Assembly: GCF_009914755.1 (NCBI RefSeq)
Contig: NC_060930.1
Strand: one strand, 5' to 3'
Length of the DNA: 64,000 nucleotides
Source of the DNA: the human T2T-CHM13v2.0 reference genome, Homo sapiens
The position numbers were made by a program, and so were the translations under genes. Below the pieces are notes generated by a model that was given only the letters and a program-made list of their open reading frames with translations, made no database searches and was not told the DNA's origin. Positions 1 through 64,000 of this stretch are shown in pieces (the stretch's first letter is position 1; the number at the start of each line of letters is the position of its first letter).

Positions 1-164
1 AAAAAAAAAAAAAGTAACCATGGTTGAAAACTGGGTGGTGCATAAGGAGGGCCACATCTCCTCTGGGGTCTTCTGAGGAGAGGGATAGTTTTGTAAAAGG
101 ACATGAGGCAGGCTTGGTCTTCAACACGCTTTCCTCTAAATCCATTAGAGAAACCACCTAGATT

Positions 165-659
<495 letters not shown>

Positions 660-1240
660 AAAATTACATATCTTCTCCAACAGAGTGTTTTCTAATTCCT
701 GGAAAGCTCTCTTTGAGAGCTTTTTTCTTTTCTTTTCTTTTTTTAATGGAGATCTTTCACTTGTATGAAAATGTAATTCATTCTTATATTTCCAGAAAAT
801 TAGATGGCAGTGTATTAGATCTAGATGGCAACGGGCTGAGCATTATGTGATATTGCAAGCTGGGCTATATATTTCACACAGAGAAAGAAGTTAAATAATA
901 TTGTATCTGGCTCCCTGTAAAATGTTGGAATCATCCTAGAATGTTTAATTGTAACGCTGGTTATTTTTCTGTATGTTGAATTGAACAATGATAAATACTG
1001 AGTTTCAACAGCAGTACTTATTATAACATACTAAAGCTAATGTTTGTGTTTTTATTAGGGAAGATAGGTATTTGGTTATGCTTCCATAAACAGTGAAGAA
1101 ATTTGTAGATACAAGTTCCTGGGCTTATGTTATAGATATACTTACACTGTATTCTAAGTGTTACTCTCGTTTTTCTTCATGGTTCCCGCTACATTCTTTT
1201 GCTTGGCCTGCTGCATTTTAGCAGTAAAAATGTCCTTTCA

Positions 1241-1762
<522 letters not shown>

Positions 1763-1869
1763 CTAATTTTGTAAATGTAGAGTTTACGTTTGAATATATG
1801 CCCAGTGGCTTAGGGGAGGGGAGATGATGATGAAGGTATCAGTAAGGTAGTATGAGTAAGTGACAAGTA

Positions 1870-2395
<526 letters not shown>

Positions 2396-2997
2396 AAAAC
2401 CAGACCTTTTTTCTTTTTTTTTGCCCTAGAGTTATCATGCACATAAATTGTGCATAAAAAGGTGTGCATCCAAATGCAAATTGGTCTCTAAGATTTATTT
2501 GAGCAAAGCAAACAGCTTTAGAAATTAGCATAGCTGAGGCTAACATAAGTTTGGCATGCCAAAAAACCTGCCCTGGAGTTTCCTGCTGAGCCAGCCACGT
2601 GGAATTCAAGCACACAGCTCCTATTTAACTCTAATTCCACATCAGATCAGGAAATAAATATGCGAAGGGACAGAGGCCAAAAATTGAGCCTTGAAAGTCT
2701 TAGATGTAGGAACTCTGAGGAATTAGAAGCCAGAGTAACTGAACACCAGTGGTTTTATTGGTTTTGTGCTGTCTTCCATGGAATTCCAGGGCGCTCATCT
2801 GTTGAAAATAAAATGTAGGGAAGGACATGTTTAATTTTCTATCTCCGCTCCCAACTTTGACTCTGTCCTACTCAAGGGTTCTATATGACAAGACAAAGAT
2901 ACAAAAAGATTCTCTACTTTTAAGGAGCTTATTCTCTTAGTTACCAAGCAGGAACTTACAGGGAAGTTGAATTTTGATTTAGTCATACTATCTAGGG

Positions 2998-3212
2998 CAG
3001 GGGTCTGCAAACCTTTTCTGTAAAGGGCCAGATAGTATTTTAGACTTTTTAGACCATACTGTCTCTATCACAACTACAGAGCTCTTCTGTTGTAGCAGAA
3101 AGACAGCCATAGATAATACATAAACAAATAGGTGTGGCTGTGTTCCAATAAAGTTTTATTTACAAAAAAAACAGTGGGCAGGGTGTGGCCCACGGACATA
3201 ATTTGCTGCTTG
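2998..3212 (+). mobile_element. MER58A (hAT-Charlie)
   Basis: caggggtctgcaaaccttttctgtaaagggccagatagta and ggctgtgttccaataaa match the MER58A consensus. Confidence 0.85.
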
Positions 3213-3899
3213 TGCTAAGGTAAGATTAGCCACAGTCTCATGATAACAGGAAGGTGACTAGAGTTTCAAAGAGTCAGGCTATGGACTTTGCCGAGGTGCA
3301 GTATGTATTTCAAGGAAGGAAGAACAGCAAGGGCAGGAAAATAGTGAGTTTTCAGGGTATTTGGTGAGCTTGACACAATATTTGTTGAATAAATGAATGA
3401 ATGACTGATATTCAAATCTTATTGCACATATATAAGCATTTCACTGAGAAAATGCTAGTGTTTTGTCTGGATTAGTCCCAACCTGTTTGACCTTGACTGC
3501 AGCTTCCTTGATAGTGAAACGAGGATTCCATCACTCTTAATTATCCATGGCTAAAGTCAACAAATTATCGAAAACTTCCATCTAGTGAATCATTTTAACT
3601 CTTCCATTGCTAAAACTTTTACCAGAGTTGTGATTCAAGGTAATTGGGTTGAGATATGCTACTGTCAATTTTCTAGCTGTATGTAGGTTAATGCTGCATT
3701 CCTGTGGGGAAACAAATAAAGGGTACAGTGGCTAGGAGCAAAAGGCCCCTTGATAATCAGCCCTTGAATAATTTAGAGTTGACTGTATCATGCAAGTGCA
3801 CCTCTCAAGATAGGGAAGATGAGGATCATGTGTATGCTTTGGATTCCTGTGTTAGTGTTCAAATTATTCCTATCCCATTGTAAACTGGCTATGTGAAAA

Positions 3900-4135
3900 T
3901 GCTAATAATAATAATACCTTTCATTAAAATTTTTAGAGTTTATGAAATTTATTCACATTGATTATTTTACTTAATATGGTCTTCATATAACTCTGGGAAA
4001 TAGCATATTAGATATTAAATTTAAAGAGCTGAAGTTCAAATAGGTTAAATGGCTTTTTCAAGGTCACATGGCTTCTAAGTACTTGAGCCAAGACTAGTAC
4101 TAAGGTCTTCTGACTCCTAATCCAAAATTCTTTTT
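3900..4135 (-). mobile_element. MIR (degenerate)
   Basis: aggttaaatggctttttcaaggtcacatggct and aggtcttctgactcc. Confidence 0.6.
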
Positions 4136-6789
4136 AATGTAAATTGCCTTTTAGCATATTCCTACAAAATTTCCCTAGATTGTATCAGAATAATAATGCC
4201 TGTTAATATACTACTTCCAGATACCCCAATGACAGGACATACACTCTCTTCCTGCTAAAAGTTACTTTTTCAAGTCCACATTTTTGGGGACACTCAATGA
4301 GTTCTTCCCTAACCCTGAGAATCTGTGGTTCTAAAAGCGTGGATGGCCCAGTAGGGGTAAAATCCTAGCTTTGTTTTACAGTTCTTGCCGTCATGAGGCG
4401 AGTTGCTTCTCTTTGAGGGTACCAGAGGGCTCCATCCAGTCAGGCACTGTTTCCCAAGCATGTGTTTCATGTGCTGGGGCAGGCTCACCACTGGATCCCA
4501 TCCATGTCTTGGCAGCCAGTGGGCCCAGTGGAATACTCGTGATTGGGAACACGGTGATACTGCATTGACTTGGATTTCCACTCTCCTTTCTCACAGCTGC
4601 ATACAGAATTGTGGGTGTAGCTTACTTCTGGGCCTGGAGAACTGCTCTTCTGGCCCTGCCCTCCCTTTTCTCTGGAGAAGGGGAGCTCCCGTGTCTTGGT
4701 GGTTACCACAGCATTGACCCTGCTCTGGCCACACATGTGTGCATTCATCTTCCAACTCTGTGCTGCCTTTCCCCCCACAGAGACAGCCTCTGGCCCTTGG
4801 TATGGTTTGTGACAGCACAGGCATTACTATGGTAACAGACGTGTTATAAATACAGGATAATAGCTTTGCTTTTGCTTTCCCCCTCCCCCGCCCCCATGCA
4901 GTGAAGGGAATCACCATGATCCTTAAATAATAATCACAGACTTTTTTGCAGACTCTAGGAAATGAACAGAATAAGGCTTTGCCATATAGGCAAGCCATGA
5001 AGAAAACTTATAAGAATATTAGAAAATAATAAAAGTATTGACCAACACTTTCTTTTTGTGCAAACATGTCTTTATTCTTTCAGTTTGAACAAATGTAAAA
5101 ACCTCCTTCTTTGCTAATTTAAAAAATCACATCATGAACATAATCTGAAGTGGCAAAAAATATGTCAGCAAGAATTTTGAAAGATAGGTTAATTAAACGG
5201 TAACTTTGCTGTAATTCATCTCATGTTAGAGATTTTAGCATGGGTTCAACCCTTTGAGACTTCATTCGAAGATGATCATGCCTTTAAAGGGCTTGGGCAT
5301 GGATTGTAAGAACTGTGCTGTAGTGAGTCTTCATTAAGATATTTGGCCTTCTCTGGTTTTAATTGAGCTTTAAATTTGGTTCCCTCCAAGTTTGATGATT
5401 GAGGTAAAGCACTCAGAAGGGATTTTGAATACATATCTTTGACAAAGGCCTTATAATGGTCTTCACTGCTTTACAAGTGTAATAGCCCTTGGCTGCATTG
5501 ACTGGCCATCAATTTTCTGCAGAGGTAGGGCAGGTTTGGGTCTCCCCACCTTGTCAACTTCTGGTCAAAGTAGCCAGGGTAGACCCTGGCCCAGTTGAGA
5601 CTCAGACCAGGACTTTTTCCCCTCTAGTTTTGGGTTTGCTCCATGACAACATTTTGCTCCCAAAATTTTTTTTTTAAATTAATAAAACTATTAGTGTGAT
5701 TGTTTTTGTTCACAAGGAAAAGTGAAATGAAGCAACTTTTTCTAGTGAGAGCTTTCCTGCTGCAGAAAACCGTGTGTACCTAGAAAACCACATTTTAGAT
5801 CTGAGTCTTTTGACAGGTTTTCCCAGAGGCTTACAACTTGCCTATTCCAAGTCCAGAATCCCTGTAAATCTCTGAATACTTTAAAATGAAATGAAATGTG
5901 AAAAAAAGAGGGAATATACTTCTCTTTATGCATTTATGTGGCAGTCTTGAATAAAGTGTCTTTTACCTCAAATGATAAGTGCCCTTATTCTCCTTTCTTA
6001 CCATGTTTGCACATGTGAAGTAAAAGGAAGAGCCTGTCCATACGGCACAGACAGGTTTGTGTGGAGCAACATAAGATCGATCCCCTAAAACCAGCTTGAT
6101 TTCCTGTGTGCAGAAATGTCTTATCTTTCTTTGAAAACAATGACCATTTCCTGTCCTCCAGGATGGTTTGCTTTTCAGTTAGTTTTCCAAATTTGAGTTC
6201 CATTATAGTCAGGGAAATATGATATATATTTTCAGGCAAATCTTGAAATTCCTAAGGGGTTATAAGAACTGGACTCTAAGGAACCATTAGCTTAACGGAG
6301 AATATGGAAACAGTCACGTGATCTGCTAACCTCTATGTATATAGCTGAGTAACCCACAGTTAATAAGCATGTTACTTTTTGGCTCTTATAATTCTGACAT
6401 GGAGTTGTACTTGCAGGGAAATGGGAATGAGAATGTGGTTTGCATTATGGTCATTATTTATTTTATCTGTTATTCAATATTCTTGGGGCTTGCATATGAT
6501 GATGTGTTCCAAATAGCCATTGAGAAAACAGGATTTAATCAAAATTGCTTTGGACTTTATTTATTTGTCCAACTTTTAAAATATGATTATTAAATAAAAT
6601 TACCTAGAGTTAATGGGATTTGGATGACTTACTATTTATGTACCAGATGCAATTCTCAAAAAAAAAAAAAAAGAAAGAAAAAGAGGTTCACTGAACCCTC
6701 AGTTTTCCCAATCACTTAGGATAAGGACAGGAGGAATTAACGATGAATGGCAGAAATGTGAGTACTTAATAATGTAATGATATAATCTC

Positions 6790-7010
6790 ATCATAGCTAA
6801 TAGTTTTTGAGCATGTATTATGCTAGTAGATTTATATCATTTAATTTTCACAACTCTTTGTGGATGCTATTATTAACCTTGTTTTACAGATGAGAAAACT
6901 GAGGCCCAGAAAAGTTGAGCAACTTGCCTGAGGTTACACAGATACTGAGTGGCAGAGCTGATATTTGAACCTATACATTATGTCTCCTTAGCCTATATCC
7001 TTAACCACTG
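6790..7010 (-). mobile_element. MIR
   Basis: Reverse MIR core ttttacagatgagaaaactgaggcccagaaaagttgagcaacttgcctgaggttacacag. Confidence 0.8.
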
Positions 7011-7524
7011 GATTATCCAAAACACTATGGCAGTATTTCAGTCAGTTAAGTATTTACTGAATGTTCCTTACATTGTGCTAGACAATACAGATGTATGTCA
7101 TCATCCTTGACTACCAAGAACTTAATAGTACTGTTGGCATATGATCAAAACATCATTCTAGTTTTACCTTGGAATGTATGATATAATTTTAGTTGCATAT
7201 GGAAGGTGCATGGTAGGACTACAAGGGCAATTAAAGTGGAGTAGCAAAAAGTCTATAGGCAGATAATCAAGAACTGTTATATTTATACAGTTGAGGGGAA
7301 ATGGCACCTGAAACTTAATATAGGCTAGAAGATAGCAATTGAAAACTCAAATTCAAAGTGATAAAAAAAGATCCAAAATGAAACCTGAAAATGTTAGATA
7401 CTATGATATGGGTCCTGCTTTATTGTTCTCTTTACAATTAAGGGTTCTTAAAAATGTGTAAGGCACATTTTAGTGTGTTCTATCATTTTTAATGCCAGAT
7501 GAAATGTATAATTTGAATGGTAGC

Positions 7525-7675
7525 ATGAGGTGGTGAAGACTGCCAGAGCAAGAACCAGGAGACCTGGGTTGCTAATGCCAGCTCTGCCATTTATTGGCCA
7601 TGTAATCTTGAATAAGGTAGTTTCTCTAAGCCTTAGTTTCCTTGTCTGCAAAATGATGTGGTTAGCTTACATGAT
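7525..7675 (+). mobile_element. MIR
   Basis: ggagacctgggtt, ctctaagccttagtttccttgtctgcaaaatg. Confidence 0.7.
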
Positions 7676-8364
7676 CTGTTATTTCCCTATATTTATAAAA
7701 TCCTTATTTTGTGACTTGTATGGTTAGTTGCTCTCCTGATTTTATGATTTGAGAGGGTATGTTTTAATGTGCTTTAACAGGTACTTGTTAATTGAACAGA
7801 TATAAAGCAAACTGCATATATGTATAGTTATAACAGCCAGAAGTCTGATGAAAGATTTATACTGCTTGGGACAAGTTTTAATGATTGTTAATTTTTACTT
7901 TGAACAAATAGTGAATGAAATAATAGATTTGACATTTTTTAAGATAACAAGTGCTAGGAAATATGAAATGTGAGTAAATAAAAAGGTTCATATGTTATTA
8001 GAACTAATCATTTTGATGTTATGCATAGTGATTACTAGAATAATTCCCAGAGTTTCTTTGACAGAGACGTCACATTAGTTTAACTTACCAAAACAGACAG
8101 AAGAAATAGAAAACTTGAGTAGTCCTATTAAGGAAATAAAATAATTGAATCTTTTCTACAAAGAATATTCCAGACCTAGATGGCTTCAATGGTAAATTCT
8201 GTGAAACATTTAAGAAAAACAAAAAACAAACAAAGAAAAGAAGTTGGAGAAGCTTTTTCAGAGAATAGAGAAGAAATAAATACGTAGACTTATTTTATGA
8301 TCTCAGCATAACATTGATCACATTACATGCCAAGGGCATTATAAGTAAGGGAAACAATAATTTA

Positions 8365-8788
<424 letters not shown>

Positions 8789-9111
8789 TCATGACTAATT
8801 TAGATTTTTTTCTAGGAATGCAAGGTTGGTTTAAATTTTAAAAATCAGTCAATATGATTAACAAAATAAAGTAAAACCTCTGTTAAAGTAAAACCATTAA
8901 CAGAATAAAGTAATAGCTGCAGCAACAATTTTGATAAAATTTAGCACTATAAATGATTAAAAAAAACTTTTGGCAAAGGAGGAATAGAATAGAACTTCCT
9001 TAATCTGTCCAAAGGTTATCAACAGAACACTCCACAGCCAATATTACGTAATAGTGAAGTATTGAAAACTTTCCTCTTGATATCAAGAATGAGATTAAGA
9101 TGATCATTATG

Positions 9112-9436
9112 GGCCAGGCACAATGGCTCATGCTTGTAATAGTAGTACTTTGGGAGTCCAAGGCAGGCAGATCACTTGACGACAGGAGTTCGAGACCAGC
9201 CCAGCCTTCACGGCAAAACCTAGTCTGTACTAAAAATACAAAAATTAGTAGGGTGTGGTGATGCGCTCCTATAATCCCAACTACTCGGGAGGTTGAGGTG
9301 GGAGAATTGTTGGAACCCAGGAGGCAGAAGTTGCAGTGAATGGAGGTTGTGATGAGCTGGGATTGCACCATTGTACTCCAGCCTGAGCAGCAGAGCAAGA
9401 CTCTGTCTCAAAAAAAAAAAAAGAAAAGAAAAGAAA
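9112..9436 (+). mobile_element. Alu (J/old S) with an internal duplication of about 16 bp
   Basis: Full Alu with A tail; the gaggttgcagtga-like unit appears twice at 9325-9355. Confidence 0.9.
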
Positions 9437-10161
9437 GATCAGTATCACCCACTTCTGTACCGGAAATTAACAGACAATTATTTAATAAGGAAATAAAAAG
9501 GAGTAAGAAACTCAAGATTTGTAAGACAGAAATGCTATTTTATATAGACCTCCCTACAGTCAATCTACAGGTTAACTATTATAATTTATGACTCAATTTA
9601 TCAAAGTCTCTAAACACAGTCAATATCTGCAAATCAATGATATCTCTGTATTCCAGCCATAAAAATTTCAAAAGTGAATCTTAAAAATATAATTTAAAGT
9701 AGTATCAGACCCATCAAATACCCAGGAAAATAATCTCACAAAATATGTGTAAGATTGTTACACAGAGAATCATAAACATTGCTGAGAGAAATTAAAGAAG
9801 ACCTAAATCAATAGAGGGACATACCATGTTTATAGATTAGAGACTAAATATTGTAAAGAGGAAGATTCCTCCTAAATTGATCTATATATTTAAATCTAAT
9901 TCTGATAAAAATCCTGCATAAAATTTTGTGGAAATTAAAAAGTTGTTTTTTAAAATGTATATGGAGATGCAAAGGAGCAAGAATAGTTCAAACAATCTTG
10001 AAGAAAAAAATAAAATTGGGAGACTTACACTCTCAGATATCAAGATTTATTGTAAGGACAGAATAATTATGATAGTAGGCAAGGATGCAAGGATGTAGGT
10101 ATAAACAATTATAACAGAGTCCAGAAACAAATCTAAATTGATACTTGACTCATGATAAATA

Positions 10162-10541
10162 TATTAGTCAGCTCAGGCTGACATAAAATACCATAGACTG
10201 GGTAGCTTAAACAACCAAAATTTATTTTCTCACAGTTCTGAAGACTGGAAATCAAGATCAGAGTGCCAGCAGGGTCAATGTCTGGTGAAGTCTCTCTCCT
10301 TGGAGTGTAGATCACTGCCTTTTTACTATGTCCTCATGTGGTGAAGGGAGAGAGAGAGAGAGCAGGCTCTCTGCTGTCTCTTCTCATAAGGGCACTAATC
10401 CCACTGGACAAAGGCCCCATCCTCATGATCTCATTTAACACTAATTATCTTCCAAAGGCCTCATCTCCAATTGCCATAATATTGGGGGTTAGAGCTTCAA
10501 CATATGAATTTGGGGGACACACAAACATTCAGTCTATAACA
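10162..10541 (-). mobile_element. MLT1A-type MaLR solo LTR
   Basis: Runs from tattagtcagctcaggctgacataaaataccatagactgggtagcttaaacaac to gggggacacacaaacattcagtctataaca. Confidence 0.85.
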
Positions 10542-10835
10542 ACAAAGATGACACGGTAGAGCAGTGGAGAAAGGATGGTCTTTTCAATAAATATGTTTAT
10601 GGAAAAAATGTATGTTGATTCTCTACTTCACATCATTCATAACAAATTGTAGATGGATTGTTGATCTAAATGTGATAGGTAAAACAATAGAGCTTCTAGA
10701 GAATGCCTAGGGGAATTTATGATCTTGAATACACCAATATTTCTTAAACTACATACATAAAGTACTAACCATAATGGAAAAAGTTAATTACATATAATAC
10801 AATTAAGAATGTTTGCTGATTTTAAAAAATCTTTC

Positions 10836-10967
10836 AGGTTGCTTGGTGGATACAATATGTGTTGTTCCAGTGATGGATACACTGAAGGCCTTGAATTCGC
10901 CATAGTGCAATATATCAATATAGTTAAATTATACTCATATCCCATGAATTTATACAAATAAAAAAAG
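10836..10967 (+). mobile_element. Short L1 (L1MA/PB-type) 3'-end fragment with A tail
   Basis: gtgatggatacactgaaggcc...tatcccatgaatttatacaaataaaaaaa, flanked by a 12-bp TSD aaaaaatctttc (10824-10835, 10968-10979). Confidence 0.7.
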
Positions 10968-11435
10968 AAAAAATCTTTCCAAAGAATGAAAAAGCAAATC
11001 ACTGAGTACCAGATGAAGTTTGTAATGCATTTCCCTGTAAAAGACTTATATTGACAATGTATAAAGAATCTCTGTAAATAAAAATAAAACAGCTCAATAG
11101 AAAAATAGGCAAAAAATGTAAACAGGCCCTTCATCAAAGAAAATATCCAAGTTATCAGTAAACATGAAAAGTTTTTCAATCTCATTACTCATTAGGGACA
11201 TCAGATTTAAAATCATAGTGAGAGACCGGTAAACACACATGAGAATGGCTAAAATGAAGAAGATTGACAATACCAAGTTTGAGGAGGATATGGAGCAACT
11301 GGGACTCTCATGCATAGCTGGTGAGAGTGTAAATACATATAACCACTATTGAAAGCTGATTGGCAATATCTATTAATGCTGAACATACACATATGCAATA
11401 ATTTATACAATTAAGTGTTCTTGAAAATGTATAAT

Positions 11436-12373
11436 GCAATAATTCTATCTTAGGTATGTGCTCAACACAAATGTGTATATATGTGAGCCAAAGGCACATA
11501 AAATAATCTTCATAGCAGCATTTATTCATAATAGCTAAAAACTGGGAACAACCCAAATGTTCACCAGCAATCATTAACATACACTTGGGATTCCTTAGAT
11601 GGGCTTAGGTGGTTAAGTGTAGGTCATGAAGTTGACTGTGGAACTGTGTGTATATCATATGTGCACAATTTAGGAAAGGCTGTTTTTTTTTTTTTTTTCT
11701 CAAAAAGATCCTTGTCTCAAAAAATGCTAAGAATTCCTGCCTGCATACGAGACCTAGATTTCCATAGTTTTTAAGAAAATTTTAAACTCCTCCTAATTTA
11801 AGCAACTAAGCCCTAGAATGTAATTTGACCTTTTTAATCCTATATTTAGTCTGTTCATAGCTTTCTCAAATCAAGTAGAATATTTAAGAATCTCATCATT
11901 CCTTATTATTAAGGAATTATTACCAAGTGAAATGCAAATGTATCATAGTGAAGCCTAAAAATTAAGTTATAGGCATAAGGCATAGATATACCCCTCTGTG
12001 GTCTACTTGAGAGCTGCATTTGATATGGTGTAAAGTGGAGAGAAATTAGGAGACACTGGGTGAGTGACAAAAGTAGAATATACAATATCTCTACCTCCCA
12101 GTGGTTCTTATCAGGGTGTGACTTGGCCCCCAGGGGACATTTGGTAATATCGGGAGACATTTTTGATTGTCACAGCTAGGAGAAGGGGTACTAATGGCAT
12201 CTAGTGGGTAGAGGCCAGGTATGGTGCTAAATGTCCTACAATGCACAGGACAGCCCAAACCAATTATCCAGCTGAAAATATTAACAATGCTGTGCTTTAG
12301 AAACCAGGCTCCACAGTGATGACAGGTCTGTGTATGGGACACCTCTTGTGCTCCTCTTCAAGTCCTCTTGGCC
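11436..12373. repeat. Inverted duplication, left (ancestral) arm, 938 bp
   Basis: Manual alignment to the reverse complement of 13805-14668 gives 864 aligned bp, 15 substitutions and one 74-bp indel (11653-11726, present only in this arm). The ORF track shows identical peptides on opposite strands (11909..12160- vs 14018..14269+; 12091..12342- vs 13836..14087+). Confidence 0.97.
12099..12308 (+). mobile_element. MER20 (hAT-Charlie), copy in the left arm
   Basis: cagtggttctt, ccccaggggacatttgg, ggcatctagtgggtagaggccagg and cctacaatgcacaggacagccc match the MER20 consensus. Confidence 0.9.
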
Positions 12374-12863
12374 CCACGTGTTAATCCCATGATTGCTGTA
12401 ACACTTTGACCAGCTTGGGCGTGTGCATTCTGAAAGTTACTTGCCTCGCACCTGTGGCATACGTCTCTCGCTTCCTGCTCTGGGACTTCTCTGACATAGC
12501 AGCATGGGCATCCTATGTGGATCCTTTTGGCATTCACTGAAACATTTGCAAACCAGCAGTGTAGGGGATTAAAGCATACTATAGCAACAGGACAGGAGAG
12601 TTGAATTTTTCCTTCTTTTGTCCCCTGGGTAGATAGTTATGAAATGTTTTAATACACTCCAAAGAATTACCTCTGCAATTGAACACCAGTCTCCCTTAGC
12701 AGTAGCCAACTAAATAGCACATCCTTCTGTTGGCTCTTTCTGCTCCCTAGGTTCATTTCTCTTGTCCCTCACTCCTACTTTCTGGGATCACATGCCCATT
12801 AAAGCACCTACATGCAAGTCTTTGACTCAGATTCTGTTTTCTGGGAAACTCAGGATGAAGTGC
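12317..12863 (+). mobile_element. LTR33-like ERVL solo LTR
   Basis: 5' ggacacctcttgtgctcc and 3' cctcactcctactttctgggatcac...actcagattctgttttctgggaaactcag resemble LTR33/LTR16-family ends. Confidence 0.75.
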
Positions 12864-13229
12864 CATGTGTACAGAAGTCCACAGTGAAAAACCAGAAATT
12901 AATGGAAGGGAATATAAAAAAGTTAGAATTTTATGAACATTTGTCTTTTTTCCCTTCAAAGTCCAGCATGAATATACAATGAAAGAGTAAAAAGGGCACC
13001 AGATTCTCAGTGGCACAATAACGGAGCACTCAGAAAGGGCCATTTCTAAAATTGTCCTGTCAGCCAAAGAATTTTCTAATCCTCCTATGGTAGGGGTAAG
13101 GAAAAACAGTGGTGGCTACACAGAAGGAGGAGAAACAAAGAAACTAAGTCAGGGGTTCGAGTAAAAGAGGAAAGTAAAAAGAATATCCTTTGCCTCAGCT
13201 CCTTTAAATGGATTGTGTTATTGTGAGAG

Positions 13230-13390
13230 CTTCAGAATGCTAGAATTTTACTTAGAGGAAACCTAGAATATCATCTAATTAAATTTTCTCTTTTACAGCA
13301 GAGGAAATGAGGTCTGGAGAGGTTAAATGATCTTCTCAAGGTCACTCAGTTGCCTTAATGGCAGAACCAGGACCAGAACTCACTTCTGAA
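13230..13390 (-). mobile_element. MIR
   Basis: ttttacagcagaggaaatgaggtctggagaggttaaatgatcttctcaaggtcac. Confidence 0.7.
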
Positions 13391-13804
13391 AGGGATGGGG
13401 ACACAATCTGATCATGGATTCTAGATCACATACTTCTGTGATTCCGGAGGCAGCCCAGAACTTCTCTTGACATTTTCTAAACTCTTTTTGGAGTTATGAC
13501 GTAGCTAGGATAATACTTTCAGGATACCTTGTCCCAGGTCAACAAGGAGCTAAGATGCTAACAGGAAATAAGAGGAAATGTCAGCTGTGCCTTTCCTTTC
13601 TTGTTAGAGGGTGGCCGTGTTTCTGGCATTTCTTGTTATTCTAGGGACAGTCCCAGTGCTGACTTCTTAAAGTTCCTGTTAAATGGAGAAGACTTAGTTG
13701 ATTAACTTGACCAAGGAGAGTGGTCATAATGATCCCAGTATGTTCTGGGGCTTTTCACTAGTGTTTCCCTCTAAGGCAACTTTGTTCTCAAAGGCAGTGC
13801 CCTT

Positions 13805-14668
13805 GGCCAAGAGGATTTGAAGAGGAGCACAAGAGGTGTCCCATACACAGACCTGTCATCACTGTGGAGCCTGGTTTCTAAAGCACAGCATTGTTAATAT
13901 TTTCAGCTGGATAATTGGTTTGGGCTGTCCTGTGCATTGTAGGACATTTAGCACCATACCTGGCCTCTACCCACTAGATGCCATTAGTACCCCTTCTCCT
14001 AGCTGTGACAATCAAAAATGTCTCCCGATATTACCAAATGTCCCCTGGGGGCCAAGTCACACCCTGATAAGAACCACTGGGAGGTAGAGATATTGTATAT
14101 TCTACTTTTGTCACTCACCCAGTGTCTCCTAATTTCTCTCCACTTTACACCATATCAAATGCAGCTCTCAAGTAGACCACAGAGGGGTATATCTATGCCT
14201 TATGCCTATAACTTAATTTTTAGGCTTCACTATGATACATTTGCATTTCACTTGGTAATAATTCCTTAATAATAAGGAATGATGAGATTTTTAAATATTC
14301 TACTTAATTTGAGAAAGCTATGAACAGACTAAATATAGAATTAAAAAGGTCAAATTACATTCTAGGGCTTAGTTGCTTAAATTAGGAGGAGTTTAAAATT
14401 TTCTTAGAAACTATGGAAATCCAGGTCTCATATGCAGGCAGGAATTCTTAGTATACACAATTTCACAGTCAACTTCAGGACCTACACTTAACCACCTAAG
14501 CCCATCTAAGGAATCCCAAGTGTATGTTAATGATTGCTGGTGAACATTTGGGTTGTTCCCGATTTTTAGCTATTATGAATAAATGCTGCCATGAAGATTA
14601 TTTTATGTGCCTTTGGCTCACACATATACACATTTGTGTTGAGCACATACCTAAGATAGAATTATTGC
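13805..14668. repeat. Inverted duplication, right (derived) arm, 864 bp
   Basis: Reverse complement of 11436-12373. It truncates L1 and LTR33 sequence at its ends and is flanked by a CCTTGGC direct repeat (13801-13807, 14668-14674). Confidence 0.97.
13870..14079 (-). mobile_element. MER20, duplicated copy in the right arm
   Basis: Exact reverse complement of 12099-12308. Confidence 0.9.
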
Positions 14669-14839
14669 CTTGGCTCCCTCCATTCCCCCACTGGGTATCC
14701 AACACCCAAGGTGCACCTAGTAAGGATGCTTTTCTTCTCCTTGTGCTGAGGTCCCAGGTCAGACATTTTATTCTAGTGAGCAAAACAGATATGCTCCTGT
14801 CTTAACCTGGCTCATAGTCTGGTGGAAGAGACAGACATT

Positions 14840-14842
<3 letters not shown>

Positions 14843-14874
<32 letters not shown>
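14843..14874. repeat. (AC)16 microsatellite
   Basis: Read directly from the sequence. Confidence 0.95.
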
Positions 14875-14879
<5 letters not shown>

Positions 14880-15452
14880 CAATCAAGTCTGAGAATTACC
14901 AAGTCCAGAGTGCTGTCGGATCTGACCAGGTTTGGGGTCAGGGAAGGTCTCCCTAGGATGAGGTTTAAGATAAGATACAAAGGACTGAATTCATCAGTAG
15001 GACTAAACTGGCAAAGGATTTTAGGGTTGTGAGGGAGGAAGCAGCACATTTAAAGGCTGAGTGGAGGGAGGGCCTCAAGGAAGTGAAAGAAGCCAGAATC
15101 CAGAAAGCAGACAGGTGTGAGGCTGGCCTGGTCTTAGGAGCCATGGAGACCATGCCAGGAGTGCCACTTTGTTCTTGAGGGCAGTGGATGCCACTGAAGA
15201 GTTTTGAGCAGGTGAGAGCAGTGGTCATATTGGTGTTTCAGAAGAATTTTCTAGATGCAGAATGGAGAGAAGGAACTACATGACAGTGAGTTAGAAGGCT
15301 ACTTGTAGTTTGGGCAAGAGGTATTGGTGGCTTCACTGGGATTGAGGGTAACAAACTCCATGAAGATAAGGCACCTAGAACAGTGCCTCACATATAAGTA
15401 GACTTGATAAATATTCATCGAATGAATGAATGATTGGGTGTAGTATAAAAAC

Positions 15453-15759
15453 TTTTTTTTTTTTTTTTTTTTTTTGTGGCAAGGTCTCATTTTGTTGCCT
15501 AGGCTGGAGTCGAGTGGTGCCATCACAGCTTACCGCAGCCTTGACCTCCCTGAGCTCAGGTGATCCTCCCACCTCTGCCTCCTCAGTATCTGGGACTACA
15601 GGCAGGCACGATCATGCCCAGCTAATTTTTGTATTTTTTTGTAGAGATGGTGTTTCACCATGTTGCCCAGGCTGGTCTCAAACTCCTGGGCTCAAGCAGT
15701 CCACATGCTTTGGCCCCAGAAAGTGCTGGGATTACAAGCATGAGCCACCACACCCAGCT
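15453..15759 (-). mobile_element. AluJ
   Basis: Poly-T followed by a reverse Alu with J-type ctcctgggctcaagcagtcc. Confidence 0.9.
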
Positions 15760-17749
15760 GTGTAAAAATATTTAGGAGGACCTGGTGATTAATCAGAATG
15801 TGGGAGGTGGGAGGTGAGAGGTGAGAGGGAGAGAAGAGGCAGGAAAGATGCTGGGTTTCTGCCATCAGGTAACTGGGTAGATGATAGGGCCAGGAACTGA
15901 GGTGGGAAACGCAGTGAAGGGGACTGGAAATGGAGAGGGTTGTGTATGCAGCTTTGGACTTGACTTACTAAGATGTCTGGGAGGCAGTTGGACATAGTAG
16001 CTCATGAAAGATAATTGTGTTGATTTGGGCATCGTCGTATTATGGATGATAACTGGAGTCATAAGAATACGTAGTGCAGCTCAAGAGGAATGTCTAGAGA
16101 GAAGAGTGCTCTGAAGGATTTCTTGTTAGTGTTGCCCTCTACTTTTCCCATAGCAGGACTATTTTGGCATGCTGTGTCTCATTACATTCCAGAGTAGGGA
16201 TTGGCATAGGGCCCCTTCAGAGAGTCTCTCAACCAATCTTTGCTCTAAGAAATCTAAATAAATATTTAAAGGTGAGAAGAGTGAAGAGTGAAGTAAATTA
16301 TTTTGTTGAAATGTTCTAGTAGGTTCATCTTGCTTCTTTTAACACATTTAATTGAATGCAGTTCTGCATACCCTTCAACCTACTGAACTTGACTTTCTGG
16401 GTGTGACTACAGTTCAGGGTATTGAGGGAAGAAAAGGAGCTGAGGAGGAGAACAAGCAGTGCTCTCTCTGAGTGCTTGGGCCCTCCCAGGTGTCCCTTTG
16501 ACACCCAGTCTCTAGCCTGTCAATTTGCCTCCCCTAGGAGGTGGCCCCACGTGGCCTGCTGCTTGGCAGGACTGGCTGGAGCAGCGAGGAGGGACTTGGC
16601 TTGCTCTTCTGTCATGATGGGCTGCTTGTGCTCCCCTCCAGTGGAGATGCTTACACCTGCCTACTACAGTCACCAAGAACATCTGGCTCCTATGATCCTT
16701 CATGGTGATGGAGCCCTGGGAGCAGGCCAGGCTTGTCCTTGGCCATTTTCTCCTGCACATTGGCCTTTTACACTAGGGGCAGCCATGGGAAGCTCCTTGA
16801 GGCCTTGTTAGTGTCCATGCGTGTCTTGTTAGTCAGTGCATTTGCAGCCCATCATACAGTGCCTGGCACGAAGTTGAGTAAAGAAATGAATCCTCTGTCT
16901 ACCTCTGGGGAGATTGTCAACCACTGTGGGACCCATTAAGTGTAAATATTGGGACAGTCAGATCTCAGAAGGGGAAATGAGCCCTTTCATTAAAGAGCAG
17001 ATGATGGAAATGCTTTTCTTGTTCTGAGGTCCTGTATAAAGCAGCTTGACCTTTTAGTCTTTATATGCTGCCACTTTTGTATCTCTTTGAAGATGGTGCC
17101 CCTCTAGGCAGGGCAAGGCCTCAGAATTGGTTTTCTATGAGTGGTAGGCTTGCTGGAGCACACTTTTTGATCTGACTCCCTTGTCGCTTATCACGTTCAT
17201 TTGTGGACTAGATGCTGAGTAGACTTCAGCTATCTAGGAGAGAGAAGTCTAGCAGACAGCAAATCCATGATTGCAGCATCATTGTCCCAGGACATCTTAG
17301 ATTGCTCAGAGGTTCAGATTGAGGGCCCAGGGATGGGGATACGATTTTAATTGAGCATCTTGTCTATGGCAGCCAGCCAGTGAACATGAGCTATTTGGTC
17401 TGTATTACTCTCTCTTTGCCTTATTGTTGATTTCTCCCATTTTCTCTGTAGGGCTCTATAGGAAAAGGATTGCCTTCTCTGTATTTGATGCAAGTAACAG
17501 ACACCATGGGACTTTGTGGACCATGGGTGTCTTTAGTCAATCTGAACATGCATACTGAGGACTAGTAGGTGTTGGTCAATGTGCCCAGCACTGGCCACAT
17601 GGCTGCAGACCTTGTCTTTCTGCCCAGTGCAGGCAAAGGAGGCTCCTGGCAATTGAGGATATAATTGTGGGCAAAAGAGAAGAAACCTTCCTGATAATTA
17701 ATGACCCACATGGAAATGCGCATGCCTCAGTGCTGATGTAGGGCAGTGG

Positions 17750-18040
17750 AGCAGCACGTTCCAGGAGGCTTCCTCAGAAGTCCAGTCTTGGGAATTCTCT
17801 GTGAAAAGACATGTCCGCTGTTAAATCTGTGAAATATGGCACACTCTCTCTCCTTTTCAAAGATTCTTAATTGTACATTGGTGGAAACAAAATGTCCTGC
17901 TGTAAAAAGCCTGTTGTTTAACTTTGTTTAGCCTGCTATTTTCCATTCATATTTAATCATGGAAGTCTTTTTTAAAAATCACATCCATGTAAGTACCCTA
18001 TGGGCTTAGTGTTCTGTGGAACGTGCTTTTGGAAGTGTTG
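17750..18040. mobile_element. Degenerate hAT-Charlie-type DNA transposon
   Basis: End tagtgttctgtggaacgtgcttttggaagtgttg resembles Charlie terminal repeats; family not resolved. Confidence 0.4.
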
Positions 18041-18789
18041 CATACAAGACTGTGGATTTTCCTTAGTCTGAAGCTCTACCTTTTTCCTTTCCTATTCCAG
18101 TTTCTTAGGGTGATTACATAGGAAAGACAGACTCCACAGTGAACACTGAGAAGCAGAGGCGAGGTTGTCAAAGAAACTTACAAGAAGAAACTCCTTCACT
18201 GGCAAGTCAGTGAAATTATGGGGAAATACTCACATTAATGTCAGGGAGCTGGAGGCACATGTACTTAGTAGTGTCATGTTAAAGAATCCAAGCTCAGCAT
18301 GGTATTCAAGACAGAATTACAATTTTGTGACTTTATGAGTCTCTCCTTTTGCTGTCCTTCTTCATTGGAGTACGGGAGAATAAATGAGGAAGGGACATTG
18401 ACTGTAAAGCAACTTCATTTTGTTTGAATTTGACTCTGGAGTCACCTTCCCCAAGAATGCTGTGGACTTTTCCCTGTCTGCTTTGACTAGAAACACGGGA
18501 AGATGAATACTATGAAATTTCAGTGATTTCTGGATTCGCAACATTTCTACCTTTTGATAATTGATTTCATCTCATTCTTAAATCTGTCCTCTTCATTTCC
18601 ACTGTCACCCTGTAGGTTCAGGACTTCATCCCTTTTCCTCTGCAGCCATTTATTCATCTGTCCATTTATTCCTTCATGTAGCATGAGCACTGTTCTGTGC
18701 AAGGCACTGAACACACAAGAGAGAATGAGACATGGACCCTGCTCTCACTTTGCTTACTGAGGCTTCTAGATGTGGAACTGGATTTCTAG

Positions 18790-19166
<377 letters not shown>

Positions 19167-21729
19167 CTGTCATGTTTTATTGAGAAACATTTGGGAGCTT
19201 CTTATTACCTGTGGAATAGAGACGAGCTGATTCCCTCCCCCTATGCCAAAATGACATCCATGAGACTCCTTGTTCAGGCCCTATCAGCTCCTGTCTAATC
19301 TACTTTTCCCTTCACACAAGCTTGGTCAACTGGATGACTGCAGGATTCTTGCCCATTTCAAGCCTGTCTTCCACTCTCTGGCTCCTGCAGTTCCACTGTC
19401 CTTTCTCTCCTCTTTAACTTCCCCGCCTTCCAAATCCTTCAAGACCCAACTCAAATGCCGTGCTCTCTGGAATGGCTCTCACAACTGTCTGAACCTCTCT
19501 CTTACTGCATTCTGCCTGTCATAAAATGAGCCACACACCTCAGGTCCTATCCAGCTCACATGTAAACATGTAGTTCTTTCTGGAGTCACATTCTTTATAT
19601 CTGTATCTATGTCTATGTCTGTCTTCATAATATGAATGTAAATAATTTAAAATTGGGTAGAATGTTCCGTTAGAAAATTGAAAATTAATTTTAAAGTCTG
19701 TCATTTTTCTGTAATTTTGTATAATATAGGGTCATTCCTTTTACTTATTGGAACCAATTTTTAATTTATGTATAGAATATTTAGATTTTATTTTGGGGTT
19801 AAGTACTACTCTGTTTAGAGAGGAGTGGACTATTTAAATTCTTGAAATAACTTCAAATCTATTTATACAAAAGAAAATTAGGGATAATTTTAGGTACTAC
19901 AAAGACTCATGTAGTATTATGGACCTTTGTCATTTAATTGCATTATCCTTTTAATGAGAGCTAAGTTCAATAAAATTTTATTTTTTCAGACACCACTCTT
20001 TGGGAATTCTTGATAGTTCAGTTACCAAAGTGGCAGACATTTTCAGTTGTTGCTCTGATACTTTTTAAATGAGCAAACTTCTCAGGCACTTAGGAAGATC
20101 CACCCATGTGTGGATAGTTAATGTAATAATTACAAAGAATTCCCATCTATTAATTACAGAATATCTGGCAGTGCAGTGATATATTTGGCAACATCTTGTC
20201 AACTATTAATTCAAGTTAAGTACTTTTTTAAAAGAATAGCTGTAAGTGAGGCTTTTATTAATTCTAATGGCTTTACTCTTAAATAATCTAAGTTAGTGAA
20301 ATTTAACCAGTTACTGAGTTGTTCTTTGTATTCAAGGATAGTGGTTTTACAGATGTCATCCACAGGAGGGGATGTGATTGGAGAGACTGGTGCCTGGTCA
20401 CTGGGCCTCTCCAGATTGCATACAGCTGACACCTACCCTTTTCTTGTGGTTCTAATTGCCACTCGTTCTAAGGAAGGCTCATTTACATATAGAATGTGCA
20501 TATTTAATCGTATTTGATCCTCACCGAAGCCATAGTTAGGGTGGGCATGACCAGTCCTTGATCGACTTACTCTTGTCACACACAACTAGAAGGGGCAATA
20601 TTAGTACTTTCACCAAGGTCCTCTGTCTCCATCTCTGTGCTTCACCACACTGTCTTTCAAATAGTAGCAACTTAGATTTGCAAAGCAATGTACATCTACT
20701 ACCTCATTTGCTTATAAAAAGTCACCCCCTTGAGATTGTCCTAAGTGGATCTGCCTGTTGCTTTTCTTTTCTGGCAATCCTTAGTTATATGCCATTGTCT
20801 GCTGTGTTTCATATTCATACTTAAAAGGCACTCTGAACATTTGACATGTCCTACAGTGTCATCACCCTGTCCACACTGCCTTCCTTTGGCTGCCCTCAGG
20901 TTGCCCTAGCTCTTTCCAAGGCTAGAGATTAGCTAAGTAATATGTCCCAACTCTCCCATCTTTGCCTCTCTACCTTTCTCATTGGAACCCTATCCTCAGC
21001 CCTTCTTCCCATTCCTTGTAAAAACATATTCTTCAGAAAGAATCATTCATTTCAAAGCATAAATCATTACTTACAAGTATATATTGAGCCTCCTTGCTTT
21101 CAGGGAATTGGTGTTTTAATGGTTCATAAGAAACATTTAGCCAAAGAAATGACCTTCTAGTGGTAGAATTTAATCTTAGTGAGCAGCTGAAGGATAATTT
21201 TTTGAAGCTAGGATATTCTTATTGGCACCCTTGAAATTACAGAGGTAGGGGGGTCTCCCATTTCAACCACATGGAAAGCCAGTCTTATCCATGTTCTGCT
21301 GTGAGCCCTGCTCCTTAGAAAAGAGAAGGCTGGCAAGAGTATTGCTTGCCTGTGGGTAGAATAACTGCTTGAGATCCACATATTATTGGGCCTGTCTTAT
21401 CATTTAATGTTTAAGTAGCACTTGCTGGTGCGAGTTATACAGAATGTTTGCAGCAAATCCATGTCTCATAGTCATAAAGAAGTAAAGGCTTGCACCGTGG
21501 GCCTTTAACTTGTTTTTTGAAAATCAATCAACAAATATTGATTAACACTTCAGCTGTCTCCTCAAAGACATTTTGACCTTTTTGATTTCATTTTCTTTGT
21601 CTATTGTTGTGTCACTGAGCAATGTGCTGTGTAAGTTGCAAAATGTGTGACAGCTTTTAGTCCTTTTTGTGGAGAGAGGTCTGTGAGGATGGTTTATAAT
21701 CTTACTGCTTAGAAAAGCTGTGGTCTCTA

Positions 21730-21970
21730 AGGTGTAGTGGTCAAGAGCTTGGGCTCTGGAATCAGATGGCCTGGTCCTCAGTAAGGCTCTGATATGTACT
21801 TATTGTGTGATTAGGAGCAAATTACTTAACATATAAACTCACTTTCCCCATTTGCACAATGGAGATTAATGTTAGTAACTGCCTGGTTGGTGGTGGTTGT
21901 GAAAAAGATTAAATAACATTGAAATGAGCCGTGCATTGTGCGGGCACCTGCGAAGTACTGCTATCATTAT
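21730..21970 (+). mobile_element. MIR
   Basis: gtgtagtggtcaagagcttgggctctggaatcaga and ctcactttccccatttgcacaatggagat. Confidence 0.75.
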
Positions 21971-23194
21971 GTTCTTTGTGGTTTAGTGGTCCCAGTTTTC
22001 TCTGGGTCTCCTTGTATGTTCACTCCTAGAACACAGGGAATTGTACAGAAACTCCTGGTGGACTCTGTAGAAACTTTAAGTTAGATTGCTTTAAAGTGTT
22101 TGGAATTGAATTATTTCAAAAAGGAATTTCTTTTTTGCAGAAGTTATAAAGAAAGCAAACTTCAGTTTCTTGCCTGCTTTCCAGGCCTTGACTTTATTCT
22201 GTTTTTAAATATAGCTGCTGCAACAAGTAGATTGACACAGTGCAGCCCGGCCATGGGCCATTTCATGTCATTTCATGGCATGGGGAACACACAGGAGTCT
22301 CCTCAGACTGCCTTGTAACTTGTCTCAAATATAATCCAGGTCTTTCATTGATTATCTGGATGTGTGCATTCTAGGAACTGTTGGAGGAGATAGATGTCCC
22401 AGCAAATACTTTCGGAATTTCCCCTCAGTCTTGGACTCCCATGAAAGTTACAAAGGGGTGGTAAATCTACAGTTTAATTGCCTGGAGTCCATTAATGCCC
22501 TACTGATTTTCTTTGGGCACTGGTCAGGTAAGTTAGTATACATGTTTATAGCCAATTTAAATGCCCCAAGAAGATCACTGACCAATGGCCATCCTTATTT
22601 TTAAAAGTCACCAGATAAGGCAATTTCTCAAACAACTTCAGCAGGGCATTCCAGAAATGCTTGATCTCATACTTCTCTGCACTATAATAAATACAATTTT
22701 GATTTCATCTTGGAGTAATCTGAACTTCTGGGATGTAAAGTAGAAAAATGTTCTATAGCTCTTGGAACATTAGATTGGAAAGAAAATGCCTTAAACATTC
22801 TGCTTAATTAAATTCGGTACAAATTTTTCATGATTAATTGAAATATGCTTATTTTGACTGATACATATTTATATGATATTATCATATGAAAATTATGTTA
22901 TACAAACCGTTCTCTTTGGGAATGTGATTTAATGCTGTAAACATTTTACATTTGTTGTATTGTTTATTATAAAAATGCACAGGCTGATGGCTGTAAGGTA
23001 ATGTCATGTAAAAATCTGTTATGTGAATCTTCTCTGAGGTAATCTCAAGTCTCTAATGGCACAGACCGTTAGCCAAAATGTAAGACAGGTAATTAGGTTT
23101 TCCCTAGCTTGAAGAAATATTTTTTTAAGTAGAAAAAAAAATTTAAAGCAGATCAAGTTAGAAAAGTTAAAGTGCTGAAACCTTCTATTTTGCC

Positions 23195-23256
23195 ATTGTA
23201 AAGCATGCATTTCATTTCCATGTTTATTGTAAAGCATGCATTTCATTTCCGTGTTT
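23195..23256. repeat. 31-bp tandem duplication
   Basis: attgtaaagcatgcatttcatttcc(a/g)tgttt occurs twice with one mismatch. Confidence 0.92.
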
Positions 23257-25144
23257 CAGGTAGAAAGAGATGCAGGGTTGAAGTGGACTGATCCTTTTGA
23301 CTTTAACCACTTAAGAAGTGTTCACTTTTCTAGGGGTGCAGTCATAAGATGGGGACACCATCTCATGTCTGATGACAGAATTTTGAACTATAGTTTGGCT
23401 GACAATATTAATTTAGATAATCACAGTTCTTTATTAGTTTCTAAAATCTGTTACTAATATAAAAGACTTTTATAAATCTAGAATGCCTGAAATACCGGAA
23501 AATGTTTTTTAAATTTTTTGAATAACCCAATTATCAGACTGTTCTTTGGATCATTAGCTGCTGATAACAGTTTAATACTAGAAAAGGAGAAATCTGATGG
23601 GCTTTTCCCAAAGCATATACCTTTATGAAATGGAGTTGTATGAAAAACTGCGGGGAGCGTTGACTTATTTAACAAGGCAGATGCTAACCATCATTCTAGA
23701 AGTTTTTCCAGCAGCCAGATATAAAAGTGCACAATGTATTTGGTCTCATGTCATATTGTTGCTTTGTAGTAAGAATGATTTATAAGAAATAATCTGTTTT
23801 AAAATTCTACCTTTTTGTTCGTTTATTTGTTAGGTCCTTTGTAAGAAAGTATTCTTGCCTCCCTTTAAAAAATGACAAGTGGGTCTGTCTGGTGATGATG
23901 GATTGAAGCTTGAGAAAGACCCCGGAGCTGCCCTTTGGCCTCAAGCATCATTCCTTCAGGCCAGGTCCAAGCTGCAAGCTAAGCGCCTGGCCTTGTGAAT
24001 AGCTTTGCACTGTATTCTTTCTCATCTCAGTGTTGGTCCATTATAGCTGAAGATCTAGGACTTAAACAGTTTTATGCTTTGTTTCCCAAATCAGATTATT
24101 TAAAGGAAGAAATAATGAGGGGGACCTAATGCATGTTCTAAAATGGCTCCTTGGGAAGTGGGGTCTCCTCATTAAACTGTGAGGCCAGGTGATTTCCCGC
24201 ATAAATTTTTTTCCTTACAGATTTCACCAGAATCAAGCTTACTGCCAGTGGATAATTTATGAGAATTCTGCTGTATCTTCTTTTTCAGGAATTTAAGATT
24301 TTAAAGTATCTTATCAATTGGGAAAAATAGAAACTATTAGTTGCTATCTAGTTTAGTAAAGATAGGTGAATATTTTAAAATATATGCTATTTCTAATCTA
24401 AGAAAACTGCTCCATACACCAAGGTAAATTATAAAGCTTTGCTAATTTTTCATACCATGTAAAATGTTCATATGTAGAGAGATGCCATATTAGAGATCAT
24501 GTAAAATATAAATAAAAGCTTGCTTTTATTTATTTATTTTTAAATTTTTTTTGTTAAGGATATTCCTGAAATATCAAAAAGCTTGCTTTGAATAGAACAA
24601 ATTATTAAATACAGTAATTGTTTGACATTTGATTTCATATTATACCATTTAAAGAAAGTTATCAAAAATGTTGGACTGACATCAAAGGTCATTTTTTATA
24701 CTATCTCACTTGATAACAATAGATCACAATATGTAATTTGTGAAATACTAAAAGGTCATTAAAATGGCAATATTTATTCCATTGAGGTAAATAAAATGCT
24801 GCATATAGTTCTGAGTGGTGATACTCAGGGGGAAAAAAGCCATATCTCTGCACTACAAATTAGTTTGCTTCTAATTTTGCAGGCTGATGACCACACTGCC
24901 TCAAACCAAATCTTTTCCCTGGAAATGAAATGATTGCATGACAAACTCTATGAACCCTGAATATGTCAACAACTCGTGGACCAGGCCTTGCTTAGCAATT
25001 AGTCTTTGGGGGATTTTATCCAGAAATCAGACAACACTATACGAGTGCTTGTTGGGGATTTTATGATTACCATTCATGTCTGGAGCATGAATGTGGGTTA
25101 ATAAAAAAAAAATTCCATAAAGGAAGAAGAGATGTGGCAATCAG

Positions 25145-25187
<43 letters not shown>

Positions 25188-25204
25188 ACACACACACACA
25201 CACA
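25145..25204. repeat. (TC)n(CA)n compound microsatellite
   Basis: Read directly from the sequence. Confidence 0.93.
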
Positions 25205-26185
25205 GTCACTATCAATTGGGAGGACAGAGAAAACTCAAGATGTAGCAAAAGCCGTTAAGAGGCAACAAGGAAATATTACTTAGGTGTCTACTTAAAGTTT
25301 CCTTTTATTCACCCCCACCCACCCCTCAGAGGCCAGTTTTTCCCAGACCTGAATATCACCGTCATAATGTTTGTCATAACTTCTGACCACCTGCACTATG
25401 ACTTACTGAATATATTTTACTAATTGACTCACTTTAAAATCCTTTGTTTTAAGCAGTAGTATTTGTGATATCATGGGCTCATTATGCTAGTTAAATTTGT
25501 TTTCTTCTCATACAAAGGAAAAGAAATACAATTTAAATAATGGAAATATTTGCAAACCACCTAAATTCATTCTGAGCAACCCCATGACATGACATGAGGG
25601 GCTGGGAGGACCACCAATCTGGCTGAGAATGATCTGGCATTCCCATTACCATCCCTCCATCCAGGGCCCAGGAACCACATCACATGGAGGAGAATTTCAA
25701 TCAGGCCTGCATCTCCCTTAGGACACCAGTGCCGGAAGGCTGCATTGTCAGAGTCTGTTCAGCGAGCCAGGCTTGTCCCTTTCCGTTGCCAGAATCTGGC
25801 CACGCACATCTTTCCTTTTTGACTAAACGTGTTGCTTGGGAATTATTACATTGCAAGAATAAACAATAGCACATATCATTTAACAGTAATAGGGAACAGG
25901 CCATGGTTGAGCCTGGCGTCTGGTCAAGGTTCACATGAGGGTGTTCCATTTGTAAGTTAGCACCCTACAAATTGTCCCACCCAGTGCAGATCCTGCAGGC
26001 TTTCACAGGACCTTTGAAGAAATGGGTTATTTTACAAGCTTCGTTAGTGCTGGGGCTGGTTTAACTAGGCAGATGAAGCTTTTTTTTTTTTTTTTTTAAA
26101 CCAGGCTAAGAAGCCCTAGGAGCCCTTGTGGCTCTGCAGTCATGCTCTGGTTTTTAAGTAAATGTCTTTTGGAAACTTAGGAGCC

Positions 26186-26209
26186 AAAAAAAAAAAAAAA
26201 AAAAAAAAA

Positions 26210-26240
<31 letters not shown>

Positions 26241-26249
26241 AAGAAAAAG
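26186..26249. repeat. A27 followed by (GA)n; 64-bp pure purine tract
   Basis: Read directly from the sequence. Confidence 0.93.
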
Positions 26250-26374
26250 CACTTCTTCTCCAAGGTCCAGAAACTAAAATCAGGCCCAGGTAGCTCTGTC
26301 AGGTTCAGGGTGTGTCTAAATTTGAAGGGATGTTTGCTTCTGATATGAACATTTTTCTTATACTTTTATTATAG

Positions 26375-26526
26375 AAGATGATGTGTCAAATGTACAAATA
26401 ATGTGTGCCTGGTGCCAGAAAGTGGGAATCAAGCGCTATTCCCTGAGTATGGGAAGTGAGGTGAAAAGCTTCTGCAGCGAGAAGTGCTTTGCGGCCTGCC
26501 GACGAGCCTACTTCAAGAGAAATAAG
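26375..26526 (+). CDS. SOBP: SOBP internal coding exon (152 bp; exon 4 by recollection) encoding an FCS-type zinc finger: (E)[50 protein letters not shown]
   Basis: Acceptor tttttcttatacttttattatag ends at 26374 and donor AAG|gtaaga starts at 26527. The exon is 2 nt plus 50 open codons (phase 1 in, phase 0 out). It has CxxC...FCSxxC zinc-finger spacing and local CpG enrichment, and I recognise the peptide as SOBP. No other SOBP exon was seen in the window. Confidence 0.95.
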
Positions 26527-28529
26527 GTAAGAGCACCGGAGAGAGAGGCGGCCCCCCACAGGCCTCACCAGCCCACACGCGCATGTGCCTCATAGCTTCT
26601 AGCGGAAAACACTGCGCACCTTTTACTTTTATATTTTTATTCTCTCTGTTTTGTTGATTCCCCTTTTGTGTCATGCTTAACCTTTTGGAATAAGGAATCC
26701 CCTTCTAATGTGTTTCTCTTGGCTTAGTGTTTGTGTTCTGAGAGGGTGAATGAATCTGATGAGGACACTGTGATCACAGCTGGTATCCTCATGGCCAGTG
26801 TCTTTCCAGCAGTAGAGTGCAGACTGCACTCTGAGTACATGAAAGATAAGTGGTAGATATTTCTTTAAAAAGCCAAGTAATTAGCCACAAAAGCATGGCC
26901 AGAAAGTTTTAGCCCACTTAGTTTAATTCTTGTACCCAGTGGAAATACTGCTATTGCTCTTTTCAAAATCTGGCCCACGAGTTCTTGTCAAGAAAAATGT
27001 CAAGTCTCTCTTGACATCTTATGTTAAAGCTGATTGATATTGAGAAAAGATGAAATCATGAATACGTGAAACAACATTGCTCACACAGCCAAGCATTTGT
27101 GAGGAGCGTGGTGGGTAAACACAGGAACAGCCATCGTTAGAATTTTTTTTGGTTTTGTTTTGAAGACATCCCAGGTCTGAAAATGTCCTTTTTGAATAGT
27201 GTTAGCCACCATGGATGGGAAATGGAATGCATGATGTTTTTACAATCACACGCACATGCACACAACTATTTTCTGAATCCTTAAAGAACTGCTGTAGCCT
27301 TTGCCACCAACTACTGCGGTAACTTGCTAGTCCTCAATTATTTTCCATTGATATGTAAAGCTTCCTTAATTCATAAAATCTTTACTAAAATTGTCCACAT
27401 TTTGTTGTTTCCATTTCTATAATACAAGATCCAAATCTGTTCTTCTTGAAGCAAACAATTATTATTTTTCCAAAAGTGTGATATTTGCAATCCTGAAATG
27501 CTAATTATGGGCTCACTGCATTGCAGGCACTGTTGCAGCAAATTATCTCCTGAAAATTTGGGTCACATTCATTCTGCCAAAAAACATAATGCCAAAAGAA
27601 TTAGGCTGCAGAATTCAGCAGGGTGGAATTTTAGTAGCAGTCTCTAAGAGTTAGGCTCATAATCTTCACTGAAACAGAGAGGCAAGTAAGGAAATTGTTT
27701 GGAATTCTTTTGGGACTGTCAGCAGTCAAGTTCACTTTCCCCTGGGAGGAGCCAGTGAATCTGGGGAGGAGGGTGGGAAGAATGATGCACGGGAGACACG
27801 TTTTGTTTTAATATAGGGGGATTAAAATGATCTCTGAGACCCCGGGGCTCCCGTTTTGAATGCCGAGCACTGGAGTAACAAACCCAGGAGTGGGCCCAGT
27901 GCTTTCTTCTTCAAAGCCCTACTTACCACAACAAAATACTTTGCATTCCAATCCAGAAGATGGCTATAGAACAGGGCTTTTTGTCTTTCTATAATTCTGA
28001 AGGGTTATGGGTCTGAATCTTGATGGGCTGCCTGTAGGGACTAAAATCAAGCAAGATGGATTTGTCACAATCCTGGTGATACATGTTATATTTTGCAAAC
28101 TGTATTTTATAGTGAGCCTTTGAAGAAAGACACCTGATTCCATTTGGAAAAACACTCCAGAATACCATATCTATATCTATATTGTTTACATCATTATAAA
28201 GTTTAAGGTCAAACTGAATTTAAACTTTCATAGGGTACATTTTTGAAAAATGGATAACTGGGAGCGAGGATAGGAATTAGCATTTGAAATACTTACAGCA
28301 GGTAAAGTCAGCAGTGGGAGGAGGACCATCACATTTCACTTTCTACCAGGCGTTATTGGGATATGTCTTTGAACATCTTGCTAAACCTGGAAGTTGCAGC
28401 GGTTTGGTGTTTAGCCAGTGACTTTGCCAGCTGATCCCAGTTGTCTGTTAGTGTACAAACAATTCCTCCCTTCTCTGCAGTCTTCATCCTTCCTTATATA
28501 TCCCAAAGCTCTGATGTGCTATGCCTTCT

Positions 28530-28565
28530 TGTGTGTGTGTGTGTGTGTGTGTTTTTTTTTTTTTT
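28530..28565. repeat. (TG)11 followed by T14
   Basis: Read directly from the sequence. Confidence 0.93.
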
Positions 28566-30454
28566 CCAAATAGAGAAATAAACTAGTCTATCATTTGTTG
28601 GCTTCTTTTTTTTTAATTTTAAAGAGTGTTATCTCTGTTACAATATTATATTGTCTTACAATAAACATGTACAGCTGCTGCATTTCTGTTAACTGATAGG
28701 ATTTTGTGGTCATTTCATTTAGGGCTTGGGTTTCCTAATGGATTGTATTAGATACCAGTCTCCATCCTGCCATTTCTAAGAACTGCTTGTAATAAGCCCC
28801 TGGGTGTTCCGTACTGAAGACAATAGCAAATAGCTACTTCTCCTCTTGTATCATTTAACAAAGTCCTTAGTCCTTGTTAATTAAATTGTGGACTTTCTTA
28901 ATCTTAGAAAAAGGGCAAAATTCTTCCCATTCCTACATAACAGATTTTTTTTCTGGCTAAATTCTACCTTTTTTAAGTTTTGAGAAGTGGATAGAAAACA
29001 GAGTGAATAATGTGTGTGTGTGCAGAACAGAATTTTGCCTTAGGTATAGTGTAGACTTAAAAAAACATAAAATTAACTGTGCTGTAAATTATGCTTTATG
29101 ACAGCCCGCTTCTTGCTGGATAGCATGGTGGGATCTAAAAATGGTCTCTAAGTTGAACCCAAATTGCATGCATAACTTTACAAAGAAAAATCCTAGTAGA
29201 AAAGGTAGCTAATTAGGAGCAGTATTCAGCTGACCTCTGTTTTGTGTCTGAGCAACACCTGCATTTGTGAATGTAAATTGGACAGCTGTGCTTGTGGTCT
29301 CTGTGCATTTCTCTTCACACACGCTTGGGTGTAGAGTCAGGAATTGATTTGCTGCTGAAAACAAGGACAAAAATAACCCAACTCTCAAAATGATGGCCCA
29401 CTGAAAATGGGCTCTTGAAATTTCTTTTGCCTCTCAATCCTTCATTTCTCTTTGGGTTTCTGTGTTTGTTTAATGGGGCGGGTTGAAAGTGTCACATACA
29501 TCTCTCACAGACTGTCACTATGCAATAAGGTGGGATGGATTGAAGCCAGGTTAACCTATATAGTATATAGGTTATATTTTTAACTGAATTTAAATTTTTA
29601 TTTGAAGAGTTGTCTGGATTGCTACGAATATTAGGCTTTCTTCAAAATACTTCTACTCAACACTGCCAGGAGAGGACCATGAATCACAGCTGTATTCACT
29701 TAAGGACTCTAACTACTAGTTTACACATTTCAGAATGTTGGCTCTAGGAAGTGGATAGTGTTAATTCATAATATATTTTGTAGGGTCCTTATCCCCGAAG
29801 GCTTATTTGCTGGCTTAAAAGTTTTTGAAACAGCGGGTAAGAAAAATACTTATGTAGTCTGTGGGCATTGTATGGACAATGGGATGTCAATCTCATTATT
29901 TCATGTATTGGAGACTTTTCAGGGAACTAATAGCTCACTCTTTTCCCAGCCCATTTTTGGACTTGAGAGCATTTCTGTCCTTGTAATTCATCTAGGAATT
30001 GGAAAGTTGCAGAGACTCCTTAGTGATTTTGCACTCTTGTGAAAACATTTAGTCCAACTTGCTAACACCAGTTTTACTTTGCATAGTAATGCACACGTAA
30101 AAATACTCTTTCCTAAGGGAGTAATGTCTTGTAACCATTATCCCTCTAAAAAGGAGTAACAAACAAGACCACAAATGTTAGTCACTTCCAAATGGCCTGT
30201 GTTTGATCTCTTTCCTTTTACATGGGAAATATCTTATTGTCCAAACTAATATCCAAAAATCAAGAAGGAAATTAAAAGTCAAGACAAATGGCTACTGCAG
30301 GCAATGTAAAGGATGATTATTTACTTTTCTTGTTCGGATCTCAAGTTTTTAGTGTTCTTTATGGATTCGGAATGTTGATAATTTACAAGTAAACACAAAT
30401 TCCTAAGAGCACCAAAGTTTTGCTTCCTTGTTCTAGTTTTTTAATAATTTGAAA

Positions 30455-30753
30455 GGCCGGGCGCCATGGCTCATGCCTGTAATCCCAGCACTTTGGGAGG
30501 TGGAGGTAGGAGGATTGCTTGAGCCCAGGAGTTGAAGACCAACCTGAGCAATAGCGCGAGACCCTGTCTCTACAAAACATACAAAAATTAGCTGGCTGTG
30601 ATGGTGCTCACCTGTAGTCCCAGTTACTCAGGAGGCTGAGGTGGGAGGATTGCTTAGCCCAGGAGGCTGGGGCTGCAGTGAGCCATGACTGTGCCATTGT
30701 ACTCCTTCCTGGGCAACAGAGCAAGACCCTATCTCAAAAAAAAAAAAAAAAAA
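30455..30753 (+). mobile_element. AluJ
   Basis: Full Alu with J-type ggaggattgcttgagcccagg and an A18 tail. Confidence 0.92.
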
Positions 30754-33700
30754 GATCGAAATACTTCTTCAATATCATGATATTGTGGTTCCCCAGCAGA
30801 TCACAGTGGGAAGAAACCAATGTGGCTCAGAGATGAGGATAAGGATGCATTAAAAAGAAAAAGATGATATAGACAGAAACAACATTTGCAAATGATGCCA
30901 TTAAGATTTCCTAACAATCATTATAATAATAACATAAATAATTCAAGGAGGAGAATATTGTGTTATTGGCATTTCTTTTACTTTCAGACTATATTCTTGG
31001 TTATACAGCGATCTCTTCTTAGAAGACATTTCTTTTGGAAGAACCCATCTCTAATTAGCATGTATCATCATGTTATTTGGAGTTATATTTTATTTAGACA
31101 TAGTCTATTTGTCTTTTTATTAAAGTTGAATATATCCTGGGAAAGATTTCTCAGTTTCAGACTTAATTATAGAACCAAGTAGTACAGAAGAAATGTGTAA
31201 CAATTGCCCTGTTAATCTAGTGATTAACCTGTCTACTCTTTTTCCTTTAAATACCTGCAAGATTTAATTTGCAAAATGGCTATCATTCATGAAGGCTTGG
31301 AGAAGGACATTAAGAAATTACTTGCAATTAATGTCCCCTGACCACCTGAAGCTCAGGCCACATACTTGCTTTTGCCAGTTGCTGGCAAATATCTTTGGCC
31401 CACCAGTAAATGCACCTGGGGAGCCCCAGGGTTCTTCCTGTGGATTCCCCTTGGTTTTAACAGCCACCAGTGAGCCTCCTGAATCTGTCCAGCTGCACCC
31501 TGGCCTGCAGGATGATTGCTTGGTTTTGCAGTGTTCCTTAGTACTGTACTATAAGCCTATTCACTGCCTCATGTGTATAGTGGCTTCTCCTCCCAGGGTT
31601 TTAGTCTGCAGGCCAGTGGCTGAGCTCCCTTTTGGTCATAGCAAACGGGTGTTCTCAGAAAGCTCTGGGGAAAAGAACAACAAACCCAAGTGTTTCTTAT
31701 TGTCTTGTATTTTGAAATACAGAATGGAATATTGATGAGCTGCTGCAAATGAGAGGCTGGAAAAAGCAATCACAGAGGAGGGGTAAACGTCAGTCCTTGG
31801 AAACACATTTGGGAGTAGGGTTAGAGCAGGAAGGTTCTGGCTAGTGAAGTAAAGTGTAGGTCCGTTTAAAGTGACACACAGGCTCTTGAGGAGAGCTAGA
31901 AAGTGTTCCAAGGCAGAGGTTCTGCAGACAGGGTGGGACATAGTACTCTAGAAAGCCATCAGAAGCTTGGGGAGAGGTATGTGACCTCATGTTCACCAAA
32001 ACACTTGAAAACCACTTGAGAAACTCTGGTCTAAGGGATACCTGGAACACAGCATGGGGCAAGTAGGTTTGTACTGAAAGGAACAGCAACCACTTCTAGT
32101 TTTTAATGAGCCACATGTTGTGAGACTGTGAAGGAAACAGCAATAATTCTAACCCATTAGCCAGAATGGACATCAGTTTCTGAATAACATTAGATATTTT
32201 AAATTAAATGTGAAGAGTTGATGAAAACTCGAAATAGCTTCAAGCCCCAGTCTGTGTTCAACATTTTTCAGTGAGCGGAAGGAAGAGAGGGAGTTTTTCA
32301 TAAATCAGAATCCGGTCACCTGGGGATCAATACACAGTGCTATTGACATATATGCTGGAATGTTAATTTTCAGACATAGTACATCTCTGGCCATCCTTCT
32401 GGTGAAGGCTAATGCTGTTCACTTAAATCAAGTTTTTTCTCATCGGAACTGCCGGTAATTATCCAATCCATCTAAAAGGCACGCTCCCTTTTAACATTAA
32501 CCACAGTGTCAGATTGCATCAGCCACATTGTGTTCTGGTGACTGCTTCTGCAGAGTGATGAATGTGCGTGTTTGGAGTTCATAGTCCGACTGTCTGTTTG
32601 GGCAGTGGGCAGTTCAGTGAAACAAATGATCAGGAAGGGATCTATTTATTTGGGACGAACATTCTCCTTATTGATCCAGTCACTTACATTTCCAACTCTC
32701 TCACCTTGCCACTAACAGTGTTCAGCTTTATCTGAAGAATGAGCGTTTAAAGAATTATCTTACAGGTCATTTTGATGTGATTCTCTGATCATAAGCTGCA
32801 TTCAGCACAAAGTTACTCTTTGTGCCTGACTTAAAAAGGAAGGTGTTGTGAGACTTTATTAATAAAAAACAGAGGAGGGAGAAGGTTCTGAGAGTGCTTG
32901 GTGAACTGTCCTGAGAAACCAAGAGATAATGATTATTCTTTTTCCTGGAATAGTAGTTATACTCTGTTGATTCAGTGCTTTGTTAAAAATGTTAAGTATC
33001 TGAATAAGTGCAGGCATAAAAGGGCAGGTGGCTTGCCTTGAGATATTTTAAGGTAGTAGATTAAGTCCTGAATTTTTCTTGTACACCTTTGCAATGTCTG
33101 GTCACAATGCCTAGTATAGTCGAGAGGCCCCATGGGGGATCCAAGCTATAGGCATGCCTGTGATTATCTTAATTTCTCCTCCATTTCAATACCTCTGGAT
33201 AGCTTATGTACACATAAACAGAAGTGTGAACTGGCCAAGCCATATGTAATTCTTTGTTCCTTGGGCTCTTTGCTCTTTGTTTATATTATCACAGATTAGA
33301 ATGGAATAAAGAAAATCTTGCTACAGATGGTCACTTCATTTCTGTCCCAGCAGTTGAGACTGAGAATGGGAAATTCCCTATGTTACAATCCACTCTTAGG
33401 GTGGCTGTGCACACAGTGGAATCTAATGTCTACTGACAGACTGCCTTTGGAGGTTACAAACATCAGTCTATTGCATTCTCTGTAAACACAGGCTGTGGGC
33501 CAGAGCTGGGCTCTGCTACAAGCTCTGTGAGGCAGATCAATGGTTTAATGAATCCATAAAGATGCTTGAACTCTGCTGCAATTTACTGAGCACTCTAGTT
33601 AAATGAAACTCCTGTAGTCTTTAACAAAGATAGTGATAATCGATGGCTGGGGATGGAAGTCCATGTCCAGCAGTCACAACCTCCCAGAAGTTGTGTTGTC

Positions 33701-34859
33701 TCATTGCTAACAGAGGTTTAGTCACATTCAGTTTCTGAGGCTCACTGTGTCTATGTTGATATTTGCTCAATGTTTGAGAGCTGAATTTGGCCCAGAAATG
33801 ACATAATCTTAGTAATGTTGCTTCTGTGAGGACTATTTTTAAACTATGGAATATTATTTAAAATAAATTTCTTTAAAGTGACAAGATTAAGCTCAAGAAT
33901 TATATTTGTTCTAACAGGTAGTGTCTTTGTAAGTCATCCCCATGATGAAAAGTAAATAGCGGAATAAAATCCATTCCTGATTAAGTCCTCAAAATGTCAA
34001 ATTGCATAGTGTTGGAGAGCCCTGATTAATTTTTCCATGGTAAAATATTCCTCATTAGTTTGCTGTGGTTGAGGGTTAACCACTCCTATTATAAATTCAG
34101 ACATTAATGTATTTTCTGCTTAATTCATCTTCGAATAGAGGAAAATATAGTTAGTAGATATGAATTTTGTACTTCCAAATGTGCTTTGGAAACATTATAC
34201 TGATTTATGAGAGAGCTTTGGAGGCATGTAGGATAATTCCTTCATAAATATGTTGAAATGTATTTAAAGGTATTTAACCACCTTTGATCGTAGAAAAACA
34301 AGTGCCTTGACTTTGAAATGATTATTTTTCCATCGAAATAGTAGAAGTTATGACGTAATTCAAAGATTTTGCATCTGATTTTTGTCACAGAAACTTAAAC
34401 TTTCTTAATGTTTAACTTTCTTGATTAGCTAATTAGCATTAATTAATCCCACTCCCACTCCAATAACTATATTTTGGAGGCTCAATGGGTAATAGGAATT
34501 TTGAGATATTATGACTGCAAATTTTCGCTGGCCTTTTGCCAGACATTCCATGGTAAAGCAGTGATTTTTATGTGGATCTCATAAATGATATGTTATCTTA
34601 TAATCTGTTTTGATAGAATGATTTCATATCATTTAAAATATGGTGAGCATTTTTATGACTGCACATCTAAATCTTTGTTATAAGGAGAATCTTTGAAGGA
34701 TGTGACACTTTCTGTGATAAACTGTAGGATTGTATGTTTCATAAGTGGAGCAATATAAATTGATAACAAAGAAAAAGGGGAATTTGCCCAACAGGAGATA
34801 AGTACCTCCCTACAGCTTTTTGTTTTTAGCCACACTTAAAAAAAAAACTTGTTATTTAA

Positions 34860-35460
34860 TCATCCATTCATTCTTTAAAAAATAAAATAAAAAGATATAT
34901 TGAGCCTGTATACGGCACTAAGCATGTTTTAGTCTTGGTGGGTAGACTTTTGAACAAGAGAAAAAGTCCCTGTCTTAAAGGGACTTACACTCTAGCGGGG
35001 GAGATAGATGATATATACAGGCTTAAACATATCTTTGTAATATGATTTCAGGTAGGAAAAAGTGCTATAATAAAAAGCAGAGTGAGGGAGAGGGCTAGTG
35101 AAGGGCTGCTGTTTCATATCTGAGGATCACAGGAGTTATTTTTGAGGAGGTGACGTGTGCTGGGGACAGAAGGAAGTGACGGAGCTAGTTGTGTGTGAGG
35201 AGCTGGCAGCAGAGTGTCCTGTGGAGAAGGGGGAGTAAGTGAGAAACAGAGGTCCTCAGGCAGGAACAGTCTTGGCATTTTTGAACAGCAGCAAGAAGTA
35301 CAGATGTCTGGAGCGGAATGATCAAGGTGGTGAGAAGCCAAATGACGTAGGCTGGAGAGGCAGTAGTTTGGAGTTCATTCTAAGTGTGATGGCAGCTATT
35401 GGAAGCTGTTGAGCAGGATGGGTGATATGATCTGATTTTTGTTGTTGATTGGGCCTCTGT
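34860..35460 (-). mobile_element. L2 3' region
   Basis: cattcattc...tattgagcc...ggacttacactctagcggggg; ggaagctgttgagcaggatgggtgatatgatctgattt. Confidence 0.75.
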
Positions 35461-36014
35461 GACGGAAGTAACACATTCAGGATCCCGTATGCAAGGGGGA
35501 TTTGAAGAGTAAGAAAGGCAACAGCATTCACATCAAAGTTGGGTGTGTCTGGCAATAGAAAACTAAAAATATCTTATTCACTGAATTATTCATTAGTAGT
35601 TATGAAACATTTCCCAGTAGCAAAAGTGTATTGAACCAATTTAGTTTTTTGTGTGTGTGGTTTTGTTTTTTTGTGTGTTTTGTTTTTTTTTTGGGCAAGG
35701 TGTGGGAGGAAAGGCACCAGGGAGGGATGCTGTTGGGTAAGTGTTCTGACACAGCGATTTTCTTTCTGTAGGGCAGGTGGGGCTTGTCCCCAACCCGGTA
35801 GAGAGGTTAGGGCCTCAGAAGGCAAGCTCCATACAGAATCTAACTCTTGCTCTGAGAGACCTACAGCATCCACGGGCCTTCTCAAGCTCTAGCCTTAGAG
35901 GTAGCATTATGGTAAAGAGATGGTAATCTTGAAGGGACCATCTTTGGGTAAAGGGATTATTTTGATGTCAGCTTTATTCTGAGAGTAGGTATAGTCTGGT
36001 GATTACTTGTAGGG

Positions 36015-36560
36015 TGTGTCAGGATTTTTAATACAAGTAACAGAAGACCTCAACAATAAAAGATATCATTTGGAGTTATAAAGTCCCAAGCTAGTATGTA
36101 CTTTGGGGCAGGTTGATTCAGCAGCACAGTGGTCTTATCACAGTCCCGTTTCTTTCCATCTCTGTATTCTTCCATGTAGAGTGTTGGCCACATTTCATGG
36201 CAAGCTCCCCAGTGGTCATGGGACAGCTGCTAGCAGCAATCAGGGCTACACACTTTCTTGTTGACATCCTCTGGAATGAGTCTCTGGCCTAGCATTCCAA
36301 AAAAAGAGTCTTGAAATTCATACTCATTGTCTATGCTTACATTACATGCTCATACCTGAATTGGGAGGGTGGGCTATGACGAGAGAGAGCAATGGAATGT
36401 CTAGCATGAGCCAATCAGGGCTTCCCTCTGAAATTCAGGTTGAGCTCATTTTCCTCTGAAGCCCATGGGCAGCATGGGGAGGGGTAGCTACCAGAATGAA
36501 AGTCAGGGAACTGTTAGGGAGGGGACCAGAGTGATGGCTGATGGGAGATGCAAGCAAATG
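36015..36560 (-). mobile_element. Old MaLR LTR (MLT1K/L-like)
   Basis: gtcaggatttttaatacaagtaacagaa; gttgattcagcagc; tttctttccatctctg; agccaatcagggct. Confidence 0.6.
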
Positions 36561-37239
36561 CCCTCTAGAGAGAAAGAGAGATGATCTCCTGAGGTTAATT
36601 CATGAGGCTGAATTCTTTACACGATGGATGTGTCATGCCTGTCTACCCTTGACATGTGGGAGAAATAATCCAAAGTGGATTGAAAGATAAAAATGTGGTT
36701 AGCCGTCATCATAGGGTCCTTAGATGAACCACCTCTTCTACCCAGCACCAGCTGTTTTGAGAAACCTGATTATTAGAACATTGGCTCTAGTATCAGGACT
36801 GATGTGATCACTATTTCCACTCTTTTCAGACTTTAGAACATGAGATTGCACAGAACTAAAACAAAGGGATTGTGGTTAGCTGTTATTCCCATTTATAAAT
36901 AGGAACAGTGGTGCCATTACAGCAGCAGATAGCTCAGAATATAGTTTCCTCAGTGTAAGTGGCCTAGGAGAGGCTGGCCAAGGACTGTATTGGATGTGGG
37001 GAGCTAGATGCTTTGGAGTAGAAGTCTGATGGGATGAGGCTGCTGTTACCCATCAAGAGTTAACTCGTCCACACATTGAAGCTACTATCTTTGTGGCTGA
37101 AAACTGTGTCTGCTAAACAGAAGGAAAAGAGAAGTGTTCAGAAGAATTGTGACACAGTCTGAGGCTAAATGCTTCAAGTTCAGGTGGCCAAAGGAGTAGA
37201 AGTCTTGAAGACTGCAGCTTTCACCATTATTAATTAATC

Positions 37240-37560
37240 TATTTATTTATGCATTCAACAAATATTTGTTGAACAGTAACTATGGGAGTTGCCGTGGCCA
37301 ACAAAACCTGGTCCTTGCTCTCATGAAGCTTATAGTCCATTGAGGGACAGATGTTTATTTAAATAATAACGCAAATGTGAAGTCGTCACTGTGGCAAGTG
37401 CCATGATAGTATTGGGCACAGTCCCATGAGAACCTTTATCAGGGTGAGTTGACTTGTCAGAAGATCTTGAAGCTTCCCTGAGTAAGTGGGGCTAGCACTC
37501 AAATCTGAAGGATAAAGAGGTGTTAAGTAAGGAAAGAGAGAAGGAAGAGCTTATTGGGCT
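37240..37560 (-). mobile_element. L2 3' fragment
   Basis: cattcaacaaatatttgttgaa and ggtccttgctctcatgaagcttatagtc. Confidence 0.7.
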
Positions 37561-40500
37561 GAGGACACCACAGTGTGATTTCTAATTTTGGCATTGATGT
37601 GCGCTTTCTTTGCTAATTTCATGTTCTTTATGAAGGAATGGCGCTTTACCCACAAACAAGAGAACAATTGAACAAACAAATATTCCCTGGAATGATAACC
37701 CCATTTATCCATTTGTTTGCAAATTCATTCATTCATTCATTCATTCTACCAATCCTTGGGGATTAGTTGCTTGCCTGCTGGCCTCTGCCTGCTCTGACTT
37801 TTCGATCAGCTTCATGGACTATAGAGTTAGCACATTAATACTAAATCATTTTGGAGAGTATGCAGCTTGTAACTCTTGAAGGTAGAAGCATTTTATAAAT
37901 ACATCATAATACTGTAATAATCACAATGATAACTGTAAGAGCTTAAGTGTTCTTAACTATCAAATGTACTAGAAAAGCAACAATGACAGCAGAGAAAAGA
38001 TTGGGCAAAAATGCACTGATTTGAGAGAGGAGAATAGTGTAATTACTGTCTGATGAATGTGGTTGAAAGATAAATGAGATAAGTCACTTTTTGCGGGGAA
38101 GAGCCACAGAAAGGGCAGATACTCACCCTCATCCCCACTAGGTGTGGTGAAGAGATATAGTTTTGTTATATATAGAGAGAACTATATAGTTACGTTAACG
38201 TTAATGCAAGGGCAGACAGAAAGTTTGGGTAATGATGAATTCCAGGACAGAGAACTGCTGATTGACACTCAGGTCCCTAGGCAAGACAATCGTGATAAAA
38301 CGGAAAGAGAACAGCATGTTTGCTGGCACGGCAACAGAGGGTGATTCTTGTGGTGCAATGGTGTGGCGGGAAGGAAGGGATTCTCCTCCCTTTCTTTGTA
38401 TTCTTTGTTTCAGCCTCGCATGTAATTTTAGTACCTAAAGTCATGATGACAACTCTATAGAAATGTAGTGACAAATAAATAGGCAGGTAAGTAATTCAGA
38501 TTTTATCTTCCTGGGTCTTACCTGGGTGATGTGGACATGGATATTGCTAATGAGAGGTATCTGAATCTCTCTTCAGATGCCAGATGGGAGAGATGACCCT
38601 TATAAGGCTAGCTACACCTTTACCTGCCTCAGGTGACTGTGAACCAGGGACTGCAGTTCAGCTGGAGTCAGCAGCCTCCTCTCCAGATCTAGTAGCTCCT
38701 GAAAGCCACACATAATGACAGTCATTTCCAAAAGAGGCTGATTTTAAAACTGTGCTGAAAATGGCTAACAGCAGGCTGAAGGTTAAAGTAAAAAACTTAA
38801 AAACCATAAAATCTGCCTGGAGGCTATTTAAGCAAACTGTTTTAGAGGCACAGATGGTTCATATACCTCTGAGCCAAAAACAAAAAGGAAAAAGGGGACA
38901 GTAAAGCTGGCGTGATTAAGCAGACAAGTATGAAAGTTTTATTAGTACTAAAAAGGCATCCTTTAGAAAGTAAAAAATCCGTCTCAGGAAATTTGGAAGA
39001 CGTATTAAAGACCAATGGGAAATGGAGAGGGCACACAGATGACATTTCGGAAAGCAACCAAAAATAGTGAAGACTGTACGCATGGACATTGGATATCAGA
39101 AGCTGTGCTCCAAGGACCTTAGGAAGCAGTGTAAGAGAAAGATGCCGTATATGGGCAATTGGGAGTAGCTTCCCTGTCCTGTATCAATCTGTGATGTAGA
39201 GCAGGTTTTATAAGGATTTTTTGCAACTTAAACAGTGGTTTGAATCTTTAAGGAAAATCAGTTGAAGCAAATTTGAGAAGCTTAAGTGCTGTAAATCAGA
39301 GGGTCCAAAACATATGAAGGAAATAAAGTATGATGTTGCTGATAGCATTAAAAATAGCACGTATACTTGAGAGTGGAGAAGTCACTGGGGTGCAAGGGCA
39401 TCCAGCCTCTCTCAAGGGTCTGCTTTGCTGCATCCTGGATGCAGTCCTCCAGGTATCTTCCCATGAGCATGCTGGCGCCTGCACTCATGTGCACACAGAA
39501 AGCCTCTGGATTTGAAATGGGTGAGTGTCCATTATCATAATTTTGAGAAAAGCCAGACTCTAAGGAATGACAGAACAGTACAAAGTTTGCAGGGTCACTA
39601 TTTGAGGAGGCTCCTTTGAGAAAAACAAAACAAACAAACAAAAAACAGTATTTATGTCTTGAGTTAGCATTTGATACAAACCTAAATAAAAATGACCAAA
39701 TATAGCCTTGCAAAAAAGTAAGGTAAGTTGTTTGGATTTTCAAAAATCCAAGTAATTCATTTAGAGTTTGGCTGACTCCTCCTGAAGAGACCCTTGAGGA
39801 ACATAAACAACTGAAGACAAGGAATAAAGCCCAGCCTTGGATTAAGAACCTGGGGAAGGAGTGGATGATATTCCTCAGGGTAGAGAAATTAATAGTGTAC
39901 CATCCCAGGGGTTTATATTAGGAGTAGTGTCACTTGGTAATACTGATGGCTTATTTGGCAGTAGATGACAGGAAGGAGGTAGCATTCACTACTTTCTCTT
40001 AGTTGCTTTCATTTGAAAAACCACAGAGAATTACCCTCCGCCCAAAAAGAAACCCTTACAAATATATACATATAATGAGGTAACCTGACATCAGATGCAA
40101 TTCCATTCACTCAGCCATCAGCGAGCACAAGGGAACAAAACGTTTTAATCCTCACGTCCCTGATATGGGCTGACTCTCAGCATCCCCAGAGAGGAGAACT
40201 TGGTCCCATCTGTAGGGGGCTCATTGTGTTACCTGCCTAGAGTAAAAAAATTAACGTTTAAATGTTTGACTGCATTAAAGACAATTTTTAAAAGCAGACA
40301 AAAGTACGTCAAACAATATGCTGATAATCAAGCTATGTCCCTTCTCACAGGAAATGTGTAGTTCATTCTTCTTGAACCTGATTTTTATAAAAGGCTAACG
40401 CTGAACTTTAAAAGAGTTGACACAGAGGATTAAATGTGTTTTTATTATACTGCAGGCTATACAAATATGGGATACAAAAGCCTGAAAAGGTATATTGTTG

Positions 40501-41151
40501 AGGACAAAAGAACTAATAATAAAACTAAAGAATTGGTAAATGTAAATGTAATCAAAATGTACTCAGCCTCTTAACACTCAGGGGTAACCTTTGCAGTTGG
40601 CCACAATGGGGAAAGACTAGGTCAGACTCCATGGCAGATGGTTTAATACATAGTACATACATTAATCCATGGAGGCAGCCCTGGAAATGCAAGCAGGTTG
40701 TTAATGATCATGGATAGTAGTTGTGAGCTGTTCCTGGTCTTGCAGTTAAGTGTTCAGATGTCATGCTTCGGGGTCCAAGTTGATGGGTTTCTGGGTTGGG
40801 AAAACATTTTCCCCCTTCTATTGCACTGCACAGCTGATAAGGCATGCTTCAGGGAAGGAGTGATTTAGACTACTGCAGGTGAATGGAAGGGAGAGAAGGT
40901 AGACTTACAACCCAGTCCCATGATTTAGTTTGATGACTTTTTACTTCTAGTTAAAGTGGTACCATTGAGAGTTCATTGAGTATGAGGGATTTGTGAATCA
41001 AATGTAAAGGAGCAGACACCACTGCTGTAAATCTAATAGAACTTCAAATCTGACATCAAGTCAATACTGCTTACCAACAACAACAAAAGGAATCCCCAAT
41101 CTCATGGCCTACTGGCACCAGAGAAAACCATGTACCAATAATATAATTTTC

Positions 41152-41529
<378 letters not shown>

Positions 41530-41566
41530 TCAGCACAATCAAAGTTGACTTAAATAGTGAATTAAG

Positions 41567-41875
41567 GGCTGGGTGCAGAGGCTCACATCTGTAACACCAG
41601 CACTTTGGGAGGCTGAGGTGGGAGGATCACTTGAGGCCAGGAGTTCGTGACCAGCCTGGACAACATAGCAAGACTCTGTTTCTACAAAATATAAAAAAAA
41701 TCACCCAGGTGTGATGGTGAACACCTGTAGTCTCAGCTGCTAGGGAGGCTGAGGTAGGAGAATTGTTTGAGCCAGGAGTTTGAGGTTGCAGTGAGCTGTG
41801 ATTGTGCTACTGCACTCCAGCCTGGGTGACAGAGCAAGACCTTATTTCTAAAAAATAAATAAATAAATAAATAAA
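41567..41875 (+). mobile_element. AluJ
   Basis: Full Alu with an (AAAT)n tail. Confidence 0.9.
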
Positions 41876-41897
41876 TTGAATTAAAAACAGATAAACC

Positions 41898-42209
<312 letters not shown>

Positions 42210-43324
42210 AAAAACAGATAAATCCAGAGAATTAATTATAAAGAGGCATACTCCCAAGCCCTATACTGGGGTGGAGCTCATGGAAGTTATTTGTATTATT
42301 GAAGCACAAATTGATTATAGAAGCTTAAATCAAAATAACCAGAATTAAATAGAAACTCAGGAAAAAAAAAAACCCTAGATGCCTTATGGGGTTTCATTTA
42401 GGGTGTCATTTTGCATTAAATGCGATGAAAGAAGAAAGTTAAAGTGCCCCAGAGTAAATGGAGTTAGAACTTTATATTTCCTTTCCCCCAGAAGTACAGC
42501 TCCCCTCCTCATTCAAGCCCTTTTGCTCATTTTTTTTTTACATTTCTAATGTAGTCATTTAGTACTTAGTAAGTATCAGTTAATTTTTAATTTTTTATGA
42601 TCATATAATTCAGCTCTGGATAAGGAGATGTTTGATGTTCCATGGCCTAGATATTTGGCTAAATATTTGATCAGGGGCAAGTAAAGGTGATATAGACCTC
42701 AATTTCTTTCTCCCTATGTGTGTAGGGAGATGGGGTGATGTACTGGAGAAAACCTATGTCAAAACAACCGTGATAGTTAACCCCTATCACCTGCACTCTC
42801 CAGGGATGTCCAGGGGCCTGGTAAGGTATGGTCATGTTACTCTAACCCAGCTGTGCATGGGAGGAGACATGGAGAGATGGGCCTTACTCATTCCTGGGAA
42901 GCCTGGCACCCATGGGGTCCCTCCTCTCCACACCTGGAAGGCCAGTGGGGACAGGAAGGAAGTTGGCAGCTTCCATTTTGGTCTTGAGTCCTAAAGCTGA
43001 AATAATCCTTTCTGTCACTCAGCCCCCTTGCAGGGCAGCTGCTAACAGGAACAGTTGACCCACACTCGGCTTGGACCAGGATACTGGAATAGTGTGGGTA
43101 GTGAAAGGCCAGAGAGAAGCATAAGAATGCATATTTGGGTACAGACTGGTGTCTGTAAAACAAGCACATGAATCTGCAACTCAGTGAGGTCCTCAGAGGA
43201 TGGAACTTGTCTCAGGGCTGGGTGCCGTGGAAATTAGACATCTGAGACGTGGTTTCTGCTCAGAAGAGTGTCTGTTTGAGCGTGTGAATTGTCCTGTGCT
43301 TGTGTGGAAGTTGACTTCACGCCA

Positions 43325-43500
43325 CACATTTATCCACTTACGCATTTATTCAACAAGCAATATTGAGCATCCGCAGTATGAAGGGCATTGTTCTGTGGCT
43401 GGGGATACAAAGATAAATAAAGAGAGGTCCTTGCCTCTGAGGCTCTCACAGTTGAATGGGGAGAGCAACCAGTAAACAAATGACATGATGTGAGGCATGC
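43325..43500 (-). mobile_element. L2 3' fragment
   Basis: catttattcaacaagcaatattgagca and ggctggggatacaaagataaataag. Confidence 0.7.
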
Positions 43501-44651
43501 TGGAACTGATGCGGGTAAGAAGAACCCGGGCACCACAGGGTGACTTACCCAGCCCAGAGGCCAGGCTCTATGCATGAGTGAGCACATGCTAATTTAGAGA
43601 CCAAAATATAGATTCAGGAAATGGGATGGATAGAAAAAAGGACGGTGAGGCTCAAAAAAGATGTGAGTCAGGAATGAGAGCGCCACATGTCACACATTAA
43701 AAAACCAATGCATAACCCTTACTGTCATTCCCATGTTGTGCTTTAACATTTTAAAATATCACGGACTTTGTAGGAATGCTTGAAACAATACTACATAACT
43801 TAAAAAATGGATTTTTGACATCATTTTGCCCTTGGGATGTTTTATGAAGAAGTCTTCAGGAGATAAAGGAGGCAAAGAAGCAGAGAATCTAACAGACAGG
43901 GCTCAGGGCTCATGGATAAAGTAATGCAGAGACTGACAGGCACGTGAAGAGTTTAATATGTGTCTGCACATTTCCTGAACTGTGCAACCTTAAAGTGGTG
44001 GTAGAAAACTTCTCCAACATCCTCCTCCTACGGCCGAGAAAACTGTGGCCCTGAGAAGTTAAGTGACTTGCAGGGGCCACACATCTAGTGGCGGGGGGTG
44101 GTTACCACAACAGATATATCAGCTCTGATGAAGTTTCTAAACTCAGTAACAAGAGGAGGCTGTAATTGCAGTTGCCTGAAGAGCAATAGAAACTGGTCTC
44201 CTTTATGATTAGAATATCAGTGTTTAGTAAGTGTACATAATAACTTTGTAAAATGGCTTAGTATGCTATTTTTCAAGCTTTTATTTATTATGAACCAGTA
44301 GTAAAAAATTTGTTTTATAATTTAGTACGCACACACACACAAACTCATAACCAGTTTCACAGAATCTAAGTCACTTTGATGATGGCGTTTTCTTGATTTT
44401 GCCAGAAGGTATCAATGAAGATTTTCATACAATTATGTCACAGCTACAACCTGGCTAAAAACAAGGGCAAAATGAATCATGATTTCAGAAGTGTTAAAAT
44501 GTGAAAAATATCTGGGTTTTAGAATACGCAAAACAGGGCATATGTATTTAAAACTGAAATAAAAATTTCATGAAATAATACCATACTTATTTTCCTGTGT
44601 GATCCACTCTGATATTTTCTGTTTTATTTCATTTAAAAAATTGTTGATTGG

Positions 44652-44966
<315 letters not shown>

Positions 44967-45693
44967 TTACTGATGAGCTGAGAAGCTTGAAAATAGTAGG
45001 TAAATAGGTATATTGGTATGAAATGTCATTATCATGGTAGGTTGGGGGCCTTCAATTTCTCACCGTTGGATGGATTCTCTTTGACCTTAACTCTGCAATT
45101 TCACCAAGTTAAACCGAGCTATGATCAGTTATGCTCAACTTTCATTGTGGGCTCTCTTAGCAGAGTTATATTTATCACAAAATGGCCAGTGGCTCCTCCA
45201 TTTATAATTTAAGTATGCATTTGTCTTGATGGAGAACTGCAGGTGATGTGTGTATTGATCAGATAGTAAAAGGGAATGCTCAAATTTTAAGCTGTGCTAT
45301 ATGAAGCTGTTGTATCAGGTGAAAATGAAGCAAAGGAAGTCAGAGGTGAGTTGTTGGGGAGGACCAAGGGTGGGAAAGCCAGGGGAGTGGAGGAAGACCA
45401 GACAATGAGGAGGGGCAGCCTCCCAAGAAGCTTCTCACTGTCATTCTGAGCCTGGACCCAAGGGGAGGAGGAGTTGAATGGAGGGATAGACTCTCACCAT
45501 GTTCAGCCTGGTCTTCTCCATTCCAGTCAAATGAGATGAATTCCAGGCCTGTTCCACATAGCTGTGTTGTTAACCATGGCACGAGGCACATCCTTCACAA
45601 GGATTGGCCAACATCAGGGGAGTTGATGGGAGAACATCTTGGCTACCAAGTAGAAAGAGTGGCTGACTCTATTTTAAAGTCAGCCACTGATCA

Positions 45694-45855
45694 GGGGTGG
45701 TGGTGTGTACCTGTAGTTCTAGTTACTTAGGAGGCTGAGCAGGGAGGATCACTTGAACCCAGGAGTTAGAAACTGCAGTGAGCTATGATCACACCACTGT
45801 ACTCCAGCCTGGGAGACAGTGTGAGACCCTGTCTCCATGAATAAATAAATAAATA
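45694..45855 (+). mobile_element. Monomeric Alu (FRAM or right arm of an AluJ)
   Basis: Single arm from ggtggtgtgtacctgtagt to gagaccctgtctc, plus (AAAT)n. Confidence 0.8.
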
Positions 45856-45957
45856 GTAGACTGATGAAGACATAATAGCTAAGGCTTCCCCATTTAAATA
45901 GTTTGGTACTTAAAGCCAGATTAGAGATGGGGTGGGTGTGGAGTGGAGAATAAACCT

Positions 45958-46040
45958 GAGAACTTATTCATGTAACCAAACACCACCTGTTCCCCAAAAA
46001 CCTATTGAAATAAATAAATAAATAATAAAAAAGAAAAAGG
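45958..46040 (+). mobile_element. L1 (PB/MA-type) extreme 3' tip with A-rich tail
   Basis: aacttattcatgtaaccaaacaccacctgttccccaaaaacctattgaaataaa. Confidence 0.7.
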
Positions 46041-46092
46041 AAACTATCTGAGCTGGGAGTTTAACTGTTTGAATCATGGCCTTCTTTGATAA

Positions 46093-46800
<708 letters not shown>

Positions 46801-49800
46801 GTGTGGGCTTTTTGAATTCTGGTTTAGAGTTCTATATAATGTAACATGCATTAGACATGAGAGAATTCAGCTCCCATCTTCTCTTCTACAAACAAGGTTT
46901 CTTCCCTTAAGCCAGAGATAGAAGATGGAAGGTTTTCTGACATGTGCAGCCTAGAATGGAGGTTGGGACAGGTGGAGGTGAGCTGTAAATCCACCAGCAT
47001 GAGGGACAGCGTGGCCAGACTGGGGTTTGACTTGTACTGCCTGGTATGCCTCCCAGCAGATTTTTTGAGTAACCCTCCAGTAATAAACTTTACAGTATTA
47101 GGGAAAAGGGCATTTGGCCTGAGAGCTAGAGATGATGCTCCTTCCAGGATGTAGGCCTTGAGAAACAAGTGACAGAGTTTTTCTGCAGTTTGTCCAGTAC
47201 TTAGAGCAATCCCAGACCTCTCAAAATGGATGGCTTTAAAGTCACAAAACTGGTGATGTTAAGGAGAGCTTCTTCCATTTGCATTACAGAGACTTGATGG
47301 ATGTGGGGAAGCTCTAGTCGTGGTAAGATGTTGGATTAAATAATCTTGCTGCCTGGATGCCCTGTCAGATGCAGCGTAATACTTAACAGAACTCCTTACT
47401 CCCTGCCACCTCTGAAAGGAATTTAAACTGTCAGCCCATTAAGTGTTCATCTCTAATGTGAAATTTCTAGATGAAGGCAATTTAGCTTAATTTGCCAAGA
47501 CATCTCTTCATGTCTGGGAGGGCTGCTGGGGGAAGTAGAGCTGGAATCCATTGGAGCCACCAATCTGCAGAAGTCTAGAACACAAAGGACACAGAGTGGG
47601 TTTGGTGGGTCATTGTGGCATTTGTCAAGGAAAAGCAACATTGCCCTCTAAATGACTCCCACTTCTGTTCTGGAAAAAACGCATCATCATTCATGCCACC
47701 ATCCCAATAGACATAGGAAGCAATTTCTCTTCAGGTTTTGAGATGGTGCAAGCATTGACTTTTCTTTCTACAGAGGGCTGGGATGGGGGGTGGGAGGTGG
47801 TGGAGAAACTGTTATTCTGTGAGCCTGGCTGGGTCTGCAGATGGAAGGCCTTGTTCAAGTACAGCAGCATCCTTGTGCTGCAGTTAGTGGTTTTACATTT
47901 TTTAAAATCCCCTTCTGAGGGAAATCTGTGATTACATTTTTTTCTCTGCACAGGTGCTAGAATGCATTGCGCAAACACAAACATCCCACTTCATGAGAAA
48001 ATTTGGAAGTCATTTTCCTTCCATCTGTCTGAAGTAGACTGTGCTCTAAAACTGGCCATCCACCCACCCGTTCTCCCACGCACCTTCTCAGTGACAGGAG
48101 GAGATGGCATTGTAAGAGAATGAAAAAAAAAAAAAGATAAACCCTGCAAGGCATTTAAAAGGATGGCTTATTAGTATCAGTTGGACAGCTATGAATAACA
48201 CATGATAGCTTCTGGGGTGGCATATTATTCATAGAAGAGTCGCCTTAATTCTCCTTCTCTCCTCTTTCCCATTCCACTGTCCCTTTATTGCAGATACTCT
48301 TCTCCATCAAATTCTCAAATCCTTGCCAAATCTGAGTATTTTTTGATCACAGATCATTTTCACATGTCCACAGTGAGTTCTCGCCCACATAGGTAGGTAA
48401 GCAATGTTCCTTCAGAAAAGGGAGGCAGTGCCTGTTTCCAGAGGACGGTGCAGCTGTAAGCGCCTTGCACTCCAACAATCAGAGGCCCAGCAGGGCACCT
48501 TCCAAGCGCAGCTGCACAGCTCTCCAAGGCACTGCGCCCTACGTGCAGATTCCAAGCTACATTTAACACAATTGCCCATCAGCACTTAGGAAGCAGTTAC
48601 CACAGAAACCCAGCAGAGACCAATTAGTCACATGATTAAATTAATTAAAATAACCCAGGGCATCTGCCATCTTGCCTGTTTCTGCCACAGATAGCGCATG
48701 ACCCAGACAGAACTGCAATTGGTTAGCAATACTGTTGTGTCTCCTAATCCTAGAATTGTCTTCTTACCAAGAAAGCGGGTTCTCCTGATTTGCTTTTGTC
48801 TCCTCAAGAACTCTCTTGGGTTGTTTTGGAAGATATTCCTCCCCTATAAACTAGGCAGGATCAAATTTACAAAACATCAGACTTAATAAACAATGGGATT
48901 TGATATGTTAGGGGTAAGAGGATTTGGAAACATTTTCCAGTTGCACAGTTGAAGACTTTTAGAGATTTTTAAAAATGAGGACATTAACAATACATGCCAG
49001 AGGGTGCTCTGTAATATGCATTTACACTTGACCTGAGAATTCTGTGGCAAGTTGCAGAAACCAGATCATGGCTCTCCTTGTTAATGTAATAGGGATGTTA
49101 TAAAGGGCACAGGCAGCCTGTGTTAGAAGATGGTTCCAGTCAAGGGTGGTGTCTAATGATCCCATTCAGTGGTTTGTCATGTGTAAAAAGCAGAAATGCA
49201 CACTCTGAAGCAAACCCAGTAAATCAGTGCTTTGTCCTTGATATGCTGAATGACCTAATAATGGCCTCTCTGAAAACTCCATGTAGTCAAAGGTTTTCTG
49301 TTATACCAGTGCTATACTTCTGTGCACACACACAAATCAGCTTACCTGAAATCTCATAATGCTCACAGCAGCATGATTTCCATCACCTCAGACACTTTCT
49401 AGAGACCCATCTGATCCATCACACCTGAAACCAAATCACTAAATACTATTTGGAGGTATCCAACGAGGTAATAGTGTGGTTTTCCAATGTTCTTTCTTTG
49501 TGAATTGGCTTGACAAAATGGCATGAATTAATTATATAGTTTGACTGCATTAATGCGTGCCTAACAAAGCAAGTGGCATAACCTAGTCTATAAGCCTTGA
49601 CTCTGTGACAGGAGGATCATGGTTATACATGAATAAGAGGTAGAACGGAAACCATCAGCTTGGGCAGGTCTTTCAGCCGCTGTAGACATTGGGCCAGTCT
49701 AAACCTTACTTTTGCCTGGGTGAAACAGAGTCTAGTCAAACCTCGGAGCAGATGTGTCCATCTGGCAGTTCCCAACATCAGGTGACTGATGAAAGAGAAC

Positions 49801-51182
49801 CATGTGGTAATTGGGTCCAAACTAAAACTGTGATCTAACATATTATATAATGAGCCTCAAAGGAAATTAATTGATAGTATGTCATTAATAGCAGTAATAA
49901 CAAGAATATACATTTATATCACATTTTATAATTTATAAGGCATCCACATACCTCCAGACTTCAACTTAATCTCTCCTTTCTGATCTTTACCAGTTCTTAT
50001 ATTTGGTAAACATATATATGTGTACTTGGTACACTTATTTTGTTGCTGTCGCAAGTGACCATTTTGTGAATAAAATAAACATAATATGACTGCAAAAAAG
50101 AACTAAAACTGAGGTATAGAAAATATATTTCACATTTTAGAGATTTTTTTCCTTTGAAATCAAGATAAAAATGGAAACATATAAAACTTCCTTTGTATAA
50201 GTAATTAGTGAATACCTCTGATAGAAGTGATTTGAAAAGCAAAGATACATTTTAAATATATCATAAGGATAAATATGAGTGCTTCTGTGAACTGTAGGCT
50301 TGCTTTGTACAAGCAGAAATTTGTTTTTGCTGTCTGTATATCAAATTGTTCCGAAACTATTAAAAATTATGGAAGATATAGCCATTTGGAAAGTGTTAAC
50401 GGCTACTCTTTCAAGAATGGCAAAATGAATCAAAAATCAAAGTATATCTGATGGCCTTTAGCTGTATATCAGACTCGGTCAATATAAACCAAGTGTTTGG
50501 AAAGTTACTATAGAGTGTTTCAACAGATGGACAGAGTGCCAGGTAGTGGATTTGAAACAGATATTTCACTTTATTTGGTCCCATTTTGTGTAGATGATAC
50601 TTGGTTATTCATGAATTGAGCTCTCACACCAACACAAGGGATTTCCTGTCACCATCATTATTCTAAAATCTGGCTGCTAAGAAAAACTTTGAGGCTGAGT
50701 GGCTGAGATTGGTTATGGAGTAGGTTACTGGTTATGCATGTTCTTTTGTGATTTTTTAGGTTTATCCTTTGTCTGTGTCATTCAGCTTTTCCCATTCTAC
50801 CAAGGAGGATGAGCAGAAGATGACTCTGCATAATTTATGGATAATTTCTCCTGTTTTTCTGCCTGTATTCTCCCATGTTATATTGCCATTCATTGTATCT
50901 AGAGTGTAAAATTTAAACATTTTAGACTTAGAATGTTGATCCACAAGATTAATCCTGACATGCTTCTGAGACTGATGTGAAAAAAATTACAAAGTTAAAT
51001 TTCTACAAAATTTATGATTATAAGATGTAGGCTGTATTGATTTTTAGTCTTTTCATTTGATCTTCCTTGCAAACTTGGTTCTGAGTACTTACTGATACAC
51101 TTAGATTGTCCAAGAAATCAACTTCAGATGAGAGAACATAAAATACTTTGGAAATGAGTTTGTGTTTCTACTATTTTCATAA

Positions 51183-51490
<308 letters not shown>

Positions 51491-51779
51491 TAAAGATCTA
51501 GTTCTTGAATAGCAAAGGGGCAGGGCGATTTATGTAACTCCTCTGTCATAAATCCTCTCTAGAATGAGGCAGGGAGGGTACAGGTAAATTAATAAAATAT
51601 AATAAATATATTTTATATATGAAATATAAAAAAATTAAAACTGCAGAATACCATGGGTAGCATTTTAGTTCCAGTATGTTAATTCATAAGATACTAGAGA
51701 GATCAGAAAAAATTTAAGTTATTCTAGTGATATTAAAAAGTGAGACCTTTTTATTTAACAACTAGCTATTTAGATTAGC

Positions 51780-52020
51780 AGTTGCCATCTTCTCTAAATT
51801 CTTATAACTGCTTTCCTTTTTCATAGCGTATAATACTACTAGATATTGTATATTTTTTGTAGATGTTAATTTGTCTGTTGCCTGTTTTTCATTATAATAA
51901 AAACCCCATGAAGACAGTGATTTTGTCTGTCTTGTTTACCACTACATCTCCAGTGTTTGAAACTTCATCTGCCATATGAAAATTTCTTGATAAGTATTTG
52001 CTGAATGAATAGATAAACTA
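51780..52020 (+). mobile_element. L2 3' end
   Basis: ccccatgaagacagtgattttgtctgtcttgtttaccactacatctccagtg and taagtatttgctgaatgaat. Confidence 0.7.
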
Positions 52021-53499
52021 TTTCTGAACCAAATGATGAATAAACTAGGACTGGATTTTTGAAATGAAGAACATTGAAAGGAATGTTAATTTGTTAACCA
52101 AATAAGATTAAATGTTAAAAAAAAAAGCTAGCTTATAAACGAGTAGATTTCCTCATCTGTACTGTCAAGTGTTGGGTGCATTTTCTTTTCTTGTTTTGTT
52201 TACTTCCCACGCTACACCGACGTAAAGGGTGCATTTTTTGAACCTGGGAACCCATACAGAAGATGTGGAGGCTGTACAAGTAAAGGCTACACTAGTTGAC
52301 CAGCATATTTTTCTCCCTTCAATATACACATCCTTTAGTACAAAGTATGTAAATGGATCAGAGATGAAAAAAATAAGATGAAATTTATTTAAACTAAGAA
52401 AACAATAGAAACAGGCATGAAATAAGAAAAAGAGGAGATATTGAGAATTACCACGTTCGCCTAGTCCTGTCAAGAATAAATGGATCCACAGTCAGAGGAT
52501 CCTTAATCTCCTGATCATCCATCCACATGGCTTTATCAGGGAATCATGGGTTACACAAAACGTTTGCAGATTAACTAATCAGTCTTCCTAAATTTGTCAT
52601 GGTTGGAGTAATTATCTTGTTCTCAGTCACAGTGGTAATTGTCATATGAAACCTCTTATTTTGTGTTGTGTGAGAGAATATGGATTTGTATGAAATTTGG
52701 GTGACATATAGATCTGATTAGTTTCTTTAATACACATGTAGTTTGTACCTTGTGGCAAACATAGACTCTTATAATCTAAAGTAGGAATCTCAGTTGTCAG
52801 TCCCTGAGTGACTTGCAATAGAAATGTCAGTTTCTTCTCTTAAAAGGAACTGTGTTCAATGCACTGCATAGAACTGAGTTATGACTTTATTCAGGGGGCA
52901 GCAGTGGGGGAGAGGGTGGCCTGATGTCCTGGTTGTCTATCAGAGGGAGCCCAGAAAAAGACAGAAAATAACTAATTCAAAATGACCCTTTCACAGTTAA
53001 AATAATGGTACGTGCCTTAGAATAACCATTCTTTTCTCTCCTCTAGTTTGTCTGGTGGTTTCTACTTAGCAGCTTCCTGCCTTCACCCTACCAATCTGTT
53101 TTTAAAAAACAGGATTTCAGGAGCCTTACTTATCCTTCCCCAGCCCAAGAGGTGTTCAGATATGTTCATGCAGCTCTCTCCTGGGTCTCCTGTGTAGATC
53201 CTGGTAGTAAAGATAGGAGTAGCCCTGGAAGGATTTGAGAATTTTCACAGGGGTCTGTTACAGGACTGTGTGAAGCCAGGGTGAGAAGTCAACCAAGTGT
53301 GAATCTTGAAGTCCACCTGCTCCCTTTCCAGGGTCTCACCTTTGTCCACCCAATGACGGATTCCTTCCTCTCTGGATTCTCTCCTTCAAGTACCTGACTG
53401 TCCAGGCCCACCCTCCCTTTCCCCAAAACCTGACCTCTGGAGCCTTCCTGACCCCTAACAGGTAGCATCCTCTTCATACACCTATGGATACTCACGGTT

Positions 53500-53705
53500 T
53501 CTCCCATTTTTAAAGTTTTCACTATATTAGATACTGGGCTAAGCATTTTATATTGTTTAAGCCTCATAATGCCCTGATGACAAAGATGTTAGTGTCCCCA
53601 TTTTACAGGGGAGGCAACTGAGACTCAGAGAACTTAACCTACTCAATCAGACAGCCCAGGAGTGACCGGGCTGGGAATGGACTCAAGTCTTTTTCCCCAC
53701 CAGAC
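53500..53705 (-). mobile_element. MIR
   Basis: cccattttacaggggaggcaactgagactcagaga. Confidence 0.75.
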
Positions 53706-54939
53706 TGTGGAGGTGGGTATACATGGCCATGTTCACGGCCTCTGTTGGGTTCTGCTTCTCATCTTGTCTCCTATTGACGCAACTGAAATCTCTGGAAAAG
53801 CCCAACCACCTTTTCAGGCTTTTTTACTTGAGAGACTCAGAAATGTGTGCTTCCAGCTGGGAAGCAGCAGTGAGACCATTGTCAATAATATACTCGCTTT
53901 CAGTTTCATAAACACTTCTGATGCATGCCCTTTCTTCTGCAAAGGTCTGTCTCTGGGGGTACCTGACCCATCAGGGAGAGATGCCAATTAAATCCACATG
54001 GAATCTGAACATACTCAAATCAGGACTGTGCCAAACCTATCAGTGTAATGATTCTGGGTGTCATCAAAGTCTTGGGAGTATCTGAGATGGTAGATGGATG
54101 TTAAGGTGAATGTTTCTTAATGTCTTGAGACATTTCAGCTAAACTTGTACTGGAAAACATTACAGAAGGAGAAGCAAGGCATACGTAGTTCATGGGGTTT
54201 CTTTAAATTAAAAAAAAAATCCAAGCTAAATATTTCATCATTCTCTGGAGAAAAATTAGACTTAGGAGAGGGGAGTTTTACAGCCAGATGTGTGGACAAT
54301 TTCTCCAACCATAGCCCTTTAATGGGAATTATTTTCCATAGCCTTTCATTTCCTTAGATATTCTGTGCTTGCATAGATGGTTCCAAAAACCCCTGCCCCG
54401 ACTGAGGAGGCTTTCTCCATGAAGTTGAGGCAACAAGTCTGTCTGGGCTTGGCTGGGCCGGGCTGGGCTGGGCCATTTCTCTGGGAGGAGGTGCTTTCTC
54501 TTTTGTAGTTCTGTGCTTGTGCGCAGCTGCCTGGTGGGAGCTCTGATATAATAAAGGAGCTTGGCTGGTCAGATTCCTTGTCAGGTGAAGAAGCCTTTTG
54601 TTTCTGTTTAGTTTTCTGAAACAAGACAAATTATGATATTTTCTGTTAATTTCTTTCCTTAATGAGTTTCATTAAAATCAAAGCTTCCGGAAGACTGAGC
54701 CTTGACAGCTGTCTAAGGGCTGTTTCATTTACTGGGGGCTGCTTAGATGGAGTAATTATTACAGCTTGATAGTTTAAAAAGGAGTAAGAACGACAGAAAG
54801 AAATAGATCCCTTGAATGGTGTGTCACACATTTTTATTTCTTTCTGTGTCTGAGATTCTGTGGTGTTCAAAAGAGATGACAAAAATCATGTATTCTTTGA
54901 ACTAAAATATTACTACATCATCACACACTTGCTTCTTAG

Positions 54940-55241
<302 letters not shown>

Positions 55242-55946
55242 TCCCTGGTTCTTAAATAGTGAAGTTTACTTAATGATGGTATATTAAAAGGAAGCCTTTT
55301 GGAGGTTAAAAAAAGTTTGTCTTTAGACCGTGACAAGCCATTTGGTGCATGCTGCCATGAGGTCTTGATGAGACTATGGGCGGCAGCATATTTCATGTTA
55401 TGTTGACCAAGTAGTATAGTTAGCATAATCACTTGTCTTCCTCAGATAATTTTTGTATGCCAATTGGCATAATAAAAGAGACTTTAAATTCATGACCAGA
55501 ATTCCATGTTTCATAATAAAATCAGAAGTGTTTTTGTTCTGGGGCAAACAGTTATTTCCTTGTCGCCTTCTGCAAAGTAGAGGTGACAAAGTATGACTGA
55601 GACATGTTGAGATGCTGAGATCCCTTGAGGAAGGGACTGAACATTGTGAGATGGGTAACCTGAGGGACAAATCTAAAAAAAGTCTCAAAAAGGAAACTAA
55701 AATAACATCAAAATGATGAAAAAATTGATAAAGTGAAATATACTGCTGTACATGAAATGGCATGATGTCTCAGAATTTTCAGTAAGAAAAAAAGAAGGGA
55801 TAGATGAAGTAGGTAAGGTAAAAATCTCAATAGTCGTTGAAGCTGTGAATAGAGAAATTGGAAATTCACTGTTATCTCTATTTTTGCATATATTTTACAT
55901 ATTCATAATACAAATTTTGAGAGTAATAAAATGGTAATAGAAACAT

Positions 55947-56200
55947 GGCAGGAGGATTGCTTGAGCCCAGGAGTTTGAGACCAGCCTGGGCAAGAAACTG
56001 AGACCCTGTCTCTACAAAAAAATTTAAAAATTAGCTGGGCATGGTGGTGAATGCCTGTAGTCCCAGCTACTTGGAATACTTAGGTGGGAAGATTGCTTGA
56101 GCCCAGGAGGTCAAGGATGTGGTGTGCCATTATTACACCAGTGCACTCCAGCCTGGGCAACAGAATGAGACCCCATCGCAAACAAAGAAGAAAAATAAGA
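55947..56200 (+). mobile_element. 5'-truncated AluJ
   Basis: Starts ggcaggaggattgcttgagcccaggag; A-rich tail. Confidence 0.88.
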
Positions 56201-59200
56201 ATAATCGATTGTAGGAGTTTGATGGGTCAAAATAATTTCACAAGAAAAACTTTATGTTATTTGAGAAAAACATTTGTACCATTGGGAAATTTATATCATT
56301 TGATTAATACATTTTTATGATTAGGAAATTTACATACTTGAGAAAAATGAGTTGCAACTCTGTAATTATTCTGAGAATTCTGATTTTCTCAGCAGATAAA
56401 TTTATCAATTTAAGAGCAATATTAAAACTCTGTATTTTAGGAAAGGATTTCTAGGAGTGGAACTAAAATTTCACAAAGGAAGCATCATTAGTAAAAATAA
56501 GTTTAGTGGCTCATGTGAGGTAAAAGAAAGATTATAAATAGTGAGAAATGGACCACAGAAAAGAATAAGCATTTTCATTGTTCCTTTTTTATTTCTATTG
56601 AAAAAAAAAAAACTTACAATAGACAAAATGGCGTCTTTCAGTGATTCTCCAGTATGTCCGGAAAAGCAGAGGACACCCTTTCCACATGGCTTTGGCTTGA
56701 GGGGATGCAGCCTCATAGCCACATTTCCCATGAATGTAGCGCTTCAAGAAAGTACAGGGAGGCCCTCACAGCTTGAGACAGAGAGTGGACCAGCACCAGC
56801 TACTGGGAGGAGCCAGCTGGCCGTGGCAGCCCTTGATAGCATCCGGTAGGGTTGCGGAGCCTCTCTGGAACACTTCCAAAGGCAGGAACTAGTATCCATT
56901 TTTGTACAGCTCTACTTAGTGATGGAGACGGGTGGGTAGTCTAAGTTTCCTTCAAATCCTGAGATTCTATGATTATATAAGACAAAGAGAAATGGAAACA
57001 TTTGGATGCAAAATAGGTATGTCTGTGTGAATGTGACAATGCACACCCAAATGTGCGCGCGTTTCCCTATAAAGGAAGACGTATCCATATTGTGAGCTGT
57101 AGGCTGGCTGCCCACCAAGTAGCAGACTGAATGTAATCTGGCCCTTCTATTTCTTAAAGCTTTTAATACTAAGGAGCCTGGTCTCTCTCAAGAACTCCTC
57201 ATTAAAGTATAAAACACTCTCCTGTAGTTTCAATGCTAGGAAGGTGCTCTCCTTCCATAAAGTCTATCACTATCTTATGGAAATCTCTCCCCCAGGAGGT
57301 CACTGAGCCCAGAGCTGCAGCTGTGTTTTAATAAGGGCTGGATAATTTTATGACCAATAACATTTGTCGTTACACATGCTACAAGAAGGTTAATCAAATC
57401 TCAGCCTTCAGGGCATAATCTGCATTCCCACAGGAATTTTCTTCCAGAATTCTGTGTTTGGCTGGGGAGGCTTACTTCCCTCCTCGTATGTTAGTTGTTG
57501 ACCATAGCTCTGTGATTCTGGATTTGTGCTTGTTTCCCTTACTGTCACTAGAATATTTCAGTAATAAAACTGTCTGGGGGCACAAACCTGAGTGGCGTGG
57601 CTCAGAGTTTCCCAGCTCTCAGAGCTCTATGCTTTCAGGCCGATACTTTATTTTTCAACTTGAAACTTCTGTGAGACTGGAGTATTCAATCTATCTGTTT
57701 CATTTGCCTCGGGGAGCCAAAGTTTAAGGCAACTTGCAGACCTGAGATACCAAATATTTTTCCAGCGTTTCTCTGTTGCTTAGGAAACCCATAAACTGGT
57801 TCAAACATCTCACTTGGGGAAATATTGAAGTGACATTTAACTCAGAAACAGACTGCCTTTGGTTTGCTAAAGAAAACAGCATCACTGCCTGAAAGGGCAG
57901 CAGATCAAAATAAAGAGGGCAAGAGGGAAACAAGAGATGGCTATTGAGAGCTGAAGCTGGGATGGTTGTAACACAAATTGTGAGATTGTTGATGTTTTTC
58001 CTTTGGTTTGGAGTGTATGGCTACATCAGTCTATAGTATTTCAACTCATGCAGTGATGAAGGAGTAAAGTCTCCTTGTCATTTGAAGGGTCAAGAGATGG
58101 CCAAGAAATCATCTGCTCAGGACTCAGTGATATTTAATGAAGCAAAAGAGGTGACATGGACAATCAGAAATAAGACCTAGTTGTCCATGGGTTCCAGAGT
58201 CTCTGCTGAGTCCCATTGAGTTCTTCTGTCTCCATCTGCCGTAGAATCTGTCTGCACAAGGCTGCCCCTGCAGGTTCAGTCAGACCAAGGTCAGATTGCC
58301 TCAGAGACTGTCTCATGGTAGAGTTCTACGTTGCTCCACCTCTTCGTGGAATCCAGTACAAGGCAGGTGCAAAGGATTGGACCCAGATTGCATGATAGGT
58401 GGATGGAGTGGGTGTGTGGCGGCTGGGGAGGGACGGGGGTGGGCGGAGAGAGAAAGAGAGAGACGTAAAGCTGACCCACTTCCCATATGGTCATCTGAGT
58501 AGGAAGTGACTTGGACCTCTGGAATGAGATAGGTGTGGGATGAATGGGTAGAGCCCCCAGAGAGGAGGAAGAGTGCTAGGGAGTAACAAGACTCTATTAA
58601 ATTGTAGAATATGCACCTAATCTCTAGGCAATAGTGCAGAGTCAGAAGGACTGAAAAATCAAAATGAACCTAAAAGTCATCTGAGTATCCAGATTAATTG
58701 ACCAGTTTCAGCACCTTCCAAATCTAACCAGGAACACTATGGGAAATACAAAAGGAAATTGGAATGGGAAGGCATCCTGGCTCGTCCCGCACCTCCTGTG
58801 CAGGGAAAGCAGTTGAAGCCATGTTCTCCAGTTGCTTCAAGCATAATGTTGTATTTTTCCCCAGTGGGTTTCAGCTCAGTTTGTGTCAGCTTATGTGTAC
58901 AAACAAATTTTTAAAATTTGTCCCTTGCTAAGGGAGCTGACATCTGCCACTCTCAGAAATTAGAAATGACAGACACCCACCGAAGGGTGAAAGGCTATGA
59001 ACTAATTGGCTGATTTTTTATCAAAAATAAAATCTACTCTGACTTCACTATTAACTGAACAGATAGCATTGTCTAATCCGTACATTTAGTGGTGATTTCA
59101 GGTGATGAAGGAAAATGGACAACTTAGTTCTGTTTAAACCAAAACCCTTCTCACTCATGTGTTTCCCTTTCTTAGATTTAATGCAGTGCCCAGTCCACCT

Positions 59201-59389
59201 GGCTCAGCAGGTGATGGTGAGTCGTGGATGAGATACTTGATTGTTTTCAAAATCCTTATGTTTGTTCACTTGAGACTCTTAATCTGTAGGAGCCCATTCC
59301 CCTCTCCCCAAGGGGGAGAAAGAAAATAAGCACCAAGACTTTAGAAAGGGAAGGGAGTAGAGTGAAGTTGAAGACAGAAGATGTTACTG

Positions 59390-59920
59390 TGTATTTTAGC
59401 CAGGCTCTTCAGGAAAGGGGGCTGGAATTGGAAGCAGAAAGCAGTGAGAACCAAGGCAGCTTTGGGCTTGGCTTCTCTCCACCTCTCCTTCTCTCACGGT
59501 GTCTCTGATTTTCTCTGGCTGTCTGCTCCATGTTTTTCTCGCCATCGACCAGACCAGATTTCTTTGCATCCCTATAGCTCATGGTCTTCATCACTTCAAC
59601 ATGTACAAATCCATCATGGCCTCTGCAGTGCCTCTCAACATTGTGTCCTCTCAGTTCAGCTCCCATTCTCACCTGCTGCAGTCTCTTGGTGTATTCTAGC
59701 TTACGTTCCTGAGGGAGGAAATCGGACTGAAGCTGTACATCTTCTTGCAACAGGGTGTGTCATGGGTTGCTGGACACCTTCTCTAGTAGCTGCCCTTGGG
59801 TCATGTGCCCAACCTTGGTCCAGTCAACTCAGACCAGATCATGTGGTACAAAAACATGGCTACACAGTTCCTGAGGAGGGGGTGTGTCAGGCAGATACCT
59901 GCAATGATCTCTCTGCACAA
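59390..59920 (-). mobile_element. Old MaLR LTR (MLT1-type)
   Basis: gggtcatgtgcccaaccttggtccagtcaac and catgtggtacaaaaacatggct resemble MLT1 LTRs. Confidence 0.5.
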
Positions 59921-62900
59921 CATTTATTACAGACATTTAGTGTAACATTGAAGTCCATTACACAGCATTTATTGAGCACATATATCAAGCACTATGCTGG
60001 ACATCAAGGGTGATCAAAAGTGCTGAGTCTTTCCTGTTTTAGAAGGACTCACTTTTTTCCTGCATTTCTTATTTATATAGTAAAGAAGGAAGGAAAAAAT
60101 GACCATGACTAGAAGTAGAAAAGAAATAGCAGGAAGCACATTGGGAAGACGGACACATTTTCTTCCTCTTCAGTCCTGCTCCTTGAGTGTGGAATTGAAA
60201 GATGGACATATCTTTAAAAATTATTAAAAATCCTTATTGAAATCTTACCTATGGTACTCAGCTAAAATCCCATGTCCTTCTGACCACTCTAGCCTATGAG
60301 GATGGCTCTATTTCACTGCCTTGGCTAGCAGGGCACATATTTAAACCAGCATCTGCCACTTATTTACTCTATTTTCCATTAATGTGTATATACCTAATCT
60401 TAACCAGGCAGAAAATTCCTTGAGAGAAGTCACCAGAGCTCATGTGTGTCTTTCCCATAATTTCCATAGTTGGTATTCTGTGAGATAAAATGAATTCAGA
60501 ATACTGGAAGAAGTTCCTCTAGAAAGAGACTTGGCTCCTGATTGAATATACTTTGTATTAAAATGAAATCCACTTCCAGAATTTTGTGTGTAAAACATGT
60601 AGGAATTTTGATGATACAAAATAAAATAATAGTACTTGAAATGCCCCCAGAATACAGACTTTGAGGAAGTCATTTCTTGATCCAATAAGGACATGGTGTA
60701 GAAAGCAGCTGCTTATACCTGGGTGAGCCATAATGCTAAGGTGTGTCTTTGCCCTGGGAGACCTGGAACAAAGGGAGTTTCCAAGGAGAGCTAGAAAAGG
60801 GACTCTGAGAGTAGCCCAGAGAATCTTCCCAGCTCCACCTTTTCTGGCTCCAGAGTGGGTGTGTGGAAGAAGGGGCAGTATTTAAACTCAGCTGGCTGGT
60901 TCCCTTGTAACCTTGTTAAAAGGTACGTTTTAAGAACCTGGGACTTTATCCAAGTATGTAATATGTCTTTCCCTTAGGTTTTTATATACTGCTTAGAAAT
61001 CTCCATTAAGAATTTCAGCTGTACCAGTAACAATGATCACACACTATTGTTAATAGATAGGGTTAAATGGCGAGAGTCATTTCCAATTATTGACTCCATT
61101 GTATTTTCATATATTTCAACTCATTAAGAAAAAAAAGAGCCACCACAAAAACAAAACAAAGAAAAATAAACCTGGACAATGCTAGTGCTCAACAGTGGGA
61201 AACACGGTCAAGTTGCCTGTGGAGTCCTTACAAAACACAATTTTAAAAATATGTATTTTATTGTTTCTAGAAATTTGACAAACTAAAACCATATTGAAGA
61301 TGAACAACGGACTCAAATGAGCCAAAGCATGCCTCAGGCAACTCTAAGCTTCCCACCAGTTTGGGGCTAACTCCCATCACTCCAAACTTTTGTGAGAGTA
61401 TATGATTCTGAATAGCATGGAAACTAGATCACAGGTTCTACACACAGAATAAATTAGGTTGGGAGCAACACACACATCAGCATTATTAAGCCTGCTGCTC
61501 CTCTGCTACCTCTGATGTTGCCCAGACGAAAGGGTTAGGAGGGGAGAGATGTGTTGAATGAGAAGGAGCTGCCAGTCAATAGGGACACTAGTGGGTATTG
61601 TGGTGGATACCTTCTGCCCTTTTCCTCAGGTACTCTAACCCTGTATCTTATGAATAATCCTATATTGTAATTCTTATTCTGTGCCTTCGGTCAGATCACC
61701 TGGCTACCTCTTGGTTTCTTCATTTTTGAAACAAGAAGATGTTATCACTCTCAGCAGGCTGAAACAGACTGAGAGAAACCTTCATGCATTGACCCTGATA
61801 AAACCGGCTTTATTAACACAATCTTTACACTCCCACACTTTTTTATTAACGTATATAAGGCTAATAAAAAAGAAAGAAAGATCCGTGATTGGAAGTGAGA
61901 AAGAATTTTTATACCACTCTTCTTACCTGGAAAACAGTTGTTTTAAAAGAGTTATTTTAAAAATCTATTTGGGGGGCAGGTAAAGGAAGAGTGGGAAAAG
62001 AAGAAAGGTCAGAACAATCCACCACTTTACCCCTTTAATATCCCAAATATACAGGGAGTTCTGAATCCTGAGCAGTATCAGATTTTGCTTTTGGAAACAC
62101 TTAGGAAGTGAAAATGATGCCAGTGACTCTCTAAGGGCAGTGGCATCCCACTGCAGAACAGTAGGCTGCAGGCTTCAGGATAAGACAAAAATAACAATTT
62201 CATCACTATCCCCTACCAAGGCAAATCTGAGAAATTTTGCTGAAATTGTTTTTCCATGTAAATTTCAAACGTTCTGAAAAATAAAGCACCAGTGGATACA
62301 GGCAGAGGTTTCCCAGAGGGCATAGTGCATGTGGAAGGGAAGCCCATTCATTGGACCTGAAACCACAGGATAAAGGGGGGTGAAATAAAGGCTGGCTGAG
62401 AGTCCCCACCTTCCAGAGCTGCCTTTGTTGCAATGAGTGTGAAGCACACGCCTCAACTTTTCGTTACTTTGGCTTTTTTTGGCTAGTGTTGCATCTTATA
62501 AGTCACAGTCTAGCTTCTCCTGTCCGTATTTTTACTGCACAGAAGGTTTCCCAATTTGCAAGCGTTTGCAGCACGGCTGGGCCCGGAGATAAAACAGAAT
62601 GTGTATGTAGTACAGTATGCATTCAACTGATGCACAAGACTCTTTCCACCATATGTGCAAAGTAGTGTGCTTTTCACTCGAGGTGCCCCTGCCAAAATTG
62701 CCAGGAGCACATGAATAAGTGGAGGAGAAATGCCCTGTGCGTAATGCAGCTCCAGGCCTCGCCCCACCTGGGAAGGAAACCCATGTGTTCTGCAGCCGCC
62801 TGCATTCTCACCCCCCTTTGCAGCCCATCTCTCACATTGTTTTATGCTTACCTTTACACAGCTCGAACCTCATCCTTCTCCCTCAACTGGGGCCCATGAT

Positions 62901-64000
62901 GCTAGCCATTGTGAAGGGCAGGTGTAGGGTCTCAGTTGCCCTTCCAGGAAGAGAGAAGTAAGGGTAGTTAGCACTTATGCTAATGAGAATAACGGGACTG
63001 GTTAAATACTCATCAGTTACAGAGGAATACCACTGGGTGAGAGCAAGTTGGTGTTTTTTCCTTCCCCTTACACATTTATTGTCCTTCGTCTCCTGCAAAG
63101 TGTAGCTTACCAAGCATTTTTATTGGAAAGTAATATTGGTCTGGTCTTTGTGGGTAAATCTTCCGGTGGAACATCTTTCATGATGAGATTTATTTCATGA
63201 TAAGTTTTTAAAAAGAGTGAAGGCTATAAAAGAATTGTACTTTTCACTCACCTCTTTGAATCTATCTTAATCTCCTTGTATCTTTTAGCCTAAATCAATC
63301 AATCTAGGGAATTTTTACCTTGATATTCACTGCCTAAAAATTGAATCACCACCTTCCTTGGCTTTACTGAAAACTTGATGTTTATTTGAAAGCATACAGT
63401 ATTTTTGATTCAAAAGTTGTCAGTAGGACACACAACTCAGAATCTTTTGTTGAGTTTTAACTATTGGTGTTACATGGTGGTTACAGCCACGCTCTCATTC
63501 TACCAAGTGTGGGTAACAAGTACGAGCCCCGCTTTATGGATGGGAAACCAAGCCATGGGGCAGCCACTTCCTTTCACCTGTCCTTTCATTCTTTCAGCCA
63601 CCAGTCTGGGAGGTAGGGCTTTTCCACCCACGGGCCCTGCAACAGGGTATGCCTGGCAGAGAGGAGAGATTGATCCACATTTGGTGAAGATCCACATTAA
63701 GTGTAATAGCAGTGCTATCACAATCCATTGTAAATAGGTCCATATCTCAACTTTCTTCCTTGACTTTATTTGAATTACTTGTAAGCTTTCTCCCTCAACA
63801 TATTAACAAATAACCTTTGGGCCAATAAAAATGCAATTTTTGTGCTTACGGTTTTCGTGAATGCGAAGGGATTTGCTGTCCTTGACGGTATTCATCTAGA
63901 ACCTAGAACAACGCAAGACTCTGTAGGCCACTTGCATCTACCACACCTCTCCTGATCAGTGGATCTGGGGAATTCCTTGCCTGGTGAGGGTACACTTGGA

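What the first reader, a model, noticed from the sequence alone, without database searches (positions are those of the whole stretch)
11436..14668. Non-Alu inverted duplication of about 0.9 kb around a 1.4-kb spacer: candidate invertible intronic cassette
Seen: arms 11436-12373 and 13805-14668 are reverse complements (864 aligned bp, 15 substitutions, one 74-bp indel) around a 1431-bp spacer. Each arm is a mosaic of L1 end, old MITE, MER20 and LTR33 start, so this is a local duplication rather than two independent transposon insertions. Established: closely spaced, highly identical inverted repeats are substrates for NAHR-mediated, often recurrent, inversions that short reads miss. Inference: the spacer (most of LTR33 plus a MIR) may be orientation-polymorphic. 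The layout shown here is the ancestral one, because both L1 and LTR33 continue through the left arm.
Basis: partly seen in the sequence, partly recalled or inferred. Interest (0 to 1): 0.8.

Follow-up and report, generated by a model that had tools for sequence, protein, structure and literature searches.

The report
Old inverted duplication in SOBP intron
A 0.9-kb stretch of the first intron of the human SOBP gene was copied long ago in reverse orientation 1.4 kb downstream; the two copies could in principle flip the piece between them, but no inversion is listed here in the catalogues that could be checked, so it looks like an ordinary genomic relic.

Summary
Arms 11433-12373 and 13805-14671 are reverse complements: 867 aligned bp, 16 mismatches, one 74-bp indel and a 1431-bp spacer.

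The arm occurs only twice in the whole T2T genome. An L1-like element crosses the left arm's outer edge, and an old LTR-like element crosses its inner edge. The left arm is therefore the source, the right arm is an inserted inverted copy, and CHM13 carries the ancestral spacer orientation.

The insert is flanked by a 7-bp direct repeat, CCTTGGC, with 3-bp microhomologies. This fits a replication template switch.

Divergence is bimodal: 15/382 in the outer part against 1/485 in the inner part (p=4e-5), with a 473-bp identical tract. This points to an old duplication of roughly 20-40 My and a later arm-to-arm gene conversion.

The inversion-polymorphism inference has no support. The locus is absent from a 612-candidate catalogue of inverted-repeat (IR) inversions and from the 65-genome HGSVC3 inversion table. 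Only 6 of 319 (1.9%) previously untested inverted duplicate pairs were polymorphic. The 1,019-genome list and ape orthologues could not be checked.

Verdict: a real structure of an ordinary kind, of low interest.

The parts
11433..12373 (+). Left arm (941 nt), the source copy of the inverted duplication
   Evidence: Repeats continue through both of its edges.
13805..14671 (-). Right arm (867 nt), an inserted reverse-complement copy of the left arm
   Evidence: Its outer flank is not L1-like, and the flank has no other copy in the genome.
12374..13804 (.). Spacer of 1431 nt between the arms, in ancestral orientation in CHM13
   Evidence: It holds the body of the LTR-like element (to about 12874) and a second old dispersed repeat at 13286-13387.
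11650..11723 (+). 74-bp segment present only in the left arm; it contains a T17 run. Whether it was inserted on the left or deleted on the right is undetermined.
   Evidence: No outgroup copy was found.
10967..11566 (+). L1-like fragment (ORF2 C-terminal region) that runs across the left arm's outer edge at 11433
   Evidence: 8 dispersed loci examined: 2 align continuously across 11433, 3 have collinear matches on both sides, and 3 stop before the edge; the only PDB hits for 11516-11605 are LINE-1 ORF2p residues 1201-1216 (E=0.8, weak).
12096..12322 (+).
   Evidence: 39 dispersed matches at 75-84% identity from 4768 first-look candidates, all within query 664-890.
12331..12874 (+).
   Evidence: L011 aligns in one piece over 12331-12803 (E=2.5e-24). 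L034 aligns over 12331-12387 and 12743-12830. L031 aligns over 12404-12874.
11889..12361 (+). 473-bp tract identical between the arms (partner 13817-14289), read as a gene-conversion tract
   Evidence: longest identical tract is 473 bp. Mismatches are 15/382 outer against 1/485 inner (Fisher p=3.7e-5).
13801..13807 (+). First copy of the 7-bp direct repeat CCTTGGC at the inner junction of the insert
14668..14674 (+). Second copy of the 7-bp direct repeat CCTTGGC at the outer junction of the insert

Best explanation
This is an old local inverted duplication in intron 1 of SOBP. About 0.86-0.94 kb of sequence (the end of an L1 fragment, about 0.5 kb of sequence with no other copy in the genome, a roughly 210-bp dispersed repeat, and the first 43 bp of an old LTR-like element) was copied in reverse orientation and inserted 1.43 kb downstream. 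The most likely mechanism is two microhomology-guided template switches during replication or repair. These left a 7-bp target duplication (inferred). The outer third to half of the arms has diverged by about 4%, which puts the event at roughly 20-40 million years ago, before the human-chimpanzee split (inferred from assumed mutation rates). The spacer-proximal 473 bp are identical. This is best explained by one later arm-to-arm gene-conversion event, so the arms do meet in recombination (inferred). In CHM13 the spacer sits in its original orientation (shown). The pair could support NAHR inversion of the spacer, but nothing indicates that this segregates in people, and the spacer carries no exon. 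It is most likely a neutral structural relic. In SOBP pre-mRNA the arms would pair into a long intronic RNA duplex (computed, not observed).
For: Structure. Only two copies in the 3.1-Gb assembly. Source arm and ancestral orientation: L1-like homology crosses 11433 in 5 of 8 dispersed loci (2 continuous, 3 as collinear pairs, also 4 collinear pairs among the rows). LTR-like homology starts at 12331 and crosses 12373|12374 (L011 and L034). Junctions: CCTTGGC occurs at 13801 and at 14668; GGC is shared between the insert start and the downstream flank, and TGC between the insert end and the spacer end. The ends of the insert carry no poly-A. Heterogeneous divergence: 15/382 against 1/485, Fisher p=3.7e-5, binomial p=4.3e-5, 473-bp identical tract. 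Ages: outer K=4.0% gives 20 My at 1e-9 per site per year or 40 My at 0.5e-9; inner gives 1-2 My. No catalogue entry. Base rate of 1.9%. RNA duplex of the inner 650 nt: -1229 kcal/mol, 646 pairs.
Against: No ape or second human assembly could be examined, so the age rests on a molecular clock applied to 16 mismatches and on assumed rates. The template-switch mechanism is inferred from short motifs. CCTTGGC occurs 8 times on the + strand of the window, so part of the junction repeat could be coincidence. A staggered break with capture of a fragment would leave a similar scar. Gene conversion is inferred from a single pattern, and no polarity could be assigned. The sequence that the insert interrupted (13480-13804 and 14672-14990) has no other copies in the genome, so the pre-insertion join could not be verified. 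The catalogue negatives are not a genotyping of this site: Porubsky 2022 and Ebert 2021 were not held and entered only through the merged catalogue; the 1,019-genome list was not reached; and the HGSVC3 supplement file is flagged as 'cut when stored'.
Confidence: 0.75

Rival explanations
1. The spacer is orientation-polymorphic in present-day humans through NAHR between the arms.
For: The arms are inverted and close together, share a 473-bp identical tract, and show a conversion-like pattern, so they do recombine. A validated inversion of very similar build exists on the same chromosome arm: HsInv0061 has IRs of 654/656 bp at 99.7% identity and a 1674-bp spacer. Its probe maps 804 kb upstream. 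[quoted passage not shown]
Against: There is no chromosome 6 entry at 107.4-107.7 Mb (hg38) among 612 candidate IR inversions merged from five discovery studies of 195 people plus paired-end predictions. The only chromosome 6 inversion at 100-119 Mb in the HGSVC3 65-genome table is HsInv0061. Only 6 of 319 (1.9%) previously untested inverted duplicate pairs were polymorphic in 54 people. HsInv0061, whose IRs are more alike, has a single origin and no recurrence.
Confidence: 0.06
2. The duplication is young (a few million years old), and the clustering of mismatches in the outer part reflects local mutation-rate differences rather than old age plus gene conversion.
For: Overall divergence is only 1.85%, which gives 9 My at 1e-9 per site per year. 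The outer part is AT-rich (GC 0.33 against 0.43).
Against: A 19-fold difference in mismatch density (p=4e-5) is far beyond known regional rate variation over 0.9 kb. CpG content cannot explain it: there is 1 CpG in each part.
Confidence: 0.1
3. The hairpin has a use: the long intronic RNA duplex acts in SOBP RNA processing or editing, or the duplicated dispersed repeat acts as a paired regulatory element.
For: The inner 650 nt would pair almost perfectly (646 pairs, -1229 kcal/mol). One preprint counts only 2,018 predicted human dsRNAs that are longer than 300 bp and more than 96% paired, 88% of them intergenic (section 10 read). A RefSeq model exon, 11196-22527, covers the whole structure (hub annotation).
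Against: There is no Rfam match. No paper links SOBP with ADAR and dsRNA (0 papers). The outer arm has decayed at a neutral-looking rate. No expression or editing data were available.
Confidence: 0.05
4. The pair is an assembly artefact, or two independent transposon insertions.
For: None was found.
Against: The arms differ by 16 substitutions and a 74-bp indel. Each arm joins at least three unrelated repeat pieces in the same order. The mosaic occurs nowhere else in the genome.
Confidence: 0.01

Closest known systems
HsInv0061, a validated human NAHR inversion on 6q21 (Giner-Delgado et al. 2019, PMC6748972, supplementary data read; hg38 chr6:106,720,678-106,723,661 in PMC13629690 Table S1)
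   Same: It has sub-kilobase inverted repeats made of unique sequence plus transposon pieces (654/656 bp) around a short spacer (1674 bp). It lies on the same chromosome arm; its probe maps 804 kb upstream of this locus.
   Different: HsInv0061's IRs are 99.7% alike, against 98.2% here. Both of its orientations have been seen in people (minor allele frequency 0.01; the O1 allele is rare). It has a single origin, and O2 is ancestral in chimpanzee, gorilla, orangutan and rhesus. Only one orientation has been seen for the SOBP pair, in CHM13. The two share no sequence.
Inverted segmental-duplication pairs used as inversion candidates (UCSC SD track definition as quoted in PMC13629690, Methods passage)
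   Same: They are intrachromosomal inverted low-copy repeats of at least 90% identity, not made of one transposon alone, and close together.
   Different: The arms are 867 and 941 bp, below the 1-kb floor. This explains why the pair was never enrolled as a candidate. Only 1.9% of such enrolled pairs proved polymorphic.
Sex-chromosome palindromes with arm-to-arm gene conversion (recalled; the title of Hallast et al. 2013 on a Y palindrome was seen in the reference list)
   Same: The arms are inverted around a spacer and homogenised by conversion, and inversion of the spacer is a rare by-product.
   Different: Those arms are tens of kilobases or more long, more than 99.9% alike along their whole length, and carry genes. 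Here the arms are under 1 kb, only about half is homogenised, and there is no gene content.
Polymorphic inverted duplications and replication-based complex inversions in long-read surveys (PMC12350158, Inversions section passages)
   Same: These are short inverted copies inserted near their source. That survey reports 277 inverted duplications with a median length of 284 bp, and attributes its complex inversions to a replication-associated process such as MMBIR.
   Different: Those are young and segregate in the population. This one is older, at 1.85% overall and about 4% outer divergence, and it is larger than their median.
L1 twin-priming inversions (about 85% of inversions under 2 kb in the abstract of 10.1101/2021.12.20.472354)
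   Same: Small size, and L1 sequence is involved.
   Different: Twin priming inverts part of a single new L1 insertion. Here a mosaic of several unrelated elements is duplicated, with no poly-A at either end of the insert.

Membership tests
NAHR-mediated polymorphic inversion | Two homologous repeats in inverted orientation flank the segment | tested here: met
   867 bp at 98.15% identity, with a 1431-bp spacer.
NAHR-mediated polymorphic inversion | An uninterrupted identity tract long enough for homologous recombination (a few hundred bp; threshold recalled) | tested here: met
   473-bp identical tract at 11889-12361.
NAHR-mediated polymorphic inversion | Both orientations are observed among individuals | tested here: inconclusive
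   The locus is not listed among 612 candidates or in the HGSVC3 65-genome table. No haplotype assembly could be inspected directly, and the 1,019-genome list was not reached.
NAHR-mediated polymorphic inversion | Breakpoints of the alternative allele lie inside the repeats | not testable with these tools
   No alternative allele is available.
Segmental duplication (at least 1 kb, at least 90% identity, not a single transposon) | Length of at least 1 kb | tested here: not met
   The arms are 941 and 867 bp.
Segmental duplication (at least 1 kb, at least 90% identity, not a single transposon) | Identity of at least 90%, and not made of one repeat family | tested here: met
   Identity is 98.15%. 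The arm is a mosaic of at least three unrelated pieces plus sequence with no other copy.
Template-switch (FoSTeS/MMBIR-type) inverted duplication | The copy is inserted close to its source in inverted orientation | tested here: met
   Source 11433-12373 and copy 13805-14671.
Template-switch (FoSTeS/MMBIR-type) inverted duplication | Microhomology of a few bases at both junctions | tested here: met
   GGC at the inner junction, TGC at the outer junction, and a 7-bp CCTTGGC duplication. The motifs are short, so a chance match is not excluded.
L1 twin priming or retro-insertion | A poly-A tail next to a target-site duplication, with the inserted sequence being a single L1 or transcript | tested here: not met
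   There is no A or T run at either end of the right arm. The insert is a multi-element mosaic.
Palindrome with arm-to-arm gene conversion | Arm identity is higher than the age of the duplication predicts, in tracts | tested here: met
   0.2% divergence over 485 bp against 3.9% over 382 bp (p=3.7e-5).
Programmed invertible cassette (site-specific recombinase switch) | Short specific recombination sites plus a dedicated recombinase, and a promoter or coding segment inside | not tested
   No scan for recombinase or promoter elements was run. The spacer shows only old dispersed repeats, and the hub annotation lists no selected-transcript (NM_018013.4) exon in it. No such system is known in humans (recalled).

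The most novel reading that the evidence does not exclude
The SOBP intron-1 pair is a still-active mini-palindrome. Its arms keep exchanging sequence, so that the 1.4-kb spacer flips at low frequency in the human population or somatically. This would have been missed because the arms fall just under the 1-kb segmental-duplication floor used to enrol candidates. In SOBP pre-mRNA the arms would form one of the few long, almost perfect, non-Alu RNA duplexes found inside a gene.
Probability: 0.07. Interest if true: 0.45.

Novelty: new member of a known kind. Interest (0 to 1): 0.2.

Why it matters
If the spacer did flip, this would add a small, hard-to-detect inversion inside SOBP. It would also show that inverted repeats just under 1 kb, which candidate lists leave out, deserve screening. 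As it stands, the locus is a clean worked example of three things. It shows how a short inverted duplication arises, with junction scars still readable. It shows how flanking transposon continuity reveals which copy is the source and which orientation is ancestral. And it shows how a single conversion tract can make an old duplicate look young. No functional consequence for SOBP is indicated.

Tried and rejected
1. HsInv0061 looked at first like the same locus, because one of its tag SNPs lies at hg19 107,830,610. It is a different locus: different IR sizes and repeat content; its probe is absent from the window and maps 804 kb upstream. I fetched 10 kb around the probe, but no 654-bp inverted pair lay inside it. 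A side-by-side anatomy of HsInv0061 was therefore not done.

2. Rfam scan of 10500-15500 at E<=1: 0 matches.

3. Pfam scan of seven stop-free L1-frame pieces: 0 families for all 7. PDB sequence search of three pieces: 2 gave nothing, and 1 gave only weak LINE-1 ORF2p hits.

4. tblastn of the L1-frame pieces against the window found no credible second L1 3' end.

5. Whole-genome searches for other copies of 11560-12100, 13480-13804 and 14672-14990 found only the local sequence. Three things therefore stay untested: the 'old MITE' label, the polarity of the 74-bp indel, and the pre-insertion join.

6. Paper searches: SOBP + inversion + inverted repeats gave 0 papers. SOBP + ADAR + dsRNA gave 0 papers. 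SOBP + inversion gave 40 papers, of which 15 were listed and none concerned this locus; many use SOBP for 'spread-out Bragg peak'.

7. Supplements of PMC13721702 and PMC11838218 had no entry for the locus, but only small parts of their files were held as text.

8. Porubsky 2022 (PMC9563103) and Ebert 2021 (PMC8026704) are not held.

Full report
**Observation.** The window holds a large inverted repeat at the stated place. The repeat finder gives two pairs. One is 11724-12373 / 13805-14454 (650 nt, 99% complementary, 1431 nt apart). The other is 11433-11652 / 14452-14671 (220 nt, 96%). A gapped alignment joins them into 867 aligned columns with 16 mismatches (98.15% identity) and one 74-bp segment found only in the left arm, at 11650-11723. 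Of the 16 mismatches, 14 are transitions. BLAST of 11000-15200 against the window finds no further copy. A search of the whole 3.1-Gb assembly with the left arm returns only the two local copies over more than about 230 bp. The divergence and the indel also argue against an assembly artefact.

**Composition of the arm.**
- In the whole-genome search, 39 dispersed matches at 75-84% identity, drawn from 4768 first-look candidates, all fall in query 664-890. This marks a dispersed repeat of about 210 bp at window 12096-12322. No repeat library was on hand to test the name.
- The outer part is L1-like. The only PDB sequence hits for the frame 11516-11605 are LINE-1 ORF2p residues 1201-1216 (E=0.8, weak). 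A genome search with 11180-11600 gave 1212 first-look candidates.
That label is untested.

**Which arm is the source.** I aligned eight dispersed L1-like loci (L014-L021) sensitively to 10900-11720.
- Two align in one piece from about 11025 or 11107 through the arm edge at 11433 to 11566.
- Three have collinear matches on both sides of the edge.
- Three stop before it.

Four collinear pairs on both sides of the edge are also visible among the rows. At the inner edge, a chromosome 7 copy (L011) aligns in one piece over 12331-12803 (E=2.5e-24). A chromosome 6 copy (L034) aligns over 12331-12387 and 12743-12830. So an old LTR-like element starts 43 bp inside the left arm and runs on into the spacer. 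Both flanking elements therefore continue through the left arm. The flank beyond the right arm is not L1-like and has no other copy. The left arm is the source, the right arm is an inserted inverted copy, and in CHM13 the spacer is in its original orientation. After an inversion, the L1 continuation and the LTR continuation would sit on different arms.

**How the copy was made.** The insert begins GGCC..., and the sequence after the insert begins GGCT.... The insert ends ...TTGCCTT, and the spacer ends ...GTGCCCTT. The 7-mer CCTTGGC stands at both junctions, at 13801 and 14668. Neither end of the insert has an A or T run, so retro-insertion and L1 twin priming do not fit. A pair of microhomology-guided template switches (GGC on leaving, TGC on returning) that re-copied a few bases of the target fits the scars. 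This is an inference from short motifs: CCTTGGC occurs 8 times on the + strand of the window. Capture of a fragment at a staggered break would look similar.

**Age and arm-to-arm exchange.** Fifteen of the 16 mismatches lie in 11433-11888 (382 aligned bp). Only one lies in 11889-12373 (485 bp) (Fisher p=3.7e-5, binomial p=4.3e-5). The longest identical tract is 473 bp, at 11889-12361. The outer divergence (Jukes-Cantor distance K=4.0%, 95% interval 2.2-6.8%) corresponds to about 20 My at 1e-9 per site per year, or 40 My at 0.5e-9. The inner part corresponds to 1-2 My (the rates are assumptions). CpG content does not explain the contrast, as each part has one CpG. The simplest reading is an old duplication followed by one gene-conversion event of roughly 0.5 kb next to the spacer. 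That would mean the arms do pair and exchange sequence, which is the precondition for NAHR.

**Is the spacer orientation-polymorphic?** This could only be approached through print.
- A 2026 study assembled 612 candidate IR-flanked inversions from three kinds of source: 1528 calls in five long-read, Strand-seq or optical-mapping studies of 195 people; paired-end predictions; and inverted segmental duplications of 1-50 kb (PMC13629690, passages). Its Table S1 has no chromosome 6 entry starting with 1074, 1075 or 1076, that is, hg38 107.4-107.7 Mb.
- The HGSVC3 inversion table (65 genomes, hg38 coordinates) has a single chromosome 6 entry between 100 and 119 Mb, chr6-106720699-INV-2930. This is HsInv0061.
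- The hg38 position of the SOBP pair is estimated at 107.51-107.53 Mb. One estimate comes from the T2T position of an HsInv0061 probe. The other comes from my recall of SOBP's hg38 start. The two agree within about 10 kb.
- In the 2026 study only 6 of 319 (1.9%) inverted duplicate pairs without prior evidence were polymorphic in 54 people, against 155 of 612 overall (section 7 read in full).
- HsInv0061, 804 kb upstream, has the most similar build: 654/656-bp IRs at 99.7% identity and a 1674-bp spacer. It is a real but rare inversion with a single origin and no recurrence.

I therefore put the chance that the SOBP spacer segregates in both orientations at a detectable frequency at about 6%.

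The limits on this are as follows. The pair was never enrolled as a candidate, because its arms are under 1 kb. Porubsky 2022 and Ebert 2021 were not held and entered only through the merged catalogue. That survey reports 257 balanced inversions, 45 of them bordered by inverted repeats. No ape sequence was available.

**Other readings.** As RNA, the inner 650 nt of the arms would pair almost perfectly (646 pairs, -1229 kcal/mol by duplexfold). One preprint counts only 2,018 predicted human dsRNAs longer than 300 bp and more than 96% paired, 88% of them intergenic (PMC11838218, section 10 read). On those criteria the SOBP hairpin would fall in an uncommon class of duplexes inside genes. There is no Rfam match. 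No paper links SOBP with ADAR and dsRNA. No editing data could be consulted, so this stays a side note. The spacer holds only old repeats and no exon of the selected transcript, so 'cassette' overstates it.

**Verdict.** This is a real, well-preserved, old local inverted duplication. Its origin, source arm and ancestral orientation can all be read from the sequence, and it carries a likely conversion tract. It is a new instance of a known kind of structure. The interesting claim, an invertible intronic segment, is unsupported by the catalogues that could be reached and has a low prior. Interest 0.2.

Noticed in passing
window 11196-22527: The hub annotation lists an 11.3-kb exon of another SOBP transcript model that covers both arms and the spacer. 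If that model is real, the near-perfect 650-867-bp duplex would sit in an exon rather than an intron, which would be unusual. It may simply reflect unspliced pre-mRNA reads.
   Followed up: no
L039 (G000 chr6:107,893,281), 804 kb upstream of the finding: The validated polymorphic inversion HsInv0061 (654/656-bp IRs, 1674-bp spacer) lies on the same chromosome arm. CHM13 is typed O2, the ancestral and common orientation, in PMC13629690 Table S3. Its IR pair was not inside the 10 kb fetched around the probe.
   Followed up: partly
window 14840-14886, 25156-25215 and 28530-28565: Short simple-repeat stretches just right of the right arm match similar low-complexity runs elsewhere in the window.
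   Followed up: no
window 11650-11723: The 74-bp segment specific to the left arm contains a run of 17 T followed by an A-rich tail-like motif. Whether it was inserted on the left or deleted on the right is open.
   Followed up: partly
window 13286-13387: A second old dispersed repeat in the spacer gives about 7 matches at 74-86% identity elsewhere in the genome. The name was not tested.
   Followed up: no
SOBP gene as a whole: [quoted passage not shown] 2020). Only the citation was seen. Whether those somatic breakpoints lie near this inverted repeat is unknown.
   Followed up: no

What the first reader, a model, noticed from the sequence alone, without database searches (positions are those of the whole stretch)
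13817..14289. Perfect 473-bp core versus 3.7%-diverged outer arm: signature of arm-to-arm homogenisation
Seen: 13817-14289 matches 11889-12361 with no mismatches, whereas the outer 379 bp (14290-14668) carry 14 substitutions plus the 74-bp indel. At the outer rate about 17 differences would be expected in the core; the chance of none is roughly e^-18. Inference: the duplication is fairly old (divergence of the order seen between great apes), but the spacer-proximal half has been reset by gene conversion or crossover, as in palindrome arms. The homogenised tract contains the whole MER20.
Basis: partly seen in the sequence, partly recalled or inferred. Interest (0 to 1): 0.75.

Follow-up and report, generated by a model that had tools for sequence, protein, structure and literature searches.

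The report
Half-homogenised inverted repeat in SOBP intron
About 900 bases of DNA in the first intron of the human SOBP gene have a back-to-front copy 1.4 kb away, and the inner halves of the two copies are identical, likely because one copy later overwrote the other by gene conversion, an ordinary and well-described process.

Summary
Arms 11436-12373 and 13805-14668 share a perfect 473-bp core. The outer 379 bp carry 14 substitutions and a 74-bp indel, and one more mismatch sits at the inner tip. It is not an assembly collapse: a published table gives the same block, apparently in hg19, at 99.07% identity.

Old repeats cross both left junctions and a 7-bp direct repeat flanks the right copy. 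So the left arm is the parent, the right is an inserted inverted duplicate, and the spacer is still in its birth orientation. One crossover therefore cannot explain the core. Best reading (0.70): an ape-age inverted duplication, with later non-crossover gene conversion of the inner half. Main rival (0.17): a younger copy with clustered mutations.

The locus is already listed in print as a potential long dsRNA. It was not found in three inversion lists where a control inversion was found. No ape orthologs could be fetched. It is a new example of a known process.

The parts
11436..12373 (+). Left arm, the parent copy (938 bp)
   Evidence: older repeats cross both of its ends
13805..14668 (-). 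Right arm, the inserted inverted copy (864 bp)
   Evidence: flanked by a 7-bp direct repeat
11889..12361 (+). Perfect core, left copy (473 bp)
13817..14289 (-). Perfect core, right copy (473 bp)
14290..14668 (-). Diverged outer part of the right arm: 14 substitutions in 379 columns
11650..11723 (+). 74 bp present only in the left arm (includes a T16 run); 7 of the 14 outer substitutions lie within 50 bp of it
12374..13804 (.). Spacer, 1431 bp, in birth orientation; same length in the published row
12362..12362 (.). Single inner-tip mismatch (pairs with 13816)
13801..13807 (+). First copy of the 7-bp direct repeat CCTTGGC (target-site-duplication-like); its last 3 bases are shared with the arm end (microhomology), giving the 10-bp palindrome 13802-13811
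   Evidence: chance of such a flanking repeat about 0.3%
14668..14674 (+). Second copy of the 7-bp direct repeat
12096..12322 (.). Multi-copy element wholly inside the core (MER20, name recalled); mirror copy at about 13856-14082
11205..11590 (+). Old interspersed repeat (L1 3' part, name recalled) that crosses the left outer junction
   Evidence: 21 of 23 related loci align across the junction
12312..12868 (+). Old interspersed repeat (solo-LTR-like, name recalled) that crosses the left inner junction
   Evidence: 3 of 6 related loci align across 12373; none continues across the right inner junction

Best explanation
The two arms are a short inverted duplication whose left copy is the parent, and the identical inner 473 bp were likely reset by later non-allelic gene conversion between the arms.

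Step 1 (junctions shown, mechanism inferred): a break at about 13807 was probably repaired by template switching. The end annealed through 3-4 bases of microhomology to the opposite strand at 12373, copied about 0.9 kb backwards, and rejoined the target, leaving a 7-bp duplication.

Step 2 (inferred): the copies diverged neutrally to about 3-4%, probably since early great-ape or ape times, and a 74-bp indel arose.

Step 3 (inferred): one or a few non-crossover conversion tracts overwrote the inner half within roughly the last 3 million years (95% upper bound 0.63% divergence). The indel and the accumulated mismatches probably kept the outer part out of the exchange.

The spacer was not left inverted in CHM13 (shown). 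No selected function is needed.
For: Mismatches are strongly uneven: 14 against 1 by halves, P = 0.001; longest-run P 1e-4 to 1e-3. The Bayes factor for one tract is 16-19 with all substitutions, 7-13 with the dinucleotide counted once, and about 3 under conservative coding. The prior for a tract is not small: 0.5-0.9 tracts are expected over 12-20 My at the mean rate and 250-bp tract length of bioRxiv 10.1101/135152. The outer differences are 14 transitions in 15, spread over both strands and all four transition types, as old point mutation would give. Parentage and orientation. An independent assembly shows the same block at 641/647, with all four ends at one constant offset. PMC4617611 (passages) describes duplicates under 1 kb inserted within 5 kb in inverse orientation as the commonest inversion-type variant. 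PMC3924837 (passages) states that large indels and accumulated substitutions stop conversion. PMC3723533 (passages) finds conversion far commoner than crossover in a palindrome.
Against: No ortholog or population haplotype was seen, so no change shared by both arms (the defining sign) was shown. Seven of the 14 outer substitutions lie within 50 bp of the indel (P = 0.05); dropping that zone cuts the Bayes factor to 1.4. The tract edge (11888) is about 165 bp from the indel, not at it. All 4 polarisable L1-part differences (3 events) are derived on the right copy. The single-CpG site also suggests the right copy, while only one weak site points left (2 of 3 loci). That mildly fits errors made when the copy was born. 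The one exact PRDM9-type motif nearby sits at the outer end, not by the core.
Confidence: 0.7

Rival explanations
1. The duplication is younger (about 1-1.7% overall, near the human-chimpanzee-gorilla splits) and was never converted. The outer excess comes from error-prone copying at birth or from the indel event, plus chance.
For: Whole-arm divergence is only 1.7% (1.3% under conservative coding). Substitutions cluster near the indel. The polarised differences fall mostly on the derived copy. About 200 such repeats exist in RefSeq transcripts (PMC7006430), so a 1e-2 gap would occur somewhere.
Against: It needs 7 substitutions across 100 bp to be one event. The spectrum is not strand-coordinated. 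A further 7 outer differences lie away from the indel, with none in 473 bp. The longest-run P stays below 1% under every coding.
Confidence: 0.17
2. Homogenisation came through crossovers: the spacer flipped and flipped back at different points in the arms, and allelic recombination between such haplotypes, or crossover-associated tracts, made the middle identical. The locus would then be a recurrent micro-inversion.
For: Same geometry as HsInv0061 on the same chromosome (659-bp arms, 1 mismatch, 1668-bp spacer). Most inversions between inverted repeats are recurrent (PMC3961182 and PMC6748972, passages).
Against: CHM13 has the birth orientation, so an even number of events is needed. The locus was not found in three lists where the HsInv0061 control was found. 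HsInv0061 itself is reported as single-origin.
Confidence: 0.09
3. Selection keeps the cores identical, for RNA pairing in SOBP transcripts or for a regulatory role of the enclosed element.
For: The arms lie in SOBP intron 1 and, by the hub's table, in one long exon of another transcript. The core can pair fully. The published row shows non-zero values that I read as editing.
Against: Non-coding selection does not hold 473 bases at 100%. A-to-I editing and G:U pairs tolerate mismatch. Expression appears very low (0.004, read as FPKM). Long perfect duplexes are reported to be selected against. No Rfam match.
Confidence: 0.02
4. The core identity is an assembly consensus collapse in CHM13.
For: None found.
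Against: PMC7006430 Table S8 gives the same 647-bp block at 99.07% with the same 1431-bp spacer in an older assembly (hg19, inferred from the methods passage and the coordinates). A truly diverged core would give about 96.2%. The whole structure is 3.2 kb.
Confidence: 0.01

Closest known systems
Short inverted duplications of the 1000 Genomes 'Inverted Dup' class (PMC4617611, passages)
   Same: A copy under 1 kb inserted within 5 kb of its source in inverse orientation, with no sign of retrotransposition (no poly-A at either end, by the sequence).
   Different: Those are segregating and young. This one is present in two reference assemblies, has diverged 3-4% in its outer part, and shows later homogenisation.
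HsInv0061 and other small inversions between inverted repeats (PMC6748972, PMC3961182, PMC13629690; passages and supplement rows)
   Same: Nearly the same geometry, about 0.8 Mb away on chr6: arms 0.65 kb, spacer 1.7 kb, near-perfect identity.
   Different: HsInv0061 arms are uniformly identical (1 mismatch in 659) and its spacer is polymorphic. Here identity is two-tiered and no inverted allele was found in print.
Arm-to-arm gene conversion in X and Y palindromes (PMC3723533, PMC8981503; passages)
   Same: Inverted arms kept alike by conversion, with conversion outnumbering inversion.
   Different: Arms are far shorter (0.9 kb against over 10 kb), autosomal and without genes; identity is above 99% only over the inner 650 bp; GC bias is not testable here.
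Long near-perfect intronic inverted repeats able to form dsRNA (PMC7006430, passages and one row of Table S8)
   Same: This very locus is one of the 197 human entries (647 bp, 99.07%).
   Different: That paper treats it only as a dsRNA candidate. I saw no account of its origin or of the two-tier identity, but I saw only passages and that row.

Membership tests
Short inverted duplication (inv-dup) | Copy under 1 kb, inverted, within 5 kb of the source | tested here: met
   864-938 bp arms, 1431-bp spacer
Short inverted duplication (inv-dup) | One copy in native context, the other inserted with junction scars | tested here: met
   Repeats cross both left junctions (21 of 23 and 3 of 6 loci); 7-bp direct repeat and microhomology at the right copy
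Short inverted duplication (inv-dup) | An empty-site allele or ortholog exists | not testable with these tools
   No other primate or human genome is held (no relatives)
Non-allelic gene conversion tract | Run of identity longer than uniform divergence allows, with diverged flanks | tested here: met
   P 1e-4 to 1e-3, at worst 9e-3; Bayes factor 3-19, at worst 1.4
Non-allelic gene conversion tract | Derived changes shared by both copies; trees cluster by species | not testable with these tools
   Needs ape orthologs
Non-allelic gene conversion tract | Tract length of a few hundred bases, rarely over 1 kb | tested here: met
   At most 473 bp; ranges
Non-allelic gene conversion tract | Flanks not exchanged (non-crossover) | tested here: met
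   Spacer in birth orientation; an even number of crossovers is not excluded
Polymorphic inversion between inverted repeats | Inverted repeats over 90% identical, of about 650 bp or more | tested here: met
   650 bp at 98.8%; the smallest such repeat in PMC6748972 is 654 bp
Polymorphic inversion between inverted repeats | Both orientations observed | tested here: inconclusive
   Not found in three lists with a working control; three other supplements were uninformative; no haplotypes seen
Sex-chromosome-type palindrome | Arms over about 10 kb at over 99% identity | tested here: not met
   Arms 0.9 kb, 98.3% overall; size definition from the abstract listing. It works like one but is not one.

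The most novel reading that the evidence does not exclude
The arms still recombine. The 1.4-kb spacer would be a rare or ape-variable flip-flop inversion that current catalogues miss, and repeated conversion would keep regenerating a perfect duplex of over 470 bp in SOBP RNA against the usual purge of long dsRNA. The one-mismatch difference between CHM13 (7 in 647) and the published row (6 in 647) could then mark a tract edge that varies between people.
Probability: 0.1. Interest if true: 0.45.

Novelty: new member of a known kind. Interest (0 to 1): 0.24.

Why it matters
Modestly. It is a compact autosomal case in which the birth scar, the parent copy, the spacer orientation and a probable conversion tract can all be read within 3.3 kb. 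That suits it for measuring arm-to-arm conversion in sub-kilobase repeats with pangenome and ape assemblies. It also shows how small inverted duplicates can become substrates for micro-inversion and long dsRNA. No effect on SOBP is shown or expected: the nearest coding exon is at 26375.

Tried and rejected
1. Polarising the 74-bp indel and the sites 11626-11888. Own-genome searches and nhmmer over 211 kb of held sequence found no relatives, so the direction is unknown; deletion from the right copy is only a recalled impression.

2. Strand-coordinated hypermutation or editing as the source of the outer differences: rejected, because all four transition types occur on both strands.

3. Staggered-break inversion as the origin of the arms: rejected, because both left junctions are native and the direct repeat flanks the right copy.

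4. Transposition of the enclosed element: rejected, because it is internal to the arm and its other copies are only 75-84% alike.

5. A hotspot motif in the arms or spacer: none at up to 1 mismatch; one exact match lies just outside at 14677 (motif recalled).

6. Rfam: 0 matches at E up to 1 in 10500-15500.

7. Inversion lists with a working control, all without a hit for this locus: PMC13629690 (612 candidates, hg38 position partly from a recalled offset), PMC10150506 (T2T), PMC1270012 (human-chimpanzee, position from a recalled offset).

8. Uninformative supplements: PMC6044046 (one small file, no control), PMC12350158 (file cut, control not found, 2 of 4 places of one term unseen), PMC12058530 (supplement unreadable).

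9. Text searches for this locus listed nothing on it; only the top 5-30 listings were seen.

10. Two papers asked for by PMC id were not held; one was then read as its preprint.

Full report
1. Observation. The window holds one high-identity inverted repeat. The left arm is 11436-12373, the right arm 13805-14668, and the spacer 1431 bp. Base-by-base comparison gives 864 aligned columns and 15 substitutions: 11481, 11514, 11542, 11543, 11626, 11641, 11644, 11726, 11748, 11756, 11771, 11839, 11872, 11888 and 12362 in left-arm coordinates. A further 74 bp are present only on the left. The run 11889-12361 against 13817-14289 has no mismatch. The outer 379 columns carry 14 substitutions (3.7%, CI 2.0-6.1%). 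The first 292 bases of the left arm have no other copy among the 40 of 4768 candidates scored in the own-genome search; the other hits are all the 220-bp element inside the core. Its name, MER20, like the names L1 and LTR below, is recalled and comes from no call.

2. How unlikely. Placing the mismatches at random, a clean run of 473 or more has P = 1.1e-4. With the dinucleotide counted once it is 2.3e-4; dropping 10 bp each side of the indel gives 1.4e-3; dropping 50 bp each side gives 9e-3. Seven of the 14 outer substitutions are within 50 bp of the indel (P = 0.05). A model with one conversion tract of random place, length and age beats uniform divergence by Bayes factors of 16-19, 7-13, about 3 and 1.4 under those four codings (Monte Carlo, rough). 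The unevenness is real, but the evidence for conversion is substantial rather than overwhelming.

3. Not an artefact. Table S8 of PMC7006430 lists 197 human inverted repeats over 300 bp and over 96% identical in RefSeq transcripts (passages). It holds a chr6 row 107842075-107842722 / 107839997-107840644, 647 bp, 99.07%. All four ends map to my 647-bp megablast block at one constant offset, and the spacer is again 1431 bp. The assembly is hg19, inferred from the methods passage and the coordinates. 99.07% is 6 mismatches in 647; CHM13 has 7; a core diverged at the outer rate would give about 96.2%. So an older assembly agrees, and the two haplotypes differ by a net one mismatch, which is ordinary for 1.3 kb. 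I could not see which site differs. The column names of that row were not shown. I read them as low expression (0.004) with some editing in the 15-tissue pool and none in muscle; the arithmetic fits 12 added mismatches.

4. Which copy is the parent. An old repeat runs through the left outer junction: 21 of 23 related loci align across it. Another runs through the left inner junction: 3 of 6 related loci align from the arm into the spacer on the left, and none continues across the right inner junction. The right copy is flanked by a 7-bp direct repeat at 13801-13807 and 14668-14674 (chance about 0.3%), whose last three bases are shared with the arm end and give the 10-bp palindrome at 13802-13811. 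Hence the left arm sits in native sequence, the right arm is an insertion, and the spacer is in the orientation it had at birth. This fits the short inverted duplications that made up 54% of 229 inversion sites characterised in PMC4617611 (passages). Template switching at microhomology is my inference from the junctions.

5. Age and mutation pattern. Fourteen of 15 differences are transitions, of all four types and on both strands, which argues against one burst of strand-specific damage. The four sites in the L1 part are all ancestral on the left (majority base in 11-17 of 23 loci). That is three events, so not significant. At 12362, two of three loci carry the right-arm base, which is weak evidence of a left-arm change. 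Outer divergence of 2.8-3.7% (CI 1.3-6.1%) brackets the recalled human-orangutan figure of about 3%. A clean 473 bp bounds core divergence at 0.63% and has P = 0.003 at the recalled human-chimpanzee 1.2% (not corrected for selection).

6. Mechanism. A single crossover in the arms exchanges halves, erases nothing outside its own tract and inverts the spacer; CHM13 is not inverted. Non-crossover conversion makes a tract identical and leaves the flanks in place. The reported mean rate (2.5e-7 per base per generation, tract 250 bp, CI 63-1000; bioRxiv 10.1101/135152, passages) predicts 0.5-0.9 tracts on these arms in 12-20 My. Closeness raises the rate, and large indels and accumulated substitutions stop it (PMC3924837, passages). 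With prior odds near or above even and the Bayes factors above, I give conversion 0.70, a young unconverted copy 0.17, repeated flipping 0.09, selection 0.02 and collapse 0.01. The donor arm cannot be told.

7. Comparison with what is known. HsInv0061, 0.8 Mb away, has 659-bp arms with one mismatch round a 1668-bp spacer, so this geometry can invert. This locus was not found among the 612 candidates of PMC13629690, in the T2T tables of PMC10150506 or in the human-chimpanzee list of PMC1270012. The control was found in each; the hg38 and hg17 positions rest partly on recalled offsets. Supplements of PMC6044046, PMC12350158 and PMC12058530 were uninformative. It works like palindrome-arm conversion (PMC3723533, PMC8981503; passages) but is not a palindrome of that class by size. 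Text searches listed no paper on this repeat's history; only listings were seen. The core can form a full RNA duplex in SOBP sense transcripts, there is no Rfam match, and the locus is already tabulated as a dsRNA candidate.

8. Verdict. The feature is real and exactly described. It is probably a converted tract in an ordinary short inverted duplication: a new member of a known kind. The defining test needs ape orthologs and human haplotypes, which these tools do not hold. Interest 0.24.

Noticed in passing
window 11393-11444: An 11-bp direct repeat spaced 41 bp apart interrupts the old L1-like element; many related loci lack about 30 bases here. The duplicated arm ends inside the second copy, so it may be a scar of the same event or a coincidence.
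   Followed up: partly
window 14677-14689: Exact match to the recalled 13-mer PRDM9 hotspot motif just outside the right arm's outer end; one of 7 exact matches in the window, none in the arms or spacer.
   Followed up: partly
window 11638-11671: A small quasi-palindrome at the edge of the 74-bp indel; the right arm's bases there resemble the reverse complement of the left-only segment, so a local template switch may account for the 2-3 neighbouring mismatches.
   Followed up: no
L046:6755-9740 (G000:C6:107896755-107899740): The HsInv0061 repeats: 659-bp arms with a single mismatch 3 bp from the inner end, echoing the inner-tip mismatch here; a palindromic tandem array lies just upstream at about 6156-6617.
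   Followed up: partly
window 23195-23256: Tandem duplication of 31 bp with one mismatch.
   Followed up: no
window 11196-22527: The hub's table lists an 11-kb exon of another SOBP transcript that contains both arms; if real, mature RNA would carry the duplex. The model may be a prediction.
   Followed up: no
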